In this document: in pieces, positions 1-64,000 of the stretch
How positions within the stretch are numbered: position 1 is the stretch's first letter
Layout: each line of letters starts with the position of its first letter
Assembly (NCBI GenBank): GCA_023249195.1
Contig: JAHFDB010000002.1
Span: 13,911-77,910, forward strand
Reading direction: 5' to 3'
Source: a bacterium
GTDB lineage: Bacteria > Margulisbacteria > Marinamargulisbacteria > SXXA01 > JAHFDB01
Length of the DNA: 64,000 nt
Translations under genes and position numbers: made by a program
The notes under the pieces: generated by a model
Database searches by the model: none
What the model saw: only the letters and a program-made list of their open reading frames with translations
What the model was told of the DNA's origin: nothing

Positions 1-47
1 CTCTTAACCTCTAAAGGTTTTTCATAATGTGATTTTTGCTGTTTCAT
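1..47 (-). CDS. 5' end of an unknown CDS running off the window (MKQQKSHYEKPLEVK...)
   Basis: Minus-strand ATG (complement of 45-47) with an AAGGAGA Shine-Dalgarno 7 nt upstream. The frame is open to the window edge. Not in the ORF track because it is shorter than 60 aa within the window. Confidence 0.35.
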   Translation of the reverse strand, partial: MKQQKSHYEKPLEVK

Positions 48-83
48 TTTATCTCCTTTCGCGTTTAACTATCACTACAGTGA

Positions 84-758
84 CTAGTAATTAACCTTCA
101 CTAAACTTAACCCCTGAGGAGGTGCCGTCGTAAATAAATATTTTTTTTCAGCTCGCAGTACTTGGTCTGAAAATTCAGACACGCTTCTTTTTGCTTTCAA
201 AACCTCAAATATTGAACCCATAAGATTCCTTACCATACGATAAAGAAAACTGTTGGCCTCAATTATCAAACAATAATACTCAAACACCTCATCTCTTCCA
301 TACAAATTTGGCATAACAATGTGTTCAATTTCAAATCTATTCACACATCTAACTGTAGTTTTCTCACTAGAACCCCTACTTCTAAAAACACTAAAATCAT
401 GTTCCCCTATCATTATTTGCGAAAGCGCGTCAAAAACAGAGGTCTCTGGTACAAACCCAATGTGAGTAACAAAATTTCTCAAATAGAGAGGCACATTTAC
501 CTCTGAAAACAAATATCTATATTCTCTAGATTTAGCACAAAATCGAGAATGAAACAAAGAATCAGTTTCAACCACATTTTTAATTCTAATGTCCCAAGGC
601 AAAACAGAATTTAAAGCTCTCAAAATACTCTGAGAATCTATCGACTCTGTGATATCAAAATTAACAACCTGCCCTTCTGCATGAACCCCGGCATCTGTTC
701 TACCAGAAGCCACCAAAGAAACCTCAACTCCAACAATAGTAAAAAGTGCTTTTAGCAA
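84..758 (-). CDS. truA: tRNA pseudouridine(38-40) synthase TruA
   Basis: Motifs SGRTDAGVHAEGQVVNF and REYRYLF. The ORF as tracked starts at a TTG, but the conserved N-terminal LSYQGTFFSGFQRQ segment is encoded in-frame upstream (759-860) with no canonical start. Confidence 0.85.
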   Translation of the reverse strand: MLKALFTIVGVEVSLVASGRTDAGVHAEGQVVNFDITESIDSQSILRALNSVLPWDIRIKNVVETDSLFHSRFCAKSREYRYLFSEVNVPLYLRNFVTHIGFVPETSVFDALSQIMIGEHDFSVFRSRGSSEKTTVRCVNRFEIEHIVMPNLYGRDEVFEYYCLIIEANSFLYRMVRNLMGSIFEVLKAKRSVSEFSDQVLRAEKKYLFTTAPPQGLSLVKVNY

Positions 759-846
759 CTCACCTTCTACTGTCCTGAACTCACCTTTTTGTCTTTGAAA
801 CCCAGAAAAAAAAGTTCCCTGATATGACAGTTCACACTTAAAATGT

Positions 847-1200
847 CTAATCGACCAACTCTATTAAAGAAATAGAAGCACCATCTCCAAGCCGATTAAA
901 CAGCTTAGTTACCCTCGTGTAGCCACCTTGTCTCGTAACATACTTAGGCGCAACAGACGAGAAAATCTGATCCACCGTCTCCGGTCTTGGCAACACTTTC
1001 AAAGCCATTCTTCTTGAGTGCAAAGTCCCTGCTTTACCCAAAGTAATGAGCCTTTCAACAATACGCCTAACGGCTTTAGCTCTAACATCAGTAGTCTTTA
1101 TCTTTTGATGCGCAAACAAAGCAACTGCCAAATTTCTCAACAAAGCAATCCTCTGATCTGTTGGCTTTCCCAACTTCTTATTTCCTTTAGCATGTCTCAT
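847..1200 (-). CDS. rplQ: 50S ribosomal protein L17
   Basis: 117 aa, typical L17 sequence, located after rpoA. Confidence 0.93.
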   Translation of the reverse strand: MRHAKGNKKLGKPTDQRIALLRNLAVALFAHQKIKTTDVRAKAVRRIVERLITLGKAGTLHSRRMALKVLPRPETVDQIFSSVAPKYVTRQGGYTRVTKLFNRLGDGASISLIELVD

Positions 1201-1238
1201 AGCAAAGTCCTCTTTCCCATAACATTTAAAGCTTTGGC

Positions 1239-2198
1239 CTAAAAGACCTCTGCTCCTTTCAATATCAAACCATATTGCTTCAACTTAGCATTAATTTCAT
1301 CCGCACTCTTTTTGCCAAAGTTTTTAATCTGAATAAGCTCAGACAAATCCTTTTCAATAAGTTCAGATACCGTTTCAATTCCAGCTCTTTTCAAACAATT
1401 AGACGAGCGTGCAGAAAGCTCCAAATCATCAATTGATAAAGATAAAATGGACTCCTTAGACTTTTCCCCGCCACTAACAGCAGAAGAAAGCTCTGAAACA
1501 GACTCTATCGGCAAAGGTTTCTGATTCATACAGCCAAACAACTCAAATCGGCTCATTAAAATCTGTGAAGCCTCTTTGACAGCCTCCTCGGCTTCAACAC
1601 TTCCATTTGTCCACACATCCAAAGTCAAACTATCATAATCAAGTTCTTTACCGACACGAATGCTTTCAACTTGATGATTCACTCTAACAATAGGAGAAAA
1701 CGAGGCATCCACAAGAATGGTATCAATAGGCAACCCATCCCTCTTTAAAATTTCTGCAGGTGCATAACCAACCCCTTTATCTAAAACCAAGTCCATCTTA
1801 ATTTTTGAATCCGAGGAAACTTCAGCTATATGCCAATCCGGATTTAGAATCTGAACCCCGGTAGGAAGTTGAATATCCTTAGCCTTTAACTTCCCTTTCT
1901 TACTCGTCTGCAAAGACAGTTTCAAAGGAGTCTCAACATCAGCCTTAAAAACAATCCCCTTAAAATTACAAATAATATCGAAAACATCTTCCACTACATT
2001 TGGAATAGTCGAAAACTCATGCTTAACACCCTCAATAGAAATAGAGGTAATAGCATACCCAGAAAGGGCAGAAAGCAAAACCCGTCTAATAGAATTACCC
2101 AAAGTAATTCCCATTCCCCTTTCTAAAGGGGAAACAACGAATCTCCCCCCCCCATCCGACATCTGTTCAAATTTAACCCAAGGCAATGGCTTTGACAC
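1239..2198 (-). CDS. rpoA: DNA-directed RNA polymerase subunit alpha
   Basis: 319 aa with an N-terminal dimerisation domain and C-terminal alpha-CTD. Sits in the canonical position between rpsD and rplQ. Confidence 0.93.
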   Translation of the reverse strand: MSKPLPWVKFEQMSDGGGRFVVSPLERGMGITLGNSIRRVLLSALSGYAITSISIEGVKHEFSTIPNVVEDVFDIICNFKGIVFKADVETPLKLSLQTSKKGKLKAKDIQLPTGVQILNPDWHIAEVSSDSKIKMDLVLDKGVGYAPAEILKRDGLPIDTILVDASFSPIVRVNHQVESIRVGKELDYDSLTLDVWTNGSVEAEEAVKEASQILMSRFELFGCMNQKPLPIESVSELSSAVSGGEKSKESILSLSIDDLELSARSSNCLKRAGIETVSELIEKDLSELIQIKNFGKKSADEINAKLKQYGLILKGAEVF

Positions 2199-2216
2199 GT
2201 GACATCCTCCTAAAAA

Positions 2217-2840
2217 CTACATAGAATAAAATTCGACAATTAATTGCTCTTCCACCGGAATATCTATCTCATCTCTTGTCGGTATATGCAAAACCTTCAC
2301 AGATTTTTCTTTTTCATCATAAGACAACCAGCTAGGCAGAGTCTTTTCTTTGACTCCTTCCAAACGAGTTAACATAAAACCATCTCCCTCGGCTACTCTC
2401 AATGCAACAACATCTCCAGCCTTAAGTGTATAAGAAGTAATATTAACCTTACCTCCATTTACACTAAAATGGCCATGACGAATAAGCTGTCTAGCATCCT
2501 TTCTTGACTTAGCAACCTTCGCTCTAAACAGAACATTATCCAATCTTCTTTCAAATAAAGACAATAAATTGTGACCCGCAATACCCTTTAACTGCAAAGC
2601 TTTTTTAAAATAAATTCTCATCTGAGTTTCAGAAACAGAATAGAAAAATCTAAGCTTTTGTTTTTCTCTCAAACGACGCCCGTATTCAGAGGTCTTTCTA
2701 GTGACAACAGAACGAATCCCAGGAGGATAATTTCTCTTTTCAATAGCACACTTAGCGCTCTCACATCGAGCACCCTTTAAATAAAGTTTCTCTCGATTCC
2801 GTCTACATATTTTACAACTCGCTTCTAAATACCGTCCCAT
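2217..2840 (-). CDS. rpsD: 30S ribosomal protein S4
   Basis: ORF tracked to 2924, but the conserved S4 N-terminus MGRYLEASCKICRR begins at an internal Met (start at about 2840). Ends with an S4 RNA-binding domain. Confidence 0.88.
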   Translation of the reverse strand: MGRYLEASCKICRRNREKLYLKGARCESAKCAIEKRNYPPGIRSVVTRKTSEYGRRLREKQKLRFFYSVSETQMRIYFKKALQLKGIAGHNLLSLFERRLDNVLFRAKVAKSRKDARQLIRHGHFSVNGGKVNITSYTLKAGDVVALRVAEGDGFMLTRLEGVKEKTLPSWLSYDEKEKSVKVLHIPTRDEIDIPVEEQLIVEFYSM

Positions 2841-2850
2841 ACTAGTTCTC

Positions 2851-3234
2851 CTATACTCGCCTTCTTTTTCTTGGTCTACATCCATTATGGGGAATAGGGA
2901 TAACATCTTTAATTGATTCAACATCTAACCCTGTCGATTGCAGTGCACGAATGGCAGTTTCACGCCCAGCTCCGGGCCCCTTTACTAAAACATGAATACG
3001 CTGCATACCTGATACTTCCATAGCTTTTTTAGCGGCCATCTCCCCTGCTTGCTGAGCAGCAAACGGAGTTCCCTTCTTAGTACCCTTAAATCCCGCAGCA
3101 CCAGTAGAAACAGATGCAATAACCTGCCCTTCCAAGTCAGTAATACACACAATAGTGTTATTAAAAGTTGACTTAATATGAGCAACCCCCAAAGGAACAC
3201 TTTTCTTAACTTTTTTCTTAACTTTTAATGCCAA
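2851..3234 (-). CDS. rpsK: 30S ribosomal protein S11
   Basis: 127 aa S11 family, located between rpsM and rpsD. Confidence 0.93.
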
Positions 3235-3257
3235 ATCAAAATCCTCCTAGCCTTTGT

Positions 3258-3632
3258 TTACTTAGTAACTTTCTTCTTCCCTGCAATAGCAACGCGCTTA
3301 CCCTTTTTGGTTCTAGCGTTAGTATGTGTCCTTTGCCCACGAACAGGCAATTTTCTCTTATGCCGTGTTCCCCTGTAAGATCCAATATCAAGCAAACGCT
3401 TAATATTTTGATTCACACGCCTTCGTAGATCCCCCTCCAGAACATAACTGCCCATGGCTGTCCGAAGCTTTACTATTTCATCTTCAGATAAATCTCTAAC
3501 CCGAACATCCGGATTCACAGAAGCTTCCTTCAAGATATCCTGAGCACTTTTGAGACCTATTCCATACACATAGGTCAGTGCAATCTCTATTCGCTTATTT
3601 TTTGGTAAATCGATACCGCTTAAACGTGCCAT
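3258..3632 (-). CDS. rpsM: 30S ribosomal protein S13
   Basis: Starts [10 protein letters not shown] and has a basic C-terminal tail. Confidence 0.94.
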
Positions 3633-3641
3633 ATGTCTCTC

Positions 3642-3755
3642 CTACCCTTGTCTTTGCTTATGTTTACTATTTACGCAAATAACGCGCAAAACTCCATACC
3701 GCCTAATCATTTTACAATCCTTACAAATTTTCTTAACAGAAGCTCTAACTTTCAT
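3642..3755 (-). CDS. rpmJ: 50S ribosomal protein L36
   Basis: Manual translation of the minus strand gives [37 protein letters not shown]. It is below the ORF-track length cutoff but sits in the canonical infA-rpmJ-rpsM position. Confidence 0.9.
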
Positions 3756-3765
3756 AATACCTACC

Positions 3766-3987
3766 TCATTTTAATCTATAAATTATTCGACCTCTAGCCA
3801 TATCATAAGGAGAGAGTTCCACTTTAACAGCATCACCTAAAAGAACTCTAATATAATTCTTACGAATTTTTCCTGAGATATGTGCCAATATAATCTGGCC
3901 CGTTTCTAATTTCACCTTAAACTGTGCATTAGGTAGAGACTCCACAACAACACCAGCCAACTCAATTACATCTTGATTTTTAGACAT
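3766..3987 (-). CDS. infA: translation initiation factor IF-1
   Basis: 73 aa S1-like OB fold. Confidence 0.93.
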
Positions 3988-4000
3988 TTTTTCCAGACTC

Positions 4001-4756
4001 TTAATTTAAGGTTAGTATTTCAGGACCATCTTTACCAATAAAAATAGTATTCTCATAATGAGCAGACCATTTTCGGTCGGCCGCTATTATAGTCCATTTG
4101 TCTTGTAATGTTAAGATATCAAATGCACCAATATTTACCATAGGTTCAATTGCAAAAGTCATCCCCTCCTTCAAGGTCACCCCCTGACCTCTTTTACCAT
4201 AATTAGGGATCAAGGGTTCTTCATGCAATTGAGCCCCTACTCCATGACTATAGAGATCTCTTACAATCGAAAAACCAGCTTCTTCTACATGTTTTTGAAT
4301 AGCATAAGAAATATCTCCTAACCTATTTCCAGGAATAGCAAATTCAATTCCCTTAAAAAAAGACTCCCTTGTAACATTAACCAGTGTCATCACTTCAGAA
4401 TCAACTGGCTCCAACATAAAAGTTCTAGCCGCATCCACATGAAACCCTTGATAAAAAACCCCGATATCAACACTTACAATATCCCCAGGATAAAACACTT
4501 TTGATTCATGGGGGATACCATGAACAACCTCTTCATTTTTGGATATACAAGAAGAATGCTCATACCCTCTATATCCTAAAAAAGAAGGTTTAGCACCAAG
4601 GGCAGTAATCTCATTAAAAATAAGCCTATCTAATGCAAATGCATTCATGCCAACTCTAGTCGAAATTTCAACTTTATCAAATACATTAGCGAGAATTTTA
4701 CCCCCCTGCCTCATACTTTCAAGGTTTTGTGGGGTTTTCAAAATAATTTTAGACAT
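4001..4756 (-). CDS. map: methionine aminopeptidase type I
   Basis: 251 aa M24A family with metal-ligand residues in context. Positioned between adk and infA. Confidence 0.9.
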
Positions 4757-5390
4757 AAAATTTTTCTATTATTTTGTTATAAACATTTGCAGGAGAGTCT
4801 AGCGCCGAAACAGACACAAGTCTATCACCATAATACTCAACAAGCTCATTAATTTCATTTTCAAAAACTTGAAATCTATTTCGAATCACAAGCTCATTAT
4901 CATCTGGCCTGGTCATAAGTGCCCCCAGGCAAACATCGCAAACATCCAAAATCTTTGAAGGGCTATATTCAGTATGATAAAGCATCCCGCATCCGGTACA
5001 CACCCTTCTTCCCAAAAGCCTCTTCATTAAATGCACCAAATCAACCTGAAGATAAAAAACCTGAAGAGTTTCCTGTCCAACTACATCCAAAAGCTGATCC
5101 AAAACTACAGCTTGAGACACTGTCCTAGGAAAACCATCTAAAATAAATCCCCCATCAATATAGGGTCTAAAAGAACTCTTGAAAATCTCTACTACTATTG
5201 TATCTGGAATAAGACTTCCTGAAGCAGCATACTCCTGTATACTATTTCCCAAGACACTCCCAGACCCTATTTCATCTCTAATGATCTTCCCTAAAGAAAG
5301 ATTAAACAAATGGTAGTTTTCGCCGATAGACGCAGCCTGAGTACCCTTACCTGAACCTGGAGCCCCTAACAAAACCAATCTTAAGCTCAT
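4749..5390 (-). CDS. adk: adenylate kinase (zinc-binding lid type)
   Basis: P-loop GAPGSGKGTQA. Lid carries CTGCG...CDVC cysteines. Confidence 0.92.
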   Translation of the reverse strand: MSLRLVLLGAPGSGKGTQAASIGENYHLFNLSLGKIIRDEIGSGSVLGNSIQEYAASGSLIPDTIVVEIFKSSFRPYIDGGFILDGFPRTVSQAVVLDQLLDVVGQETLQVFYLQVDLVHLMKRLLGRRVCTGCGMLYHTEYSPSKILDVCDVCLGALMTRPDDNELVIRNRFQVFENEINELVEYYGDRLVSVSALDSPANVYNKIIEKFYV

Positions 5391-6646
5391 AAAAACCCTT
5401 CGTATTTTTTAGATACTAAAAGAGAATCTATCTGACGCAACAAATCAAGAGTTACACCAACAATAATTAACAAGGCCGTACCGCCTAGCCCCATAAAACT
5501 AGTTATTTTAGTCAAGTTAGCTGTTACTATAGGAACAAGAGCAAGAAAAGAAAGAAAAATAGCCCCAACCAAAGTTAATCTTGTAATAATTGCCTCTAGA
5601 TATTCCACTGTTGATTTGCCAGGACGAACCCCCATAATAAAACCACCGTATTTTTTTATATTATCAGACAATTCTTGGGGATTAAAGGTAATCGCTGTAT
5701 AAAAATAAGTGAAAAAGAATATTAACAAACAGAAAACAAAATTATACAAAAAACCATCATACCTATAGTAAATACTAAAAAAATTCTTAACACCCTCAAT
5801 CTGAGTATAATGAGATATCATTAGAGGAAACTGCAGAACAGCAGAAGCAAAAATAATAGGCATAACACCACCTTGAATAAGACGCAATGGAATATAGGTG
5901 CTTTTACCAGTATATAACTTCCTACCTACTATTCGCTTTGCATACTGCACTGAAATCTTTCTCTGAGCTTCCTGAACAACAATTATTGAAACAATAATCA
6001 TTAAAAAAACAACAACCAACACAAATACACCCAAAAGACTCACCCCACCCTGTATAAGGGTATAGGTATTGTGAATATAATTAGGCATTTGAGCAATAAT
6101 TCCAACAAAGATTAGTACAGAAGCACCATTCCCAATTCCAAATTCAGTAATAAGTTCACCAAACCACATAACCAGTGAAGCACCTGCAACCAAACCTAAA
6201 ACAGAGTAGAAAAGAAAGAAAAGAAAAGATGTGTCTGGGTATAAAAAATCTCTAAATCCAATAGTCATTACGGTTGCCTGCACAAAAGCAATAGTAATAG
6301 CTAAATACCTCGTGTATTGAGAAATCTTTTTTCTTCCAAATTCACCTTCCTCAGAAAGTTCTTTAAGCTGAGGCCATATAATAGTAAGAAGCTGAATAAT
6401 AATAGAAGCATTAATGTAAGGAAGCACCCCCAAGGCAAAAACAGAGAACCGGCTGAGGCCCCCACCTGAAAACAAGTTAAAAAACCCGAGAACCCCCCCC
6501 TGAGAAAAAAGCCTCTCGAGAGAAGCAAGATCAATTCCTGATATAGGAATATGGGTACCTAAACGATATAAAAACACAATAAAAAGAGTAAAGAAGACCT
6601 TTTTTCTTAAGTCCTGAAGCCTGAAAATAGAAAAAAAATAATTCAT
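5387..6646 (-). CDS. secY: preprotein translocase subunit SecY
   Basis: 419 aa polytopic membrane protein in the canonical rplO-secY-adk position. Confidence 0.93.
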   Translation of the reverse strand: MNYFFSIFRLQDLRKKVFFTLFIVFLYRLGTHIPISGIDLASLERLFSQGGVLGFFNLFSGGGLSRFSVFALGVLPYINASIIIQLLTIIWPQLKELSEEGEFGRKKISQYTRYLAITIAFVQATVMTIGFRDFLYPDTSFLFFLFYSVLGLVAGASLVMWFGELITEFGIGNGASVLIFVGIIAQMPNYIHNTYTLIQGGVSLLGVFVLVVVFLMIIVSIIVVQEAQRKISVQYAKRIVGRKLYTGKSTYIPLRLIQGGVMPIIFASAVLQFPLMISHYTQIEGVKNFFSIYYRYDGFLYNFVFCLLIFFFTYFYTAITFNPQELSDNIKKYGGFIMGVRPGKSTVEYLEAIITRLTLVGAIFLSFLALVPIVTANLTKITSFMGLGGTALLIIVGVTLDLLRQIDSLLVSKKYEGFL

Positions 6647-7104
6647 CTCTCAGACAACTGATTCACTGATCCCCCACAACTTTTCAGTTTTTCAAGAGCG
6701 GTCTTTGAAAAATAATGAGCATGAACTATTAGTTTTTTTGTAATTTCACCTGTTCCTAAAATTTTAATCTTGACCCCCCTCTTGGTCTTAACAAAACCTT
6801 TCTCTCCCAAAGAAACCGCATCAACGACATCACCCTCTTGAAAAAAAGTCTCCAATTTATTTAAATTAACAACACATATAGATTCCTGAAATAATTTATT
6901 GCCAATCCCACGTTTCTTGGGCAACCTTCTATATAATGGTATCTGCCCTCCCTCAAACCCTGTCCTTCGTGAATAACCAGTTCTGCTTTTCTGACCCTTA
7001 TGCCCCCGACCTGATTCTCCACCCTTCCCAGAAGAATTACCTCTTCCTTTTCGAGTAGATTTCTTAACAGATCCTTTTGCAGGTTTAAATTCAAATTCTT
7101 TCAT
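6643..7104 (-). CDS. rplO: 50S ribosomal protein L15
   Basis: 153 aa with a Gly/Arg-rich N-terminus. Directly follows rpsE, leaving no L30 gene between them. Confidence 0.92.
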   Translation of the reverse strand: MKEFEFKPAKGSVKKSTRKGRGNSSGKGGESGRGHKGQKSRTGYSRRTGFEGGQIPLYRRLPKKRGIGNKLFQESICVVNLNKLETFFQEGDVVDAVSLGEKGFVKTKRGVKIKILGTGEITKKLIVHAHYFSKTALEKLKSCGGSVNQLSER

Positions 7105-7122
7105 GATATTTTCCTTACTATT

Positions 7123-7674
7123 TTATGAAACAACCACAGGTTCTTCTTGAACAATTTCTTCTTTTCTAACATATACAGGGATATTTCTCCCCCTATATCT
7201 AATCTCATCTTGTAAATTTCTGCACCCGGACAAAGCCACCAAAGCAGCCTTAGCTGAATTAATAGAATTATTAGAACCCAATGTCTTCGCAACAATATCC
7301 TTAATACCTAAAGACTCTAGAATAATTCTCACAGCCCCGCCAGCAATAACACCTGTCCCAGGTCTTGCAGGTTTTAAAATAACTTTAGATGCACCAAACT
7401 TACCCTCGACCATATGAGGCAAAGTACCAGAAACAATATTAACCTTAAATAAAGATTTTTTTGATTTCTCAATAGCCTTTCTAATCGCGTTAGGTACTTC
7501 CTTAGATTTCCCAACACCTATCCCCACAGAGCCCTTTAGGTCCCCTGCAATAACAAAGGCCCTGAAAGCCATCCTCTTCCCACCTGTAACAACCTTATTA
7601 ATTCTATCAATTTGAATAACTTTTTCAACAATACCATCATCTTGTGCATTGTTTTTACCTCTATTCTGCTCCAT
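7123..7674 (-). CDS. rpsE: 30S ribosomal protein S5
   Basis: S5 dsRBD plus C-terminal domain (motif KVVTGGKRMAFRAFV), with a roughly 15 aa N-terminal extension. Confidence 0.92.
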   Translation of the reverse strand: MEQNRGKNNAQDDGIVEKVIQIDRINKVVTGGKRMAFRAFVIAGDLKGSVGIGVGKSKEVPNAIRKAIEKSKKSLFKVNIVSGTLPHMVEGKFGASKVILKPARPGTGVIAGGAVRIILESLGIKDIVAKTLGSNNSINSAKAALVALSGCRNLQDEIRYRGRNIPVYVRKEEIVQEEPVVVS

Positions 7675-7689
7675 ACAAAATACTCCTTA

Positions 7690-8013
7690 TTAAAAACTTA
7701 ACCCGTGTTCTCTTGCAGAATCCGCGAGAGCCTTCAACCGACCTGAATAAATATATCTCCCACGATCAAAAACAACCTTTTCAATATTCAAAGCTTTAGC
7801 TCGCCTCGCAAGCTCTTCACCTACACTCTTTGCTGCATTTAACTTAGTCATTCCCGTAATCTTCAGAGAAGAAGCTGAAGCTAAAGTAACACCTTTTTGA
7901 TCATCAATAATCTGAACAAAGATATGCATATTACTTCTAAAAACAGACAATCGAAGCCTCTCATGAGTACTCTTAATTGCTACTTTACTTCTTTTAACAA
8001 TTGACTTTGCCAT
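7690..8013 (-). CDS. rplR: 50S ribosomal protein L18
   Basis: 107 aa L18/L5e family. Confidence 0.92.
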
Positions 8014-8025
8014 ATAATTTACTCC

Positions 8026-8562
8026 CTACTTCTTAACGCTCTTACCTTGTTTCTTTTTAATAAACTCCCCCATGTACTTAATTCCTTTGCCCTTATAGGC
8101 GTCTGGAGCCTTGAGAGATCTAATATTTGAGGCAACCTGACCTACAACTTCTTTATCTATTCCCAAAACCTTAATTTTATTCTGACCTTCAACAACAAAA
8201 GAAATACCTAGAGGTGGCTCAACAACAACCGGATGAGAAAACCCCAAAGAGAAAACCAGTGATTTACCTTGAAGCAAAACTTTATAACCAACCCCAATAA
8301 TTTCTAAATCTTCATGAAAACCAAAAGATACACCCTGGATCATATTTACAATCAAAGCCCTATACAACCCATGTTTAGCATCCAAACTCTTATCCTGGTT
8401 CAAATTTACAACCTCAATTATTTCTTCAGAAATAGCCAAAGAAATACCCTCGCACAAAGACAAGCTCAATGACCCTTTTACACCCTGAACATTGACGATC
8501 GAATTGTCAAACGAGACTTGAACATTTTTATCTTTTTTGATTAATTTTTTTCCAATTCTAGA
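8026..8562 (-). CDS. rplF: 50S ribosomal protein L6
   Basis: Conserved N-terminus (V)SRIGKKLI begins at an internal GTG. The tracked ORF extends spuriously to 8619 into rpsH. Confidence 0.85.
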   Translation of the reverse strand, partial: SRIGKKLIKKDKNVQVSFDNSIVNVQGVKGSLSLSLCEGISLAISEEIIEVVNLNQDKSLDAKHGLYRALIVNMIQGVSFGFHEDLEIIGVGYKVLLQGKSLVFSLGFSHPVVVEPPLGISFVVEGQNKIKVLGIDKEVVGQVASNIRSLKAPDAYKGKGIKYMGEFIKKKQGKSVKK

Positions 8563-8584
8563 CACACAATTCTCCTTGATCTTC

Positions 8585-8986
8585 CTAAGAAATAATTCCC
8601 AAAAGTTCACCACCAACATTTGTCAAACGAGCATTTCTACCGGTAACTACTCCCTTAGAGGTAGACAAAACACATATTCCAAAACCATTCATAACCTTAG
8701 GAACCTTATGTTTTTCGACAAATACTCGCTTACCTGGCTTACTCACACGCTCAATTTTACTAATTAAAGATCTTCCATCAGGGGTATACTTCAACCCCAC
8801 CTTAATCTGCTTCTTATTAAGATCCTCACTTAAGACTTCGTAGTACTTGATAAAACCTTCTTCTTTAAGTATTTTAATGATAGAAAGCTTCATTTTTGAA
8901 AAAGGAAATACAACATCATCCTGCTTAATAAGATGTGCGTTTCTAATTCTTGTAAACATATCTGCAATTGGATCTGTTACTGACAT
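8585..8986 (-). CDS. rpsH: 30S ribosomal protein S8
   Basis: Conserved start MSVTDPIADMFTRIRNA at an internal Met. The tracked ORF extends to 9040. Confidence 0.88.
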   Translation of the reverse strand: MSVTDPIADMFTRIRNAHLIKQDDVVFPFSKMKLSIIKILKEEGFIKYYEVLSEDLNKKQIKVGLKYTPDGRSLISKIERVSKPGKRVFVEKHKVPKVMNGFGICVLSTSKGVVTGRNARLTNVGGELLGIIS

Positions 8987-9002
8987 TGACAACTCCTTAC
9001 CA

Positions 9003-9185
9003 CTACCATGATGCCTTCCTAATTCCAGGAAGATGACCACTAGACGCTAACGTTCTAAAACAAATTCTACACAACCCAAAGAATCGTAAAAATCCCCTAG
9101 GCCGGCTACAAATACCACAACGATTTCTATATTGAACCGTATCTTTTTTTCTATTATTTCTCAATACTATAGACGTCTTTGCCAT
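9003..9185 (-). CDS. rpsN: 30S ribosomal protein S14, zinc-binding type Z
   Basis: 60 aa with a CGICSRPRG...CRICF zinc ribbon. This is the short S14 form. Confidence 0.9.
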
Positions 9186-9208
9186 GTATAACTACCTTCC
9201 TAAAATAC

Positions 9209-9751
9209 TCAATTCTTCCTAAAGGGCATACCCATCAATTTTAACAATTCATAGGCTTCTTCATCATTTTTTGCAGTTGTAACAATAGTAATATCAAACC
9301 CTCTTACGCGATCCATATTCGCCAAATTAATCTCAGGAAAAATATTATCTTCCTTGATTCCCAAAGAATAATTACCTCTCCCATCAAAACTATTAATAGG
9401 TATGCCTCTAAAATCTCTGATCCTAGGCAAAGCTGTATAAATCAACTTTGTCATAAAATCAAACATCTTTTCTGATCTCAAAGTAACCTTACAGCCAATA
9501 GGTTGGCCCTGTCTCAATTTAAAATTAGAAATAGATTTCTTAGCTTTAGCCAAAACAGGCTTCTGACCTGTAATAGCAAGTAATTGATCCATCGAGTAAT
9601 CAACTACTTTAGAATTACTAATAGCTTCTCCCAGCCCTCTATTAACCACAATTTTAACCAGTTTAGGGACTTCCATAATATTGCTATAGTTGTATTTTTC
9701 TTTCATTGTACTTCTAACAACAGAAAGATAATGTTTTTTTAATGTAGACAT
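9209..9751 (-). CDS. rplE: 50S ribosomal protein L5
   Basis: 180 aa L5 family. Confidence 0.93.
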   Translation of the reverse strand: MSTLKKHYLSVVRSTMKEKYNYSNIMEVPKLVKIVVNRGLGEAISNSKVVDYSMDQLLAITGQKPVLAKAKKSISNFKLRQGQPIGCKVTLRSEKMFDFMTKLIYTALPRIRDFRGIPINSFDGRGNYSLGIKEDNIFPEINLANMDRVRGFDITIVTTAKNDEEAYELLKLMGMPFRKN

Positions 9752-9759
9752 AGCATTTC

Positions 9760-10062
9760 CTAACCTAAGACCTGATTATTTTTTTTTGAAACTCTCATCT
9801 TTTTGCCATTCACTTCTCGAAAAGAAATAGAAACTGCTTTCCCATTGTCAGACAAAGCCAACTTAGACCAAAAAATTGGCCGAGGCTCCTCAACAATGGC
9901 ACTCTTAGCTTTATCAGAATCTTTCTTATGTTTTTTGACAATATTAACACCTGTCACAAGACACTTCTGACTTACAAGGTCTAGAGCAAGTATTTCACCT
10001 GACTTTCCTTTATCTTTTCCAGACAAAACAACCACTCTATCACCTTTTCTAAATTTATTCAT
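9760..10062 (-). CDS. rplX: 50S ribosomal protein L24
   Basis: 100 aa with a KOW motif (KGDRVVVLSGKDKGK). Confidence 0.92.
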   Translation of the reverse strand: MNKFRKGDRVVVLSGKDKGKSGEILALDLVSQKCLVTGVNIVKKHKKDSDKAKSAIVEEPRPIFWSKLALSDNGKAVSISFREVNGKKMRVSKKNNQVLG

Positions 10063-10070
10063 TAGGACTC

Positions 10071-10439
10071 CTATACTACTTCAGTAGCCAAAGAAATAAT
10101 TTTCATATAGTTCTTATCTCTAAGTTCTCTGGGAATTGGGCCAAATATTCGAGACCCTTTGGGAGCACCATCTGGATTAATAATAACAGCCGCATTATCG
10201 TCGAAAGAAAGACTAGTACCATCTGTCCGTTTAATTGTATTAATAGTTCTCACCACGACAGCTTTAACAACCTCACTTCGTTTGACAGCACCGCTAGAAA
10301 GAGCTTTCTTAACAACCGCAACAATAACATCTCCAACTCTAGCATATTTTCTTTTAGATCCACCCAGAACATGGATGCACATAATTTCTTTAGCACCAGA
10401 ATTATCCGCCACATCCAAATAAGTTTGTAATTGTATCAT
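10071..10439 (-). CDS. rplN: 50S ribosomal protein L14
   Basis: 122 aa, starts [17 protein letters not shown]. Confidence 0.94.
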
Positions 10440-10702
10440 TTCAAAGAATCCTTTTCAGCCGCTACAACTTCCACTAGTCTCCATTTTTTATTTTTACTAA
10501 TAGGCCGACATTCCATAATCTGAACCTTATCTCCAACTTTAGCCATATTATCAACATCATCAACCAAAAACTTACTAGAGACTTTATAGACCTTTCCATA
10601 GGTCTTATGCCTTTTTAAAATAACAACTCTAACTGAAACAGTCCTTAATCCTGACCGCTTTACAACTTCTCCAACTTTAACTTTTCTTAAACTTCTCTCC
10701 AC
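10436..10702 (-). CDS. rpsQ: 30S ribosomal protein S17
   Basis: 88 aa. GTG start with an AAGGAG Shine-Dalgarno 8 nt upstream. Only 10 nt separate it from rplP. Confidence 0.9.
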
Positions 10703-10712
10703 AAACTACTCC

Positions 10713-11126
10713 TTAAATATCAGTTTTAACCAATACCTTTGTTCTAATAGGCAACTTATAGGCAGCAAGCCTAAAAGCTTCCTTAGCCACTTCAAACTCA
10801 ACCCCTGCAAGCTCAAACAAAATATGTCCTGGTTTTACAACAGCAACCCAAAATTCGGGGTCTCCTTTTCCCTTACCCATTCTGGTTTCAGCAGGCAATT
10901 TTGTCACACTTTTATCCGGAAAAATACGAACCCATACTTTACCGCCTCTTTTAATGTATCGAGTCATAGCTCTTCTAGCTGATTCAATCTGCCGGTCTGT
11001 TATTGGTGCAGCAGCAACAGCCTGCAAAGCAAAGTCCCCAAATGCAACATAATTACCTCTGGCCGCTTTGCCTCTATTTCTACCTCTTTGGGTCTTCCTA
11101 TATTTAGTCTTTTTAGGTTGTAACAT
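10713..11126 (-). CDS. rplP: 50S ribosomal protein L16
   Basis: 137 aa L16/L10e family. Confidence 0.93.
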
Positions 11127-11142
11127 AACGATCCTCTTCTAT

Positions 11143-11808
11143 CTAATTGTTTTCGACATCCGATTTTTTCATCTCGTTAAAGGTCAAAATATCACCTCGA
11201 TAAACCCAAACCTTAACACCGATTTTACCAAAAGTGGTCAAAGCTTCGCTAAATGAATAGTCAATATCAGCTCTAAAAGTATGCAATGGAATCTTACCTT
11301 CCCTATGCCATTCAACCCTAGCAATTTCAGCTCCACCCAAACGACCCGAGCAACAAACCTTCACACCTTTAGCTCCAGATTTCAAAGATTTCTGGACTGT
11401 CATTTTCATAATTCTTCTAAAAGGAACTCTTTTCTCAAGTTGAGAAACAATCCACTCTCCAAGGAGACGAGAACTTAAATCCGGAGTTTTTTCTTCGAGA
11501 ATATTAACCTTAATTTTTTTTCCAAACTTTTTAAATAACTCATCTTGAATAATTCCAAGATCCACCCCACCGCTTTTTCCCAAAATAATACCGGGTCTAG
11601 CTACCCAAACATTAGCCTCAGTAGAGTTTGCCTTGCGATTAACCTGTATTTTTGAGATGCCTGCTTTACCAAGATCATCCTTTAAAACTTTTCTTAAGTT
11701 AAAATCTTCCAACAAAAGAGCAGGATACTCCTTATCCGCAAACCAAGTAGATTCCCAATCTCTAATAATACCCAAACGTAAACAAATAGGATTCGCTTTT
11801 TGACCCAT
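11143..11808 (-). CDS. rpsC: 30S ribosomal protein S3
   Basis: 221 aa with KH plus S3 C-terminal domains. Confidence 0.93.
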   Translation of the reverse strand: MGQKANPICLRLGIIRDWESTWFADKEYPALLLEDFNLRKVLKDDLGKAGISKIQVNRKANSTEANVWVARPGIILGKSGGVDLGIIQDELFKKFGKKIKVNILEEKTPDLSSRLLGEWIVSQLEKRVPFRRIMKMTVQKSLKSGAKGVKVCCSGRLGGAEIARVEWHREGKIPLHTFRADIDYSFSEALTTFGKIGVKVWVYRGDILTFNEMKKSDVENN

Positions 11809-12185
11809 TATCTTACTCCTCCTGACTTAGAAGACAACAACAAACTAACATGAGAAGTTCTTTTAATAATTTTATAGATACGCCCCCTCGCCTTAGGCTG
11901 AAATCTTTTAAAATGAGATCCTTCATTTACCATTAATTCCGAAATATAGAGAGGATCAATCACATCTGAATTATTTCTTGCATTAGCAACGGCTGACTGC
12001 ACTATCTTCAATAAAAGCTTTGCGCCTTTATGAGGCAATTGCTTTAATAAAGATTCTGCGTATATCGTTTCTTTTCCTCTAACAACATTAGCAACCCTAC
12101 GCAATTTATAGGGAGATATCCTTATATTAAAACCTTTTGCTGAAGAAACAACGGCTTTAGATTTCAAAATTTTCACGTTATTCAC
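11808..12185 (-). CDS. rplV: 50S ribosomal protein L22
   Basis: 125 aa. Confidence 0.92.
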   Translation of the reverse strand: MNNVKILKSKAVVSSAKGFNIRISPYKLRRVANVVRGKETIYAESLLKQLPHKGAKLLLKIVQSAVANARNNSDVIDPLYISELMVNEGSHFKRFQPKARGRIYKIIKRTSHVSLLLSSKSGGVR

Positions 12186-12458
12186 TTATTTCTTCTCCTT
12201 CTCACCAGAATGAGATCTGAAGGTCCTAGTAGGAGAAAATTCGCCTAATTTATGGCCTACCATATTTTCCAAAACAAACACAGGAACATGCTTACGCCCA
12301 TTGTAGACCCCCAAAGTATGCCCAATCATTTCAGGGATAACAGTTGATCTTCTTGACCAAGTTTTAATTAATTTCTTAGTTCCAGATTCATTCATTACAT
12401 CAACATGCTTCAATAACGATTCTTCAACAAAATAACCTTTTTTCAAAGAACGAGCCAC
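12186..12458 (-). CDS. rpsS: 30S ribosomal protein S19
   Basis: 90 aa, starts [11 protein letters not shown]. Confidence 0.94.
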
Positions 12459-12468
12459 GCAATTTCTC

Positions 12469-13299
12469 CTACTTCTTCTTTCGACTTAATATAAACGACT
12501 TAGACTTTTTTCTTTTATTTCTTGTTTTGTATCCCAAAGCAGGTTTCCCCCAAGGAGTCAAAGGGCGCGCCCTTCCAACAGGCGATTTTCCTTCACCACC
12601 ACCATGAGGATGATCACAGGGATTCATAACCGATCCTCTTACAGAAGGTCTTTTTCTAGCCCATCTAGAAGCACCCGCCTTACCCACAACCCTATTTCTA
12701 TAATCAAGATTTCCTACCTGACCAATCGTTGCTCTGCATTTTTCATGTATCAACCTAATTTCACCAGAAGGTAACCGTATAGAAACATAATCATTATTTT
12801 TACCCAAAATAGTAGCAACTGCGCCTGCAGACCTAACCAATTGTCCACCTCGACCAGCTACTAATTCAATATTATGTATAAAAGTACCCACAGGAATATT
12901 CTCGAGAGGCAAACAATTACCCATTTTTATATCTGAATTCTTGCCAGACACAATTCTATCTCCAACCTTAAGTCCATTAGTAGCTAAAATGTACGATTTA
13001 TCCCCATTGATATAGTTGACAAGAGCCACATTTGATGTCCTAAAAGGATCGTATTCAATAGAGACAACCACACCATAAATATCATCATTAATTCTCTTTA
13101 CATCAATAACCCTGTACTGCCGCTTATTGCCACCACCACGATGACGGACTGTAATTCTACCCGTATTATTTCTCCCCGACTTATTCGAGATCTTAACTAA
13201 AAGCGATTTTTCAGGACCATTTTTTGAAAGATGAGACGCATCCACCACTTTTCTTTGTCTAAGGGAAGGCGTAACTGGTCTATAACTCTTAATACTCAT
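12469..13299 (-). CDS. rplB: 50S ribosomal protein L2
   Basis: 276 aa with the HPHGGGEGK motif. Confidence 0.95.
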
Positions 13300-13308
13300 A
13301 AAAATTCC

Positions 13309-13587
13309 TTAAAATATTTCTTTAAATTCTTTAATCTCTTGTCCAGAAAAAAGTGTTACAATCGCCTTTTTACGATCTGGAAGAGTAACAATATGCTTAC
13401 CTTTTCTTTTAACTTTACCCTTTAACAGAAGGGTATTAACAGCTTTTACTTTAACCCCATATTTTTTAGAAATATACTTAGAAATATCTATTTTATTAGC
13501 ATTCAAATTAACAAAATAGGTATACTTAAACTGCCTTGACAAGGCAACAGAAGACTTTTCAGAAACCAAAGGTTTAATACTTATCAT
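13309..13587 (-). CDS. rplW: 50S ribosomal protein L23
   Basis: 92 aa. Confidence 0.9.
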   Translation of the reverse strand: MISIKPLVSEKSSVALSRQFKYTYFVNLNANKIDISKYISKKYGVKVKAVNTLLLKGKVKRKGKHIVTLPDRKKAIVTLFSGQEIKEFKEIF

Positions 13588-14216
13588 AACTTATACACCT
13601 TATCTGCTATTTGATTAAAACATGTCGAAGACACAATAATCAACTTTGCTTGATTTAAATACTGAATGCGCATATTTCTAGGAGAACAGAAAACCACATT
13701 TGGAAGATTACGAGAAGATTTAAACAAAGAATCATCCGTTTCATCAAGAATAATAGTCACTTTTTCTGTTCCAACAAGTCTTCCTTTAAGAAAATCCGAA
13801 AAAATTTTAGTGGAAATTTTAGTGTCTTGTGGATCTAAAACAATAATCCTGTCACTCTTATGATTAAACAAAATTTCAAAAGACAAATTTACAAGATTTT
13901 TATTTAATTTAAAAGAAAAATCACGTGGCTTAGGACCAAAAACTACTCCGCCGCCCCTCCGCAAAGGAGTTCTATTAGAACCTCTCCTAGCATGTCCCGT
14001 ACCTTTCTGCTTATAAGGTTTGGACCCACCGCCAGAAACCTCTCCTTTAGTCTTTGAAGAAGCCGAACCTTGCCTAGAAATAGCTCGCTGGTATTTATCT
14101 ACTAAATAAAGAACATGCTCACTATTATTACCGGTAGTTTCAGAAGAAACACCTATTTCTCTTGAACCAACCTCTTTACCCTCTAAATTAAGAACAGAAA
14201 TTTTCATAACATTCAC
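13584..14216 (-). CDS. rplD: 50S ribosomal protein L4
   Basis: 210 aa. Confidence 0.92.
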   Translation of the reverse strand: MNVMKISVLNLEGKEVGSREIGVSSETTGNNSEHVLYLVDKYQRAISRQGSASSKTKGEVSGGGSKPYKQKGTGHARRGSNRTPLRRGGGVVFGPKPRDFSFKLNKNLVNLSFEILFNHKSDRIIVLDPQDTKISTKIFSDFLKGRLVGTEKVTIILDETDDSLFKSSRNLPNVVFCSPRNMRIQYLNQAKLIIVSSTCFNQIADKVYKL

Positions 14217-14217
14217 C

Positions 14218-14838
14218 TTAATTAAATACTTCTATTTTAGCATTCCTTTTTCCAGGAACTGCCCCTTTAACAAACACATAATGATGCTCCGTATCAATAC
14301 AAACGATCCTAAGATTTTTAACAGTGACCTTAGCATCGCCCATATGCCCCGCCATACGCTTACCCTTGAGAACTCGTCCTGGAGTAGTACCTGCGCCGAT
14401 AGAACCAGGAGCTCTATAATTCTTAGAGCCGTGGCTCCGAGGACCTCTTGAAAAGTTATGTCTTTTAATTGTCCCAGCAAACCCCTTACCAATACTTACA
14501 CCACGAACATTAACTTTTTCCTCAACTGAAAAAAGAGATGATGTCACATCCATGCCTTCAGAAAACAGAACATTAGCTTTAACACTCACTTCCCTAACAA
14601 CCTTCTTAGGAGTAGTATTTAAGCCCTTAAATATCCCCATCTCAGGTCGATTACACTTTTTTTCCACCTTCTCATCAAACCCCATTAACAAGGTGACAGA
14701 CTCTTTATCCGACTGAGGTGTCAACTTCAATACCTGACAAGGCCCTACTCGCAAAACCGTTACAGGCAAAACTTCACCAGCTTCAGTAATGTACTGAGTC
14801 ATACCAATTTTTTCACCTAACAAAAACTTATTTAACAT
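14218..14838 (-). CDS. rplC: 50S ribosomal protein L3
   Basis: 206 aa. Confidence 0.93.
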   Translation of the reverse strand: MLNKFLLGEKIGMTQYITEAGEVLPVTVLRVGPCQVLKLTPQSDKESVTLLMGFDEKVEKKCNRPEMGIFKGLNTTPKKVVREVSVKANVLFSEGMDVTSSLFSVEEKVNVRGVSIGKGFAGTIKRHNFSRGPRSHGSKNYRAPGSIGAGTTPGRVLKGKRMAGHMGDAKVTVKNLRIVCIDTEHHYVFVKGAVPGKRNAKIEVFN

Positions 14839-14882
14839 ATCATTTCTCTCTATTAGACTTTTTACAAAAGTGAAAGCTCTTA

Positions 14883-15236
14883 TTAATTAAGCTTTATTTC
14901 GATATTAACACCAGCTGGAAGATCAAGCTTCATAAGAGCATCGACAGTAGAACTTGGAGGATCCAAGATATCTATCAATCTTTTATGAATTCTAACCTCA
15001 AAGTGCTCTCCACCCCTTTTATCAACGTGAGGAGACTTCAGAACACACCAAATCTTCTTCTGCGTAGGTAAGGGTATCGGTCCCAAAACTTTTGCGCCAG
15101 ATCTCTGTGCCGTGTTAACAATCCGCTCAGCAGACTGATCAATAACACGATGATCAAAGGCTTTTAATCTTATCCTGATCTTTTGCTTAGACTCAGAAGA
15201 TTTTTTACTCGGTTTCAATACAACTTTTTTTGACAC
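14883..15236 (-). CDS. rpsJ: 30S ribosomal protein S10
   Basis: Core [17 protein letters not shown], with a roughly 15 aa N-terminal extension relative to typical S10. Confidence 0.9.
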
Positions 15237-15251
15237 AAATCAATCCTTTAA

Positions 15252-16454
15252 TTAAGCAATAATCTTGGTAACAACACCTGCACCAACAGTTCGTCCACCC
15301 TCACGAATGGCAAACCTCAAACCCTCTTCACAAGCCACAGGAACAATCAACTCAACTTCAATCGAAATATTATCGCCAGGCATAACCATTTCGACACCTT
15401 CCGGTAAAAATACAGCTCCAGTAACATCCGTTGTTCTAATATAGAATTGCGGGCGATAACCTTTAAAAAAAGGAGTGTGACGACCTCCCTCTTCTTTCTT
15501 CAATACATAAACCTCAGCTTTAAACTTATTATGAGGCTTAATAGAACCCGGCTTAGCCAAAACCTGACCCCTCTTAAGATCTTCCTTTTCTATTCCCCTC
15601 AAAAGAAGGCCAACATTATCACCAGCCTGACCCTGATCTAATAACTTTCTAAACATTTCAACACCAGTTACAGTGGTCTTCCTAATATCCTCGGACATTC
15701 CAACCACTTCAACCTCTTCGCCAACCTTTACAATACCCCGCTCAACTCTTCCAGTACCCACAGTCCCTCGACCAGTGATACTAAAAACATCTTCAACAGG
15801 CATCAAAAAGGGCTTGTCAATTTGTCTTTCGGGCATAGGAATATAAGCATCAACAGCATCCATCAAATCCCAGATACACTTTGCATCTACTGAATTTCTT
15901 GAACTATCCTTAGCTTCACAAGCTTTCAATGCAGACCCTTTAATAAAGGGAATGTCATCTCCAGGATAATCATATTTACTCAAAAGCTCTCTCAACTCCA
16001 TCTCAACAAGGTCAATCAACTCAGGATCATCCACCATATCCACCTTGTTCATAAAAACAACCAAAGACGGAACATTGACCTGACGAGCCAAAAGGATATG
16101 CTCTCTTGTTTGAGGCATGGGCCCATCTGCTGCACTCACAACCAAAATACCCCCATCCATTTGGGCAGCACCGGTAATCATATTTTTAACATAATCTGCG
16201 TGACCAGGACAATCCACATGAGCATAGTGACGCTTTTCAGTTTCATATTCCACGTGAGCAGTAGCAATAGTAATTCCACGAGCTTTTTCTTCTGGAGCAG
16301 CATCGATTTGATCATAAGCTCTATACTCAGCACCCCCAATAGAGGACAACACCTTTGTAATCGCCGATGTCAATGTTGTCTTTCCATGATCGACGTGCCC
16401 AATTGTTCCAATGTTAACGTGAGGTTTAGTCCTCTCAAATTTTTCCTTAGCCAT
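15252..16454 (-). CDS. tuf: elongation factor Tu
   Basis: 400 aa with [18 protein letters not shown] and NKVD motifs. Sits between fusA and rpsJ. Confidence 0.96.
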
Positions 16455-16457
16455 AAC

Positions 16458-18545
16458 CTATTTTCCTCCTTTGCTCTTATCAGCAACTAATGATTCAAAG
16501 ATTTGTTTAGGGCACTCACTATACATAAAAAAGCGCATAGTGTAAATACCTCTGCCTTGAGAAAGTGATCTCAAAGTGGTCGCATATCCAAACATCTCAG
16601 ACAAGGGTACCAAAGCTTTAATAACGTGTATATTATTTTTATTGGCTTCGATTTTTTCAATTTTTCCACGACGGCTATTTAAATCAGAAATAGCATCTCC
16701 CATATTTTGCTCTGGAACTTCTACTTCCACATCCATCACAGGCTCAAGAATAACTGGACCCGCCTCTTTTATAGCATCTTTTACTGCATAAGAGCCCGCA
16801 ATTTGAAAGGCAATATCAGAAGAATCGACAGGATGGAAAGATCCATCTAATACAATAATCTTAAGATCTATTACAGGATAACCCGCTGTAACTCCGCCTG
16901 ACAGAGCTTCAATAATCCCCTTCTCAATAGAAGGAATATACTCCTTTGGAATACGTCCACCCACAACTTTACTTTCAAATTGAAAGCCAGCACCTCTTTC
17001 AAGAGGCTCGATTTCAATAATACAGTGTCCATATTGCCCTCTACCACCTGTTTGACGAATAAACTTTCCTTCTGCCTTTGCCTTCTTAGCAATAGATTCT
17101 TTATACGCAACCTGTGGTTTACCGATATTAGCAGCAACTGCAAACTCTCTTAGGAGTCTGTCCGCAATAATTTCCAAATGCAACTCACCCATCCCAGAAA
17201 TAATTGTCTGACTTGTCTCAGAATCTGTCCGATACCTAAAAGTAGGATCTTCATCAGAGAGCTTTTCCAGAGCGGTTGAAAGCTTCTCTTGATCCGTTTT
17301 TGTTTTAGGCTCAATGGCAACAAAAATAACCGGTTCTGGAAAATCTATACTTTCAAGAACAACCCCATCTGTTTCAAGACATAAGGTATCTCCGGTCTTG
17401 GTATATTTAAGGCCAATAGCGCCTATGATATCTCCCGCAATAGATTCAGTCATTTCAGCTCTGGTATTCGCATGCATCTGAACAATCCGACCCACACGTT
17501 CTCGTTTATCCCTAGTCGTATTCATGATATAAGTACCTGGCATTAACTTGCCAGAGTAGACTCTGATGTAAGTTAATTTACCTACAAAAGGATCCGTTTG
17601 CACTTTAAAAGCCAAAGCAGCAAGAGGCTCCAACTCACTTGGCTTTCTTTGAACTTCCAAACCCGATTTGACATCAATACCTTTAACTGGAGGCAAATCC
17701 AAAGGAGAAGGAAGATAATCAATAACAGCATCCAATAGAGGCTGAACGGCTTTATTTTTAAAAGCAGCACCACACAAAACAGGAACCAATGTCCCATCTA
17801 TCGTCAGCTTTCTTAAAGCACGCTTAATTTCAGCTTCTGAGAGAGTTCCTGTCTCAAGATATTTTTCAAGAAGCTCATCTTCCGCCTCAGTAACAGCTTC
17901 CAACAACTTCTCTCGCAGAGAAGCTACCTTGTCTTGGTGATCAGCTCTAATATCACACACCTCAAAAGCACCCTTTTCACCGCCCTCTTTAAAGAGATAT
18001 TCCTTTTGAGCAATAATATCGATTACACCTTCAAAAAAGTCTTCTTTGCCTATGGGATAATTAATAACAATAGGTCTTGCGTGCAAAACATCCACAATCA
18101 TTTGAACAACACGATCAAAATCAGCACCAACCCTATCCATCTTATTGACAAAAGCAATGCGAGGAACCTGATATTTAACCGCTTGTCTCCAAACTGTCTC
18201 GCTTTGAGGCTGAACACCACCTACAGAACAAAATACTCCAACCATACCATCTAGAACACGTAGAGAACGCTCAACTTCTACCGTAAAATCAACGTGCCCA
18301 GGAGTATCGATAATATTAATACAGCTATCTTTCCAGTAACAGGTTGTAGCCGCAGAAGTAATTGTAATACCACGCTCTTGCTCTTGAACCATCCAGTCCA
18401 TAGTCGCATTTCCGTCATGAACCTCGCCAATTTTATGAGATTTTCCAGTATAATACAAAACACGCTCTGTTAATGTCGTTTTACCTGCATCGATATGCGC
18501 TGCAATCCCAATATTTCTTACTTTATCTAAAGTCTTATGTTCCAT
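16458..18545 (-). CDS. fusA: elongation factor G
   Basis: 695 aa with AHIDAGKTT and the five EF-G domains. Confidence 0.96.
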
Positions 18546-18551
18546 AATAAA

Positions 18552-19022
18552 TTACCACTTAAAGTGGGCAAACGCTTTGTTTGCCTCTGCCATTTTATGA
18601 GTTTCTTCTCTTTTTTTGATAGTAGCCCCAACCTTGTTGTACACATCTATCAATTCAGAGGCAAGCTGAGCCACCATAGAACGACCTGACCTTTCTCTTG
18701 AGTATTTAATAATCCATCTCATAGAAAGAGCTGTAGCACGATCAGCCCTAACTTCCACAGGAACTTGATAGGTAGATCCGCCCACTCTTCTAGATCTTAC
18801 TTCCATCAAAGGCATTGCATGTCTCAAGGCTTTTTCAAAAGCTTGCAACTGACCTTCTTTGACAGATTCAGAAAGGGTATCCAATGCATCGTACACAATC
18901 GTTTGTGCAAGACTCTTCTTACCTTTCATCATTACTTTATTAATAAACTTGGCAAGAGTAATACTTCCATATCTTGGATCAGGCTTACACTCTCTGCGTT
19001 TTTGCCCTGCTTTTCGTGACAT
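18552..19022 (-). CDS. rpsG: 30S ribosomal protein S7
   Basis: 156 aa. Confidence 0.94.
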   Translation of the reverse strand: MSRKAGQKRRECKPDPRYGSITLAKFINKVMMKGKKSLAQTIVYDALDTLSESVKEGQLQAFEKALRHAMPLMEVRSRRVGGSTYQVPVEVRADRATALSMRWIIKYSRERSGRSMVAQLASELIDVYNKVGATIKKREETHKMAEANKAFAHFKW

Positions 19023-19409
19023 CTATTTTTTTCCTTCTTTCTTTTTCTTTTTTGTCCCGTAAACAGACCGAGACTGCTTTCTATCATTAACACCTTGAAG
19101 GTCTCCTCGACCTCTCTCGGTATGATAACGCACCCCGGGAAGATCTTTCACTCTTCCACCTCTGATATATACAACCGAGTGCTCTTGAAGATTATGTCCC
19201 TCCCCAGGGATATAGGACGTCACTTCAAAACCGTTAGAGAGTCTAATTCTTGCTACTTTTCTCAAAGCAGAGTTAGGCTTTTTAGGAGTCGTTGTATAAA
19301 CCCTCAAGCAAACGCCTCTTTTCTGAGGTGAGCTTTGAAGAGCTGGGGACTTACTTTTTACTTTTTTAGGCTTTCTTTTCCTTTTAATTAACTGATTCGC
19401 TGTAGGCAA
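19023..19409 (-). CDS. rpsL: 30S ribosomal protein S12
   Basis: Starts [15 protein letters not shown] start with a GGAGAGG Shine-Dalgarno. Has a Lys-rich C-terminal tail (KKKKKEGKK). Confidence 0.93.
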
Positions 19410-19456
19410 TGTTCCTCTCCTAAGAATAAAAAAGATGGGGCACTATCTTAGCCAAA

Positions 19457-22346
<2,890 letters not shown>

Positions 22347-22350
<4 letters not shown>

Positions 22351-23069
22351 TTAAGAGTAAAGTGATCACCAAGATAAAATTTTCTTGCAACAGAATTATT
22401 GGCAATTTCAGTAGAATTTCCAGACAAAAGTAATTGTCCATTATGAATCAAGTAAGCTCTATCTGTAATAGCCAACGTTTCTCGTACATTATGGTCAGTA
22501 ATAATGACGCCTAGATTACGATTTTTAAGGGCCACTATAATCGTTTGGATTTCAGCAACTGCAATAGGATCAATACCTGCAAATGGCTCATCCAACAAAA
22601 TAAACGAAGGGTTTGTGGCCAAAGCACGGATGATTTCAACACGTCTTTTTTCCCCCCCAGACAACTCAACTCCCTTAGCTTTTTTTAAATGCAAAAGCCC
22701 CATCTCACCCAATAGTTGATCCAACCTAGAACTAAACTCCGATTTAGGAATAGTACCCAGAATTTCCCACAAAATATAAATATTTTCTTCCACTGTAAGC
22801 TTCTTAAAAATCGACGACTCTTGAGGAAGATACCCTAAACCCATCCGTGCCCGCTGAAACATAGGCACCTTAGTAATATCTTCGGAATCAAGAAAAACTT
22901 GCCCACTATCTGGCTTAACAAGTCCAATAATCATATAAAAAGTGGTTGTCTTACCCGCACCATTAGGGCCCAAAAGCCCCACAATTTCACCTCTATTCAT
23001 TGTAAGGCTCACACCATCTACAACAAGACGTCCATGATAGGATTTTTTCAGATCTTTAATTTCAATCAT
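22347..23069 (-). CDS. lptB: LPS export ABC transporter ATP-binding protein LptB
   Basis: 240 aa with Walker A GPNGAGKTT and an LSGGEKRRV signature. Confidence 0.85.
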
Positions 23070-24154
23070 GTACGAGTCACCCTTACAGGGTTCAATACGA
23101 AAGTAGAAGGAATTTCTTGAGTGGATTTCTGAAAATTAATCATCTTCACACCATAAACATAGTCTTCCTCGACAAACTGCCTCATGTTACCTAAAGAATC
23201 AAGCACCTCTTTAATACGCCGAGAGCAGGTTTCAATACCAGTCAATACTTGTTTTTCAGGAGATCCCTCAGAAAAGTGTTTATGCAAAGCCTGAGATCCT
23301 ATCAAAATACTTGTCAAAGGATTTCTAATATCATGATTCAAAGCAACTTGTACCTGATCAATCAACTTTTCTTTCTCTTCTTGAATAATAGGATCTGTCA
23401 GCTGTATTTTTGAATGGGACAAAGGCATAGAAGGACCCATGCGCAACAAACGTTTAAACCTCAACTGTATATCATGAGACACCAAAGGCTTCAAAATATA
23501 GTCATCCACCCTCTCTAAAAATACGCCTTTAGAACCAGAAAGATCATCTAAAGATATCGCTAACACCCGTTTAATATGGGTATATCGTTCAGACAAAACA
23601 GCTAAACTCTCATTCAAAAAGCCTTCAGATAATGCTGCATCGAATACCACTACAGAAGGAAAAGCGGATTCAATCAACGCAATCCCCTCTTCTTTTTTAG
23701 AAGCCCTCAAAACCAAAAACCCTTGAGAAGCAAGACTCTTTACAAGAGCTTCTTGTAATTCATAAGAAGCGGTTAGTACCACAATTTTTGTCATGGGAAC
23801 CTTGAGTAACTTCTTAACGCGAAACAACAAGTCGAATTTATAAAAAGGTCTAAGTATATAATCTTGACCACTTAGTAACAAAAGGCTCGCCTCCTGAGAC
23901 AATTCCGAAGAAGAAGCAATATAGAGAATAGGGATTGAACACGAAACAATCGCCTGACGCATATCAGAAAACAAAGAATCCTCAAGGCAAAAACCTACAT
24001 CTAACAAAACAAGATCAATAGAGTGTTCTTTTAAGGCCGTCCGGACAGCCTCGCCAGTATAAGCTTCAAAAATCGAAAAACCTTCTTGAAAAAGAGCTGC
24101 CTTTATTTGATCGGAATAACAAGGAGAAGAATCTACAACAAGAATGGCTGTCAT
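23066..24154 (-). CDS. tandem receiver (REC-REC) protein with a C-terminal HisKA/DHp phosphoacceptor domain and no HATPase domain
   Basis: Two CheY-like receiver segments (VVDSS...LLDVGF and VVLTAS...VVFDA...ILKPL), then an H-box NHDIRNPLTSI. The ORF ends without an ATP-binding domain and overlaps lptB by 4 nt. Confidence 0.6.
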   Translation of the reverse strand: MTAILVVDSSPCYSDQIKAALFQEGFSIFEAYTGEAVRTALKEHSIDLVLLDVGFCLEDSLFSDMRQAIVSCSIPILYIASSSELSQEASLLLLSGQDYILRPFYKFDLLFRVKKLLKVPMTKIVVLTASYELQEALVKSLASQGFLVLRASKKEEGIALIESAFPSVVVFDAALSEGFLNESLAVLSERYTHIKRVLAISLDDLSGSKGVFLERVDDYILKPLVSHDIQLRFKRLLRMGPSMPLSHSKIQLTDPIIQEEKEKLIDQVQVALNHDIRNPLTSILIGSQALHKHFSEGSPEKQVLTGIETCSRRIKEVLDSLGNMRQFVEEDYVYGVKMINFQKSTQEIPSTFVLNPVRVTRT

Positions 24155-24948
24155 ACTCGATACTCCCTTTGAATCCTTTCAATAGAAACGGCCCTGCCAC
24201 TAATGGCATCAACAGATACTTTAATGCCAGAAATAACCCGAGATCCAGAATCCATCGCATTAAAACGGACAGGCAACTGTGTTAAGAATTTTTGAATAAT
24301 AACGCCCCTCTCCATTCCAAGTATACCACCAGAAGCTCCCGTCATCCCAATATCAGTGATGTAGGCCGTCCCTTTTTCAAGAATTCTCTCGTCTGCGGTC
24401 TGCACATGGGTATGTGTACCAAAAACACAAGCCACCTTGCCATCTAAAAACCAACCCATAGCCTGTTTTTCTGAAGTTGCTTCAGCATGAAAATCAACCA
24501 GAATAATCTGAACTTCTTTTGCCAATGTCTCCATCTGAGATTGCATCTTTTGAAATGGACAATCAGAAGGATGCATAAACACCCTCCCAATGATATTTAC
24601 AACCGCAATTTTAATGTCATTAAACTGACAAATCTTAACCCCTAACCCAGGCGATCCTTTAGGAAAATTAAGAGGCCGGATCAGTTTCGGCATTTGGGAA
24701 AACTGATCCATAATTTCCTTTTTGTCATAAACATGATTTCCAGAAGTAAAAACCTGAACATCCAAAGAATCGAGCTCTTTATACGATTTCAAAGTAATAC
24801 CAAAACCACCAGAAGCATTTTCAACGTTCAAGACAGTAAAATGAGCATGGTTCTCCTGCTGAAGAGACCTCAGTTCCCTTAAGAGAATATGTCGTCCCAA
24901 TTTCCCTACCACATCTCCTAAGCATAAAATATTGAGAATCTTACTCAC
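24151..24948 (-). CDS. YmdB-family metallophosphoesterase (2',3'-cyclic-nucleotide phosphodiesterase-like)
   Basis: N-terminus MSKILNILCLGDVVGKLGR...GNH. Shows the conserved rny-ymdB pairing. Confidence 0.85.
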   Translation of the reverse strand: MSKILNILCLGDVVGKLGRHILLRELRSLQQENHAHFTVLNVENASGGFGITLKSYKELDSLDVQVFTSGNHVYDKKEIMDQFSQMPKLIRPLNFPKGSPGLGVKICQFNDIKIAVVNIIGRVFMHPSDCPFQKMQSQMETLAKEVQIILVDFHAEATSEKQAMGWFLDGKVACVFGTHTHVQTADERILEKGTAYITDIGMTGASGGILGMERGVIIQKFLTQLPVRFNAMDSGSRVISGIKVSVDAISGRAVSIERIQREYRV

Positions 24949-26486
24949 TATCTTGCAACGCCGACTGCCCGAGTTTCACGTATAATAGAAACCTTAACTT
25001 CCCCAGGATAATCCAACTCCGATTCAATTTTTTTAGCCATATCCAAAGCCATTTTATAAGCACCTGGGTCATCGACCTCATCAGGTTTCACAATAACTCT
25101 CACTTCACGGCCAGCCTGAATAGCATATGCTTTTTCAACCCCTTCAAACGTCTTGGCTATCGCTTCTAATTTCTCTAAACGTTTAACATAAGTCTCCAAT
25201 GATTCACGCCTTGCACCCGGTCTAGCAGAGGAGATCGCATCTGCAATCATAACAATAATCGCTTCCACAGTATCAGGGGGCTCATCCTCATGATGGGCCA
25301 TAATACAGTTCAAAATTTCTGGAGATTCCCCATATTTTTCACAGACTTCTTTACCTAATTCTGTGTGAGTACCCTCCTGCTCAAAATCCAAAGCTTTTCC
25401 AATATCATGCAGCAACGCACCCCTTTTAGCCAAAGCAATATTCACCTGCAACTCTCCTGCAATAATACCAGCCACATGTGCAGCTTCTAGAGAGTGTGCC
25501 AAAATATTCTGACCATAACTAGTTCTATAATTCAGTTTTCCTAAATATTCAATAATTTTAGGATGGAACTGCAAACCAACTTCATCAGCAGCTTGCTCAC
25601 CCTTCTCTCTAATAATTTCTTGAAGTTCCTTTTGTGCCTTTGCTACAGACTCTTCAATTCGAGCAGGATGAATACGACCATCCACTACTAATTTTGACAA
25701 GGCTAGTTTTGCTACTTCTCTACGAATAGGGTCAAAACAGGACAAAATAACAGCCCCGGGAGTATCATCAATAATAACATCTACACCGGTAGCCGCTTCA
25801 AAAGCTCGAATATTACGTCCTTCTCTTCCAATAACCCGACCTTTCATATCATCATCCGGCAATTGAACAACCGAGGTTGTCGCAGCCTGAACATGATCAA
25901 TAGCTGTGCGTTGAATTGCATCGACCACAATTTCTTTAGCACGTCGATTTGCTACCTTTTTTGCTTGATCTTCAATATCCTTAATCATCTTCCCCGCCTG
26001 TTGACGAACTTCCTTCTCAACATTTGATAGAACCATTTGCTTGGCTTCTTCTTTAGAAAAACCGGCAGCTTTTTCCAAAGTCACCAAAAGATCTTGAATA
26101 ATAGATTCCTGTTTCTTCTTTAAAGATTTAAATTTTTCGATATCAGCATTAAGAAGATCATCTTTTTCATTTAACTTAGCTTCCTTTGCATCTAAATGCT
26201 TCTCCTTCTGAAGGACTCGATTTTCCACCTCTGCAACGGACTGGCGTCGAGTGCGAATTTCCTCTTCCAGAGTATGTCGTGATTTCGACATCAAACTCTG
26301 TGACTCAGATTGAGCCTTTGAAATAAGCTCCTGAGCCTGTTTTGTAGAATCTACCAACGTTTTCTGAACTGTTTTCTCGACATCCTGAATTCGAGTATCT
26401 GCAGAAAGTTTTTTAAAAAAATAAAAAGCTACCGAAGAAGAAACAAGAACTATTGAACCTAAAATTACCCAAATAAAAATACCCAC
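24948..26486 (-). CDS. rny: ribonuclease Y
   Basis: N-terminal TM helix, a KH domain (GRVIGREGRNIRAFE) and an HD domain (HS...LLHDIGK). 512 aa. Confidence 0.92.
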   Translation of the reverse strand: MGIFIWVILGSIVLVSSSVAFYFFKKLSADTRIQDVEKTVQKTLVDSTKQAQELISKAQSESQSLMSKSRHTLEEEIRTRRQSVAEVENRVLQKEKHLDAKEAKLNEKDDLLNADIEKFKSLKKKQESIIQDLLVTLEKAAGFSKEEAKQMVLSNVEKEVRQQAGKMIKDIEDQAKKVANRRAKEIVVDAIQRTAIDHVQAATTSVVQLPDDDMKGRVIGREGRNIRAFEAATGVDVIIDDTPGAVILSCFDPIRREVAKLALSKLVVDGRIHPARIEESVAKAQKELQEIIREKGEQAADEVGLQFHPKIIEYLGKLNYRTSYGQNILAHSLEAAHVAGIIAGELQVNIALAKRGALLHDIGKALDFEQEGTHTELGKEVCEKYGESPEILNCIMAHHEDEPPDTVEAIIVMIADAISSARPGARRESLETYVKRLEKLEAIAKTFEGVEKAYAIQAGREVRVIVKPDEVDDPGAYKMALDMAKKIESELDYPGEVKVSIIRETRAVGVAR

Positions 26487-26487
26487 A

Positions 26488-27507
26488 TCATTCCTCCTTT
26501 TCCATTAAAATAAGCGCTTCTCCGCCACTCGCGCTTTCTCTAATCTTAGTATCTAACTCTTGTGAAATTTGGGGATGCTGTTTTAAAAACTGTTTCGCAG
26601 ACTCGCGACCCTGTCCCATTCTTTCACCATTAACAGAAAACCAAGTTCCACTTTTTTCAACAAAATTAAGTCCCACTGCCAAATCCAATAAATCTCCTTC
26701 TCGTGAAATCCCTGTACCAAATTCAATTTCCAAATCGGTCGTTTTAAAAGGGGAAGCTACCTTATTTTTAACAATCTTTACTCTCACTCTATTACCCGTA
26801 ATATCAACCCCCGATTTAATCGAGTCAATGCGCCGTATATCAATTCGAATGGTTGAATAAAACTTTAAAGCTCTACCTCCTGGAGTGGTTTCTGGACTGC
26901 CAAACATAACCCCAAGCTTATCCCTTACTTGATTGACAAAAATTACGATAGTATTCGATTTACTGACAATACCAGTTAATTTTCTCAAGGCTTGAGACAT
27001 AAGCCTCGCCTGCATACCCATTTGAGGATCCCCCATATCTCCTTCAATTTCAGATTTTGGAACCAAAGCAGCTACGGAATCAACTACAATCAAATCAACA
27101 GCGCCTGATCGAACCAAAGTTTCAACTATTTCTAAGGCCTGCTCTCCATAATCAGGCTGAGACAAGAGTAATCCTTGCAAATTAACGCCCAGCTTCTCAG
27201 CATAAGCAGGGTTAAGTGCATGCTCAGTATCAATATAGGCACAAACTCCGCCTTGCTTTTGCGTTTCAGCTACAGCATGTAATGACAGGGTTGTTTTTCC
27301 TGAAGACTCAGGACCAAAAATCTCAATGATTCGCCCTCTGGGATACCCCCCCACACCCAAGGCCAAATCCAACGACAAAGCTCCTGAAGAAATAGTCGAA
27401 AATGACATGTTGGGCGACTCCCCAAATTTCATAATCGCACCCTTTCCATGAGCCTTTTCAATCTGTGAAATTGCAAAATTTAAAGCCTTTGCTTTATTCT
27501 CATCCAT
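26488..27507 (-). CDS. recA: recombinase RecA
   Basis: 339 aa with GPESSGKTT Walker A. Confidence 0.96.
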
Positions 27508-27511
27508 AAAA

Positions 27512-28042
27512 TCAGTCCTTTCCTACTCTTAGTAATTGTCTCAACAACACAAGGGCTGCTTGAACAGCCTGGGAACGAATACTTTGCCTATTCCCACTCA
27601 ACATAAACCGAGTTACCTTCTCTTTACCGTTCACTACAACACCTACAAAAACCAATCCCACTGAAGAATTCTCTAAACCAGAAGGCCCCGCAAACCCTGT
27701 AACAGAAACTCCACAGGTGCTTTTAGCCCACTTTTTTCCCCCCCGAACCATCTCTAAAGCCACCTCCTGACTCACGGCTCCATACTGACGTAATGTAGCA
27801 GGAGAAACTCCGGAAAGTTGGACCTTTAAAAGGGGACTGTAAGCAATAACTCCTCCTAAAAAATACTCTGAACTTCCCGTCTGACGGGTAATTCTCTCTG
27901 ACAACATGCCTCCTGTCATAGATTCGACCACTATCAAAGAGTGATCTCCACTTCTCAGCAAATTTGCGACTTCTTGATCCAGTTGTCGATCAAAATGCAA
28001 CACACTATAGTCCAACTCAGTCTGAAAGACAGATGCTTCCAT
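27512..28042 (-). CDS. CinA C-terminal domain protein (PncC-like nicotinamide-nucleotide amidohydrolase)
   Basis: 176 aa CinA_C family, immediately upstream of recA as is typical. Confidence 0.8.
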
Positions 28043-28112
28043 AGATTTCCTGCTGGATGATTAAAAATAAAATTGAAAATAAAGTCTGATACGGAAATAA
28101 ACGACTACCGCC

Positions 28113-29288
28113 TCAGCTAAAAGCGAGGGCTTTTTCTGCCGTTTTTCTCAACAACTCCGCTCTATCCGTTTTTTCCCAACTTAAGTCTAAATCATCCCGG
28201 CCAAAATGACCGTAAGCTGCCGTTTGTCTAAAAATAGGACGCCTTAATTGCAAGACATCCTCTATTCCTTTCGGAGTTAAATCAAAACACTCATGAACAA
28301 ACCCAACAAGAGCAGACTCTTCGACTTTTGAAGTTCCTCTCGTATTTACATAAACAGAGACTGGTTTCGCAACCCCAATAGCATAAGCAAGCTGAACTTC
28401 AGCCTCTTGAGCCAAACCTGACGCCACAATATTTTTGGCAACATACCGGGCCATATAAGCCCCTGAACGATCTACCTTTGTACAATCTTTACCAGAAAAA
28501 GCCCCACCCCCATGACTTGCCCATCCTCCATAGGTATCCACAATAATTTTTCTTCCGGTTAACCCCGTATCTCCGTGAGGACCGCCAATTACAAAACGAC
28601 CCGTAGGATTAATTAAGAATCGGGTATCCTGATCTAAATATTGAGCCGGAATAACCCTGCGAATTACCTGCTCAATCATATCCTGTGAAATCGTTTCTAA
28701 TGAAACATCTGGATCATGTTGGGTAGAGAGAACAACCGTATGAATCCTAACAGGAACACGATCTCGATATTCCACCGTCAATTGTGCCTTGGCATCCGGC
28801 CTTAAATAAGGCAACTCTCTTGACTTTCTTACCCTAGCCAATTCTTTCACAAGCTGATGTGAAAGCTGAATAGGCAAAGGCATATAAGACGATGTCTGCC
28901 GACACGCATATCCAAACATCATCCCCTGATCTCCGGCCCCCTGTTCTTTAAACAAGCCTTCCCCAACATTCACGCCTTGAGCGATATCCGGGGACTGCCC
29001 ATGAATAGCAGAAAGAACAGAACAGCTTTCAGCATCCAAACCAAAATCTGGATTGGTATAGCCAATTTCAGAGACTGTCTTCCTTACTATTTTTTGGATA
29101 TCTAGCTGAGCTCGAGAAGTGATTTCGCCCCCGACAAGAATAAGTCCTGTCGTAGCAAAGCACTCAGCAGCCACTCTACTTTGAGGGTCTTGTGCCAATG
29201 CAGCATCCAAAACTGCATCAGAAATCTGATCACAAAGTTTATCTGGATGGCCTTCCGAAACAGACTCCGAACTAAAAAAATACGCCAT
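28113..29288 (-). CDS. metK: S-adenosylmethionine synthetase
   Basis: Motifs [11 protein letters not shown] and GGGAFSGKD. The conserved start is at an internal Met (MAYFFSSE). The tracked ORF runs to 29363. Confidence 0.92.
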
Positions 29289-29384
29289 TACATAAAATCC
29301 TTTTACACGTTCGATAAATTTAGAATAAAGAACTGGAGAATACCATATTAAACAGTGTATCATTACAGAACTATGCGAACAACT

Positions 29385-30980
29385 ATGAGTGTTATTATTG
29401 AATTTCCAGGATCACTTTTTAGTTCTTTTCAGGAAAAGAACCATGGTGCAAACAAAGTCTCTCAAACCTTATTTAAGTGTCTTGCAAATAAATTGAGCGG
29501 ACCTATTTTTGTTGTAACGAATGCACCGTACAAGGATTTTCTTTCTTTTAAAACCCAGTTCAAAGAAGCGAACTTAATCCACACCAATTATACAACACTT
29601 CACAAAACATTAGAAAATTACCCCAAACCCGATCTCGCCTTTACTTCCGATCTGGCGATGGAAAAACTGCTTTTTTTTAGAAATTATTTTGGATACACAT
29701 TTCCTGTCATCGGGCTTGTTCATTATCTGGGCTCTCAATCGTCGATAGCAACATTAAAACAAACGCTATCTCTTTTTTCCCCCATAGATATCCTCATATG
29801 CCCCTCTGCCCATGTTCAAAAAACAGTTCTAAATTTATCAAACAAACTATCGCCAAAAAAAATTCTAAAAACACAATGTCCCGTCATTCCCTTTGGGATT
29901 GATACAAGCACTTTTATACCAGAACTAGACAAAAAAACCCTCCTAAAAAAACAGCTAAATCTTACTGAAAAAGACATACTTATTCTCCATATCTCAAGAA
30001 TTAATGCCTTTACAAAAACAGACCTATTGCCACTTATTCATAATTTTGAAACAACAACAATGGCTACCCCCTCCGTGCATCTATTTATTGTAGGAGAACT
30101 CCACTCGGAATTCTATTTTGAGCATATTAAACTGTATATTGAAGAAAGAGGCCTCTCAAAAAAAATACACTTTATAACTCGTCCCGACAGCCTCAATATG
30201 CACATATATTTTCAAGCTGCAGATATTTTCATTTCTCTTGCAGACAATCCCTGCGAAACCTTTGGGCTTACCGCAATTGAAGCCATGTCGTGTTGTCTTC
30301 CGGTAATTCTATCTGATTTTTGTGCCTATTCCAGTTTTATAGAGAATCAAAAAGAAGGATTCTTAATTCCAACTTTTCGCGGAGAATGCCATCTTGAAAT
30401 ACCCTTTTTTCTAGCCAACGCCTCCGATTTTGGAGACACCCTTATTCAATCTACAGCAATAGACAACTCAACTTTTCGAAAAGCACTTTCAAAACTTATA
30501 AAAAACCCTAATCTACGCTCAAAAATGGGCATTCTGGGCAGAAAAGTTGTTCTAAAAAAATACACTTTAGAAAAAATGACAATCAGCTATCTAGCTCTAT
30601 TTAACAAAACTGTACTCAACAGCAAAAAAAACAGTCCTAACCATTTTCTCAGACCCAAGCTTACTCAACTTGATGGGTCCCTTAACCATGTTGCATCCTT
30701 ATCACTCACAACAAATACATGCTTTAAAATAACCCCCTTTGGAAAATCTATCATCGAAAAAAAAGAATCCTTTTTTACCTTTGAAAAACATCTCATAGAA
30801 CGACCTTTTCTAGCTCTTCTTATGGATATTTTCAAAAAAGGAATTTACTCTCTAGAAAATCTTACTTCATTTTTTCCAAAAGAAGACTCTCTCCAACTAA
30901 CGCTACTTTATTTACTCAAACACGACTTATTGGAAATAGTAAAAAGTGAAAGCTTTTCAAAAACCCCGCACCCCAGGTGA
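29385..30980 (+). CDS. glycosyltransferase family 1 (GT4-like) with a roughly 170 aa C-terminal extension
   Basis: GT1 sugar-donor motif [18 protein letters not shown]. The start is uncertain (GTG at 29355, or ATG at 29373 or 29385). Confidence 0.7.
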
Positions 30981-30984
30981 AGAA

Positions 30985-31060
30985 TGGTGCGCTGTGCTGG
31001 AATCGAACCAGCGGCCCACTGATTAAGAGTCAGTTGCTCTACCGACTGAGCTAACAGCGC
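30985..31060 (-). tRNA. tRNA-Lys (anticodon CUU)
   Basis: Manual fold of the minus strand: GCGCUGU-UA-GCUC...GAGC-A-ACUGA-CUCUUAA-UCAGU-GGGCC-GCUGG-UUCGAUU-CCAGC-ACAGCGC-A-CCA. It has a 7-bp acceptor, TPsiC loop UUCGAUU and an encoded CCA. Confidence 0.88.
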
Positions 31061-31138
31061 ATGTGAAGAAGCAGCGCATTATGACATTTGAAACAATAAT
31101 TTTCAATACATTTAAATACCAAAACCCTCCGATAGACA

Positions 31139-32047
31139 TTGAACAACAGCAAAAATATTGACTTCTTACTAAGGGGTATTGCGATGTTAGATCTATACAA
31201 GTCTATACAAAATTCTATTGGAGGCCTAAACTCGGCACTGCGTATTGCCATTTCGAATGCAGATAACTTCAACACGCCTGGATTCAAATACACAACAGCT
31301 TCCTTTACATCTATTTACAATCAATCTATTACCTCTGGAACAGAAAGTACCAACCCTGTAACTATCGGAGGGAGCATGACCCTAGGCTCTACCAACACCG
31401 ATTTTAGTCAGGGAAATATCAGCATAGGAACGGCCCTCGACTCTGCCATTGTTGGAGAAGGATTCTTAATTTTATCCAAATCCGGCACAGAGTTTACCGA
31501 ATCATCCCCCAAAGTATTTACACGTCTCGGAAGATTTAAAGTAGATTTCGCAAACCAGTTTTTAACAGACACCTTTGGAAGAAAGGTCTTTGGATATAAA
31601 GTAGATGCAAATGGAAATCCTGTCAGTAGAACGTTGGTTCCTCTTCAAACCGATGGAAACACAGATGTAGGCTTCACAGCCGGAGGCATTCTTGTTACAA
31701 ATTTTCAAAAAAATAAAGACGACATCGCCAGCGGGGTAAATCCGCCGACAGCCACCGTCCCTCTTTACAGGCTTGCGCTCACCACATTCACAAACAAACA
31801 GGGATTAATTCCCGTTGAAGGAACAGCCTACAGTACTACCCAAGCCTCTGGACAACCCCTAGAACCTGGGAGTGCAGAGGAAGGCCCTTATGGAAACATT
31901 TTAGGGTCTAGCTTAGAATCATCAAACATAGACGTAGCCAGAATTGCTCTCGATATGGCCCTTTTAAATCGAGGCTATTCTGCTGTTCAGGGGTTAGTAG
32001 ACGATCTAAACAAAATTCTTTCCGGTTTAATTAGCAAGCTTCAATAA
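31139..32047 (+). CDS. flagellar basal-body rod/hook family protein (FlgE/FlgF/FlgG-like)
   Basis: N-terminal rod motif (MLDLYKSIQNSIGGL...ISNADNFNTPGFKY) and a C-terminal Flg_bbr_C-like motif (LESSNIDVARIALDMALLNRGYSA). Start may be the internal Met at about 31184. Confidence 0.65.
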   Translation: MNNSKNIDFLLRGIAMLDLYKSIQNSIGGLNSALRIAISNADNFNTPGFKYTTASFTSIYNQSITSGTESTNPVTIGGSMTLGSTNTDFSQGNISIGTALDSAIVGEGFLILSKSGTEFTESSPKVFTRLGRFKVDFANQFLTDTFGRKVFGYKVDANGNPVSRTLVPLQTDGNTDVGFTAGGILVTNFQKNKDDIASGVNPPTATVPLYRLALTTFTNKQGLIPVEGTAYSTTQASGQPLEPGSAEEGPYGNILGSSLESSNIDVARIALDMALLNRGYSAVQGLVDDLNKILSGLISKLQ

Positions 32048-32567
32048 CGCCATACTCCCCTTTTTTATCCAAGGGGTAGATTACGTTAATGACCTCTGTT
32101 TCAATATTCTTGAACATAAGGAAAGGCCCACCAGCCTCTTCAAGAAAGCTCAGGGCATCTTCCGCTGTCATAGGCTTTGTCACATAAAGAATCTTATCTT
32201 GAGTCGATTTTTTAGGTGCTTTTTTAACTTCAGAAACAGAAACAGACCTTTGAGTACTATCCCTTTTATGAGACCTTAATTTCTCTTTATGTTTTTTAAG
32301 CTGAATAACCATTTTTTCATAAACCCCATCAATACTTGCGTACATATCTGCTGATACATGTTCAGCTCTTATAACTGCACCAGAAACTTTGGCAACAATT
32401 TCTGCCACACACCTTGAATCATCTGAAGCTGTATCACTTTGATTAAGCTCAGCAGAAACACTTAAAACGTGGTCAAAATATCTATCTAACTTCAATAGCT
32501 TTTTCTCTGCATATGCCTTTAATGCCACTGTAATATTCACATGATGCGTTTTAACCGTTATTTTCAT
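32031..32567 (-). CDS. hpf: ribosome hibernation promoting factor, long form
   Basis: 178 aa with an N-terminal RaiA/YfiA domain plus a C-terminal dimerisation domain (INVIYPLDKKGEYGVIE). Confidence 0.88.
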   Translation of the reverse strand: MKITVKTHHVNITVALKAYAEKKLLKLDRYFDHVLSVSAELNQSDTASDDSRCVAEIVAKVSGAVIRAEHVSADMYASIDGVYEKMVIQLKKHKEKLRSHKRDSTQRSVSVSEVKKAPKKSTQDKILYVTKPMTAEDALSFLEEAGGPFLMFKNIETEVINVIYPLDKKGEYGVIEAC

Positions 32568-32647
32568 AAAAAGCCCTCACTTGTTATTTAATTCTATGTG
32601 ATACTATCATAGTGGTATTCTAATGTGAAAGAAAAAGGAGTATTACT

Positions 32648-33607
32648 TTGGGACTAAAAGCTGTGATTCTTGCTGCCGGCAAGGGAACTCGGATGAAGTC
32701 AGAGATTTTAAAGGTTGTTCACCAAGTAGCAGGAAAACCGATTGTCAACTATGTGCTCGATACAGTGCTCAATATTGGGGTCGAGGATGTCTATTTAGTG
32801 GTAGGACACCAAGCCAATCTAGTACAACAAAATATCTGCCATGCCAATGCTCACTTTGTGATTCAAGAAGACCAAATGGGAACAGGCCATGCCGTCATGC
32901 AAGTACAGCCCCTCATTCCTATAGACAATAACGATACCATAATGGTTCTCGCTGGCGACTGCCCTTTAATCGAAGAAGAAACACTACAGAATCTATTGGC
33001 AATCCACCAAGAATCAAACGCACTCGGCACTATTTTAACAGCCATCATGGAAAACCCTGGAGGCTACGGAAGAATCTTAAGAGGCCAGATGGGAACCGTC
33101 ATTGGAATCAAAGAAGCGAAAGATTGCACAAGCGAGGAAAAAGAAATCCAAGAAATCAATACAGGAGTATATATTTTTGACTCGCAAGCTCTATTTGAAA
33201 ATCTTCAATATGTCGATACCAATAATACCCAAAAAGAATTTTATCTGACAGACGTGATTCATCTAATCAAAGAATCTGGAGGCGCTATTGCAGCGTATTG
33301 TGCAGAAGACTCCAATGAAGTAATTGGAATTAATACCAGAGAAGACCTAGCAAATATTAGCAAAATTATCTACCAAAAAAACAATATTCATTTTATGCAA
33401 GAAGGTATCACCATCATAGACCCCAACTCAACCTTTATTGATTCCACAGTAAAAATAGGAGGAGACACTATCATTTCGCCTTTCACCATTATTAAAGGCC
33501 ATACCGTTATAGGCACCCATTGCAAAATAGGACCACACACTTTTATCGAAAATGGTACTATTGTCAATGAGACAAACCTACCTCCATTTACCTATATCCA
33601 ACACTAA
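32648..33607 (+). CDS. GlmU-like sugar-1-phosphate nucleotidyltransferase with the uridyltransferase domain and only the first turns of the LbH domain (no acetyltransferase catalytic region)
   Basis: Motifs VILAAGKGTRM, QMGTGHA, EINTG and YLTD. Ends after about 60 aa of hexapeptide repeats. TTG start with an AAGGAG Shine-Dalgarno. Its stop overlaps the next gene's ATG (TAATG). Confidence 0.8.
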   Translation: MGLKAVILAAGKGTRMKSEILKVVHQVAGKPIVNYVLDTVLNIGVEDVYLVVGHQANLVQQNICHANAHFVIQEDQMGTGHAVMQVQPLIPIDNNDTIMVLAGDCPLIEEETLQNLLAIHQESNALGTILTAIMENPGGYGRILRGQMGTVIGIKEAKDCTSEEKEIQEINTGVYIFDSQALFENLQYVDTNNTQKEFYLTDVIHLIKESGGAIAAYCAEDSNEVIGINTREDLANISKIIYQKNNIHFMQEGITIIDPNSTFIDSTVKIGGDTIISPFTIIKGHTVIGTHCKIGPHTFIENGTIVNETNLPPFTYIQH

Positions 33608-34809
33608 TGCAGGAGGCTTTCTTAGGAAGAAACAAACTTGTTCAAGACCTGAAACAACATAAGATTTTATATGAACTTTCAAAAGCACTTCACTCCACTT
33701 TACATGAGTCAAAGCTATCTCAGCTTATTGTGGAAAGTATCTCTCTTATTTTTAATGCGAACTCTCAGTTGTGGCTTTTAGATCCAGGAAAAGAGACATT
33801 CACCTTAAAAGGAAGCAAACCTCCCACAAAAAATGAGAAAACATTGTCTTCAAAATGGTTTGAAGTCCTTATGCAAGGGCGCCCAATTCATTACGACCCC
33901 GTTAAAAACTACCTTCTATTTGCTTTAAACAACAAAAACCAACCCCTAGGGATTCTAGAAATTTTTTTAAATACCTCTCAAAAAGTAAGCCAAGATTCCT
34001 TAAATTTTTTACTCGAAGTCATGGACCCCATTATCCTAGCACTGGCCAATGCTAAGCATTATTCTCGCCTCGAAAAATGGGCGCTTCTAGATGGCCTGAC
34101 CGGACTTTTTAACCGTATCTACTTCCAAAAAACACTGGGCATTGAGATCGCGCGCGCAAAGAGACAGGAATACCCTCTTTCACTACTCATGATCGACCTT
34201 GATTTTTTCAAACATGTCAACGATACCTACGGACATCCTATCGGAGATGAGGTATTAAAAAGAATCAGCTGGCATTGTAGCCATTCCTTAAGAAAATCAG
34301 ATATCTTATCTCGTTATGGTGGAGAAGAGTTTATTGGACTATTGGTAGATTGCAATGGAATAAATGCATCTAGAATCGCAGAGAAAATTAGGTCAAAAAT
34401 AGAAAATTGGACATTATTTATTATCGAATCCACATCTCAACACCATCCCTATATTCTCATAGAAAAAATATCCTCCAAATATGAGTGGCTTACGCCCATG
34501 CCCTCAAATAAATCAGAAGCTATGTTAAACTCCCTTAAAAAATTGAGCCTTTCTGATACACATGTATTAAAAACAAAATCACTCATCTATTATAAAATCA
34601 AGGTCACTGTAAGCATTGGAATCGCATCCTATCCGGAAGACTTTTCCCACAGTTCAAAAGGGCTTGATCTTGTAAACGAAGGTGCAGAAGAAAAAGATCT
34701 TTTAGTATATATGGCCGATAAAGCCCTCTATAAAGCAAAAAAAGCGGGCAGAAACAAAGCATTATTATATCAAATTATCCAAAAAGGAGTCTCTAATGAG
34801 CACGCTTGA
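33607..34809 (+). CDS. GGDEF-domain diguanylate cyclase with an N-terminal GAF-like sensor region
   Basis: Active-site RYGGEEF preceded by an RKSD I-site. There is an insertion of roughly 60 aa between the core strands. Confidence 0.8.
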   Translation: MQEAFLGRNKLVQDLKQHKILYELSKALHSTLHESKLSQLIVESISLIFNANSQLWLLDPGKETFTLKGSKPPTKNEKTLSSKWFEVLMQGRPIHYDPVKNYLLFALNNKNQPLGILEIFLNTSQKVSQDSLNFLLEVMDPIILALANAKHYSRLEKWALLDGLTGLFNRIYFQKTLGIEIARAKRQEYPLSLLMIDLDFFKHVNDTYGHPIGDEVLKRISWHCSHSLRKSDILSRYGGEEFIGLLVDCNGINASRIAEKIRSKIENWTLFIIESTSQHHPYILIEKISSKYEWLTPMPSNKSEAMLNSLKKLSLSDTHVLKTKSLIYYKIKVTVSIGIASYPEDFSHSSKGLDLVNEGAEEKDLLVYMADKALYKAKKAGRNKALLYQIIQKGVSNEHA

Positions 34810-36475
34810 ACTGCAAAAAAAAGTCCCTCGCTATCGGTCCATCAGAACGACTATCTCAAACTTAAGATGGCAACTTGGATTGAGCACCTTTTTTACAGAT
34901 AAGGTCCCTTTCTCTTTCAGTACAGGCACATGTTTTGCATCAAAAATAAGCACCCTAGCCCACACATGTCATGGCCATTGGGTTGAACTTGGGGCAGGAA
35001 CAGGAATTTTATCTCGACATATTTTAGATAAACTCAAACAAGACTTTTCTGAAGACTATGCAAACATTCGTATTTCAGTTTCCGACTATTCTGAGTCTGC
35101 AGTCGCTTCGTTAAAAAACGCAGGGCTTTTTTCTGAACATCCTAACACTGATTTTCCCATTATAAATGCGCATGCCCCTCATTTTAGCACTAAAGAATGG
35201 CCTAGGGTTGTTATTTTGTCCTATTTACTTGATTCAATGGACTGCCGCCATATTGAAATAAACAACAACACTGTCTCTGAAATTCAAGTAAAAACAAGAA
35301 TCAAAACAACAGCACCTATTATTGATGTCAGTGTTTTTCCACCAAAAATTCGTAATCCAGAAGAAATTAAAAAACTTTTCAATGGAAAGGATATTCATCT
35401 TCAAAAAAAGATAGCCCCTTTTCTCCTTCCTTATCTCAAAGAAAGCTATGTCAAAGTTCCTTTAAACAAAACAGATATGTCAAAAAAAGAAAAAGAAGAT
35501 CTCCTTTCTTTTGCAAAAACTCTGCCCAAAACAACCCTTCGTTTTAATTATTCTATGCACTTTTCAAATATGCTCAAAGAGTTACTTGCCAGGGACCAAG
35601 AATCACTCATTATTATCAACGATTTTGGGTATCCCTTGGCCGATGTCGCCCCAAAAGTAAGTGCACTAAGTACTACCTATGGCACTGTTTCATGTCACTC
35701 AGTATACTTTCCCTACCTACGCCATATTGCAACTGACTGCAAAGCGACTACATTCACGACCCTCAACCCCCCTGGAAACACACAGATGATGGTCATCTAC
35801 AAAGGGAAAAGAGAGGCCTACATCCAAGAGCAATGTCTCTCCATTTTTAAAAACAAAGAATACGATACAATGCACACGCTTGCTAAAACCGTTTTTAAAC
35901 TAAAAAAACCAACAAAAAACACTCACTCCCATCTAGAGCTGCAATGGAAAAATATAGCCCCGCTTTATAAGGAAGATTATTTTGTTACCATGTCTTTTGC
36001 AAACGTTGCCTATAAAAACAAGCTCTATTCTAAAGCAATCGAGTGCCTAGAGAAAATTTTACCCTCTTATGCCTCAATTTCTATTCCTAGGTTACATCTT
36101 TTAGGCTATTGTTATCTAGAAAATGGAGATTTTAAGAATGCAGAAAAAGCATTCAAAAAAGCACTCAATTTATCCCTAGACTACCCCGTATCCTATCTCA
36201 ACATTGCCCATCTCTATCTCAAAAAAAGAGAACTTGAAAGCTATCAAAAAGCCATTAAGACCTATATTGAAAAAGCAGATAGGCCTTCGTTCGGAGAACA
36301 CATGATCACCTTAGCCCTTTTATATGTTCAAACAGGCGATAGAGAAACATCAAGCGCTCTTACTGAATTCATTTGCACTGCCTACACGCAAGACAAATCT
36401 CTCTTCTCTGAATCCCTTTATCGAAAAGCGCTAGGAATTCAAAATCTTATTGCCCAGATTCAACCGACGACCTAA
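34796..36475 (+). CDS. class I SAM-dependent methyltransferase (MidA/DUF185-like N-terminal) fused to C-terminal TPR repeats
   Basis: Motif I HWVELGAGTGILSRHIL, with TPR-like helices in the last roughly 150 aa. Overlaps the GGDEF gene by 14 nt. Confidence 0.6.
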   Translation: MSTLELQKKVPRYRSIRTTISNLRWQLGLSTFFTDKVPFSFSTGTCFASKISTLAHTCHGHWVELGAGTGILSRHILDKLKQDFSEDYANIRISVSDYSESAVASLKNAGLFSEHPNTDFPIINAHAPHFSTKEWPRVVILSYLLDSMDCRHIEINNNTVSEIQVKTRIKTTAPIIDVSVFPPKIRNPEEIKKLFNGKDIHLQKKIAPFLLPYLKESYVKVPLNKTDMSKKEKEDLLSFAKTLPKTTLRFNYSMHFSNMLKELLARDQESLIIINDFGYPLADVAPKVSALSTTYGTVSCHSVYFPYLRHIATDCKATTFTTLNPPGNTQMMVIYKGKREAYIQEQCLSIFKNKEYDTMHTLAKTVFKLKKPTKNTHSHLELQWKNIAPLYKEDYFVTMSFANVAYKNKLYSKAIECLEKILPSYASISIPRLHLLGYCYLENGDFKNAEKAFKKALNLSLDYPVSYLNIAHLYLKKRELESYQKAIKTYIEKADRPSFGEHMITLALLYVQTGDRETSSALTEFICTAYTQDKSLFSESLYRKALGIQNLIAQIQPTT

Positions 36476-38492
36476 TATCCAAAACGTTCATTCTCAAACG
36501 ATCGTGGAACTTTTTACGTCCTTTTCGTCTAAATTGTTCTAAGGTAAAAATAACATCATATCGAGCATCAGCATCATTAGACCGAATTCGGCAAAATTTC
36601 TCCCATAAACCAAACCCTACGGCATTAATATGTTGAACAGGGAAACGACCTGACTGATCATGGGAATTTAATACAAAAAATTCTAGATGAGGCGTCCTAG
36701 CTTCTTGATATTTATTACCAAATGGCCGTGCCTTACTCACAAAACAATTCCCCAAGAAAAAGACCGGATAATCAAACTCTTGTCCATAAGGAGTGAGTTG
36801 TTCAAGTTTTTTAACCAATCCACTATTGATTTGAGACAGTTCCAGAGACTCTAAAACCTCATAAGAAAAATGAAATTGGTCCTCAGGAATAGTCAAAATA
36901 GCTTCGCGAATTAATAAAAGAAACTCATCCAGATCCCGCTTATGCAAAGTAAATCCGCACGCCTGAGCATGTCCGCCAAAAGCATTCACAACACGTTTAC
37001 CCATCTGGGTTTCTACTTCTGTCTGAAAAAGTTTGCGATTATGTTTTTTTTCAAATAAATCTGAAACGCCATCGACCAACGCATACATGTTAATCGTGGG
37101 AATGCTTCTTACGGAGCCTCTGAGATCATCACTTCCTGTGTACTCTGTGATAATAATAGCCGGACGAAGGAAGCGGTCTTTCAATCTATCTGCATCGATA
37201 CCAATAACACCAGGATTCCAGTTCTTTCCTTTAACAATAATAACCCTATCATGCTCAACATCAACCTGATCTTCCACCATATTATCAATTTCATCTTCAA
37301 TCTTACTGGTCATAAACTTGCGTTTCTCGTTAATATCCTCAACCAAAGAGGCCTCATCCAAAGCAGAAACAATATCCGTCACCACAGGACTAATAGAGGG
37401 CACTGCTTTTTTAGCCTTATCTAGCTCTAATACATAGTTGAATTCCTCTAAAACCTCAGAGGCTTTTTGGGCATTTAGCTTGCCCATTCCAAGCAAAAGC
37501 AAATCAACAACAATGCGAGAGTCTGGAATGCCAGCTTCACGATCACCAATGCGCCCAGGAGCATTGAGTCGAGGAACAATAGTGCGTCCAATATCATTAG
37601 AACGAAGCTCAGAAAGCCCATTAGAGCTCACTTCTTTTAAAGCCCTCAGCCCTTCCATTTTTGTCCTATTGAGGGCTTCTATTCCTTTTTTCACCATAAT
37701 TCTATTAAGCGGGTTCAAAAATGACATTCTGTCTGAAATAGTACCTAAGGTAGCAACAGACAAAAAGAAATCCATTAAATAATCAGGAACAGGTTTTTTC
37801 ATTGTATCAAAAACAGCCAAAACAAGTTTAAAAGCAACTCCCGCACCAGCCAAACTTTTTTCAAAACTAACATCGGTATACCGATGCGGATTCACAATCG
37901 CATAAGCAGGAGGAACTTCTCTACCCAAAATATGGTGATCACAGATAATAACATCAATATTCTGGCTATTGGCGTATATGGTTGACTCCACATCTTTACT
38001 ACCACAGTCAGAGGTAATAATAAGCTTGGTGCCCGCTTGCTTTGCCTCGTCAATAATACGAGTCTGTAAGCCATGCCCCTCACGACATCGTGTCGGGAAA
38101 TCATAGTGAACGCGCCCGCCCAAATGACGTAAGCCAGCTGTTATGATAACAGTACCTGTAATGCCATCTGCATCGGGGTCTCCGTTAACTACAATCATTT
38201 CATTCGCATCTATCGCAGATTTAATGCGACGGGTGGCTTTTTCTAGATCTTCCTTTGAAGTAATTTTGTCAAAATCAGTAATTAATGACTCAGAAGGATT
38301 AATAAAGTGTTTGAGCACCTCAATCTGACCAGCCCCTATCTTTCGAGAAAGAAGCAGTTTAACCAAAATCGGATCTAAATGAAGTTGCGAAGAGATATCT
38401 GAAACTTGCTGAACATTAAACTGAGGAAAGTGCCATCTTTCCTTCATTATGGCTTGAAACGGTTTTTTCATATTAATTAGGGACCTACACAA
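36447..38492 (-). CDS. recJ: single-stranded-DNA-specific exonuclease RecJ
   Basis: DHH family motifs GDPDADGITG and ICDHH, plus a DHHA1 region. 681 aa. Confidence 0.85.
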   Translation of the reverse strand: MCRSLINMKKPFQAIMKERWHFPQFNVQQVSDISSQLHLDPILVKLLLSRKIGAGQIEVLKHFINPSESLITDFDKITSKEDLEKATRRIKSAIDANEMIVVNGDPDADGITGTVIITAGLRHLGGRVHYDFPTRCREGHGLQTRIIDEAKQAGTKLIITSDCGSKDVESTIYANSQNIDVIICDHHILGREVPPAYAIVNPHRYTDVSFEKSLAGAGVAFKLVLAVFDTMKKPVPDYLMDFFLSVATLGTISDRMSFLNPLNRIMVKKGIEALNRTKMEGLRALKEVSSNGLSELRSNDIGRTIVPRLNAPGRIGDREAGIPDSRIVVDLLLLGMGKLNAQKASEVLEEFNYVLELDKAKKAVPSISPVVTDIVSALDEASLVEDINEKRKFMTSKIEDEIDNMVEDQVDVEHDRVIIVKGKNWNPGVIGIDADRLKDRFLRPAIIITEYTGSDDLRGSVRSIPTINMYALVDGVSDLFEKKHNRKLFQTEVETQMGKRVVNAFGGHAQACGFTLHKRDLDEFLLLIREAILTIPEDQFHFSYEVLESLELSQINSGLVKKLEQLTPYGQEFDYPVFFLGNCFVSKARPFGNKYQEARTPHLEFFVLNSHDQSGRFPVQHINAVGFGLWEKFCRIRSNDADARYDVIFTLEQFRRKGRKKFHDRLRMNVLDIRSSVESGQ

Positions 38493-38524
38493 GAACTTTC
38501 CATGCGTACCTTTATAAGAGTATT

Positions 38525-39973
38525 TTGCCTACAACTATACCTTGTCTGTTGCCTTTATGGAAGCCTAGACTTCGATTAGGTAGCTTTGTATACTTCCCAA
38601 TTATGTTCAAAAAGCTTATGGGACTCCCTGCCATGCCTTACCTCATTGTCTCATTTTTGATTCTGAGTTGGCCTTTTATTAATTTTCCGCTAACTGACGG
38701 AGACATTGAGCATTGGGTCAAAATAGCCACCTCTGTTCGGGTTCAAAATCTATTTTTAACAGGCCCCCATGACCAGGCGCATGGCCCTCTTCTTTCTTGG
38801 ACAGGAGGCCTACTCGCTCATCTTCATCCCACCTCTTTTTATCTGTATGCCTGCTTCAGTATCGTTATGGGCCTTTTGGGAGTTTTCTGGACCTATTATT
38901 TTTCACAAAAATTCTGGAAAAACACCTCTCTTTCCAAACTTTGCACCTTTGTATTTTCAACTAACATTGCATTTATATATCTCTCAAGAACACCCATGTA
39001 CGACTGGCCTGCCGCTATTTTTTATTTCGGATTTTGCGGATTTTATACGCTCTTTATCAAAGAGCATAAGTACTCTTTTTTAATTCTAAGCTTGTTTTGT
39101 CTGAGTGTGGGAAGCCTGAGTCGCTTTTCAATTTCATTGGGTTTGGGCATAGGCTATATCGCGGGAGCTCAACTCATCTTAAATAGAAAAAAAGGACTAA
39201 AAAATATCATAAAAGACATTTTTCTGATCACACTTACCGTGTGCTGTATAAATGCAGCGTGGATTTGGGGCCAATACACCACCCATGGAATCGCTTTTTT
39301 AGAAGAGTTTTTCTACGACAATATAGGAAGATATCTCAGAGAACCAGGAAACAGTACCATTCACCACGATTACTACGGGTTTGTGGTCTATGCGCTGATT
39401 GCCTTATTGCCTTATAGCCCCTGGTTTTTAGCCTCTATATTGCAAAAAAAATTTTTACAAACTTTAAAATCAGACACATGGGTTCAACTTCTCGGAATAG
39501 CGTGGCTGCCTTGTCTCGTCATTTTTTCTTTTTCAGGACATGTCAAATTAGGAAGATATATCGCCTATATTGTCCCCTCACTATCCTTGTTTATGAGCTA
39601 TTTACTTTTTCAAGACATTCAAAACACCGCCTACACTCAAAAAGTAAAAAGACTCATGCGCGTCATTCTAAGCTTATTAATAGCCCTTCTGGTATACGAA
39701 GGGTTTCATTTCAACACGGAATCTTTAAGCAGCGTACCACTCGTAATCAGCGTTGTTTGGGTCATATTTGGAGGACTCTTGTGGGCTTATTACACCTTAG
39801 TAATAAACCCCAAGAAATTTTTAGCCTCTCCAGAAAAATACCTTTATGGGTTCATAATTCTATATTTCGTTTTTTTCACTGTTCTGTCCTATGAAAGCCT
39901 TCATGCACCGTTTCTAGTAGAAACACGCTCAAAACTGTTATCTATCATTCAAAACAACTCGTCCCTTGAATGA
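38525..39973 (+). CDS. GT-C family glycosyltransferase (ArnT/PMT-like, GT83/GT39-type)
   Basis: Polytopic membrane protein with an acidic first-loop motif TDGDIEHW and a PLLSW segment typical of ArnT-like transferases. Confidence 0.6.
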   Translation: MPTTIPCLLPLWKPRLRLGSFVYFPIMFKKLMGLPAMPYLIVSFLILSWPFINFPLTDGDIEHWVKIATSVRVQNLFLTGPHDQAHGPLLSWTGGLLAHLHPTSFYLYACFSIVMGLLGVFWTYYFSQKFWKNTSLSKLCTFVFSTNIAFIYLSRTPMYDWPAAIFYFGFCGFYTLFIKEHKYSFLILSLFCLSVGSLSRFSISLGLGIGYIAGAQLILNRKKGLKNIIKDIFLITLTVCCINAAWIWGQYTTHGIAFLEEFFYDNIGRYLREPGNSTIHHDYYGFVVYALIALLPYSPWFLASILQKKFLQTLKSDTWVQLLGIAWLPCLVIFSFSGHVKLGRYIAYIVPSLSLFMSYLLFQDIQNTAYTQKVKRLMRVILSLLIALLVYEGFHFNTESLSSVPLVISVVWVIFGGLLWAYYTLVINPKKFLASPEKYLYGFIILYFVFFTVLSYESLHAPFLVETRSKLLSIIQNNSSLE

Positions 39974-39978
39974 AAAAC

Positions 39979-40344
39979 TCACGCCAAGAGCTTCTGCGCT
40001 TTCCCTTTGGCCTCTGAAAGTGTTTGCAGCAACTCAAATGTATCTACAACCACCTCCGTCATCCATCTCTCTTCTGCTTCTTTTTCATAGGAATGAACTT
40101 GAATTTTACCTGAGACTAGAATAGGCATTCCCTTTTTTAATATTTTAAACCCAGCCTCTGCAGACTTTCCCCACATAGCAACAGGAATAAAATCCGCCAC
40201 TGTCGTTCCATCTTTTCTTTTATAGGATCTGCCCACTGCCAAAGTAAATGACAACTTTGTGGCCGTTTCAGAAAACCGTCTCAGCTCAGGATCTCTGGTT
40301 AATCTTCCCACCAAAATAGAATAGTTGTACTGCAAACTCATCAT
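39979..40344 (-). CDS. ssb: single-stranded DNA-binding protein (OB fold only, no acidic C-terminal tail)
   Basis: ILVGRLTRDPELR...W...F OB-fold signature. 121 aa, ending KGKAQKLLA. Confidence 0.75.
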   Translation of the reverse strand: MMSLQYNYSILVGRLTRDPELRRFSETATKLSFTLAVGRSYKRKDGTTVADFIPVAMWGKSAEAGFKILKKGMPILVSGKIQVHSYEKEAEERWMTEVVVDTFELLQTLSEAKGKAQKLLA

Positions 40345-40406
40345 TATTCTCCCTCATTAATAGATTGGCGCCTATCACAAGAGAATAAAGGAAAATTTTA
40401 ATAACG

Positions 40407-41513
40407 TCAATTATTTATTTTTTTATAAATCAACCGAACAAATAATTTGTTCTTTTTAAAAAAGAAGTCGAGCGTTAGTGGTGGGGCAGGAAAAGAGTGT
40501 GCTTCAGAAAAAACCAATTCTGTCTCAACGGGTGCAAACCTAACAGTAATGGGCTGTGAAGAAATTTCATCCCCTGTGTAAGGATCCATCCAATAGGCCT
40601 CTTCCCTATTTTGAGACACCCCATAAGCAACCTTAATGCCAAAGGAAGCCTTTTCAATAGACAGCAAAGCCTCTGAAGAAGAGGGCAATGGCAGTTCTTT
40701 TTGATAAAGAACGCTTCCCTCATTAGCCAAGACAGCCAATAAGCGAGGAGGATTTTCAAAAACCCCATACACAATATCATTGCCTAAAACCAAAGGATGC
40801 CTAATCACCTCTGGACACTGAAAAACCCATTTTTTACAACCGGTTTCACGATCAAGCGCAATTAAAGTGCGATCTAAACTAAAATACACTGTGTCTGCGC
40901 TTAAGACAGGTCGTGTGTAGCCTGTATTTTTATTGGCGCTCACGGAGTTTTGCCAGTACACAATAGAATCAGCATCCGTACGAGAAGAAGAATTGCTTAA
41001 AAGGCTGAATCCATCCAAAAAATATCGTAGAGATTTTTGAATCTGCAACCAATGTTTATGTAGCGCAGCCACTGACACAACCACCCGCTTGTTACTCCCA
41101 ACAAAATAATACTCTCCAACGAGCTGTTTTTCGACCGCAAGACCTTCTGTCAACATATCCCGACTGTACACCGCAACATAACTCTCACTCGCATTGGCCA
41201 ACTGATTTTCAGAAGCAGTACCTGGCCTCTCTAACAAATTTACCCATCCATCATATGTAGTAGCCGCCTGGATCTTTTGAAATCCGTTCGCCGAAACAGT
41301 GTCTTGTAGAGGATATACCGAAATAGTAACACTCACGAGGGAAGCATCCCCAACCTGGAGAGCATTAGAAGAAACCGAAAGCACCTCCCATCCGGAAGGA
41401 AATCCGAATCGAACACCTAAGCCCGCATGTTCAAAAAGAGTTTGGGAGTAAAGGACTCCTGAAAGAAGAACAAAAAAAAGCGTCCCCGTCCAAAATGAGA
41501 GAATCCTACGCAT
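40407..41513 (-). CDS. secreted protein with C-terminal PQQ-like beta-propeller repeats (BamB-like fold?)
   Basis: Signal peptide MRRILSFWTGTLFFVLLSGVLYS and a segment ALDRETGCKKWVF. The tracked ORF starts at 41543. Confidence 0.5.
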   Translation of the reverse strand: MRRILSFWTGTLFFVLLSGVLYSQTLFEHAGLGVRFGFPSGWEVLSVSSNALQVGDASLVSVTISVYPLQDTVSANGFQKIQAATTYDGWVNLLERPGTASENQLANASESYVAVYSRDMLTEGLAVEKQLVGEYYFVGSNKRVVVSVAALHKHWLQIQKSLRYFLDGFSLLSNSSSRTDADSIVYWQNSVSANKNTGYTRPVLSADTVYFSLDRTLIALDRETGCKKWVFQCPEVIRHPLVLGNDIVYGVFENPPRLLAVLANEGSVLYQKELPLPSSSEALLSIEKASFGIKVAYGVSQNREEAYWMDPYTGDEISSQPITVRFAPVETELVFSEAHSFPAPPLTLDFFFKKNKLFVRLIYKKINN

Positions 41514-41569
41514 ATAGTATGAGTGTATCTCATAACATTGCAAGAAAGAAGGTCCTCGCTTACACTATT

Positions 41570-42955
41570 TTGATGTCCGAACTCTCAGTCAAAAACCCCT
41601 ATTCATGTATTTGGATAACAGACGGACTCTCGTCTAGGGATGCACAAAAAAGATACCGAGAAAGAAGATCCACTCTCGCTCAAAAAATAGGATATACCTG
41701 CGTCATTTTTGGAACAGATACCCTGCCTGGAGACCGGAATAACTGGGCGCATGTTCCCTCTTTTATCTATCAAGAACCCCTCATGCTCTTCTTAACAGGA
41801 ATCAATCAACCTAAAGTAGCACTCGTACTCAATCCTAACCATTCTCACCAAGAAATTCTATTTATCCCTCCCAAAAACGCCATGCTAGAATTTTGGGAAG
41901 GAAAGAAATTTGGATTTGGCTCTAAAGAAGATCTTGAAGAAATAACCGACATCACAGGGATTGCACAGGTGTATCCGATAGAAACCCTGGAAACCTATCT
42001 TTCAACCCAACTGACATCCGCTTCCACAATGGGACTCTATTGGCATAGCAGTCCCACAAAAACACTCAAAGATCCTCTTTTTGACAAAAAAAGCAAGCTC
42101 ATCAGAGCTCTCAAAAGAAAAGGCGTTGCCCCCGCTGTCGTCAATATTGCCCATGCACAATGGCAGTGTCGGCTTCCTCTCGATGCTACTGATTTTAAAA
42201 ATGCACAGACAGCAAATGCTAAAACTGCAGACGCTTTCAAAAAAACACTTCCCGTTATTCCAACATGCAAAAGTGAAACAGAAGTTTCAGGGATACTCGC
42301 CGGTGAAATTCAAAAAAGATCCTATTTTGGGCATAGCTTCCCCTCTATTATTGCAAGCGGGAAAAATGCCACCATTCTGCACTATACAAAAAACAATGAT
42401 ACCTTCTCTCCCCAAGAACTTCTTCTGCTCGATTTCGGGGTGCGTTGGCAAGGAATGCATGCAGACATTTCGAGAACCGTCCCCATCTCAGGAAAGTTCA
42501 ATCCCCTACAGCGACTGCTTTACACCCTGGTTCTAGATGCACAAGCTCGGGTTGAAAAACATGCCAAACCAGGAGTCACACTTGAAGAACTTAACACCCT
42601 CTGCTGGACCTTTATTAATAGCGAATTAGACTCGAAAATCCGCTCGAATGGGGGGCAAGCAAACCTTCCTTATGCCACACAACCCCACAACGTTAGTCAT
42701 TATATTGGACTTCAAGTTCACGATGGCGACCCCTTTCGACTGTATAAAAAAACACCCCTCGCTCCTGGAATGATGATTAGCAACGAACCTGGTCTCTATG
42801 GACATTTTAGTATGACCCTAGAAAACGTTCTCTATACTGAATGGATAGGAATTAGAATCGAAGATGACCTTTGGATAACCGCATCTGGATGTATCAACCT
42901 TAGTCGCGATTGTCCTAAAACCATCGACGAAATTGAAGCGTTGATGGCCTCTTAG
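41570..42955 (+). CDS. Xaa-Pro aminopeptidase (M24B family)
   Basis: M24 pita-bread motifs (HY..N, DFG..W.GMHADISRT, HNVSHYIGLQVHD, SNEPGLY). The ORF opens at 41495, so the start is uncertain. Confidence 0.8.
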   Translation: MMSELSVKNPYSCIWITDGLSSRDAQKRYRERRSTLAQKIGYTCVIFGTDTLPGDRNNWAHVPSFIYQEPLMLFLTGINQPKVALVLNPNHSHQEILFIPPKNAMLEFWEGKKFGFGSKEDLEEITDITGIAQVYPIETLETYLSTQLTSASTMGLYWHSSPTKTLKDPLFDKKSKLIRALKRKGVAPAVVNIAHAQWQCRLPLDATDFKNAQTANAKTADAFKKTLPVIPTCKSETEVSGILAGEIQKRSYFGHSFPSIIASGKNATILHYTKNNDTFSPQELLLLDFGVRWQGMHADISRTVPISGKFNPLQRLLYTLVLDAQARVEKHAKPGVTLEELNTLCWTFINSELDSKIRSNGGQANLPYATQPHNVSHYIGLQVHDGDPFRLYKKTPLAPGMMISNEPGLYGHFSMTLENVLYTEWIGIRIEDDLWITASGCINLSRDCPKTIDEIEALMAS

Positions 42956-42977
42956 TCTGTAGGATATACTGAAGCCT

Positions 42978-44066
42978 ATGAAAACAACTTACAGCGCGCT
43001 CACTCAAAAAAGTCTCTCTGGAGAATCTCTCTCTCTGGAAGACTGTCTTGCCATACTAACAGACCCCTCCATTGAGCTTCTTCCCTTACTCGATGCGGCC
43101 TATCAAGTAAGAAAAACCTATTGGGGAAACAACGTGACTATTCACGTAATAAACAATGCCCAAAATGGGAACTGCCCTGAAGACTGTGCCTATTGTGCAC
43201 AGGCTAAAACATCTGAATCTGACATTGAAGATTATCCCATCAAAAGTGAAGCTGAAATTTTAGAAGAAGCCAAGCAGGCCTATGAATCGGGGGCCTATCG
43301 CTATTGCATGGTTTTTGGTGGACGTGGCCCTCGCCCAAAACGAGTTGAGCTCTTGGCCTCTATGATTAAAAAAATCAAAGAAACCTACCCCATCCAAGTT
43401 TGTGTTTCGACTGGACTTATTGATAATGACGCAGCAAAACAACTCAAAGCAGCAGGCCTCGACAGACTTAACCACAATCTTAATACATCCAAGGACCACT
43501 ACCCTAACATTTGCAGCACCCACACCTATGAAGACCGACTTAAAACCCTTTATGCGGCCCAATCAAATGGCCTTGAGATTTGTTCCGGCATGATCGTAGG
43601 CATGGGGGAATCTGCCTCTGATATCGTTAAAGTAGCCTTAGCATTACGAGAAAAAAACACCACCTCTATTCCCATTAATTTTCTCATTCCTATTCCAGGA
43701 ACCCGCATTAAAGAAGTATCCGAATTAACCCCTCAATACTGCCTACGGGTTCTTTGCTTGTTTCGCCTTTTGAATCCTAAAGCAGAAATCAGAGTTGCCG
43801 CAGGAAGAGAAGTCCATTTCCGTTCTATGCAAGCGATGGCACTCTACCCTGCCAGCTCACTCTTTATGGAAGGCTACCTCAATACAAAAGGGACTCAAAC
43901 GGTTGAAACCCTTCAGATGATCAAAGATGCGGGATTTAATATCATTTCAACATTTAATCTAGAAGAAATTATGCAAAAAACAGAGGCCTCCCACTACCCT
44001 GCCAACTCAGATGTTTTACTCAAACAACTCTCTGACTTACGCCCCGCTTTGAAAAGCTGCTCATAG
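42978..44066 (+). CDS. bioB: biotin synthase (radical SAM)
   Basis: Motifs CPEDCAYCAQ, NHNLNTS and YEDRLKTL, with collinear similarity to BioB throughout. Confidence 0.85.
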   Translation: MKTTYSALTQKSLSGESLSLEDCLAILTDPSIELLPLLDAAYQVRKTYWGNNVTIHVINNAQNGNCPEDCAYCAQAKTSESDIEDYPIKSEAEILEEAKQAYESGAYRYCMVFGGRGPRPKRVELLASMIKKIKETYPIQVCVSTGLIDNDAAKQLKAAGLDRLNHNLNTSKDHYPNICSTHTYEDRLKTLYAAQSNGLEICSGMIVGMGESASDIVKVALALREKNTTSIPINFLIPIPGTRIKEVSELTPQYCLRVLCLFRLLNPKAEIRVAAGREVHFRSMQAMALYPASSLFMEGYLNTKGTQTVETLQMIKDAGFNIISTFNLEEIMQKTEASHYPANSDVLLKQLSDLRPALKSCS

Positions 44067-44131
44067 CTGCTAGAATATACGCCCCTTTAGATTTTTCTAA
44101 AGCACACTAACGCCCACTATACAGGAATACC

Positions 44132-45943
44132 ATGCAACAAGATAAATTACGTAACATTGCCATTATTGCCCACGTCGACCACGGAAAAACCACACTCGTA
44201 GACCAGCTTTTCAAGCAAAGTGGGATGTTTAGAGATAACCAAGCTGTTGCAGAACGTCTCATGGATTCAATGGACCTAGAAAGAGAGCGGGGCATCACTA
44301 TCCGAGCAAAAAACGGACTTTTTCACTACAAAGACTATGCCGTCAATATTATCGATACTCCTGGCCACGCAGACTTTGGTGGACAGGTAGAACGTGTGCT
44401 TAAAATGGCAGACGCCGCACTCCTTTTGGTAGATGCTGCCGAAGGCCCGATGCCCCAAACCTATTTTGTACTCAAAAAAGCCCTATTTTTGGAATTACCG
44501 GTACTCGTAGTCATCAACAAAATCGACAAACCTGCAGCAAGATGCGACTGGGTTTTGGACCAAGTATTTGATCTTTTTGTAAGGTTGAATGCACCCGATC
44601 ATTTATTGGATTTTCCTGTCATTTATTCTTCTGCGAAAGAAGGCTTTGCTACAAACGACCCCAGCATCCCAGCCACCACAATGGAAGCACTTTTTGACAA
44701 AATTATCGATTTTGTTCCGCCACCCAAAGGTGATCCAAACGGTCCCCTTCAAATGCTTGTGAGTTCGTTAAGTTATTCCTCATTTTTAGGTCGTCTTGCG
44801 ATTGGAAAAATTACCTCAGGTGAGTTGAAAATTAACAAACCTGTTGTCGTAACAACAGATGGGATCACTCTAACACCCGCTAGAATTACCAAAATTTACC
44901 GATTTGAAGGCAATGACCAAAAAGAAACCGACCATGCCACAATAGGTGAGCTTGTCGCAGTGGCTGGAATGGAATTTATTACTGTAGGAGAAACACTTAC
45001 AGACCCCACAAATCCGATCCCACTACCGGCCATTGGTATTGACCCCCCCACCATTTCAATGAATTTTATCCCTAACGATTCCCCTTTTTCAGGACGTGAA
45101 GGCCAATTTGTCACTTCAAGACACATTAAAGAACGGCTCATGAGAGAAATTTTGTCTGATGTTGCATTAAAAGTTGAGGAACTCTCCGATGCTCCGGGAT
45201 ACAAAGTCTCTGGGCGAGGAGAACTGCACCTTTCGATTCTGATTGAAACCATGCGTCGAGAGGGCTATGAGCTTCAGGTAACCCGTCCCAAAGTAATCTA
45301 CAAAATAGAAAATGGAAAACGACTTGAACCTTACGAAGAACTTGTTGTAGACGTGGCCGAACTTTATATGGGGAAAGTAATTGAAAATCTAGGGGCCCGA
45401 AAAGGCCAACTTCTCGAAATGGTACAAGAAAACGGGATGGTTCGATTGAAATATAAAATTCCTACCCGTGGACTTTTAGGTTTTAAAGCCGAGTTTATGA
45501 CAGAAACCAAGGGCATGGGAGTTATGAACTATGTCTTTGCTGAATATGGCGACTATGCAGGAGAAATGCGAAACAGAAAACGAGGAGTCCTTATGTCTAA
45601 GGAGCAAGGCGAAACCGTGGGACATGCTCTAGAAAATCTTCAAGAACGAGGCGTCCTATTTTTAGGGCCTGGCGAAAAGGTATATGGTGGCCAAATTATT
45701 GGCGAAAATTCTCGTGAAGATGACATGGTTGTCAATCCCAGCAAAGGAAAAAAACTCACGAATATTCGAACCACCGCATCCGATGATGCAACCGTGCTCA
45801 CTCCGCCTACCATTATGAGCCTAGAAAATTGCATTGCCTTTATCAATGACGATGAATTGGTAGAAGTAACGCCTCAGAGCATTCGACTCAGAAAAGTATA
45901 TTTAGACGAAGTCGACCGAAAAAGATTTAAAGGTGGAGACTAG
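44132..45943 (+). CDS. typA: translational GTPase TypA/BipA
   Basis: 603 aa with [10 protein letters not shown] and DTPGHADF motifs and an EF-G-like domain order. Confidence 0.92.
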   Translation: MQQDKLRNIAIIAHVDHGKTTLVDQLFKQSGMFRDNQAVAERLMDSMDLERERGITIRAKNGLFHYKDYAVNIIDTPGHADFGGQVERVLKMADAALLLVDAAEGPMPQTYFVLKKALFLELPVLVVINKIDKPAARCDWVLDQVFDLFVRLNAPDHLLDFPVIYSSAKEGFATNDPSIPATTMEALFDKIIDFVPPPKGDPNGPLQMLVSSLSYSSFLGRLAIGKITSGELKINKPVVVTTDGITLTPARITKIYRFEGNDQKETDHATIGELVAVAGMEFITVGETLTDPTNPIPLPAIGIDPPTISMNFIPNDSPFSGREGQFVTSRHIKERLMREILSDVALKVEELSDAPGYKVSGRGELHLSILIETMRREGYELQVTRPKVIYKIENGKRLEPYEELVVDVAELYMGKVIENLGARKGQLLEMVQENGMVRLKYKIPTRGLLGFKAEFMTETKGMGVMNYVFAEYGDYAGEMRNRKRGVLMSKEQGETVGHALENLQERGVLFLGPGEKVYGGQIIGENSREDDMVVNPSKGKKLTNIRTTASDDATVLTPPTIMSLENCIAFINDDELVEVTPQSIRLRKVYLDEVDRKRFKGGD

Positions 45944-46725
45944 ACCTTTTTTAATGTAAACGCCATAAACAGGGGAAACTCTTTTCTAGAAGTGTTTTCC
46001 CTGGCGGCATTCTTCCCTACACTTGTCTTATCTGAAATCCACTCGTCAATTTGCTCGATATAGAATCCGGTTTGTTTAAATACTCGGGAATAGTCACTCA
46101 AAGGCACATGGAATGACCACGTTTGTTGAGCTTTATGAGGAGAACCCGGCGCCATATCGATAGGGATTTTCAAACGACTCATATAGGCTTTAAGTTTACG
46201 GTATTGAATCGGCCCCTCCACATGCCAAGAAGAATATTGAGGTACCCGCAATATAGGGTGATTTACGACAATAAAAGCCTGCCCACCTGGCTTTAAATGG
46301 GCAGCCATATTGATCATAACACCCTCAAGAGAAGCCATGTTTTGCAAAGCCAAAAGAATCACCCCGTGGGTAAAATTAGTTTTATTGAGCAAGAACTTTT
46401 GACAGACATCTTGGACCTTATAATAATGTGACCCCCCTTCAGGTTTCAACAATTTTGCATAGTCAATCAAAGACGAAGACGCATCCAACCCAAAATAAGT
46501 AAGCCCTTCTGGCATCACCCGAGAAAAAACACCCTGCCCACACCCCAACTCCAAAACAGAAGAAAATCGAGTCAGGGCCATCACCTTTAAAAGTCGAGGA
46601 AAAATCACGTGTTGGTGATAATAACTGCCTTCTCGCCCCACTAACTGGTGATACTCATTTGCACTCACTTCCCAAGACGTCTCTTTCATCGTTAAAAGTA
46701 TATCACACGCTTGATTACCACGCAT
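45940..46725 (-). CDS. class I SAM-dependent methyltransferase
   Basis: Motif I VLELGCGQGVF. Its stop overlaps the typA stop in a palindromic CTAG. Confidence 0.65.
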   Translation of the reverse strand: MRGNQACDILLTMKETSWEVSANEYHQLVGREGSYYHQHVIFPRLLKVMALTRFSSVLELGCGQGVFSRVMPEGLTYFGLDASSSLIDYAKLLKPEGGSHYYKVQDVCQKFLLNKTNFTHGVILLALQNMASLEGVMINMAAHLKPGGQAFIVVNHPILRVPQYSSWHVEGPIQYRKLKAYMSRLKIPIDMAPGSPHKAQQTWSFHVPLSDYSRVFKQTGFYIEQIDEWISDKTSVGKNAARENTSRKEFPLFMAFTLKKV

Positions 46726-46745
46726 AAAAGTGGTTAAATAAAAGA

Positions 46746-47363
46746 ATGACAGAAAAACTCACCCCCATGCAGGCACGTGTCTATACCTTCATTTGTGAGT
46801 TTGCTCAAGAAAACGGGTTTCCCCCTTCCTATTCTGAGATGGCTAAAAAATTCAATTTTTCCTCGGACGGCACTATCAGAACCTATCTGGAACACCTAGA
46901 AAAGAAAGGCTATATCCAACGCCTAGGCCAAGCCAGAGGCCTCAAACTATTAGTGAATCCCCAAACAAAACAAGGACAGGCGATCCCTATCGTCGGTAAA
47001 ATAGCCGCAGGCCCACCTAATGCCGCTATAGAGACACATGAAGGAACACTTGCAGATATTCCTCAGCTTCATCCAGAGAAAGGCCGTATGGCCCTTAAAA
47101 TCAAGGGGGACAGCATGCAAGACGCGGGCATTCTCGACGGAGACCTTGCCATCATTCAAAAAGATGTCCCTGTTCCCAACGGTCACATAGGCGCCGTTTT
47201 TATAGACGGAACAGCCACTCTAAAGCGCCTCTTCTACGAAAAAGACAAGGTCAAACTTCAACCCGAGAACACCGCCTACGAACCCCTCTACCTCGACAAA
47301 ACCAACCCCAATACCCACATTATCGGACGCCTAATCGCAGTAGTACGAAATCAGATTTTCTAA
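46746..47363 (+). CDS. lexA: LexA repressor (S24 self-cleaving)
   Basis: N-terminal wHTH, an AAGPP cleavage site, GDSM Ser and LKR Lys. Confidence 0.9.
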   Translation: MTEKLTPMQARVYTFICEFAQENGFPPSYSEMAKKFNFSSDGTIRTYLEHLEKKGYIQRLGQARGLKLLVNPQTKQGQAIPIVGKIAAGPPNAAIETHEGTLADIPQLHPEKGRMALKIKGDSMQDAGILDGDLAIIQKDVPVPNGHIGAVFIDGTATLKRLFYEKDKVKLQPENTAYEPLYLDKTNPNTHIIGRLIAVVRNQIF

Positions 47364-48406
47364 GAAACCAAGGCCTGCATCACCCTAAAAATAAGTTTTC
47401 GATTTTTCTTAAACAACACCAAGCCACTCCCAATCAAAAGAACACTCAATCCGACCATTAAAACCTGCTGCATCCCCGTAGATATGTATAAAAGCACAGA
47501 CAAAATACCCAATACAGCCGTCACAAAATAACTAAACAAAGCAATCTGCTTTTGAGTCAAACCAGAATGCAGCAATTCATGATGAAAGTGTCCCTTATCC
47601 GGCTTAAAAATAGCCTGTTTATTTTTAAATCGCCTCAGAATAGCGTATAGCATGTCTAAAATAGGAATTCCCAAAACCAAGATGGGCACAAAAACACGCC
47701 AAGACAAATCCCCTGCCATCACCCCCCTTACGGACACCAAACCCAGCATATAGCCCAAGAACATAGACCCTGTATCCCCCATAAAAATACTCGCCGGAGG
47801 AAAATTAAAACACAAAAACCCCAAAGTTGAACCCATAACAGCCAGCATAAGCACCATCGAAGTCATGTGCCCAGACTGGAAAGAAACCAAGGCCAAAACA
47901 GCGGCTGCAATAAAAGAAATGCCCGCAGCCAAACCATCTAACCCATCAATCAAATTAATCGTATTAATAATACTAATCACAAAAAATATGGTCACAGGAA
48001 CGGCCATAATTCCCAAAGAAAACGAGCCCACAAAAGGAACAGAAAGCGTCGATAACACCACCCCTTGGCTCACCGGAATCCAGGCCATAAACACTTGCCC
48101 AAACAACTTCACCAACGGCCGAATGCACAAAACATCATCAATAATACCCAAAACCAAAATAAAAAAAGCGCCCAACAACATGCCACGAAAATCCAAACTA
48201 AAGGCATATTGACCAATGGTTTGCACACTTAACAAAGCACCCAAACAAATGGCAACCCCGCCCAGGTGTGGAATAGGCGATGTATGAACTTTTCGGTCAG
48301 ACGGAGGATCGATAAACCCAAATTTAAGCGATACTTTTTTAACAACAGGCGTAATAATAAGACTAGAAATAAAAGCAAGAAAAAAAACAGAAAAAATAGA
48401 GGTCAT
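47360..48406 (-). CDS. UDP-GlcNAc:undecaprenyl-phosphate GlcNAc-1-phosphate transferase (WecA/TagO, GT4 polyprenyl-phosphate transferase family)
   Basis: Motif FIDPPSDRKVHTSPIPHLGG, with more than nine TM helices. ATG at 48406 is preferred over GTG at 48421. Confidence 0.75.
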   Translation of the reverse strand: MTSIFSVFFLAFISSLIITPVVKKVSLKFGFIDPPSDRKVHTSPIPHLGGVAICLGALLSVQTIGQYAFSLDFRGMLLGAFFILVLGIIDDVLCIRPLVKLFGQVFMAWIPVSQGVVLSTLSVPFVGSFSLGIMAVPVTIFFVISIINTINLIDGLDGLAAGISFIAAAVLALVSFQSGHMTSMVLMLAVMGSTLGFLCFNFPPASIFMGDTGSMFLGYMLGLVSVRGVMAGDLSWRVFVPILVLGIPILDMLYAILRRFKNKQAIFKPDKGHFHHELLHSGLTQKQIALFSYFVTAVLGILSVLLYISTGMQQVLMVGLSVLLIGSGLVLFKKNRKLIFRVMQALVS

Positions 48407-48427
48407 TATTAAATTATACACAAAAAA

Positions 48428-48453
48428 AGCCAGGATTGCTCCTGGCTTTTTTT
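48428..48453 (-). terminator. rho-independent terminator (bidirectional hairpin) downstream of the 48473..49015 gene
   Basis: AGCCAGG-attgct-CCTGGCT is a perfect 7-bp stem, flanked by an A7 run 5' and a T7 run 3'. Confidence 0.65.
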
Positions 48454-48472
48454 GAATAAAAGGGCTAAAGAA

Positions 48473-49015
48473 CTATAAAGTTACATTTATTCCTAATACT
48501 GGATAGAAAGTTTTCATAACACCTATTTGAGCTTGATTTGTGCTGTTGCCCATCTTGATATCTAACAAAATCACTTGAAGACCAATACTGATTTTATCAG
48601 TGATCTTAGCCATAAACTTCTTTGTAAGATCAATATTTGTCAACATGAAGGCACCACCCCCTGCAAGGGTCTTTACGCTACCTTCATCACTAGGACCTTG
48701 ACCCCAAACTGTCAACACATCCACATTTCCAACCAAAGGAAGATTTGCATTGATACCTACAATTGAGTTAATATCCGAACCACGACCACCTGTAGTATCT
48801 GTCGCCACAGCACTAGCCACTTTAGAAGAGGTGCTAAAATTAGCAGAAAAACCTACTACTGCAGAAATATCATCGGTCAAAGGCACATAGGCTTTTGTGA
48901 TTGGACCTCCGCCTAAATTTCCATTAAAACCTGTTACTGTGTCAAAAGACATTGCACTTACTGATGATGCGGCTACCATAACTCCTAAAACTGCTGCTAC
49001 TAACGCTTTTTTCAT
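48473..49015 (-). CDS. secreted/outer-membrane protein, unknown function
   Basis: Signal peptide MKKALVAAVLGVMVAASSVSA, followed by alternating hydrophobic beta-strand-like segments. Confidence 0.55.
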   Translation of the reverse strand: MKKALVAAVLGVMVAASSVSAMSFDTVTGFNGNLGGGPITKAYVPLTDDISAVVGFSANFSTSSKVASAVATDTTGGRGSDINSIVGINANLPLVGNVDVLTVWGQGPSDEGSVKTLAGGGAFMLTNIDLTKKFMAKITDKISIGLQVILLDIKMGNSTNQAQIGVMKTFYPVLGINVTL

Positions 49016-49212
49016 ATCGAACTGCTCCTTAATAAGTCTGTTTTATTTATTGATTCAATTACCAATGGATGACGAGTGTGGAACAAACCTCCTTTCTATA
49101 AAAATGTCACTACTTTACCAAGGAATATGAGCGCCTTGTTAGAAATATGTTTTAATTCTAATCAATTTTAAGACCCGATGCAACCCCAATGACCTGATAT
49201 ACTTGTAAAAAC

Positions 49213-49758
49213 ATGAATACGCTTAAAACAGAAGGCATTATTTTAATCTCAAAACCCTTTTTTGAAAAAGATCGCATGGTGGATATTTTAACTCCAGAAC
49301 AAGGAAAAATGCGGCTTTTAGCCAAAGGCGCCAACAGCCCCAAAAAAAACTCGTTTTCAGCCTTGCAACCAACCCTTCATGCGCGATTTTCGTTAAGCCC
49401 CACCAAAAGCTTTACCTTCGTAAATGGAACAGATGCACTGCATTCTTTCCCTGGTATCAGAGACTCGTTCAACAAGATTAGCCTCGCATGTTATTTTTTG
49501 GAAATTGCACGAAAATCGACCGTCTATCATCAATCTCACACCCGTCTGTTTTCCCTATTGCTAGAAGTCCTTTTAAAACTTGAGCTGGGCGAAGACATTT
49601 TAGACAAGCTTTTGGAACTCAAAACCCACTTCCAAACCCAATTTTTAATTGCGGAAGGGTTGCTAGAAGAAAACAGTCCCATTTCGGATTATTCTTTCAA
49701 AAAAAGTGTCGAAAGCTACTGCTCACAGGTCATTCTGTCGCCAGTTTTTCTCACTTAA
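49213..49758 (+). CDS. recO: RecO-like recombination mediator (N-terminal OB domain only, short)
   Basis: N-terminus LKTEGIILISKPFFEKDRMVDILTPEQGKMRLLAKGA matches the RecO N-domain. At 181 aa it lacks the C-terminal zinc-finger region. Confidence 0.5.
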   Translation: MNTLKTEGIILISKPFFEKDRMVDILTPEQGKMRLLAKGANSPKKNSFSALQPTLHARFSLSPTKSFTFVNGTDALHSFPGIRDSFNKISLACYFLEIARKSTVYHQSHTRLFSLLLEVLLKLELGEDILDKLLELKTHFQTQFLIAEGLLEENSPISDYSFKKSVESYCSQVILSPVFLT

Positions 49759-50174
49759 ATTCCGGTCAAATCTATGCCTTTTTCAGACAAAACAGACCTG
49801 AGGGCCTTACGCAAACCCGGACATAAGCTTACTTCTTCCAAAATAGATTCCGCTGTTTCCCACAAATCGGGCCAATACGGATATTTGCGACAATGGGTAG
49901 GGCGCGCTTCATAGATGCGACATTCATTTTTTTCATTTAAAAAACAATGCGGACGATGATTTTTTGAGGCCAAAACATACCAACCGTTATCTCTGTATGT
50001 ATACCGTTCGATAAAAGCCGCCACCTCTATATCCAAGACAGCTGCCATCCGCTTAATTTCGGTCAAGCTTCCGTAAACAACCCCGTCTCGGCGACAACAA
50101 TTTCCCGATTTTTGGCATTGAAACTTGGCCAAAATCTCATCTTTTAATAAAGGTAATCGAGAGGAAGGAAACAT
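49755..50174 (-). CDS. YkgJ-family Fe-S/zinc cluster protein (CxxCxxCC domain)
   Basis: Contains FQCQKSGNCCR and downstream C...C..YP motifs. Confidence 0.65.
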   Translation of the reverse strand: MFPSSRLPLLKDEILAKFQCQKSGNCCRRDGVVYGSLTEIKRMAAVLDIEVAAFIERYTYRDNGWYVLASKNHRPHCFLNEKNECRIYEARPTHCRKYPYWPDLWETAESILEEVSLCPGLRKALRSVLSEKGIDLTGI

Positions 50175-50262
50175 AAAAACACCTATAGGGTTCGCAAAAG
50201 TGGGTCTAAATCATAAACAATGCATTTTAGTTTTGAGATAAAAACTATAGAATACTACACCC

Positions 50263-51651
50263 ATGGACGAATCTTTAAAACCTACGCTTTTAACATTGTG
50301 GCAGCAAGAACTCCACTCAAACCCTAAGTTAGCTGAAAATTCAAAAGAACTTTTGAACACCTTACTTCATACCATTGAAACAAAAACCATTCCCTCTATT
50401 TCTGCCCAAAGCCTTGAGCCCATACTCGTCATGTGGCATCAATTACTGAAACAACAGCATCATGCGGGACTCAGCGTCAAAGATACAGCGATGCTGCTTC
50501 TTTCTCTCAAAACAACCCTATCACGCAGTATGGAAGACGGCACGCTAAACAATGAACCCAAACTTACTACCCTAGTAGATATGCTCAGTGTCTTTTCTTT
50601 TGAACTGTATAGCGCGCAACAGGAGCAGGTTATTGAGAAACAAAACAATCAAATTGAATATCTTCAAACCAATCGCACATTACCTCCTTACAACACTCTT
50701 TTAGGGGAAAGCCCTCAGATGCAAGCCGTGTACAAGGCCATGGACTTAGTGTTAGACAATGACATTACAGTCTTACTTCAAGGCGAAAGCGGCACAGGAA
50801 AAGATGTCATTGCGACAGCCATTCATGAACACTCAAAACGCAATAAAAAACCATTTATTACCCTCAATTGTGGAGCCATTCCCAAAGAGCTTATCGAATC
50901 TGAATTATTTGGGCATGAAAAAGGATCCTTTACGGGGGCTCAAGAACGTAGGCTAGGGAAATTTGAACTCGCCGATGGGGGGACTCTGTTCCTAGACGAA
51001 ATTGCCGAGCTTCCTCTGGATCTTCAAGTCAAACTATTACGTGTCTTGCAAAACAAAGAAATTGAACGGGTAGGTGGAAGCCAAAAAATATCAATCAATG
51101 CGCGTATTATTGCCGCCACTAACCAAGACCTGAACACCGCCGTAAAAAAGGGGGCCTTTCGGTTAGATCTGTTCTATAGGCTTAACGTATACCCCATTCA
51201 TATTCCTTCCTTAAGGGAACGCAAAGAAGACATTGTGATGTTAGCCCTTCATTTCCTGCATCTATATAGCCACCAATTTAAAACCCCAGCCCAAACCCTC
51301 ACCGCTGACGCCCAACAGTTTTTACTCGCTCAAAAATGGGAAGGCAATGTCAGAGAATTAGAGAATATGATGCAACGTGCTGCCTTGCTATCAAAAACCA
51401 AGGATGTCAGCGCGGATATCCTCTCATGGCAGCCTGGCAAACTTACCCAAGCTACCCCCGCACAACCGTTAGCACTTCCTCTAAGAACCATTGTCCCTTT
51501 GGCCACACTCGAAGCCCAGGCTCTAACCACAGCCCTTAAAATTACAGGGGGAAACATCAAACAAGCCGCCATAGAGCTAGGAATTTCACGCACCACTTTC
51601 TATAACAAGGCCAAGCTTTATAGCCTTCCACTCGATGAGGCAAAAAACTAA
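50263..51651 (+). CDS. sigma-54-dependent transcriptional activator (AAA+ EBP) with a non-receiver N-terminal domain
   Basis: Walker A GESGTGKD, a GAFTGA-type segment (GSFTGA), an ESELFGHEKG motif and a C-terminal Fis-type HTH. The N-terminal 160 aa are not a REC domain. Confidence 0.85.
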   Translation: MDESLKPTLLTLWQQELHSNPKLAENSKELLNTLLHTIETKTIPSISAQSLEPILVMWHQLLKQQHHAGLSVKDTAMLLLSLKTTLSRSMEDGTLNNEPKLTTLVDMLSVFSFELYSAQQEQVIEKQNNQIEYLQTNRTLPPYNTLLGESPQMQAVYKAMDLVLDNDITVLLQGESGTGKDVIATAIHEHSKRNKKPFITLNCGAIPKELIESELFGHEKGSFTGAQERRLGKFELADGGTLFLDEIAELPLDLQVKLLRVLQNKEIERVGGSQKISINARIIAATNQDLNTAVKKGAFRLDLFYRLNVYPIHIPSLRERKEDIVMLALHFLHLYSHQFKTPAQTLTADAQQFLLAQKWEGNVRELENMMQRAALLSKTKDVSADILSWQPGKLTQATPAQPLALPLRTIVPLATLEAQALTTALKITGGNIKQAAIELGISRTTFYNKAKLYSLPLDEAKN

Positions 51652-52058
51652 ATATTTTGTAATTTAAGTATTTCGGTTTTATTGCCAGAACCCAAAATAC
51701 TGATCGCGTACACCCCCGTATCTGCACTGTAGGTATAGGAAATTTTCCCAGAATCATCCGTATCTGTATAGGTTTTCCCGGTGAAAGGATTGGTAGGCGT
51801 TTTGCCCAACTCCCCGTCTCCTTGCAATAAACTCGACAACTCACTCAAAGACAAGGAACCCGTAGGATAACTCCCCTTACTGAGATAATAAGACTCTAGA
51901 GCCACCTGAAGCGTATGCCCAACCGCCTTAACAGAGGTTTCCTTAGCCTTATTTTGAATCAAAGAAAAATTGGGAAACACAATGGCGCTAATAATCCCAA
52001 TAATCGCAATAACCAACACCAACTCTATCAAAGTAAAGCCTCGTTGTTTTTCTCTCAT
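51648..52058 (-). CDS. type IV pilin / T2SS pseudopilin-like protein (prepilin N-terminal methylation motif)
   Basis: N-terminus GFTLIELVLVIAIIGII. Confidence 0.8.
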   Translation of the reverse strand: MREKQRGFTLIELVLVIAIIGIISAIVFPNFSLIQNKAKETSVKAVGHTLQVALESYYLSKGSYPTGSLSLSELSSLLQGDGELGKTPTNPFTGKTYTDTDDSGKISYTYSADTGVYAISILGSGNKTEILKLQNI

Positions 52059-52080
52059 GAAACATCCTTTCTTGAACTAA

Positions 52081-52109
52081 AGATACAAGAAAAGATACCT
52101 CGATATTTA
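52081..52109 (-). promoter_or_regulatory. candidate sigma-70 promoter for the pilin-like gene
   Basis: TTGACG-17 nt-TATCTT on the minus strand, followed by an AAGGA Shine-Dalgarno. Confidence 0.35.
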
Positions 52110-52122
52110 CATTGCGTCAATT

Positions 52123-52983
52123 TTATTTTTTATTAAACTTAAAAGAGAGTAAGAACGTTGCAAGTAAAATGCCTAAAATGATACTCAGAGAAGCCATCAG
52201 GGGAATAGCGTAAAAATCGTCCGCTATCATCTTAACTCCCACAAAAATCAAAATAGCGCCTAATCCATAATGAAGAAACCTTACTTTAGTGAGAGCGTGC
52301 GAAATCACAAAATAAAGAGATCTCAAACTTAAAACAGCAAAAAGATTAGAAGTAATCACAATAAAAGAGTCTGTGGTAATACCCAAAATAGCAGGAATAG
52401 AGTCCATCGCAAAAACCAGATCCGTGAACTCAATAACCACGAGAGTTAAAAAAAGCGGAGTCCCCCACCATTGGGTCCCTTTTCTGACAAAAAAAGCGCC
52501 TCCATGAAACTCAGAAGTCAATGGAAGCCGCCTCTGAATCCATTTAAGAAAGTACCCCTCTCCGACAGGTATTTCTCGAGGCGTATCCAAAACCGACTTA
52601 ACCCCGGTCACAATCAAAAAAGCCCCCAAAAGATAAAAAACCCAATGAAACCGATGCAATACACCAATGCCTGCAAAAACAAACAAGGCACGCATAAAAA
52701 CAGCACCCCAAATTCCCCAAAACAAAACACGCTGATGCGCATGATGAGGCACTTTGAAAAAAGCAAAAATAGTAATCATCACAAATAAGTTATCGACACT
52801 TAAAGACTGCTCCACAATATAGCCGGTTAAAAAAGCCAAGGCCTGAGAGGCCCCCGAAAAATAGAAAATACCCAGGTTAAACACCAGCGCCAAGATCCAC
52901 CAAAACAACAACCACTTCAAAGCAATTTTAAAGGACATACAGGGACTATATACAACAAAATCAAGGCTGTCCACACCTCGCAT
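52123..52983 (-). CDS. TerC-family integral membrane protein
   Basis: Seven-TM TerC/Alx signature (SVDNLFVMITIF). Start is either the ATG at 52983 or the internal Met at about 52938. Confidence 0.8.
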   Translation of the reverse strand: MRGVDSLDFVVYSPCMSFKIALKWLLFWWILALVFNLGIFYFSGASQALAFLTGYIVEQSLSVDNLFVMITIFAFFKVPHHAHQRVLFWGIWGAVFMRALFVFAGIGVLHRFHWVFYLLGAFLIVTGVKSVLDTPREIPVGEGYFLKWIQRRLPLTSEFHGGAFFVRKGTQWWGTPLFLTLVVIEFTDLVFAMDSIPAILGITTDSFIVITSNLFAVLSLRSLYFVISHALTKVRFLHYGLGAILIFVGVKMIADDFYAIPLMASLSIILGILLATFLLSFKFNKK

Positions 52984-52987
52984 ACTC

Positions 52988-53002
52988 GCCTCAAAATGAG
53001 GC
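52988..53002 (-). promoter_or_regulatory. 5'-leader hairpin sequestering the TerC Shine-Dalgarno
   Basis: GCCTCA-AAA-TGAGGC (6-bp stem) sits immediately 5' of the ATG. The GAGG Shine-Dalgarno lies in the 3' arm. Confidence 0.35.
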
Positions 53003-53165
53003 TAGAAACAATAAAAAACAAAGATACCCCTTGCTAAATAAAAAAAAAGCCTCTAAATTAGTCCGAAAGGAGGTGACAAAATCCCCATTTTGGCAAGTTG
53101 TGCAAGTAATACAAATTGAAGATGAAAAAAAAACTAATTTTATTAACAATGGAGGTTCCTAAATT

Positions 53166-53372
53166 ATGGCAATTGAGTTTTATGATGTTAAAGACAGAAA
53201 AAAAGTAAAAGTAGAAGAAAAAGACATTACCAAGACCAAGTATGAGAGAAAACTAAAAGATGGAAGTGTTCAAATCAGATATGCATTTCGCGCAAAGCAC
53301 AGTGGGCGTCAATTGACAAAGTTTTGCTCTAAAGTAGATTGGGATAAAGTAAAAGCAGCTGTAGAAAAATAG
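53166..53372 (+). CDS. small basic hypothetical protein (68 aa)
   Basis: GGAGG Shine-Dalgarno 7 nt upstream, a Lys/Arg-rich sequence, followed by a strong terminator. Confidence 0.55.
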   Translation: MAIEFYDVKDRKKVKVEEKDITKTKYERKLKDGSVQIRYAFRAKHSGRQLTKFCSKVDWDKVKAAVEK

Positions 53373-53404
53373 GTCTTTTATTTCCTAAAGTAAAAAGCAA
53401 ACGA

Positions 53405-53434
53405 CCCCTTCCAGACACCATGGAAGGGGTTTTT
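53405..53434. terminator. bidirectional rho-independent terminator between the convergent 53166 gene and the ABC permease
   Basis: CCCCTTCC-agacaccat-GGAAGGGG (8-bp GC-rich stem) followed by TTTTT. Confidence 0.65.
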
Positions 53435-53436
53435 GG

Positions 53437-54264
53437 TTAATGGCGAAACAATGTGACCAAATAAATAGCACTGGATATCACAATAATCAAAGGCCCAGAA
53501 GGCAGATTTAAAAAAGCAGACATCCAAATTCCTGAAGTTGTAGCAATGGCACCCAGCAAAACCGCTAAACCCATCATGGTTTTAAGATCTTGAGTCACGT
53601 TTCTGGCAGAAGCCGCCGGCAAAGTCAAAAGGGCTATCACCAAAATAATCCCTACAGCCTTCAATAAAATCACTGTTGTCAGTGTAATCAGTTCTAACAA
53701 AAATACATACAAACGCGAAACAGGCAAATTCAATACTTTCGCGTAAGTTTCATCAAAAGTAATGGCACGGAGGGGATAAAAAAACACGACCACCCCCGAC
53801 ACCACCACCACATCCAGAATGGCCACAACCACTAAATCGGCATGTGACACCAATAAAATATTGCCAAACATATAACTAAACAAATCGCCCACATATCCTT
53901 GACTCAAAGAAATACACAAAATTCCAATCGCCATTCCCAAGGACCAAATAACCCCTATCAAGGTATCTTCTTGTTGCTTAAACCGCTCTTTAACAACACC
54001 GACCAACAAAGCCGTCACCATCCCAAAACCCGTCGCCCCTAACAGGGTGTTAAATCCTAATAAATAGCTCAGCCCAATCCCCCCAAAAGCCGAATGTGCA
54101 ATGCTGCCAGAAATAAAAGAAATGCGCTTCACAACCACATAAGACCCAATCACGCCACAAGCAACACTGCATAACAACCCCATCAAGAGCGCATGTTGAA
54201 AAAATACAAACTGGAACAACTCACTCATGCGCGTGTAAAACCCGATGAGGAACCCCGTGTGCAA
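53437..54264 (-). CDS. metal (Zn/Mn) ABC transporter permease, ABC-3 family (ZnuB/MntB-like)
   Basis: 275 aa with eight TM helices. Confidence 0.8.
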   Translation of the reverse strand: MHTGFLIGFYTRMSELFQFVFFQHALLMGLLCSVACGVIGSYVVVKRISFISGSIAHSAFGGIGLSYLLGFNTLLGATGFGMVTALLVGVVKERFKQQEDTLIGVIWSLGMAIGILCISLSQGYVGDLFSYMFGNILLVSHADLVVVAILDVVVVSGVVVFFYPLRAITFDETYAKVLNLPVSRLYVFLLELITLTTVILLKAVGIILVIALLTLPAASARNVTQDLKTMMGLAVLLGAIATTSGIWMSAFLNLPSGPLIIVISSAIYLVTLFRH

Positions 54265-54973
54265 TCAATTCCACAGGACATCCATAGGTAGCTTCTAAAT
54301 CATGTGCACAAAGCTCTTTAGAATCGTGATAAATTAACTTTTGATTCAAACAAGCCACCTTTTTAACCAGTTGAGACACCGCCGAAATATCATGAGACAC
54401 CATTAAAATCGCCATCTTTTCATTTAAAATTTTAAGAAGTTCATAAAAGGCCCGTTCCGCTTGAGGATCTACACTCGAAGTAGGCTCATCTAAAATAAGC
54501 AGCCGAGGGCCATTCAACAAGGCTCTTGCAATAAATACACGCTGCCTTTCTCCTCCGGACAAATCAGACAAGGCCCTATTTTGAAGAGGCAATACCCCCA
54601 CCAAATCTAAGCACTCACAGGCCTCTTCACGGTCTTTTTGAGTAACACGATGCCAAAGATTTCCCAACAGCCTACTGGTTAAAACAACATCCAAAACTTT
54701 GATCGGATACTGAGCGTCCATGGTACTGGCCTGGGATAAATACCCCACATGACGCCGACCTTTTTCTGGAGGTTCGTTAAACAACAACACGTGGCCCTTA
54801 TCGGGCTGTATTAAACCCATAATCAGTTGAACAAGAGTCGATTTTCCCCCCCCATTAGGACCAATAATCGCCACAAAATCTAAGGGCATCATAGAAAAGC
54901 ACACATCGATCAAAGCCGGTTTTTTGCCATAGGCATACTCAACATGAGAAAGAAAAAGAATAGGATCCTGCAT
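54221..54973 (-). CDS. metal ABC transporter ATP-binding protein (ZnuC/MntA-like)
   Basis: Walker A GPNGGGKST and signature LSGGERQRV. Start chosen at MQDPILF, just after the ROK gene stop. The tracked ORF extends to 55009. Confidence 0.8.
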   Translation of the reverse strand: MQDPILFLSHVEYAYGKKPALIDVCFSMMPLDFVAIIGPNGGGKSTLVQLIMGLIQPDKGHVLLFNEPPEKGRRHVGYLSQASTMDAQYPIKVLDVVLTSRLLGNLWHRVTQKDREEACECLDLVGVLPLQNRALSDLSGGERQRVFIARALLNGPRLLILDEPTSSVDPQAERAFYELLKILNEKMAILMVSHDISAVSQLVKKVACLNQKLIYHDSKELCAHDLEATYGCPVELIAHGVPHRVLHAHE

Positions 54974-54977
54974 AAGT

Positions 54978-55922
54978 TCAAGCATACGAAGATGAAGGAT
55001 AGGCGTCAACGTTATACATTCCTAAAAAGGGTGCTGTTTCCCTATTCGGAACAGAAAAAAGCCTAAATCTGGTTTCTATTTTTTTTAGAAACATAGCCGA
55101 AAATGGGGTGTTCGAGCCCAAACTTCCTCCCATTAAAAAATGAGTGGTCCCCTTAACACGGGCACACTCCGGCTCAGACCAGTTGTTGTCAGCAGATATT
55201 TTCTGAATATGGCCCTCAAACAGTTTCTCTAAAAGCTGCTCCAAATACCCCGCCATTTCCAAAATATAAGGATGATCAAGGGGAGCGTCTTGAGCCAAAA
55301 CCCCTGTTTTTTCAAAAAAAGCCCTTCCTGAAATTAAGTCTTCCGCAGACTGCCATCGACCTTGAGAATTCTGCAAAGCAATATCGTAAATATGTCCATC
55401 GGTGTACACCTCAATGTCACCATGGGCCTGTACCGTCGCAAATCCGCCCCCTAAACCCGTTCCTGGCCCAACATAGCCCCACTTTCCTGGAACAGCCCCC
55501 TCTTTGAGCTGAGTCAACCCCCCCTTCATCTGGGCAATGGCATCATTCTCAATCTTTACAACCCACTTTTTCGGAAAAATAGGCCCTAAAAAAACGGCCA
55601 TATCGAGATTATCAAATTCCGTTTCGAAACTTTCGAGATTTCTAGCAGATCCCCTAGAAATAATATGTCGAGAAGGCCCGATTAATTTACCAGGAGTAGC
55701 GATTCCTACTTGAGGAAAAAATTCCCACCCGCGTGCCTTTACAACCCTCCCCGCCTCTATAAAAAGGGCCTGAATAGACCCCCAAAGAGCCTCTTTACCC
55801 TTATGTGTTACAGAGGTATCCCCGTACAAAACCCGACCCTCCCCACACAAAGCCCAACGAATTTTGGTACCTCCAATATCCACGCCTAAAAACACCTTGG
55901 TTTTGTTAAGAAAAGTTGTCAT
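54978..55922 (-). CDS. ROK-family sugar kinase (glucokinase/N-acetylglucosamine kinase-like)
   Basis: N-terminal LGVDIGGTKIR ATPase motif. Start at MTTFLN. The tracked ORF extends to 55967. Confidence 0.7.
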   Translation of the reverse strand: MTTFLNKTKVFLGVDIGGTKIRWALCGEGRVLYGDTSVTHKGKEALWGSIQALFIEAGRVVKARGWEFFPQVGIATPGKLIGPSRHIISRGSARNLESFETEFDNLDMAVFLGPIFPKKWVVKIENDAIAQMKGGLTQLKEGAVPGKWGYVGPGTGLGGGFATVQAHGDIEVYTDGHIYDIALQNSQGRWQSAEDLISGRAFFEKTGVLAQDAPLDHPYILEMAGYLEQLLEKLFEGHIQKISADNNWSEPECARVKGTTHFLMGGSLGSNTPFSAMFLKKIETRFRLFSVPNRETAPFLGMYNVDAYPSSSYA

Positions 55923-56020
55923 AGATACTGGCCATTCTAGTGCAAAACTCAAAACTTTTGTAATCACAATAATAATTTACTGGGTTTAATAATTAAGAAA
56001 AAACGGTATACTATTCAGCT

Positions 56021-56245
56021 ATGAAAATAAGTATCAATTTCAGCAAAAAGAATATTCAACAAGTTCAATCCCTTTGGTCTCAAATGTACGTTGTGAAAGC
56101 AACTCTAGAAAACAAGCTCAAGGAAGCCTATCTTCTTGAGGTAGATCCGGTAAAAGAAACTTTTAACTTAGTACCTGCATCTGAAGCTTTTTCTTTCAAT
56201 TTTCCAATCTCTTTTACGTATCCCCATAAAGATTTTGAAAAATAA
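56021..56245 (+). CDS. hypothetical protein (74 aa)
   Basis: Translationally coupled (TAATG) to the next ORF. Confidence 0.4.
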   Translation: MKISINFSKKNIQQVQSLWSQMYVVKATLENKLKEAYLLEVDPVKETFNLVPASEAFSFNFPISFTYPHKDFEK

Positions 56246-56664
56246 TGGACAACAAAGAAATTGCCAAAGAAGCAATCGAAAAAAGCGGGATAAAAAGTAA
56301 AATGACCTCTTGGAGTGGGCCCTTACCCCCTCAAATTATCGATAAAATTTCAGATGAAACCGCCAATGAAATGGTTAAGAGCCTTTGCAGGAGACAAGAA
56401 CGTCAAGACGACATTGTTGAAAAACTGATTCAAAGCAAGGAAAATTCAGCAAAACGGAGTGACCATGTAAAACTTATCCTAACACTCGGCAGCATGTGTT
56501 TTATTTTGCTACTAAGCATAGTTTCTCTATTTTTTAATAAATTAGAACTAATAAAAGATATATTTCAAATTTTGGGCTATATAAGCGGTGGCAGTGGGAT
56601 TGCATACATTATTATCAAGAACAAGGATACTAAAGAATCTGAACCCGAAATTACCATTCAATAA
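56245..56664 (+). CDS. hypothetical membrane-anchored protein (139 aa, soluble N-domain plus 2 TM helices)
   Basis: Hydrophobic segments LILTLGSMCFILLLSIVSLFF and ILGYISGGSGIAYIII. Confidence 0.45.
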   Translation: MDNKEIAKEAIEKSGIKSKMTSWSGPLPPQIIDKISDETANEMVKSLCRRQERQDDIVEKLIQSKENSAKRSDHVKLILTLGSMCFILLLSIVSLFFNKLELIKDIFQILGYISGGSGIAYIIIKNKDTKESEPEITIQ

Positions 56665-56679
56665 TCTCAGTAAATAACC

Positions 56680-57423
56680 ATGAATTTACTCGAACTAGTC
56701 CCACACTCACTTGAAGAACTCATTACCCAAGCCAAAGAACTGATTCAAACCATCCCTGAATTAAATGGCATTAATATCCCTGATGTGCTTCGTCTTCCCA
56801 TTCGCAGTCACGATGCGGCACATGCCCTGCTAAAAGAAGGTATTCTGGCCATTCCACATATTCGATGTATCGATCACACCCTTGAAGAGAGCGTAGCCCT
56901 TATCCACTCTCTCATTCAAACAGGGCTAAAGGCCGTTCTTATTGTTTCGGGAGACAAACCCTTAAGCCCCGAGGCACAAACGTTTGATATTTCTCCAGTG
57001 CTTCTGATCAAAACCCTCAAAAAAACCTTCCCTACTTTAAAAGTCTATGCCGCCCTCGACCCTTATCGTCAGTCATTTAAGCAAGAACTCGCCTATTGTC
57101 ATGCAAAAATTCTAGCCGGAGCCGACGGCTTTTTTACCCAACCTTTTTTTGATGTTTCTCTGGCTACACTTTTTTTAGATCAACTGACTCAAACCGAGAT
57201 TTTTTTAGGAATGTCTCCCGTCATGTCTGACAAATCACTGAACTACTGGAAAACCAAGAATATGGCCATTTTCCCCCCCCAATTTCAATTGGATTTAGAC
57301 TGGAACTGCCAACTGGGAGCACGCCTCGTCCAAGTCGCAAAATCCAGAGGCCTTAGCACTTATTTAATGCCCATCACCGTGTCTGCATTAGCCTATGCCA
57401 AAGGGGTCTTTCACCGACCATGA
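56680..57423 (+). CDS. methylenetetrahydrofolate reductase (MetF) family protein, short form
   Basis: IVSGDKP and GADGFFTQPFFD motifs collinear with the MTHFR TIM barrel. 247 aa. Confidence 0.6.
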   Translation: MNLLELVPHSLEELITQAKELIQTIPELNGINIPDVLRLPIRSHDAAHALLKEGILAIPHIRCIDHTLEESVALIHSLIQTGLKAVLIVSGDKPLSPEAQTFDISPVLLIKTLKKTFPTLKVYAALDPYRQSFKQELAYCHAKILAGADGFFTQPFFDVSLATLFLDQLTQTEIFLGMSPVMSDKSLNYWKTKNMAIFPPQFQLDLDWNCQLGARLVQVAKSRGLSTYLMPITVSALAYAKGVFHRP

Positions 57424-60400
57424 CCCCCGCATTTGTACACCTTCACTGTCACACGGAATACTCCCTGCTGGAGGGTGCCATACGCGTACCCGAACTTCTC
57501 AAACAAACCCATGCATTTGGAATGACATCTGTCGCCATTACGGATAGCGGTACCATGCACGGAATTATCGACTTCTATCTCAAAGCAAAATCGATGGGGA
57601 TCAATCCTATTATCGGCTGCGATATGTATCTCACCTCAGATATCACCATCAAAGAACGGGGGCTGAACCGTATTATCTTGCTCTGCAAGGATTATCATGG
57701 GTATCAAAACCTGGTAAAGCTCGTCACTATTTCTCACCTAGAGGGTTTTTATTACAAGCCCAGAATCGACCTCACGCAGCTTGCCAAACATACGAAAGGG
57801 CTTATCGCTATTTCACCCGGACAACGAGGTCCTGTTGGGTTTCACCTTCGCTCAGACGCACTAGAAGAAGCCAAATCCGTAGCAATCCAACTTAAAACCA
57901 TGTACGGATCAGATTTCTATCTTGGGCTTCAACGTCTAGACTTCCCAATGGAAGATATCGTTAATGACGGCTCTGTTGCTTTAGGCAAAGAACTCGATAT
58001 CCCTCTTGTCGCTACAAATGATATTTACTATCTCAAAAAAGAAGAGGCTTTTCTGCGTGAAGTGCTTCATTGCATCCAAACAGGAAAACTTTTACAAGAA
58101 GATATTCGAGCCAAGCTTCAAAGTGAAGAACTCTATTTAAAATCGCCAGAAGACATGTGCGCCCTCTTCGCCGACATTCCAGAAGCCATTTTGAACACCG
58201 TTGCTATCGCCAACAAATGTCACATCGCTATCGAAACCGAGCAGGTAAAACTTCCTCGATTTGAATGCCCAGACAACAAATCAGCAGAAGACTATTTAGA
58301 AGAATTGGTATGGGAAGGCATTCGTAAAAAATACCCCGAAGTCACCCAAGAGATCAAAGACAGAGTCGTATTTGAACTCAATACCATTAAACCCATGCAA
58401 TATGCTCCCTATTTCCTCATTATTTACGATTTTCTACACTTTTGTACAACATCAGGAATTCCCGTAGGCCCAGGCCGAGGATCCGCAGCTGGCTCGATTG
58501 TAGCCTACGCCTTAGATATCACTAAAATCGACCCACTCCGCTATCATCTGCTATTTGAACGATTTCTAAATCCTGAACGGGTCTCTATGCCCGATATTGA
58601 CCTTGATTTTTGCATTCGTCGTCGAGGTGAAGTGATTGACTACATTGTCAAAAAATACGGAACAGACCACGTTTCTCAAATTGCAACCTTTGGTACAATG
58701 GCTGCTCGGGGTGTCATTCGCGACGTTGGGCGAGTTCTCAATGTACCTCTAGCCGATGTTGACCGCATTGCCAAGCTTATTCCCTCGTTTCCTGGCTCTT
58801 ACACCAGTATTCCTGAAGCCTTAGAACAGATTCCCGATCTTAAAAAACTTCAAGACTCTTCAGAAGAAATCAAGCGCCTTCTGTCCATCGGAATCCGGCT
58901 AGAAGGATTTTCAAGGCATACATCGACACATGCTGCGGGAATTGTCATTTCAAGAGACCCCCTCTACACTGTCGTCCCTTTATCAAAAAATGAAGGTCAA
59001 GTCGTCACTCAGTTCTCGATGACTGACCTTGAAAAGGTCGGACTTCTAAAAATGGACATTTTGGGACTCCGCAACCTCACTGTAATGGACGATACGGTCA
59101 AACTGATTAAAACCCTTTATGGCATTGAGTTAGACCTCATAGCGTTCCCCTTCAACGACGAAAAAAGCTACAACATTCTCTGTTCTGGCAACACAATGGG
59201 CATTTTTCAGTTAGAGGGCAGAGGCATGCGTCAGCTCATCAAAGATATGAAACCCAGGGTTTTTGAAGACATCATCGCCATTCTAGCTCTCTATCGTCCC
59301 GGGCCTTTAGGTTCGGGAATGGTCAGCGACTTTATCTCAAACAAATCAGGTAAAACCACCGTTAAATATGACCTGCCTGAACTGGAACCCATTCTCAAAG
59401 AAACCTACGGCCTTATTGTCTACCAAGAACAGGTCATGCAAATCGCTTCGGTGATTGGAGGGTTTACGCTAGGCCAATCCGATATGCTCCGTCGTGCCAT
59501 GGGAAAAAAGAAAAAAGAAGAAATGGACAAGCTCAAAGACAAGTTCTTAGAGGGTGCTCAAGAACGCAAATTCCCCCTAGAAAAAGCCAACCGAATCTTT
59601 GAATTATGCTATAAATTCGCAGAATACGGATTCAACAAGTCACACTCCGCAGCCTATGCACTAATCTCTTACCAAACCGCCTATCTCAAAGCCAATTATC
59701 CTGTCGAATATATGAGCTCGCTCTTATCTAGTATTTTAGGATCTAGTGAACGTGTCTCTGGGTATATCCATGAATGTAAATCGATGGATATTCCTGTACT
59801 GCCTCCAGACGTCAATGAATCCGGAATTAATTTTACGATCGTCAAAAACACCGAAGGCAAAACCGCCATTCGATTCGGTCTAGGTGCCATCAAGAATGTC
59901 GGTGAGGGGGCCATTGAAAGCCTCATAGCCCACCGCATAGAGAAACCCTATACATCACTATTGGACCTGTGTAAAAGAGTCGATTTAAGGCAGGTAAATA
60001 AGCGTGTCATCGAAAGCCTCATTAAAAGCGGGGCATGCGATGCCTTCGGCCCCCGAGCTCAATTGCTCGCCATCTATGAACTCGTTTTAGAACGCGCCCA
60101 GGCCTTTATCAAAGAACGCAATAGCGGGCAATTGGGTCTCTTTGGGACAACTGAAATTGAAGATGATGCCGCTTTTCGAAGCTCGGATTATCCTTACATT
60201 GCAGACAGTGACATCCTTAAAATGGAAAAAGATATGCTAGGACTCTATATTTCCGGCCATCCGTTAGACGCCGTGAAAGAACGTTTTCTCAAGCTCCCCT
60301 TCAATACAGAGGTGCTCAAACCCGAAGACGAAGGAAAATCAGTCACCCTTTTAGGGTTTTTATCTGACTGCAGACGGGTCGTCACCAAAACAAAAAAAGA

Positions 60401-60812
60401 GATGGTCATAGGCACCCTCGAAGATATGTATGGCAGCATTTCCGTCGTCCTCTTTTTTCACCCCAATTTCGACGAAAAAGCCGCCCTATTTACCGATGAC
60501 ACACTCGTCCAAGTACAAGGAAAAGTCCGCCTCAGCCAGGAAGAGCTGTCTATTTCCTGCGACGACATCCAAGCCATCGACAAACATTCCGCCCCTAAAA
60601 AAGTCATGATTGACCCCGAAAACATCGAATCAATGGAAATTTTTCAAACCCTCAAAACCATAGCCACCCAAAACAAAGGCCCCCTCCCTCTTCACTTCCT
60701 ATTTCCAGAAGGAGAAGTCATCGCCCACCCCAAATTCTGGATCTCAGACAAAAAAGAATGCCTCGCCACGATTGAAGAAATTGTAGGAATGGGACATTGT
60801 TGGTTAGCTTAA
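57420..60812 (+). CDS. dnaE: DNA polymerase III subunit alpha
   Basis: 1130 aa with an N-terminal PHP domain (HLHCHTEYSLLEGA), a polymerase core and an OB domain. Confidence 0.95.
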   Translation: MTPAFVHLHCHTEYSLLEGAIRVPELLKQTHAFGMTSVAITDSGTMHGIIDFYLKAKSMGINPIIGCDMYLTSDITIKERGLNRIILLCKDYHGYQNLVKLVTISHLEGFYYKPRIDLTQLAKHTKGLIAISPGQRGPVGFHLRSDALEEAKSVAIQLKTMYGSDFYLGLQRLDFPMEDIVNDGSVALGKELDIPLVATNDIYYLKKEEAFLREVLHCIQTGKLLQEDIRAKLQSEELYLKSPEDMCALFADIPEAILNTVAIANKCHIAIETEQVKLPRFECPDNKSAEDYLEELVWEGIRKKYPEVTQEIKDRVVFELNTIKPMQYAPYFLIIYDFLHFCTTSGIPVGPGRGSAAGSIVAYALDITKIDPLRYHLLFERFLNPERVSMPDIDLDFCIRRRGEVIDYIVKKYGTDHVSQIATFGTMAARGVIRDVGRVLNVPLADVDRIAKLIPSFPGSYTSIPEALEQIPDLKKLQDSSEEIKRLLSIGIRLEGFSRHTSTHAAGIVISRDPLYTVVPLSKNEGQVVTQFSMTDLEKVGLLKMDILGLRNLTVMDDTVKLIKTLYGIELDLIAFPFNDEKSYNILCSGNTMGIFQLEGRGMRQLIKDMKPRVFEDIIAILALYRPGPLGSGMVSDFISNKSGKTTVKYDLPELEPILKETYGLIVYQEQVMQIASVIGGFTLGQSDMLRRAMGKKKKEEMDKLKDKFLEGAQERKFPLEKANRIFELCYKFAEYGFNKSHSAAYALISYQTAYLKANYPVEYMSSLLSSILGSSERVSGYIHECKSMDIPVLPPDVNESGINFTIVKNTEGKTAIRFGLGAIKNVGEGAIESLIAHRIEKPYTSLLDLCKRVDLRQVNKRVIESLIKSGACDAFGPRAQLLAIYELVLERAQAFIKERNSGQLGLFGTTEIEDDAAFRSSDYPYIADSDILKMEKDMLGLYISGHPLDAVKERFLKLPFNTEVLKPEDEGKSVTLLGFLSDCRRVVTKTKKEMVIGTLEDMYGSISVVLFFHPNFDEKAALFTDDTLVQVQGKVRLSQEELSISCDDIQAIDKHSAPKKVMIDPENIESMEIFQTLKTIATQNKGPLPLHFLFPEGEVIAHPKFWISDKKECLATIEEIVGMGHCWLA

Positions 60813-60901
60813 CTATGACATAATTGGGCGCCCGCATTTAAAGCCTAGCCTCTTTTATGGGCTTTTGGTAACCTGGGGTTCTTGGAGCGGTTACGTGACG
60901 T

Positions 60902-61957
60902 TCATAGTTGGATCTCAAATACACATTTTTGTTTCAAAATATCGAAAATCAGCACTTGCCCACCGTCTGTAACAATTGCAATCTCATGATCAGATAGTAA
61001 ATCCCAGTAGATAAACATGGATTTTGCTAAGAATTGAAGCAAAGGTTTTCCATTTTCAAATATTTGATATGAGAAAAAATGTTTAAAATACTCTGTGGCT
61101 ATTGGATTTAGCGTATATATTTTGTCGTTAAACAAAGACTTTATGGGATTATTTCCGTGGGGAGCGCTCATCCAATTTGTTATTGGAGTAAGGTTAAGTG
61201 TTTTTGGATCAATAGAGGCAAACTGAATTTGAAATTCTTTTGGGTGCTCGTAACTTACCAACACCCTGTTTGTACGTGACAGTGTTTCTTCAACGCTAAA
61301 ACCTCTTTGAAGTTTTTTGATAGGAATAGACTTGCTTGTTTTTATATTAAACACACTATGGGCTGGAGGAAAAACATACATCTTTTGGGTCACAAGAATA
61401 GTCTCATTAGTTAGCCAACCACAATATTGACCTTGGATAGCTAATTTTTTAAAGGTCCCGTTCTTAAGATTGAACAGGTAAAAACCACTCTTTGGATCTC
61501 CCTTTGGATATAGCATAAGTGGTCGGCCATTATCTTCTGAAAGTGTTGAATTGTCTTCTTTTTCTCGTCTATCAATAAAAAAAATAAGGTGCTGGTCATC
61601 ATAAGAAATCCCAGTTATCCGAACAACAGAATCATACTTTTGGCTATCTTTAAAAGACAGGGTTACAACCTCCCTTTCTTCCTCATTGGAATTCAATGAT
61701 TTTATGCTTAGTCCATCTATAAAAAACAATGTTTTACTTCTTTTAGAAAATAGGTAGTTTGAACCGAAGCCAAATTCTCCGGAAGGAATAGTTGTAAAAT
61801 GTTTTTTAGGCTCAAACTTCTCAACAGAATAGTTTTGACTAACTTTTGAGACTTTTACAAAACAATCTCGTCCTAACAAGAGTGTTTGAGCCTGAGAATT
61901 ATTCGTTAAAATACAAAAAAAGATTAAACCTACAAAATATTTAATTGGAATCTTCAT
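60902..61957 (-). CDS. secreted hypothetical protein (paralog family 1)
   Basis: Signal peptide MKIPIKYFVGLIFFCILTNNSQA. Its C-terminus is paralogous to the partial ORF at 63764..64000. Confidence 0.6.
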   Translation of the reverse strand: MKIPIKYFVGLIFFCILTNNSQAQTLLLGRDCFVKVSKVSQNYSVEKFEPKKHFTTIPSGEFGFGSNYLFSKRSKTLFFIDGLSIKSLNSNEEEREVVTLSFKDSQKYDSVVRITGISYDDQHLIFFIDRREKEDNSTLSEDNGRPLMLYPKGDPKSGFYLFNLKNGTFKKLAIQGQYCGWLTNETILVTQKMYVFPPAHSVFNIKTSKSIPIKKLQRGFSVEETLSRTNRVLVSYEHPKEFQIQFASIDPKTLNLTPITNWMSAPHGNNPIKSLFNDKIYTLNPIATEYFKHFFSYQIFENGKPLLQFLAKSMFIYWDLLSDHEIAIVTDGGQVLIFDILKQKCVFEIQL

Positions 61958-62284
61958 TAGTTCTGAGGCCCTTTCTTGTATCCCGGATCAAAAAACAATC
62001 GTCTTCCGTTTGGTTGAATTATATATTCTCCATAGTGGAGATGAGTCAAGTAATCTCCCCCAGTATTTCCTATAATACCTAGCTTATCGCCTGCATGGAC
62101 ATGGGATCCGCACCACATAGTCGCTGAGGTTTGGGACCCCTTCCCCAATAATTTGACCATTGGCCCAATAATAAAACTTTGTCAGAGTGTTTTCTTTGCT
62201 GTTGTATACCCTTTGGTGTTTGTGGTCATATCCGTAACATGCCCACGAACTGTTGTCTCTTTGGATCGAGCGTGTCATTTCCAT
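61957..62284 (-). pseudogene. frameshifted M23 (LytM) peptidase-domain remnant
   Basis: M23 core is split over two frames: ...YGYDHKHQ... in 62084..62284 and ...SHVHAGDKLGIIGNTGGDYLTHLHYGE... in 61957..62160. Confidence 0.55.
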
Positions 62285-62910
62285 CCTCTATCCAATTTTA
62301 CTTTCTCTCTATCGAGGATAATTCTATTCTCTTTCTTGTCTGAGTTGGCTTTGAAAAGTTCTTTAGAGATCTCTGCAATGACCAAATCGGTCTCTCCATA
62401 GCTCCCAAATAAAATGTATTTGTTTTTTGCATCAAAAACACAATAGCCTTTTGGCAATCCCATATTATTTTTTTGTAGTTTTTTTACAATGGGTTTCCCA
62501 AATTCTAGCTGAATAGCTGAGAATCGCCCATTTATCGATTCTCTATTCTCATCATTTTGAGTAGTGCCTTTAAAATTGTAATATGAATTTATTTTAGTTA
62601 TTCTTCTCTGGCGGTTTGTTTGAATACGAATAGCCATCAAATTGCCTACTCCGCTCTCGATTATATACTCAGGAAGCCCCTTAAATTCAACTCCTACTTT
62701 AGCCATATTCAAAATTATTTTATCCATGTAATAATCATTGGAAAATCCAGTTTTATTGATTTGTTTCCGTGTTATCGTTGGTTTTCCAAGAGGTTTTTGT
62801 ACTTCTGCATAAAATCTATCGAATTCTGTGGATGATCCAGAAGAAAAAACGCTAGTTGAACATGCAAATACCACTAAAAACAACAGTAAGCCAGAGAGAT
62901 AACATTTCAT
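62275..62910 (-). CDS. putative lipoprotein (paralog family 2)
   Basis: Signal peptide plus a lipobox-like VVFAC|S. 211 aa. Confidence 0.55.
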   Translation of the reverse strand: MKCYLSGLLLFLVVFACSTSVFSSGSSTEFDRFYAEVQKPLGKPTITRKQINKTGFSNDYYMDKIILNMAKVGVEFKGLPEYIIESGVGNLMAIRIQTNRQRRITKINSYYNFKGTTQNDENRESINGRFSAIQLEFGKPIVKKLQKNNMGLPKGYCVFDAKNKYILFGSYGETDLVIAEISKELFKANSDKKENRIILDREKVKLDRGWK

Positions 62911-63167
62911 CGCGCAATCCCAGGATCATAGTATTTCCAACGCCCATTGGATCGCCCTGTATTTCCTATGGTTCCAATAATTTGTCCCACATTCACATGT
63001 TCCCCTACGTTGATGGGACTTTTTGTCCGCATATGCGCATAGAGGCTACATTCATTTTTGTGTTGATCTCGAGTGGTAATGAGCAAGTTTCTAGACTCAT
63101 TTAGAGTGTGCTGCTTAGGTTCCATATTTTTTCCAAATACTGGGCCCAGATTTAATTCCTTTGTCAT
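62907..63167 (-). CDS. degenerate M23 peptidase-domain protein (lacks the HxH zinc ligands; likely inactive or a pseudogene)
   Basis: Central motif SLYAHM...VGEHVNVGQIIGTIGNTGRS. No HxxxD and no HLH. 4-nt overlap with the upstream gene. Confidence 0.5.
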   Translation of the reverse strand: MTKELNLGPVFGKNMEPKQHTLNESRNLLITTRDQHKNECSLYAHMRTKSPINVGEHVNVGQIIGTIGNTGRSNGRWKYYDPGIAR

Positions 63168-63738
63168 AGCTTTTTCTGGCGTTTTTGTTGATAATACTTT
63201 TTGTTATTCTTGCATAAAAATATTGAGATTTATCTCTTCCGGCCAGAAGATATTGATGCCGATATTGAGTATCAATATCTCTGTCCTCATAGGAAAATAC
63301 AATATATCCACCACTTTCCGTCAATTTATCCATAACAACCCGATCAGTTCCTTGATTCAATATCTCAACAAGCCATTTTGGATTAGGGCTTGCAACTTTG
63401 TAATACAAGCAAACTATCTGAATGATATTTTGATTATCTCTAAAAAAACGGATTCCACAGTTTCCATTCTCAAGTAAATACTCGTTATCCCCTAAAAACT
63501 TTTGGCCCAACTCAAGCGCTTTCCCCCCATTTTTTTCTTTGAAAAAAGAATGGAAATCTTCCTTCGTCAAATCCTTGTTTTTCATACCAGACAGCCCTTG
63601 TTTTGATTCTAAAAAGGGAGTGTTTAATTTTCTATAGATATCCTCAATAGTATAATTACCCCCGATAATTTCTGTTGTTTTTGCAAAACAATCCGTTGAA
63701 AAAATCACTACTCCAATAAGCAATATAAAATATTTCAT
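63115..63738 (-). CDS. secreted hypothetical protein (paralog family 2?)
   Basis: Signal peptide MKYFILLIGVVIFSTDCFA. The tracked ORF extends to 63807. Confidence 0.5.
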   Translation of the reverse strand: MKYFILLIGVVIFSTDCFAKTTEIIGGNYTIEDIYRKLNTPFLESKQGLSGMKNKDLTKEDFHSFFKEKNGGKALELGQKFLGDNEYLLENGNCGIRFFRDNQNIIQIVCLYYKVASPNPKWLVEILNQGTDRVVMDKLTESGGYIVFSYEDRDIDTQYRHQYLLAGRDKSQYFYARITKSIINKNARKSYDKGIKSGPSIWKKYGT

Positions 63739-63763
63739 TGTTACTTCCCCTTGAAAGTCTCCC

Positions 63764-64000
63764 TCACAATTGAGTTTCAAATACCTTCTTTCTTTGTATA
63801 ATATCAAAAATTAATAGATGGCTATCCTCTGTTAGAATGGCTACTTTATGAGGTGCGATGACATCCCAAGTCATAAACGGTGAAGTCTCTTTAAATTTAA
63901 CTGATGGAATACCATTTGCAAAAATATGATAACTAAACTTCTTTTGTACGTAATCCGATTTAATCATACCTATAGAGTATATTTTATGCTCACACCTAGA
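63764..64000 (-). CDS. 3' part of a paralog of the 60902..61957 secreted protein (runs off the window)
   Basis: ...FSYHIFANGIPSV...LLIFDIIQRKKVFETQL versus ...FSYQIFENGKPLL...VLIFDILKQKCVFEIQL. The frame stays open to position 64000. Confidence 0.55.
   Translation of the reverse strand, partial: SRCEHKIYSIGMIKSDYVQKKFSYHIFANGIPSVKFKETSPFMTWDVIAPHKVAILTEDSHLLIFDIIQRKKVFETQL

What the first reader, a model, noticed from the sequence alone, without database searches (positions are those of the whole stretch)
32648..33607. glmU-like gene encodes only the uridyltransferase half and is translationally coupled to a GGDEF gene
The ORF aligns collinearly with GlmU through the nucleotidyltransferase domain and the first LbH turns. 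It stops (TAATG overlap) where the acetyltransferase active-site region should begin, and the next codon starts a diguanylate cyclase. Either GlcNAc-1-P acetylation is done elsewhere or not at all, or the acetyltransferase half was displaced by insertion of the GGDEF-MTase pair.
Basis: partly seen in the sequence, partly recalled or inferred. Interest (0 to 1): 0.5.

Follow-up and report, generated by a model that had tools for sequence, protein, structure and literature searches.

The report
Naturally short, uridyltransferase-only GlmU in Margulisbacteria
This gene is a genuine, conserved short form of the cell-wall precursor enzyme GlmU that keeps only its uridyltransferase half, so this whole group of uncultured bacteria (Margulisbacteria) must acetylate glucosamine phosphate some other, still unidentified, way.

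Summary
ORF 32648..33607 (319 aa) matches GlmU only over E. coli residues 6-316. It stops before every acetyltransferase active-site residue, and its TAA overlaps the ATG of a GAF-like/GGDEF gene (TAATG).

It is not a frameshift, a pseudogene or a recent displacement:
- Two independent assemblies carry the same junction.
- No acetyltransferase remnant exists in any frame of the 64 kb window.
- All 120 listed database homologues (48-100% identical) are 248-365 aa, nearly all 301-337 aa, and end at the same point.
- In the 122-row family alignment, all 12 uridyltransferase residues taken as critical are identical in every row that covers them.
- The four-turn beta-helix stub is as conserved as the catalytic domain.

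The predicted structure (pLDDT 93) superposes best on the engineered E. coli GlmU-Tr331 truncation, which is described as carrying only the uridyltransferase activity.

The downstream gene differs among relatives: GGDEF, a methyltransferase-TPR gene, trpE/pabB-like, rpsF, dapA or NIF3. So the truncation predates the GGDEF neighbour, which is limited to a subclade.

RecA places the window in Candidatus Margulisiibacteriota, a diderm with LPS-export genes that needs UDP-GlcNAc.

The source of GlcNAc-1-P could not be found with these tools. Monofunctional GlmU forms are already described in other phyla, so this is a new member of a known kind. Interest is moderate.

The parts
32635..32640 (+). 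Shine-Dalgarno AAGGAG, 7 nt upstream of the TTG start of the short glmU
   Evidence: Read directly from the sequence. Homologues align from residue 1, which supports the TTG start (P0005 1-319 against 1-319).
32648..33607 (+). Short glmU: monofunctional GlcNAc-1-P uridylyltransferase-type gene, 319 aa, stop codon included
   Evidence: AF2 model pLDDT 93.3. The best mutual structural match is E. coli GlmU-Tr331, 1fwy_B.
32648..33325 (+). Nucleotidyltransferase (pyrophosphorylase) domain, aa 1-226. It carries LAAGKGTRM (32669-32695), GTGHA (32879-32893), LAGDCPL (32948-32968), GGYGRI (33059-33076), EINTG (33152-33166) and EFYLTD (33236-33253).
   Evidence: PF00483 covers aa 4-221. The equivalents of E. 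coli R18, K25, Q76, G81, T82, D105, G140, E154, N169, E195, Y197 and N227 are the same residue in every family-alignment row that covers them: 10 in 122/122 rows, R18 in 120/122 with 2 N-terminal gaps, and Y197 in 122/122.
33326..33400 (+). Long alpha-helical arm linking the two domains, aa 227-251
   Evidence: The AF2 model has a helix at 231-251. Mean pairwise identity within the family is 59%.
33401..33562 (+). Left-handed beta-helix stub of about four turns, aa 252-305. It is inferred to be the trimerisation module.
   Evidence: PF00132 Hexapep covers aa 268-301. Short strands recur at 255-318 in the model. Mean pairwise identity is 56%, equal to the catalytic domain. The consensus is GVTIxDPxxTFIDSTVxIGxDTIIxPF.
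33563..33604 (+). Poorly conserved C-terminal tail, aa 306-319. It ends at about E. coli residue 316, upstream of R333, E349, K351, H363, Y366, N377, N386, K392 and S405.
   Evidence: Mean pairwise identity is 25%. Acetyltransferase residues are absent.
33605..33609 (+). TAATG stop/start overlap between the short glmU and the GGDEF gene
   Evidence: The junction is identical in two independent ENA assemblies, L006 and L007. Orthologous junctions overlap by 7 nt (L008) and 11 nt (L013).
33607..34809 (+). Diguanylate cyclase, 400 aa: a divergent GAF-like N-terminal domain plus a GGDEF domain. It has an RxxD I-site (RKSD, 34291-34302), a GGEEF motif (34318-34332) and a lineage-specific insertion of about 47 aa (34426-34566).
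   Evidence: PF00990 at 2.4e-39. TIGR00254 at 1.5e-44. GAF_3 is weak, E = 0.046. Remote homologues carry GAF domains.
34796..36475 (+). Methyltransf_28 (MidA/NDUFAF7-like) plus TPR protein, 559 aa. It overlaps the GGDEF stop by 14 nt and is the third gene of the putative operon.
   Evidence: Orthologues follow the short glmU in L013 (after a GGDEF gene) and in L096 (directly, with no GGDEF gene).
32031..32567 (-). Ribosome hibernation factor (hpf), divergently transcribed from the short glmU. It is the most conserved neighbour of the family.
   Evidence: PF02482 and PF16321. An hpf gene lies immediately upstream and divergent in all eight relatives of the 50-68%-identity clade examined except L095.

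Best explanation
The gene encodes a naturally monofunctional, GlmU-derived GlcNAc-1-phosphate uridylyltransferase (UTP + GlcNAc-1-P -> UDP-GlcNAc + PPi). It has three parts: the complete GlmU pyrophosphorylase domain, the helical arm, and about four turns of left-handed beta-helix that probably hold the enzyme together as a trimer. It ends before the acetyl-CoA/GlcN-1-P site. In effect it is a natural counterpart of the engineered E. coli truncation GlmU-Tr331. This short form is the ancestral, selected state in a large clade of Candidatus Margulisiibacteriota, not a local accident. The acetylation step must therefore come from an unlinked enzyme or from salvage of GlcNAc. The enzyme could be a stand-alone LbH acetyltransferase acting on GlcN-1-P, or a GNA1-like GNAT acting on GlcN-6-P followed by a mutase. 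In this genome and a subclade of relatives the gene heads an operon with overlapping reading frames: short glmU, then a GAF-like/GGDEF diguanylate cyclase, then an MT28-TPR protein. That makes co-expression likely. A functional link to c-di-GMP is only a possibility. Shown here: the domain content, the absence of acetyltransferase residues, family-wide conservation, variable downstream genes and the structural match. Inferred: catalytic activity and substrate, trimerisation, operon status and the external source of GlcNAc-1-P.
For: (1) Extent of the match. GlmU HMMs, PDB chains and tblastn all cover only E. coli residues 6-316. (2) Family. All 120 listed homologues, 48-100% identical, are 248-365 aa, and nearly all are 301-337 aa. 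Several are labelled Margulisiibacteriota or Marinamargulisbacteria. Most of the 122 aligned sequences end at E. coli positions 316-320. A more distant clade labelled Rifle-/Marinamargulisbacteria, 38% identical, is also exactly 319 aa and ends in a stop followed by non-coding DNA. (3) Selection. Twelve uridyltransferase catalytic or substrate-binding residues are the same in every alignment row that covers them. The beta-helix stub is 56% identical on average, the same as the catalytic domain, while the last 14 residues are only 25% identical. (4) Not an artefact. Two independent assemblies are identical across the junction, 4962/4963 and 1976/1976 bases. There is no match to E. coli GlmU 317-456 in the window, nor to residues 320-456 in 183 kb of related loci. 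(5) Structure. The AF2 model has pLDDT 93.3 and pTM 0.88. GlmU structures match at query-normalised TM-score (TMq) 0.88-0.91. The only targets that are also fully covered are the 331-residue E. coli GlmU-Tr structures: 1fwy_B has TMq 0.90, target-normalised TM-score (TMt) 0.89 and rmsd 2.2 A. Tr331 is described as carrying only the uridyltransferase activity (PMC4358021, citing Pompeo et al. 2001). (6) The truncation is independent of the neighbour. The downstream gene is GGDEF (window, L008, L013), MT28-TPR (L096), trpE/pabB-like plus GATase (three contigs), rpsF, NIF3 or dapA. (7) Need for the product. The window encodes LptF/G and LptB and an MraY/WecA-type GT4. A related genome encodes BamA, and another a PBP transpeptidase.
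Against: No enzyme assay exists for any member. Substrate specificity is inferred from residue conservation alone. I could not search a whole Margulisbacteria genome. A second, full-length GlmU or a stand-alone acetyltransferase elsewhere can therefore be neither shown nor excluded. If a full-length paralogue exists, this gene would be accessory rather than housekeeping. The signature motif has Leu where canonical GlmU has Pro24 (and direct reading). The protein scores below the curated cut-offs of every GlmU equivalog model, as expected for a truncated form. Trimerisation was not modelled.
Confidence: 0.8

Rival explanations
1. Sequencing or assembly frameshift, or a recent pseudogene. On this reading the real gene is a full-length bifunctional glmU whose 3' half was lost from the reading frame.
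For: Only the a priori expectation that bacterial GlmU is bifunctional and about 450 aa. GlmU equivalog models are matched over two thirds of their length.
Against: No trace of residues 317-456 exists in any frame of the window. The junction is identical in two independent assemblies. More than 120 homologues down to 48% identity stop at the same place and keep every catalytic residue. The beta-helix stub is as conserved as the catalytic domain. The next gene starts on the stop codon.
Confidence: 0.02
2. The acetyltransferase half was displaced by insertion of the GGDEF-MTase pair.
For: In the window the GGDEF gene begins exactly where the acetyltransferase region would continue. The GGDEF gene is present in some relatives and absent in others, so it has moved in or out at this position.
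Against: Relatives whose short glmU is followed by trpE/pabB-like, rpsF, NIF3, dapA or the MTase alone end at the same residue. So does the argB-argF-linked clade at 38% identity. The truncation therefore predates the GGDEF adjacency and is independent of it. No acetyltransferase remnant lies downstream of the GGDEF-MTase pair.
Confidence: 0.03
3. The short enzyme has shifted substrate. It might activate GlcN-1-P (with N-acetylation then at the UDP-sugar level), Glc-1-P or GalNAc-1-P. UDP-GlcNAc would then be made by another enzyme such as a UAP1/NagU-type uridyltransferase.
For: A 2026 preprint reports bacteria that combine NagU with truncated GlmU variants (10.64898/2026.06.23.733835). Family-specific substitutions exist: Pro24 to Leu, and Tyr103 to Ala. 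Ala at position 103 is also seen in the Gram-positive GlmU chains aligned. The acetyltransferase is missing, so the canonical substrate supply is unexplained.
Against: The residues taken as sugar-contacting (my assignment from memory of the GlmU structure papers: T82, G140, E154, N169, N227) are unchanged in all 122 members. The best HMM matches by a wide margin are the GlmU models (1e-112, against 1e-23 for the next nucleotidyltransferase families other than archaeal GlmU). No PF01704 (UDPGP) protein was seen in the window, although the window is only a fraction of the genome.
Confidence: 0.1
4. The short GlmU and the diguanylate cyclase form a functional module. UDP-GlcNAc synthesis or its intermediates would then be coupled to c-di-GMP production, by protein contact or through the cyclase's GAF-like sensor domain, and the overlap would reflect stoichiometric co-production.
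For: Stop/start overlaps of 1, 7 and 11 nt are conserved in three genomes whose GlmU proteins are only 62-64% identical. The cyclase has an intact GGEEF motif and an I-site. There are precedents for links between the UDP-GlcNAc pathway and cyclic-dinucleotide signalling: NagU-DacA in S. aureus and acetyl-CoA inhibition of EAL phosphodiesterases in P. aeruginosa.
Against: The adjacency is restricted to a subclade. Eight other contexts lack it, including one (L096) where glmU is followed directly by the MTase, and one (L095/P0404) where the related cyclase lies elsewhere on the contig. The short glmU also overlaps unrelated downstream genes (trpE/pabB-like, by 4 nt), so overlap is a general feature of these compact genomes. 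No interaction was tested.
Confidence: 0.1

Closest known systems
Bifunctional bacterial GlmU (E. coli b3730; NCBIfam TIGR01173 / NF010934; PDB 1hv9, 1g97, 9dqf)
   Same: The pyrophosphorylase domain, helical arm and first beta-helix turns are collinear. Identity is 37% to E. coli and 43% to the S. aureus structure. All uridyltransferase active-site residues are retained. TMq is 0.88-0.91.
   Different: It lacks about 140 C-terminal residues, including every acetyltransferase residue (R333 to S405). It scores below every curated equivalog cut-off. The gene context also differs: divergent from hpf, not next to glmS (for E. coli).
Engineered E. coli GlmU-Tr331 (PDB 1fwy/1fxj; Brown et al. 1999 and Pompeo et al. 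2001, the latter cited in PMC4358021)
   Same: The domain content is almost the same. The window protein aligns to residues 6-316 of the 331-residue construct. 1fwy_B gives the best mutual structural coverage (TMq 0.90, TMt 0.89, rmsd 2.2 A). Tr331 is described as carrying only the uridyltransferase activity.
   Different: Tr331 is a laboratory construct, whereas this is a natural form conserved across a lineage. It ends about 15 residues earlier and has its own short variable tail.
GlmUCc (Ccan_15070) and other monofunctional GlmU-like uridyltransferases of Bacteroidetes (Renzi et al. 2015, PMC4358021)
   Same: It is a natural bacterial GlcNAc-1-P uridyltransferase with no acetyltransferase activity. 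It raises the same question of where GlcNAc-1-P comes from.
   Different: GlmUCc is reported to be only about 27% similar to its closest bifunctional relative. The Margulisbacteria protein is 37-45% identical to canonical GlmU and keeps a beta-helix stub, so it is probably an independent truncation. The two were not compared directly because no GlmUCc sequence was available here.
N-terminal-only GlmU variants noted in a survey of species that encode NagU (e.g. Polystyrenella longa; bioRxiv 10.64898/2026.06.23.733835)
   Same: A truncated GlmU with only the uridyltransferase domain. The authors infer 'an unidentified acetyltransferase'.
   Different: Those cases were found among genomes that encode NagU. 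Margulisbacteria are not mentioned, and two literature searches found nothing on GlmU or UDP-GlcNAc synthesis in this phylum. Whether these genomes have NagU is unknown.
Eukaryotic-type pathway (GNA1 + AGM1 + UAP1/NagU)
   Same: The logic is the same: acetylation and uridylation are carried out by separate proteins.
   Different: UAP1/NagU belongs to a different family (PF01704), whereas the protein here is GlmU-type (PF00483 plus Hexapep). No GNA1-like gene was identified in the window.

Membership tests
Bifunctional GlmU (TIGR01173 / NF010934 equivalogs) | N-terminal pyrophosphorylase domain with the LxxGxGTxMxxxxPK signature and catalytic residues R18, K25, Q76, D105, E154, N169, N227 | tested here: met
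   LAAGKGTRMKSEILK is at aa 8-22. All listed residues are present and unchanged across the 122 family members. The single deviation is Pro24 to Leu.
Bifunctional GlmU (TIGR01173 / NF010934 equivalogs) | C-terminal LbH acetyltransferase domain with R333, E349, K351, H363, Y366, N377, N386, K392, S405 | tested here: not met
   The protein ends at about E. coli residue 316. These columns are empty in the window protein and its family, whereas full-length representatives show REKHYNNKS. No match to residues 317-456 exists anywhere in the window.
Bifunctional GlmU (TIGR01173 / NF010934 equivalogs) | Score above the curated whole-protein cut-off of an equivalog model | tested here: not met
   373.7 bits against 450 (NF010934). 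338.3 bits against 366.85 (TIGR01173). All other GlmU models are also below their cut-offs.
Bifunctional GlmU (TIGR01173 / NF010934 equivalogs) | Homotrimer built around the LbH domain | not testable with these tools
   Only a monomer was modelled. The stub is conserved at 56% identity, which fits a structural role.
Monofunctional, GlmU-derived GlcNAc-1-P uridyltransferase (natural Tr331-like form) | Complete GlmU-type uridyltransferase domain, no acetyltransferase site, and a genuine stop codon conserved among homologues | tested here: met
.
Monofunctional, GlmU-derived GlcNAc-1-P uridyltransferase (natural Tr331-like form) | UDP-GlcNAc pyrophosphorylase activity, and no GlcN-1-P acetyltransferase activity | not testable with these tools
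   Inferred from residue conservation and from the reported properties of E. coli Tr331.
GlmUCc-type Bacteroidetes monofunctional uridyltransferase | Orthology to Ccan_15070 | not tested
The reported 27% similarity of GlmUCc to bifunctional GlmU, against 37-45% here, argues for an independent origin.
Naturally short sugar-1-P nucleotidyltransferases with an LbH tail (RmlA-long TIGR01208, GDP-mannose pyrophosphorylase, ST0452-like) | Best sequence or structure match to those families rather than to GlmU | tested here: not met
   rmlA_long scores 80.6 bits against a cutoff of 320. Arch_glmU scores 136.5 bits against a cutoff of 292.1. GlmU scores 374 bits. Structural TMq is 0.60-0.64 for ST0452, AGPase and VTC1, against 0.88-0.91 for GlmU.
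UAP1/NagU (UDPGP, PF01704) uridyltransferases | UDPGP fold and family match | tested here: not met
   There is no PF01704 hit. The hits are PF00483, PF12804 and PF00132.
GGDEF diguanylate cyclase (downstream gene 33607..34809) | GGDEF domain with a GG[DE]EF active-site motif, and optionally an RxxD inhibitory site | tested here: met
   PF00990 at 2.4e-39 and TIGR00254 at 1.5e-44. GGEEF is at aa 238-242 and RKSD at aa 229-232, and both are conserved in orthologues. Activity was not testable.

The most novel reading that the evidence does not exclude
Margulisbacteria as a phylum may have no GlmU-type acetyltransferase at all. They would then make GlcNAc-1-P for peptidoglycan and lipid A by an enzyme or route not yet described in bacteria, for example a GNA1-like GlcN-6-P acetyltransferase with a GlcNAc-phosphate mutase, or an unrelated enzyme. 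In one subclade the remaining uridyltransferase would be wired to a GAF-GGDEF cyclase, so that envelope-precursor synthesis and c-di-GMP signalling are co-produced.
Probability: 0.3. Interest if true: 0.65.

Novelty: new member of a known kind. Interest (0 to 1): 0.4.

Why it matters
GlmU is treated as a universally bifunctional, essential bacterial enzyme and as an antibiotic target. Here a whole clade of an uncultured phylum, sister to the Cyanobacteria and with an LPS-bearing outer membrane, retains only the uridyltransferase half under clear purifying selection. This adds a deep, independent case to the Bacteroidetes and scattered examples. Automated annotations call these proteins 'bifunctional' (names), which over-predicts the pathway in metabolic reconstructions. 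The family also offers a large, diverse set of genomes in which the 'unidentified acetyltransferase' flagged in a recent preprint could be found by phylogenetic profiling. The conserved beta-helix stub is a natural experiment on the minimum needed for a stable, presumably trimeric, uridyltransferase.

Tried and rejected
1. Remnants of the acetyltransferase half. I ran tblastn with E. coli GlmU 300-456 and 320-456 against the window in all frames, and against 183 kb of related loci. Nothing beyond the stub itself was found.
2. A stand-alone LbH or GNAT acetyltransferase in the window. Pfam scans of 45 ORFs between 19.4 and 62.9 kb found none.
3. A 313-316 aa GNAT lies 3.4-5.4 kb downstream of the short glmU in L013 and L096. 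Its best NCBIfam matches are RimI models, all below cut-off, and tsaB lies two genes downstream (after a GT2 gene). It is absent from the window. It is probably rimI and is only a weak lead.
4. The genome-contig scan used peptide patterns specific to the window protein. It returned only five loci and not the source genome.
5. The metagenome-contig scan with the family alignment chose generic GlmU patterns. It returned mostly ordinary full-length GlmUs (67 of 80). It was useful only as a background sample, in which five loci carry clean short genes.
6. Search against representatives clustered at 50% identity. Half of the top 150 are 'short', but these are interspersed with full-length proteins in a star-like NJ tree. 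Many may be gene fragments kept apart by clustering-coverage rules, so I draw no conclusion from them.
7. The N-terminal extension of P0132 was checked as a possible fused acetyltransferase. It has no domain.
8. Rfam gave nothing in the hpf-glmU spacer, and the promoter and terminator scans did not exceed chance.
9. Extending the source contig beyond the window failed. Only short ENA contigs were returned.
10. Literature searches for GlmU or N-acetylglucosamine together with Margulisbacteria found no relevant paper.
Full report
**1. Observation**

The + strand ORF 32648..33607 encodes 319 aa. It starts at TTG, 7 nt after an AAGGAG at 32635-32640. Public gene calls start at the in-frame GTG at 32663, giving 314 aa. 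Its TAA stop (33605-33607) shares one base with the ATG of a 400-aa ORF, 33607..34809. A third ORF, 34796..36475, overlaps that one by 14 nt.

Pfam finds NTP_transferase at aa 4-221 and one Hexapep unit at aa 268-301. The next gene is a GGDEF protein, and the third is a Methyltransf_28 plus TPR protein.

All GlmU equivalog models of NCBIfam match strongly (up to 1e-112), but only over their first two thirds and below their curated cut-offs. PDB GlmU chains align to E. coli residues 6-316, and the engineered 331-residue E. coli construct (1fwy) aligns end to end.

**2. Not an artefact or pseudogene**

- tblastn with E. coli GlmU (taken from NC_000913) finds residues 6-316 at E = 1.7e-60. Residues 317-456 find nothing significant in any frame of the 64 kb.
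- Two metagenome assemblies from different samples, ERZ27279942 and ERZ27279977, carry the same sequence across the junction: 4962/4963 and 1976/1976 identical bases.

**3. A conserved short family**

- All 120 listed database homologues (48-100% identical) are 248-365 aa, and nearly all are 301-337 aa. The few with names are labelled Candidatus Margulisiibacteriota or Marinamargulisbacteria, and many are mis-named 'bifunctional'.
- In a 122-sequence alignment with E. coli GlmU, most members end at E. coli positions 316-320.
- The residues I take from memory of the GlmU structural literature as critical for uridyl transfer and sugar binding are R18, K25, Q76, G81, T82, D105, G140, E154, N169, E195, Y197 and N227. 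Each is the same residue in every row of the alignment that covers it.
- None of the acetyltransferase residues (R333, E349, K351, H363, Y366, N377, N386, K392, S405) has a counterpart. Full-length representatives show the REKHYNNKS pattern at these positions.
- Mean pairwise identity within the family is 56% in the catalytic domain, 59% in the helical arm and 56% in the beta-helix stub, but only 25% in the last 14 residues. The stub is therefore maintained rather than decaying.
- A more distant clade from MAGs labelled Marinamargulisbacteria and Riflemargulisbacteria, 38% identical, is also exactly 319 aa. Its stop is followed by about 750 bp with no listed ORF.

**4. Structure**

AlphaFold2 with a 55-sequence family alignment gives pLDDT 93.3 and pTM 0.88. 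The model has the expected Rossmann-like domain, a long helix at 231-251 and short repeated strands to the C-terminus.

Foldseek against the PDB returns GlmU structures at query-normalised TM-score (TMq) 0.88-0.91. The only hits in which the target is also fully covered are the truncated E. coli GlmU-Tr structures: 1fwy_B has TMq 0.90, target-normalised TM-score (TMt) 0.89 and rmsd 2.2 A, and 1fxj_A has TMt 0.87. Other nucleotidyltransferases with beta-helix tails (ST0452, ADP-glucose and GDP-mannose pyrophosphorylases) reach only about 0.6 at 14-21% identity.

The protein is therefore GlmU-derived and does not belong to another naturally short transferase family. Tr331 is described in the literature as carrying only the uridyltransferase activity (PMC4358021, citing Pompeo et al. 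2001).

**5. Genomic context and the GGDEF gene**

The most conserved neighbour is a divergently transcribed ribosome hibernation factor gene (hpf). It lies immediately upstream in the window and in seven of the eight relatives of the 50-68%-identity clade examined. The exception is L095, which has purM-purN-glmU-dapA. The 38%-identity clade has argB-argF-glmU.

The downstream gene varies:

| Context | Gene after the short glmU |
|---|---|
| Window | GGDEF, 1-nt overlap |
| L008 (62% id) | GGDEF, 7-nt overlap |
| L013 (64% id) | GGDEF, 11-nt overlap |
| L096 (68% id) | MT28-TPR gene directly, no GGDEF |
| Three contigs (P0105, P0030, P0085) | Chorismate-binding plus GATase pair |
| L010 (P0117) | rpsF |
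| L011 (P0112) | Convergent NIF3 gene |
| L095 (P0021) | dapA |

All of these short glmU genes end at the same point. The truncation therefore predates the GGDEF neighbour and is independent of it, which refutes the 'displaced by insertion' idea.

The cyclase orthologues form a small group confined to this subclade. They share a GAF-like N-terminal domain (weak GAF_3, E = 0.046; remote homologues carry clear GAF domains). They also share an RxxD I-site and a GGEEF motif. The window copy has an extra insertion of about 47 aa.

Overlapping stop/start codons, and the absence of terminator-like sites between the three genes, make an operon likely. However, the short glmU also overlaps unrelated downstream genes in other genomes. 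Overlap alone therefore does not argue for a functional link.

**6. Organism and need for the product**

RecA from the window (26488..27507) has its best named matches in Candidatus Margulisiibacteriota and Marinamargulisbacteria, at 72-80% identity. The window encodes LptF/G and LptB, an MraY/WecA-type GT4, a group-1 glycosyltransferase, a flagellar FlgE/F/G-like protein and a type IV pilin-like protein. Related contigs encode BamA and a PBP transpeptidase. These are diderm bacteria that should need UDP-GlcNAc for both lipid A and peptidoglycan.

**7. Mechanism proposed**

- Shown: a complete and conserved GlmU-type uridyltransferase module with a conserved beta-helix stub; no acetyltransferase site; conservation across the lineage.
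- Inferred: the protein catalyses UTP + GlcNAc-1-P -> UDP-GlcNAc + PPi, probably as a trimer held together by the stub. GlcNAc-1-P would be supplied by an unlinked enzyme or by salvage.

No candidate acetyltransferase was found in the window or in about 180 kb of related loci. The only recurrent acetyltransferase near the locus in relatives matches RimI models best, has tsaB two genes downstream, and is absent from the window. Whole genomes could not be searched with the tools available, so this remains the main open point. A second, full-length glmU elsewhere in these genomes cannot be formally excluded either.

**8. Comparison with what is known**

Natural monofunctional GlmU-like uridyltransferases have been characterised in Capnocytophaga and inferred in many Bacteroidetes, where they are linked to GlcNAc auxotrophy (PMC4358021).

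A 2026 preprint notes N-terminal-only GlmU variants in a few species. It explicitly infers an unidentified acetyltransferase, and it reports a uridyltransferase (NagU) that binds the c-di-AMP cyclase DacA (10.64898/2026.06.23.733835). Another 2026 preprint links flux through early UDP-GlcNAc and peptidoglycan steps to c-di-GMP levels through acetyl-CoA (10.64898/2026.06.11.731730).

Two literature searches found nothing on GlmU or UDP-GlcNAc synthesis in Margulisbacteria. In a background sample of 80 metagenomic GlmU loci, 67 were full length (>=410 aa to the stop). Five carried clean short genes with no C-terminal half within the fetched locus, so the phenomenon is sporadic elsewhere too.

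**9. Verdict**

This is a new, lineage-wide member of a known kind, the monofunctional GlmU-derived uridyltransferase. It is a natural equivalent of GlmU-Tr331.

Interest is moderate (0.4). It corrects a systematic annotation error and offers a good comparative data set for finding the missing acetyltransferase, but the concept is not new. The link to c-di-GMP is unproven and confined to a subclade.

Noticed in passing
window 34796-36475 (+); L013 4561-6240; L096 2886-4547: A 553-559 aa Methyltransf_28 (MidA/NDUFAF7-like) plus TPR protein recurs downstream of the short glmU. It follows the GGDEF gene in the window and L013, and follows glmU directly in L096. Its function is unknown, and the window and L013 copies are only 34% identical.
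   Followed up: partly
window 34426-34566 (aa 274-320 of the GGDEF protein): An insertion of about 47 aa lies inside the GGDEF catalytic domain. It is absent from the orthologues in L008 and L013, and Pfam matches only positions 1-118 of 161 of the domain model. Its effect on activity is unknown.
   Followed up: partly
window 32031-32567 (-) and 32568-32647: The ribosome hibernation factor gene is divergently paired with the short glmU across an 80-bp spacer. The pairing is conserved in most relatives of the clade. No Rfam element and no above-chance promoter signal were found in the spacer.
   Followed up: partly
window 31139-32047 (+): A 302-aa protein has flagellar rod/hook-like termini. 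Pfam barely detects it (FlgE/F/G D1 domain, E = 0.057). A similar gene sits upstream of hpf in a relative. It looks like a divergent flagellar component in an uncultured phylum.
   Followed up: no
window 36447-38492 (-) against 34796-36475 (+): recJ (DHH, DHHA1 and RecJ_OB domains) converges on the MT28-TPR gene. As listed, the two ORFs overlap by 29 nt at their 3' ends.
   Followed up: no
window 30985-31060 (-): A tRNA-Lys (CTT) lies between the group-1 glycosyltransferase gene and the flagellar-like gene. It is the only Rfam gathering-threshold hit in the 64 kb.
   Followed up: no
Relatives' contigs next to the hpf-glmU locus (L010 1-9138): Giant ORFs of 7055, 3079 and 3053 aa, with no Pfam hits on record, lie within a few kb of the hpf-glmU locus in three related contigs.
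   Followed up: no
L014 2113-3075, L019 6830-7846, L047 7931-8926, L081 5160-6113, L089 620-1699: These are clean short glmU genes of 317-359 aa, each with an in-frame stop and no C-terminal half within the fetched locus. They come from metagenome contigs that lack the hpf context. They point to further independent or distantly related uridyltransferase-only GlmUs of unknown taxonomy.
   Followed up: partly
L096 6298-7248; L013 8980-9582: A 313-316 aa GNAT whose C-terminal half matches RimI models best (below cut-off) is followed by a GT2 gene and tsaB. It lies 3.4-5.4 kb downstream of the short glmU in two relatives and is absent from the window. It is a weak candidate for the missing acetyltransferase and more likely rimI.
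   Followed up: partly
window 21244-23069 (-), 47360-48421 (-), 51648-52058 (-): The window carries the LPS export genes lptF/G and lptB, an MraY/WecA-type GT4 and a type IV pilin-like gene. These are consistent with a diderm envelope. The cinA-recA-rny-ymdB-lptB-lptF order is mostly conserved in a 1.92-Mb related contig (L097), where the window's response-regulator/HisKA gene (23066-24154) between ymdB and lptB is missing.
   Followed up: no
Database annotations of the family: Many members of this 301-337 aa family are named 'bifunctional UDP-N-acetylglucosamine pyrophosphorylase/glucosamine-1-phosphate N-acetyltransferase' by JGI and NCBI, although they lack the acetyltransferase site. This is a systematic over-annotation.
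   Followed up: yes

Follow-up and report, generated by a model that had tools for sequence, protein, structure and literature searches.

We found that a diguanylate cyclase gene and a methyltransferase-TPR gene follow a short glmU gene in a three-gene operon which, judging from gene order in related loci, appears to be an old and conserved operon of the uncultured phylum Margulisiibacteriota. We lean slightly towards a reading in which the cyclase and the methyltransferase are co-regulated with UDP-GlcNAc synthesis in this old operon and are not obligate partners. Because sister lineages keep either gene beside glmU without the other, the two are probably co-regulated neighbours rather than a new signalling machine. 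The operon is made of ordinary parts and one uncharacterised enzyme family.

The operon lies in a 64,000-nucleotide stretch of DNA (hereafter the window). The composition of the window is unremarkable, with no anomaly, and the housekeeping neighbours are metK, recA, rny, recJ, ssb, lexA and dnaE, with ssb recognised just by synteny with the related locus L003. The Pfam-matched neighbours comprise tRNA-Lys, a GT1 glycosyltransferase, hpf, glmU, recJ and other housekeeping genes; the domain search gave no match for the ORFs at 31139-32047 and 38525-39973. A full-text paper search returned no paper with both "Margulisbacteria" and "c-di-GMP".

Both the cyclase and the methyltransferase reading frames called in the first-pass annotation were confirmed at their coordinates (Table 1), together with their overlap of 14 nt, and the opposite strand within 33607-36475 contains no ORF that reaches 80 aa. 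The TAA stop of glmU and the ATG of the cyclase overlap as TAATG. Because the genes overlap at both junctions, the second of which carries an AAGGAG ribosome-binding site, the three genes are almost certainly transcribed together and coupled in translation. The operon is divergent from the ribosome-hibernation gene hpf, and the methyltransferase gene and the convergent recJ share 29 nt at their 3′ ends. In the alignment of the hpf/glmU intergenic regions of the window and loci L003, L016, L020 and L007, the sole well conserved stretch is the palindromic block TGATACTATCATAG, whose one perfect occurrence in the window lies 36 nt 5′ of the glmU start. This block resembles an extended -10 element read both ways (TGaTACTAT on the forward strand, TGaTAGTAT on the reverse), and is therefore a candidate bidirectional promoter or operator. 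A consensus promoter scan also placed hexamers at the block on both strands, with sites across the scan not above shuffled sequence.

Table 1. Features of the three-gene operon and its upstream region, in window coordinates.
Feature	Position	Strand	Basis or remark
Palindrome TGATACTATCATAG, hpf/glmU divergent intergenic region	32599..32612		Alignment of five intergenic regions
Short glmU	32648..33607	+	First gene of operon
GAF-like/coiled-coil/GGDEF diguanylate cyclase gene, 400 aa	33607..34809	+	PF00990, TIGR00254, AlphaFold2, Foldseek
GAF-like alpha/beta sensor domain, residues 1-128	33607..33990	+	Model secondary structure
Long linker helix, residues 129-160	33991-34086	+	Model secondary structure
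I-site R229-K-S-D232 and active-site GGEEF 238-242	34291-34302 and 34318-34332 (span 34291..34332)	+	Translation
Insertion, residues about 276-332, ~54 extra, beta4-beta5 hairpin	34432..34602	+	Spacing, model, homologs
AAGGAG ribosome-binding site of methyltransferase gene	34784..34789	+	Sequence; 6 nt 5′ of ATG, within the end of the GGDEF gene
MidA-like class I SAM methyltransferase-TPR gene, 559 aa	34796..36475	+	Methyltransf_28, TPR_8, TPR_2
SAM-binding motif I E64-L-G-A-G-T-G70	34985..35005	+	Conservation in family alignment
TPR or TPR-like helical repeats, residues about 395-554, nine helices	35978..36457	+	TPR HMMs, helical-repeat fold

The first gene had been described as a truncated UDP-sugar enzyme gene, a description that we withdraw. 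The 319-aa product consists of a uridyltransferase domain and about 65 aa of left-handed beta-helix (Pfam NTP_transferase and Hexapep), and its match to TIGR01173 covers positions 2-313/452 at 338.3 bits, below the equivalog cutoff of 366.85. All of its best 120 homologs (48-75% identity) are 300-337 aa long, and the named ones among them belong to Candidatus Margulisiibacteriota or Marinamargulisbacteria; the gene thus encodes the natural ~320-aa GlmU of Margulisiibacteriota. With bifunctional GlmU it shares the N-terminal uridyltransferase and the start of the beta-helix, but it is without the C-terminal acetyltransferase domain found there, and one may ask where the phylum acetylates glucosamine-1-phosphate (or -6-phosphate).

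The second gene encodes a protein with all the sequence and predicted fold features of an active, product-inhibited diguanylate cyclase. The match to PF00990 (135.1 bits, cutoff 23.8) is one continuous stretch restricted to profile positions 1-118/161, and that to TIGR00254 (151.7 bits, cutoff 37.4) is split over two stretches. The RxxD I-site is followed by ILSRY and then GGEEF, a spacing of five residues. Residues R229, D232, R236, G238, G239, E240 and E241 are invariant in 119 GGDEF homologs, and the cyclase keeps every invariant column of that alignment; D197, D199, K202, N205, D214, K378 and R382 fall in columns that are invariant or at least 90% conserved. We take Asp214 to point to a canonical guanine-specific enzyme, not one of the Hypr type. 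The AlphaFold2 model (pLDDT 92.3, pTM 0.84) has as its top Foldseek matches the GAF-GGDEF protein Dcsbis (4zmu) and the phytochrome-GGDEF enzyme 5llw, and gives target-normalised TM-scores of 0.83-0.91 against the isolated GGDEF domains 3ign, 4zvf, 7a7e and 6ttr. HMMs, structure prediction and fold search therefore bear out the earlier view of a catalytically competent-looking domain with GGEEF and an RxxD I-site.

The N-terminus, previously called sensor-like, appears GAF-like from the model fold and from GAF-bearing homologs. Pfam gave no GAF match there at E<=0.01; the model nevertheless shows a GAF-like order of strands and helices, its top fold matches are GAF- or PHY-GGDEF proteins, and most homologs aligning over 92-97% of the length of the cyclase carry Pfam GAF, GAF_2 or GAF_3. 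Taken alone, the cyclase is, on sequence and model, a normal-looking sensor enzyme for c-di-GMP synthesis.

A large internal insertion in the GGDEF domain had been noted, and it is indeed present; it is, however, smaller than the 60 aa first given and precedes the penultimate core strand rather than the final one. The spacing from GGEEF to the SIG strand is 93 residues in the cyclase versus a median of 39 in the 119 homologs, from which we put the insertion at ~54 aa, and a second insertion of ~14 aa follows the SIG strand (32 versus 18 residues). AlphaFold2 folds the larger insertion without disturbing the domain, as a predicted small strand/helix/strand subdomain at pLDDT 86-95 (strands 282-286 and 292-294, helix 300-315, strands 320-322 and 326-332), which argues against the concern that it might disrupt the GGDEF fold. 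The insertion is the fastest-evolving segment of the cyclase, with 26-28% identity among clade members versus 66% in the adjacent segment of the GGDEF core. Among the GGDEF proteins compared, it is carried by P0009, P0010 and P0011, is shorter in P0014 and is missing in P0012 and P0013. The last of these is the GGDEF protein of locus L016, which matches Pfam without interruption (1-161/161) and yet has a methyltransferase gene directly downstream. Collectively, these comparisons point to a variable, dispensable and lineage-specific decoration.

The third gene encodes what is most probably a SAM-dependent protein methyltransferase. The Pfam match to Methyltransf_28 (PF02636) is marginal (26.8 bits versus a cutoff of 23.3, profile positions 19-195/249), with relatives in the family scoring 54-65 bits; since the score exceeds the cutoff, the methyltransferase motif does have HMM support. 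The domain has a MidA-type fold in the model, and its best non-TPR structural matches are MidA/DUF185/COG1565 proteins. Because MidA was not significant when family profiles were searched against PDB sequences (5ztz, E 0.055-0.5; 4f3n, E 0.22), the assignment rests on the fold and on the marginal Pfam score. Among 125 full-length family members, E64, G66, G68 and G70 of motif I are conserved at 94-99% and the acidic post-I residue D97 at 79%, and further conserved residues are Y143, D146, E162, N251 and D276-F-G278. The C-terminus scores above cutoff on both TPR HMMs (TPR_8, 36.8 bits versus 25.7; TPR_2, 31.8 bits versus 27) and has a helical-repeat fold, so that the proposed combination of a MidA-like N-terminus with a TPR-like C-terminus held up in HMMs, structure prediction and fold search alike. 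An exhaustive HMM search recovered 185 cluster representatives of this ~550-aa family at E<=1e-30; word-based searches nearly miss it, with 4 matches. By these searches the architecture constitutes a sizeable unnamed family without a characterised member.

In the mechanism that we propose, a soluble cyclase would dimerise via the long linker helix, a small ligand bound by the GAF-like domain would control how fast GTP is converted to c-di-GMP, and product bound at the RxxD site would feed back on the enzyme. The ~54-aa insertion would be a peripheral decoration of the beta4-beta5 hairpin, dispensable for catalysis and for pairing, and the TPR repeats of the methyltransferase protein most probably recruit its substrate.

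The preference for co-regulated neighbours comes from a survey of about 16 methyltransferase-family loci, several on short contigs; because the survey covered individual loci, a cyclase or methyltransferase missing from a locus may sit elsewhere in the genome. The glmU-GGDEF-methyltransferase trio is present in the window and in loci L003, L004 and L016. Four roughly equidistant lineages show glmU-GGDEF-methyltransferase (two lineages), glmU-GGDEF-ftsZ, or glmU-methyltransferase: L007 and L008 read hpf/glmU/GGDEF/ftsZ, with an orthologous cyclase and no methyltransferase, and L020 reads hpf/glmU/methyltransferase, with no cyclase. GlmU of the window is 71% identical to that of L003 and 61-64% identical to those of L016, L020 and L007. 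Furthermore, no GGDEF gene flanks the methyltransferase in eleven loci (L005, L006, L010-L013, L015, L017-L019 and L021), and the MAG Bpl_23 has at least three methyltransferase paralogs, none shown beside a GGDEF gene. Comparative gene order thus presents the pairing of cyclase and methyltransferase as facultative. For the link between second messenger and methylation suggested in the first-pass annotation, the evidence is mixed: the overlapping trio in two lineages speaks for it, and the lineages with either gene alone and the eleven loci speak against it.

It is unlikely, in our judgement, that the two proteins form a two-component module, in which the TPR domain binds either the cyclase or a c-di-GMP effector, the MidA-like domain methylates the bound partner, and c-di-GMP output is tuned as a result; such a module might be seen as an array-independent analogue of CheR-TPR/WspR logic. 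What speaks for it is the presence of overlapping adjacent genes in four loci from two lineages that are as divergent from each other as either is from the other lineages examined. The overlap measures 14 nt in the window, 4 nt in both L003 and L004, and 1 nt in L016; the AAGGAG-N6-ATG context is kept, and L016 shows the arrangement of the window with its own sequence AAAAGGAGCTCTCTGATG. Moreover, the pair survives in L016 where downstream synteny is broken, and there is precedent for clusters that encode a TPR-fused methyltransferase together with GGDEF response regulators (PMC3447774). As a point against our preferred reading, the overlapping junctions and the similar ribosome-binding-site context in two distant lineages could reflect a real stoichiometric coupling beyond shared regulation. 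However, each gene stands at glmU without the other in sister lineages, the eleven other family loci have no GGDEF neighbour, none of the Bpl_23 paralogs is shown beside one, and the insertion, an obvious candidate for a docking site, is missing from the paired cyclase of L016.

An envelope or glycan pathway, in which a UDP-GlcNAc supply is combined with a c-di-GMP-controlled polysaccharide or glycoconjugate synthase and with methylation of the glycan or of the machinery, seems to us similarly improbable. Cyclic di-GMP commonly activates exopolysaccharide synthases, which counts in favour of such a pathway, as does the constant presence of glmU, which anchors the locus in each of the four lineages. 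The distant family member at L011 is a GT1 glycosyltransferase fusion inside an FkbM-methyltransferase/GT2 cluster, L016 and L017 have Glyco_transf_9 and GT2 genes nearby, and the window itself has a GT1 gene (29355-30980) and a GT4 gene (47360-48421). Against this, GlmU is a housekeeping enzyme of peptidoglycan and LPS precursors and its presence is for that reason not specific; tRNA, flagellar-like and hpf genes separate the glycosyltransferases of the window from the operon; neither the operon nor the scanned ORFs of the window include a PilZ, synthase or exporter gene; and the only relatives of the methyltransferase fold with a characterised function methylate arginine in proteins (PMC9006661).

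There is likewise little chance that the arrangement is purely positional, with a shared strong housekeeping promoter and an order inherited in a slowly rearranging region without functional relation: hpf-glmU synteny is kept everywhere, recJ, ssb and a membrane-protein gene follow downstream in both the window and L003, the locus can lose either the cyclase or the methyltransferase gene, and cyclase (53%) and methyltransferase (43%) evolve much faster between window and L003 than RecJ (77%) and GlmU (71%), but the trio persists in L016 despite replaced downstream genes (GlmU 64% and methyltransferase 34% identical to the window), and the reading frames remain overlapping in all cases, pointing to selection on co-expression.

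Taken together, co-regulated neighbours in an old operon remain our preferred reading, and the unnamed methyltransferase-TPR family, the conserved coupled operon and the short GlmU of the phylum are worth recording. We give only a slim chance to the idea that the methyltransferase-TPR protein methylates the co-translated cyclase, or else an envelope or flagellar component under c-di-GMP control. If it did, Margulisiibacteriota would gain a methylation-based adaptation layer on c-di-GMP signalling without chemoreceptor arrays, and the family, still unnamed and comprising at least 185 clusters, would represent a new class of protein methyltransferases in bacteria. Action on the cyclase or its targets would be a new way to tune second-messenger output; otherwise, the locus amounts to a corrected annotation, useful but unremarkable.

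Among known systems, Dcsbis/PA2771 of Pseudomonas aeruginosa (4zmu) resembles the cyclase in its helical linker and GGDEF domain and in its GG(D/E)EF A-site and RxxD I-site, and its N-terminal GAF-type sensor would correspond to the GAF-like N-terminus of the cyclase; it is among the best whole-length Foldseek matches (E 1.5e-16). The two are ~20% identical, the sensor of the cyclase being too divergent for the Pfam GAF models, and the ~54-aa and ~14-aa insertions were seen in no solved structure matched, a comparison that stops short of residue-by-residue. The methyltransferase is 12-15% identical to MidA/NDUFAF7/DUF185/COG1565 proteins (5ztz, 5zu0, 1zkd, 4f3n, 4g67) and, unlike MidA, has a C-terminal TPR domain and a family-specific N-terminal W..G...FF....VPFS motif. 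NDUFAF7/MidA methylates arginine in proteins, its known substrate being NDUFS2, the 49-kDa subunit of complex I (PMC9006661); the window ORFs scanned include no nuo genes, and nothing ties the methyltransferase to this substrate.

The pair had also been held not to be a described module. This was too strong in one respect, as Wsp-type chemosensory clusters encode CheR-TPR methyltransferases alongside about 20 response regulators that contain GGDEF (PMC3447774), and correct in another, as the locus, with no CheR, no REC and no chemoreceptor or kinase domain among the Pfam-matched flanking ORFs, is not Wsp-type. Neither CheR nor CheR_N matched the methyltransferase in Pfam or NCBIfam, and chemoreceptor, CheA, CheW and CheB genes were absent among the Pfam-matched neighbouring ORFs, some neighbours having no match of any kind. 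WspR is a REC-GGDEF protein, whereas the cyclase here has a GAF-like input without REC. What the locus shares with the Wsp system (WspC, WspR) is a TPR-fused SAM methyltransferase encoded in one cluster with a diguanylate cyclase.

The short glmU gene, the gene of the GGDEF protein (the cyclase) and the gene of a MidA-like methyltransferase with a C-terminal TPR region (MT) adjoin and overlap. The glmU stop and the cyclase start share TAATG, and the 3′ end of the cyclase gene overlaps the MT start by 14 nt, with AAGGAG located 6 nt ahead of that start. On the opposite strand, the cyclase and MT genes contain no ORF that reaches 80 aa. Upstream of glmU lies the divergent hpf gene (ribosome hibernation factor), and the convergent recJ shares 29 nt at its 3′ end with the 3′ end of the MT gene. 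We rejected a horizontally acquired island, as the GC content and skew of the operon match the remainder of the window and its neighbours have housekeeping functions (metK, recA, rny, ymdB, lptF/G, thiC, typA, lexA, recO and dnaE, with ssb recognised by synteny with the related locus L003). All 2-kb bins of the window (1-64000) have a strongly negative GC skew (-0.03 to -0.35), regardless of gene strand. An Rfam scan of the window returned a tRNA-Lys alone, with no c-di-GMP riboswitch or other known RNA.

Features of the operon and its surroundings, in window coordinates
Feature	Position	Strand	Basis
Receiver then HisKA phospho-acceptor domain, 362-aa ORF; no ATPase domain detected	23066-24154		
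Flagellar-like protein, 302 aa; no Pfam match at E<=0.01; N and C termini resemble flagellar rod/hook proteins	31139-32047		
hpf-glmU intergenic palindrome	32599-32612		
glmU, 319 aa	32648-33607	+	ORF reading
GGDEF cyclase, 400 aa	33607-34809	+	ORF reading
MT-TPR, 559 aa	34796-36475	+	ORF reading
Polytopic membrane protein, 482 aa, without Pfam match	38525-39973		
Sigma-54-dependent activator, AAA+ and Fis-type HTH, 145-residue unassigned N-terminal domain	50263-51651		

We compared the locus with those in other contigs that carry relatives of the operon genes. Two of them (L001 and L002) are identical in sequence to the window, and L003 has the same gene order throughout, namely flagellar-like gene, hpf, glmU (319 aa), GGDEF (398 aa), MT (552 aa), recJ, membrane protein and ssb. 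The flagellar-like protein is 62% identical to its L003 counterpart, and the L003 position equivalent to that of the window membrane protein holds a 457-aa gene. The short contig L004 carries a GGDEF C-terminus and an MT gene with a 4-nt overlap. L016 reads hpf, glmU (320 aa), GGDEF (329 aa, the homolog P0013, without the large insertion) and MT (559 aa), and has unrelated genes downstream of these (HGLS, LplA, chorismate mutase and others). An assembly of Candidatus Margulisiibacteriota contributes L007 and L008, which have hpf, glmU (327 aa), GGDEF (437 aa) and ftsZ without a methyltransferase, and L020 has hpf, glmU (319 aa), MT (574 aa) and chorismate mutase with neither a GGDEF gene nor a remnant of one. 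Between any two of the window, L016, L007 and L020, GlmU is 60-64% identical. The four lineages are roughly equally distant from one another. In the simplest history, each downstream gene would have been lost once from an ancestral glmU-GGDEF-MT operon. The comparison shows an operon that is long established in the phylum and from which either downstream gene can be lost.

We infer that the link between cyclase and MT is one of co-regulation and not an obligate partnership. A true methylation/c-di-GMP module would suit the pairs kept in L003, L004 and L016 and has against it the lineages that hold one gene without the other, and we consider it improbable; no GGDEF gene was found beside the more distant MT-family members (25-33% identical) at the loci inspected. 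Pure positional inheritance of the three genes, which would agree with the shared order and has the gene overlaps to accommodate, seems to us just as doubtful.

The GlmU gene had been described in the first-pass annotation as truncated. The protein covers the GlmU model TIGR01173 at positions 2-313 of 452, below the equivalog cutoff. Its short form is a conserved trait and not a truncation, because its 120 best homologs, 48-75% identical to it, all measure 300-337 aa; a pseudogene was likewise rejected, the homologs being uniform in length and strongly conserved. The named homologs among these 120 belong to Candidatus Margulisiibacteriota or Marinamargulisbacteria, which places the source of the window in that phylum or close to it, and a GlmU without the acetyltransferase half is the norm in Margulisiibacteriota. 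GlmU is also the slowest-evolving of the three proteins (window against L003, 71% identity, with 53% for the cyclase and 43% for MT). As the first gene of the operon in all four lineages, glmU could anchor a glycan-modification pathway on UDP-GlcNAc; it is retained in L007 without the methyltransferase and in L020 without the cyclase, and such a pathway is in our view unlikely.

In the hpf-glmU intergenic regions of five lineages (window, L003, L016, L020 and L007), the sole conserved block is the palindrome TGATACTATCATAG. It lies 36 nt ahead of the start of glmU, and 32 nt separate it from the start codon of hpf. Both of its strands read as an extended -10-like element, which fits a candidate compact bidirectional promoter or operator for hpf and the glmU operon. 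Generic promoter and terminator scans gave counts no better than those of shuffled sequence.

The cyclase matches Pfam GGDEF with 135 bits over profile positions 1-118 only and TIGR00254 with 152 bits over two stretches, and the domain is therefore interrupted. All invariant columns of a 119-homolog alignment are intact, including the block DxD..FK..ND..GH..GD, R229 and D232 (the RxxD I-site), R236, G238-G239-E240-E241 (GGEEF), S336/G338 and K378..G381-R382. The protein carries every sequence and fold hallmark of an active, product-inhibited cyclase, in agreement with the competent-looking GGDEF domain and the I-site described on first reading. An AlphaFold2 model from the same alignment (pLDDT 92.3, pTM 0.84) matched only diguanylate cyclases in a Foldseek search of the PDB, with target-normalised TM-scores of 0.83-0.91 against isolated GGDEF domains; over the full length it was matched best by the GAF-GGDEF protein Dcsbis (4zmu) and by 5llw, an enzyme of phytochrome-GGDEF architecture. 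Residues 1-128 of the model have a GAF-like order of strands and helices, followed by a 32-residue helix. Pfam finds no GAF domain in the window cyclase and does find one in most homologs aligning over 92-97% of it, in line with the sensor-like N-terminus suggested earlier. The cyclase would accordingly be a new GAF-GGDEF enzyme, set apart by an unusual insertion in a hairpin, and its GAF-like domain would be the ligand input.

GGEEF and the SIG strand lie 93 residues apart, where the 119 homologs have a median of 39, and between SIG and ADKALY there are 32 residues instead of 18, which gives insertions of ~54 aa and ~14 aa. The single insertion of ~60 aa originally reported is thus real, with its size revised and a second one added. 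In the AlphaFold2 model the larger insertion (pLDDT 86-95) forms a small subdomain of strand/helix/strand type, which sits between beta4 and beta5, and because the model and Foldseek return an intact GGDEF, the insertion leaves the predicted fold undisturbed. It is gap-free in the two nearest relatives (P0009 and P0010), has roughly half its length in P0014 and is missing from P0012 and P0013. A further relative, P0011 (L009 8001-9962, at the contig end), is a GAF-GGDEF-HD (HD_5) protein with a longer insertion (103 residues from GGEEF to SIG). Clade members share only 26-28% of residues in the insertion and 66% in the adjoining part of the GGDEF core, and the insertion is lineage-specific and fast-evolving. 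The ~14-aa insertion is common to the whole P0009-P0014 subfamily. That the larger insertion serves in general as a docking site for MT was rejected, since L016 pairs an insertion-free GGDEF with MT; it is probably a peripheral decoration.

MT scores 26.8 bits with Pfam Methyltransf_28, for which the cutoff is 23.3, and passes the cutoffs of several TPR families, which bears out the initial methyltransferase call. Its AlphaFold2 model rests on four sequences and has moderate quality values (pLDDT 75.4, pTM 0.71). The predicted protein is a SAM methyltransferase that has a MidA-type fold and ends in TPR repeats. NDUFAF7/MidA itself methylates arginine in a protein, NDUFS2, and is of the seven-beta-strand type (PMC9006661). 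N-terminal-domain profiles gave no significant match among PDB sequences (MidA E 0.055-0.5), and MT is therefore a distant relative outside the characterised MidA group. A word-indexed search returned only 3 relatives and a scan of genome contigs one; an exhaustive HMM search of 1.84 billion cluster representatives yielded 185 proteins at E<=1e-30, and in about 150 of these, 500-585 aa long, the match runs from one end of the profile to the other. Over 125 full-length members, E64, G66, G68 and G70 are conserved at 94-99% and D97 at 79%, an N-terminal motif W25..G28...F32..P38-F39-S40 at 82-97%, Y143, D146, E162, N251 and D276-F-G278 at 80-96%, and the TPR signature positions Y425 and A449 at ~80%. 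None of 20 representatives looked up has a functional name. MT belongs to an undescribed family whose fold is related to that of MidA/DUF185, and the methyltransferase probably acts on a protein recruited by its own TPR repeats.

The family includes a variant with an additional acetyltransferase domain and, in L011 (5648-8422), a 924-aa fusion of a Methyltransf_28-like domain with a GT1 glycosyltransferase replacing the TPR; the gene cluster of this fusion holds an FkbM methyltransferase and two GT2 genes. Neighbours of distant members include a radical-SAM/DUF3641 gene, nadA, a 4HBT thioesterase, a beta-barrel-like protein, a tandem paralog with FliK-like and FlhB-like genes, and a CHASE-domain protein with a large protein (712-943 aa, without Pfam match; L011, L012 and L013). 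MAG Bpl_23 (JAAEMD01; L006 56-2312, L021 358-2079) has at least three MT-TPR paralogs in one assembly, two in tandem beside a phosphatidylserine-decarboxylase-like gene; nearby genes resemble FliK and the FlhB C-terminus as judged by eye alone.

Among ~35 window ORFs scanned, a set excluding the ribosomal-protein-size ORFs of 1-19 kb, we found no PilZ or other obvious c-di-GMP receptor. The window encodes one sigma-54-dependent activator, a class in which some proteins bind c-di-GMP. A full-text literature search returned no paper with both 'Margulisbacteria' and 'c-di-GMP', and the top results of a broader search held nothing on the topic. The main value of the analysis lies in pointing to an uncharacterised enzyme family and in correcting the readings of a truncated gene and a novel module. 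A Wsp-like chemosensory cluster was rejected, with no CheR, REC, chemoreceptor or CheA. A Wsp-type system combines CheR with a REC-GGDEF regulator and a receptor/kinase core; the ORFs matched by Pfam at the window locus showed no such component, and to this extent the arrangement does depart from described ones. The clustering itself is known, as Wsp-type chemosensory clusters group a methyltransferase-TPR fusion with a GGDEF protein (PMC3447774).

Follow-up and report, generated by a model that had tools for sequence, protein, structure and literature searches.

The 3' end of the window (the whole 64,000-nucleotide stretch of DNA analyzed here) very probably holds the 3' tail of a polymorphic toxin locus of the Rhs type, together with orphan toxin/immunity cassettes; the host is a diderm bacterium. 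The main gene of this locus, which lies almost wholly beyond the window, would encode an Rhs-associated core ending in YTDPDGQ, a hydrophobic glycine-zipper linker of ~105 aa, and an M23 (LytM-type) zinc endopeptidase. The overall arrangement is of an expected, known kind, and its modest novelty lies in the joining of an M23 tip to an Rhs carrier, in a predicted β-propeller immunity family that is very rare, and in the host, a diderm of a deep, uncultivated lineage. Every ORF noted between positions 60902 and 64000 is located on the minus strand, and the coordinates assigned to these ORFs in the first-pass annotation agree with the ORF listing. That annotation saw here a duplicated, diverging, and partly decaying island, a description that is supported by the present analysis, and listed "effector remnants" among several options. 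This last option is the correct one: the short M23-like ORFs match the 3'-terminal part of an Rhs-borne M23 toxin that is intact just upstream.

The intact toxin can be read from two contigs, L002 and L003, which match the window with 99.9% and 100% identity, respectively, and reach about 1.6 kb past base 64000. Its C-terminal region (virtual coordinates about 65611..64820, minus strand) consists of …YTDPDGQFFGIDDF, the linker, and an M23 domain with the motifs HEGDD … AH … HLH, so that the end of the Rhs core, the glycine zipper, and the complete peptidase follow one another in this order. The Pfam M23 model recognizes this domain with an E value of 3.6e-16, and it aligns to the LytM catalytic domain 2b44 (E 1e-9) with the metal-binding and catalytic motifs present. 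The stretch directly after the core end is rich in Gly and Ala and contains small-xxx-small motifs. Comparison of the M23 domain with NCBIfam gave weak, sub-threshold similarity to the NlpD, EnvC, and ActS models, which reflects the common M23 fold only, and the word-indexed search with the toxin C-terminal region returned no matches. The toxin stop codon lies 6 nt ahead of the start of the gene for a 348-aa protein, imm348 (virtual coordinates about 64810..63767, minus strand, read from L003 past the window edge), the last 78 codons and stop of which form the edge ORF at 63764..64000. For the window's own locus, the core end amounts to the last 7 residues (YTDPDGQ) on the available contig, and the Rhs core is known through homologues. 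No gene for a YD/Rhs-repeat shell or an N-terminal delivery domain (PAAR, VgrG-linked, or other) was found within the window, nor any T6SS, PAAR, or VgrG gene among the scanned ORFs of its 64 kb.

These homologues come from two other loci. In L087, a second locus from another sample, the Rhs_assc_core model (TIGR03696) matches with an E value of 2.5e-21 (76 bits; cut-off, 32.5) and the match ends at YTDPDGE; similarity to the window-locus toxin starts exactly at YTDPDG and extends over 277 aa (42% identity, E 1e-55). The order in L087 is Rhs core, homologous linker and M23 domain, a homologue of the 348-aa and 351-aa proteins (P0010), and an ORF (ORF-X) for a predicted Rhs-core fragment; the Pfam "Glycine zipper 2TM" model matches this locus weakly (E 0.016). 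The same junction is seen in L085, from a distant high-GC organism, in which the Rhs_assc_core match (E 1.4e-11) ends at TDPSGQ and is followed by FFGIDDF. The pairing of the toxin with a following gene of the 348/351 family is thus kept in two loci, that of the window and L087.

Within the window, M23 homology is carried by two short ORFs, the 86-aa stump a (62907..63167, minus strand; homology at 63101..62916) and the 67-aa stump b (61957..62160, minus strand; homology at about 62130..61969). The presence of M23 fragments, asserted in the first-pass annotation, is borne out by Pfam: Peptidase_M23 matches stump a with an E value of 3e-8, over the curated cut-off (HMM positions 41-80 of 96), and stump b with an E value of 9e-4, under the cut-off (positions 59-86 of 96). 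Stump a, a 5'-truncated toxin tip, had been described as devoid of both zinc-binding motifs; this is indeed the case, HxxxD having gone with the 5' truncation and HxH with an in-frame deletion of 13-14 codons. It aligns to residues 251-325 of the L087 toxin (42% identity, E 1e-11) with a 14-residue gap and to the intact toxin with z = 8.4. Stump b preserves the final 45-50 codons of a toxin tip of the M23 type, with HLH (as THLHYGE, a motif correctly noted before) but not HxxxD; its identity is 59% over residues 221-263 of the intact toxin (E 2e-14; z = 22) and 52% to the L087 toxin (E 4e-11). The complete active site (HxxxD, HxH, and the catalytic His) is accordingly found in neither window copy, only in the intact toxin outside the window; these toxin stumps are dead.

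The stumps lie close to their neighbors in the gene array. The homology of stump a starts 16 nt past the stop codon of the preceding 207-aa gene, and its own stop codon shares an ATGA with the start codon of the 211-aa gene; the stop codon of stump b shares a TAATG with that of the 351-aa gene imm351. Each stump has a stop-start overlap of 1-4 nt with its next gene, where the intact toxins have a few-bp gap to the immunity gene.

One could suppose that sequencing or assembly errors have split two intact M23 genes, making the island an artefact of a poor MAG; the source contig is metagenome-assembled, and one pair of ORFs does lie in different frames. This is, in our judgment, most improbable. 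Four contigs from three assemblies (ENA ERZ27279942, ENA ERZ27279977, and Logan SRR14366796) agree with the window at 99.5-100% identity, across the stumps as well, so the truncations are not assembly errors of one MAG. Moreover, the N-terminal half of the M23 domain is absent from all three frames upstream of either stump, the loss of HxH is an in-frame deletion, and the frame upstream of stump b is homologous to a different segment, the Rhs core.

That upstream frame is the 66-aa ORF (62084..62284, minus strand; homology at 62251..62108), which the first-pass annotation took, together with stump b, for one M23 domain split across two frames by a frameshift at 62084..62160. This ORF shows no M23 similarity, either to Pfam or in alignments compared with shuffles; instead, it is 47% identical (E 4e-10) to ORF-X, located downstream of the L087 immunity gene. 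It probably starts at MTR..., within an ATGA that also contains the stop codon of the 211-aa gene, an overlap of the kind seen in L087. The string GQIIG, common to the 66-aa and 86-aa ORFs, might suggest M23 homology, but this reading was discarded: over their whole length the two sequences score no better than shuffles, and in the L087 homologue the context of IIGEG is that of an Rhs core. Direct searches with ORF-X and the 66-aa ORF against Rhs HMMs and PDB sequences were negative, and a scan of viral contigs was empty. In a constructed chimera, an Rhs_assc_core preceded by the tail of ORF-X scores 38.3 bits with the RHS_core HMM, compared with 23.7 bits in the absence of this tail, and on this test ORF-X is predicted to be an Rhs-core piece. 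The 66-aa ORF would then be the remnant of the 5' core piece of an orphan rhs module, and the supposed simple frameshift is a deletion junction at about 62103-62108, where this remnant and the 3' part of an M23 tip meet in different frames, so that new sequencing would not recover a whole M23 gene. In the classical arrangement, orphan rhs modules include a core piece (PMC3967940, PMC3482391).

The same features bear on the proposal that the short M23 ORFs encode working regulators of amidases or hydrolases, LytM factors without catalytic activity such as EnvC, NlpD, and ActS, with the secreted neighbors as their partners. The loss of both zinc motifs from the 86-aa ORF is reminiscent of such dLytM regulators, and the intact domain has the sub-threshold NCBIfam similarity to them mentioned above. 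However, the homology in the window is limited to fragments of about 45-75 residues from the C-terminal part of the domain, less than the C-terminal half of the fold; no signal peptide, LysM, coiled coil, or other domain was found in the stump ORFs; and the exact 67-aa sequence is absent from the protein collection searched. Both stumps, one of which is joined to the Rhs-core remnant in a different frame, derive from the 3' part of a toxin type that occurs intact on an Rhs core here and in L087. The regulator proposal is therefore highly unlikely to be right, and an orphaned toxin array remains the preferred reading.

The four secreted proteins of this array are best read as periplasmic immunity proteins, a sequence-based reading that draws on the position of the 348/351 family behind the M23 toxin, seen independently in two loci. 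An N-terminal signal or lipoprotein sequence is present in all four candidates; the signal peptides were called by eye, and those reported in the first-pass annotation, with the lipobox, are visible in the same way. The signal-peptide protein imm351 (60902..61957, minus strand) is a predicted orphan immunity protein and a paralogue of imm348, itself the predicted cognate immunity protein of the Rhs-borne toxin. The earlier observation that the imm351 C terminus recurs in the edge ORF holds (45% identity over 73 aa, E 3e-21), and with the full-length imm348 the alignment extends over 331 aa (37% identity, E 3e-69). A 7-bladed β-propeller is predicted for imm351. Between stumps b and a lies the gene for the 211-aa predicted lipoprotein (62275..62910, minus strand), the putative orphan immunity protein of stump a; its VVFAC motif is what we take to be a lipobox by the PROSITE rule, and one population variant, L002, carries K114* in this gene. 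The 207-aa secreted protein (63115..63738, minus strand) has the signal peptide MKYFILLIGVVIFSTDCFA, followed by K, and a Shine-Dalgarno-like AAGGGGAAG ahead of its ATG.

The paralogy claimed earlier from pairwise similarity is thus clear for the 351-aa and 348-aa proteins, but it is marginal, and weaker than had been stated, for the two proteins of ~210 aa, which match each other with a BLASTP E value of 0.006 and whose mature parts align with z = 3.8 (14 of 2000 shuffles reach the score). Neither of these two has a Pfam or NCBIfam match or any homologue, and the AF2 model of the 211-aa protein, for which the alignment contained just the 207-aa protein besides the query, is of unusable quality (pLDDT 33.5). 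The 207-aa protein may have an immunity function, as a second or an orphan protein of this kind, or an accessory one, and is possibly a distant paralogue of the 211-aa lipoprotein.

Relatives of the 348/351 family are scarce: only three true ones were found among 1.84 billion representative proteins, the word-indexed search with the 351-aa protein returned only the query itself, and a four-sequence profile retrieved only itself and P0011. The latter protein (locus L086), the single further relative for which the genomic context could be read, is a truncated copy on a 1-kb contig, where the upstream ORF encodes a zinc-ribbon membrane protein in place of a toxin. Two further matches to the 351-aa protein, P0009 and P0012, each of 3,500 aa, are cadherin/RTX adhesins that match through many weak repeats, and were discarded as spurious. 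In exact look-ups, the 351-aa protein gave 1.3-kb contigs only, and the 207-aa, 211-aa, and DnaE proteins gave no contigs; the scan of genome contigs with the 207-aa protein found nothing either.

Granting that the Rhs-M23 protein is real, the signal-peptide proteins might instead be adaptors, secretion partners, target binders, or cargo, or else the enzyme could serve predation or wall remodeling. We regard this as improbable, if less so than the two alternatives discussed above. In its favor, none of the 348/351, 207-aa, and 211-aa proteins has a sequence or fold link to any known immunity family, the 207-aa gene sits between the immunity gene and stump a without a toxin of its own, and P0011 is not adjacent to a toxin. 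Against it stand the conservation in two loci of the gene close behind the toxin, such pairing being the usual signature of toxin and immunity genes (PMC3482391; PMC12135965), the retention of the paralogue imm351 beside a stump of the homologous toxin, and a periplasmic location that suits the substrate of the toxin.

A periplasm is expected in this organism: the host genome encodes LptF/G and an adjacent ABC ATPase, from which it follows that the host has an outer membrane and a periplasm, and, as far as sequence comparison tells, it is a member of a deep uncultivated diderm lineage (best DnaE match, 62%). Synteny was compared with that closest DnaE relative (L005, 62% identity), in which dnaE is followed by glmS and housekeeping genes and the island is absent. 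The G+C content of the island, 0.352, compares with 0.399 ± 0.023 in the remaining window and is below that of every other 3.1-kb stretch; its GC skew is atypical as well. No recent DNA duplication was found among the cassettes (best DNA identity, 65-69%), no terminator-like sites were found, and promoter-like sites are no more frequent than in shuffled sequence.

In the mechanism that we propose, the M23 tip would be delivered to the periplasm of a neighboring cell and cut peptidoglycan cross-links there, while the producer would be shielded by the periplasmic 348-aa β-propeller encoded directly downstream. The remaining array may consist of fossils of older toxin tips, pushed downstream whenever a new tip and immunity cassette recombined in. 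Two such orphan modules are present: stump a with its 211-aa lipoprotein would be the first fossil, and the second would comprise the Rhs-core fragment, fused by deletion to stump b, and imm351, the paralogue of imm348. The orphan immunity genes have probably been kept intact since they would still protect against relatives armed with those toxin variants.

This organization resembles that of known Rhs orphan-module loci, such as rhs-main/rhs-orphan of Salmonella Typhimurium LT2 (PMC3967940), the Serratia Rhs effectors with orphan immunity genes (PMC10539506), and the general scheme (PMC3482391). Shared features are an Rhs-associated core that ends in DPxG (here seen in homologues), a variable C-terminal toxin and then an immunity gene, downstream truncated toxin pieces (one with a core fragment) with intact immunity genes, and a G+C content of the island below that of its surroundings. 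Unlike in those loci, the tip is an M23 peptidoglycan endopeptidase behind a glycine-zipper linker, and the consulted text of the 2012 catalogue (PMC3482391) makes no mention of M23 or LytM. The stumps are also cut inside the toxin domain, one with internal deletions, so that they could not be re-armed by simple recombination, and, unlike many enterobacterial orphans, they lack long core homology; the locus itself is known from its tip, core end, and cassettes alone.

M23 effectors with signal-peptide immunity neighbors have been described for the T6SS, including Tse4/Tpe4 of A. baumannii and other Tpe groups (PMC6833914), WHIX-M23 proteins (PMC12135965), and the Enterobacter DUF3289-M23 effector (PMC10763514). 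They share with the present locus the M23 domain as a periplasm-acting antibacterial warhead (here predicted) and a signal-peptide neighbor taken as immunity protein. In contrast, they are not Rhs-encapsulated C-terminal tips and carry LysM, WHIX, or DUF3289 modules, whereas the scanned window ORFs include no T6SS gene and the immunity family found here has no relatives among theirs. Glycine-zipper membrane-active tips, summarized in PMC12744356, include the P. aeruginosa Rhs effector Tse5-CT and S. aureus EsxX; like Tse5-CT, the toxin described here has a Gly/Ala-rich small-xxx-small region right behind the Rhs core end, but here an enzymatic domain follows the zipper and there is no membrane-protein immunity gene. 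With EnvC, NlpD, and ActS, the window copies share an M23 fold with lost zinc ligands; in those regulators, however, the domain is complete and folded and is accompanied by export signals and modules for partner binding, whereas the window copies are gene fragments.

More tentatively, and with a chance that we consider rather low, the 348/351-aa periplasmic β-propellers could constitute a previously unknown class of specific M23/LytM inhibitors, and the Rhs tip could be a two-part warhead, in which the conserved glycine-zipper membrane module forms pores or carries the M23 enzyme to the place where it acts, possibly delivered by a route other than the T6SS.

An odd set of "dead LytM" ORFs thus becomes a readable history of toxin-tip replacement, and an M23 peptidoglycan endopeptidase would be added to the warheads carried by Rhs proteins. 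For annotation, short M23-positive ORFs beside signal-peptide genes call for a check for an upstream Rhs gene before a regulator label is applied. The very rare β-propeller family and the two orphan secreted proteins are candidate M23 inhibitors. Lysostaphin, LytM, and other M23 enzymes are under study as antibacterials, and such inhibitors, if confirmed, would therefore be useful reagents.

The last ∼3 kb of the window very probably belong to a polymorphic Rhs toxin locus, in which a current M23 tip and its immunity gene are followed by displaced cassettes. The genes of this array lie on the minus strand and, read 5′→3′ from the window edge, come in the following order: an edge ORF represented by its last 78 codons (ending at 63767), a 207-aa ORF (63738..63118), an 86-aa ORF (63167..62910), a 211-aa ORF with the lipobox VVFAC (62910..62278), a 66-aa ORF (62284..62087), a 67-aa ORF in a different frame (62160..61960), and a 351-aa ORF (61957..60905), with 90 nt between the array end and the stop codon of the convergent, oppositely oriented dnaE gene (57420..60812). 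The M23 fragments that the first-pass annotation placed in the short ORFs were recovered as Pfam Peptidase_M23 matches in the 86-aa ORF (E = 3e-8, HMM positions 41-80 of 96) and the 67-aa ORF (E = 9e-4, positions 59-86 of 96); the other array ORFs had no matches in Pfam and further family models. Signal sequences (read directly from the sequence, with no prediction tool) are found at the N-termini of all four long proteins. The window genes are 99.5-100% identical to those on four contigs from three assemblies (ENA ERZ27279942, ENA ERZ27279977, and Logan SRR14366796), where the same truncations recur, so the truncated M23 ORFs are not errors of a single MAG.

Two near-identical metagenome contigs, L003 and L002, add ∼1.6 kb of sequence beyond base 64000 and complete the edge ORF as a gene for a 348-aa signal-peptide protein. 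The stop codon of the predicted toxin gene lies 6 nt upstream of it, and the 264 available toxin residues comprise, in order, YTDPDGQFFGIDDF, a ∼105-aa Gly/Ala-rich region, and a complete M23 domain (Pfam E = 3.6e-16, HMM positions 2-85). In the alignment of this domain with the LytM catalytic domain 2b44 (E = 1e-9), the HEGDD (HxxxD) motif, the AH histidine, and the HLH (HxH) motif are all visible. The ∼105-aa linker (36% Gly+Ala) has two to three hydrophobic segments as well as a number of small-xxx-small motifs; in the Rhs-borne Tse5 and the LXG-borne EsxX, glycine-zipper segments can be membrane toxins themselves (PMC12744356).

The Rhs carrier is seen most clearly on L087, a contig from another sample (ERZ19567070, GC 0.37) that turned up when relatives of the 351-aa protein were searched for exhaustively. 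Its predicted toxin gene, upstream of the gene for P0010, a relative of the 351-aa protein, matches TIGR03696 (E = 2.5e-21, 76 bits versus a cut-off of 32.5) with the match ending in …NNPLMYTDPDGE. Behind this core end come a glycine-zipper linker, weakly matched by the Pfam model “Glycine zipper 2TM” (E = 0.016), and then a complete M23 domain (E = 7.9e-19). The two toxins share 42% identity over 277 aa (E = 1e-55), the alignment starting exactly at YTDPDG. The L087 immunity-family gene lies a few bases behind the toxin gene and has the N-terminus MKKKVVAIFILLLILCC, a lipoprotein-like signal; on L087 (1-2386) a 10-N scaffold gap splits this gene, so that P0010 as called is missing its N-terminal part, and the true start appears to be the lipoprotein signal directly behind the toxin stop. 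A predicted Rhs-core M23 toxin and a member of the predicted β-propeller family of the 351-aa protein thus make up a pair conserved in two independent loci.

A metagenome scan with the toxin C-terminal region as the query yielded another contig, L085, from a high-GC organism, with a match to the RHS repeat-associated core (TIGR03696, E = 1.4e-11) that ends in …NNPLAGTDPSGQ and is followed by FFGIDDF and a Gly-rich region. The L085 ORF 94-1266 starts inside the Rhs-associated core and continues past TDPSGQFFGIDDF for ∼330 Gly/Ala-rich aa without an M23 domain, and therefore carries a different tip at the same post-core junction, possibly a purely membrane-active one. This ORF has a weak DUF637 match (E = 0.009), and small HTH-like genes lie downstream of it.

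Tandem paralogy of the secreted proteins, as first proposed, holds for the 351-aa protein and the edge ORF (45% identity over 73 aa, E = 3e-21; 37% over the full length of the 348-aa protein, E = 3e-69), whereas the likeness of the 207-aa and 211-aa proteins is only marginal (E = 0.006; mature parts, z = 3.8, a score reached by 14 of 2,000 shuffles). An exhaustive search of 1.84 billion representatives found only three true relatives of the 351-aa protein: its 348-aa paralogue (P0008), P0010, and P0011. Two further matches, P0009 and P0012, were rejected as repeat-driven false positives; these are ∼3,500-aa cadherin-like/RTX adhesins whose E values (5e-36 and 1e-10) come from 16-22 weak repeats matching residues 70-118, and a β-strand motif may be common to them and the 351-aa protein. 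The latter is predicted to adopt an all-β fold (AF2 with four sequences; pLDDT 75.8, pTM 0.70); for the 211-aa protein AF2 gave no usable model. In assembly ERZ27279942, the 211-aa lipoprotein gene carries the nonsense change K114* (window 62571, L002 position 2913) and S125L, and on contig L004 (ERZ27279977) it has three synonymous changes near the contig end; an orphan immunity gene may be decaying in the population here, or the variants may be noise at contig ends.

Both M23 remnants align to the 3′ part of Rhs-borne M23 toxins, so that effector remnants, one of the options first offered for them, are the right reading and the EnvC/NlpD-type regulators also suggested are not. Stump a, within the 86-aa ORF (63101..62916), matches the L087 toxin at residues 251-325 with 42% identity (E = 1e-11), lacks PHLHYGEF… through a 14-residue gap, and begins its homology 16 nt past the stop of the 207-aa gene. 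Stump b, within the 67-aa ORF (about 62130..61969), matches the C-terminal 43 residues of the intact toxin at 59% identity (E = 2e-14) and its L087 counterpart at 52% (E = 4e-11); it retains HLH, as had been noted, and has lost everything upstream of that motif. Each stump overlaps the next gene stop to start (ATGA at 62910 for stump a, TAATG at 61957 for stump b) and so retains the layout usual where a toxin gene ends.

The 66-aa ORF had been taken for part of an M23 gene split by a frameshift, but Pfam and pairwise comparison revealed no M23 similarity in it. It is instead homologous to an ORF behind the L087 immunity gene (47% identity, E = 4e-10), with which it shares the ATGA overlap and an MTR… start, and which extends to the contig end (…FYYFINNAQGTPVLIVDEQNNAISKINLDEWGNVGDK). 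When this counterpart was set before the L087 core end in a constructed chimera, the start of the NF041261 RHS_core match moved back from HMM position 1201 to 1159 and its score rose from 23.7 to 38.3 bits. The putative Rhs-core identity of both fragments is thus supported but, since direct searches with the L087 ORF alone were negative, not proven. In the window, homology to the core fragment stops at 62108, and that of stump b to M23 starts at about 62103; a single deletion at this junction, rather than a frameshift, joined the two out of frame. The original observation was largely right.

The array is flanked by housekeeping genes (dnaE, MTHFR, ABC transporter, lexA, typA, recA, RNase Y, ribosomal genes, and SecY) and has the lowest GC content of all 3.1-kb stretches in the window (0.352 versus 0.399 ± 0.023). 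Among 185,579 species genomes (one per species), the closest DnaE, from the MAG “bacterium WBA_2_294” (RHAI01000002.1), is 62% identical and all the others are at 47% or below, which makes the source a deep, poorly sampled, unclassified lineage. No island lies behind dnaE in this closest relative (contig L005), where glmS and other housekeeping genes are found. Genes in the window for LptF/G and, next to them, an ABC ATPase show that the host has an outer membrane and a periplasm, a setting that suits exported predicted immunity proteins pitted against a peptidoglycan hydrolase. These LPS export genes adjoin those for RNase Y and YmdB (21247-26486), and a diderm with RNase Y-based RNA decay may be a clue to lineage placement. 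Three ORFs of 329-482 aa (38525-39973, 40407-41543, and 54978-55967) have no Pfam match at E ≤ 1e-5. GC skew is strongly negative (about −0.1 to −0.4 per kb) nearly throughout the window (1-64000) regardless of gene strand and approaches zero only at 45-46 kb and at 61-62 kb, the latter inside the array; for a genome of 40% GC, such a replication-strand bias is unusually strong.

In the proposed arrangement, the present M23 tip and its immunity gene would stand first, with older cassettes displaced downstream, which is the known layout of Rhs and CDI systems (PMC3482391, PMC3967940, PMC10539506); that the tip is toxic and its neighbour protective, how it is delivered, and in which order the cassettes were displaced are inferences. 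M23 domains are known T6SS warheads whose neighbours are signal-peptide immunity proteins (PMC6833914, PMC12135965). In its available text, the 2012 catalogue of domains from polymorphic toxins makes no mention of M23 or LytM, so the combination of Rhs with M23 may be little described. Within the locus, the rare family of predicted β-propeller immunity proteins and the tip that joins a glycine zipper to M23 deserve follow-up.
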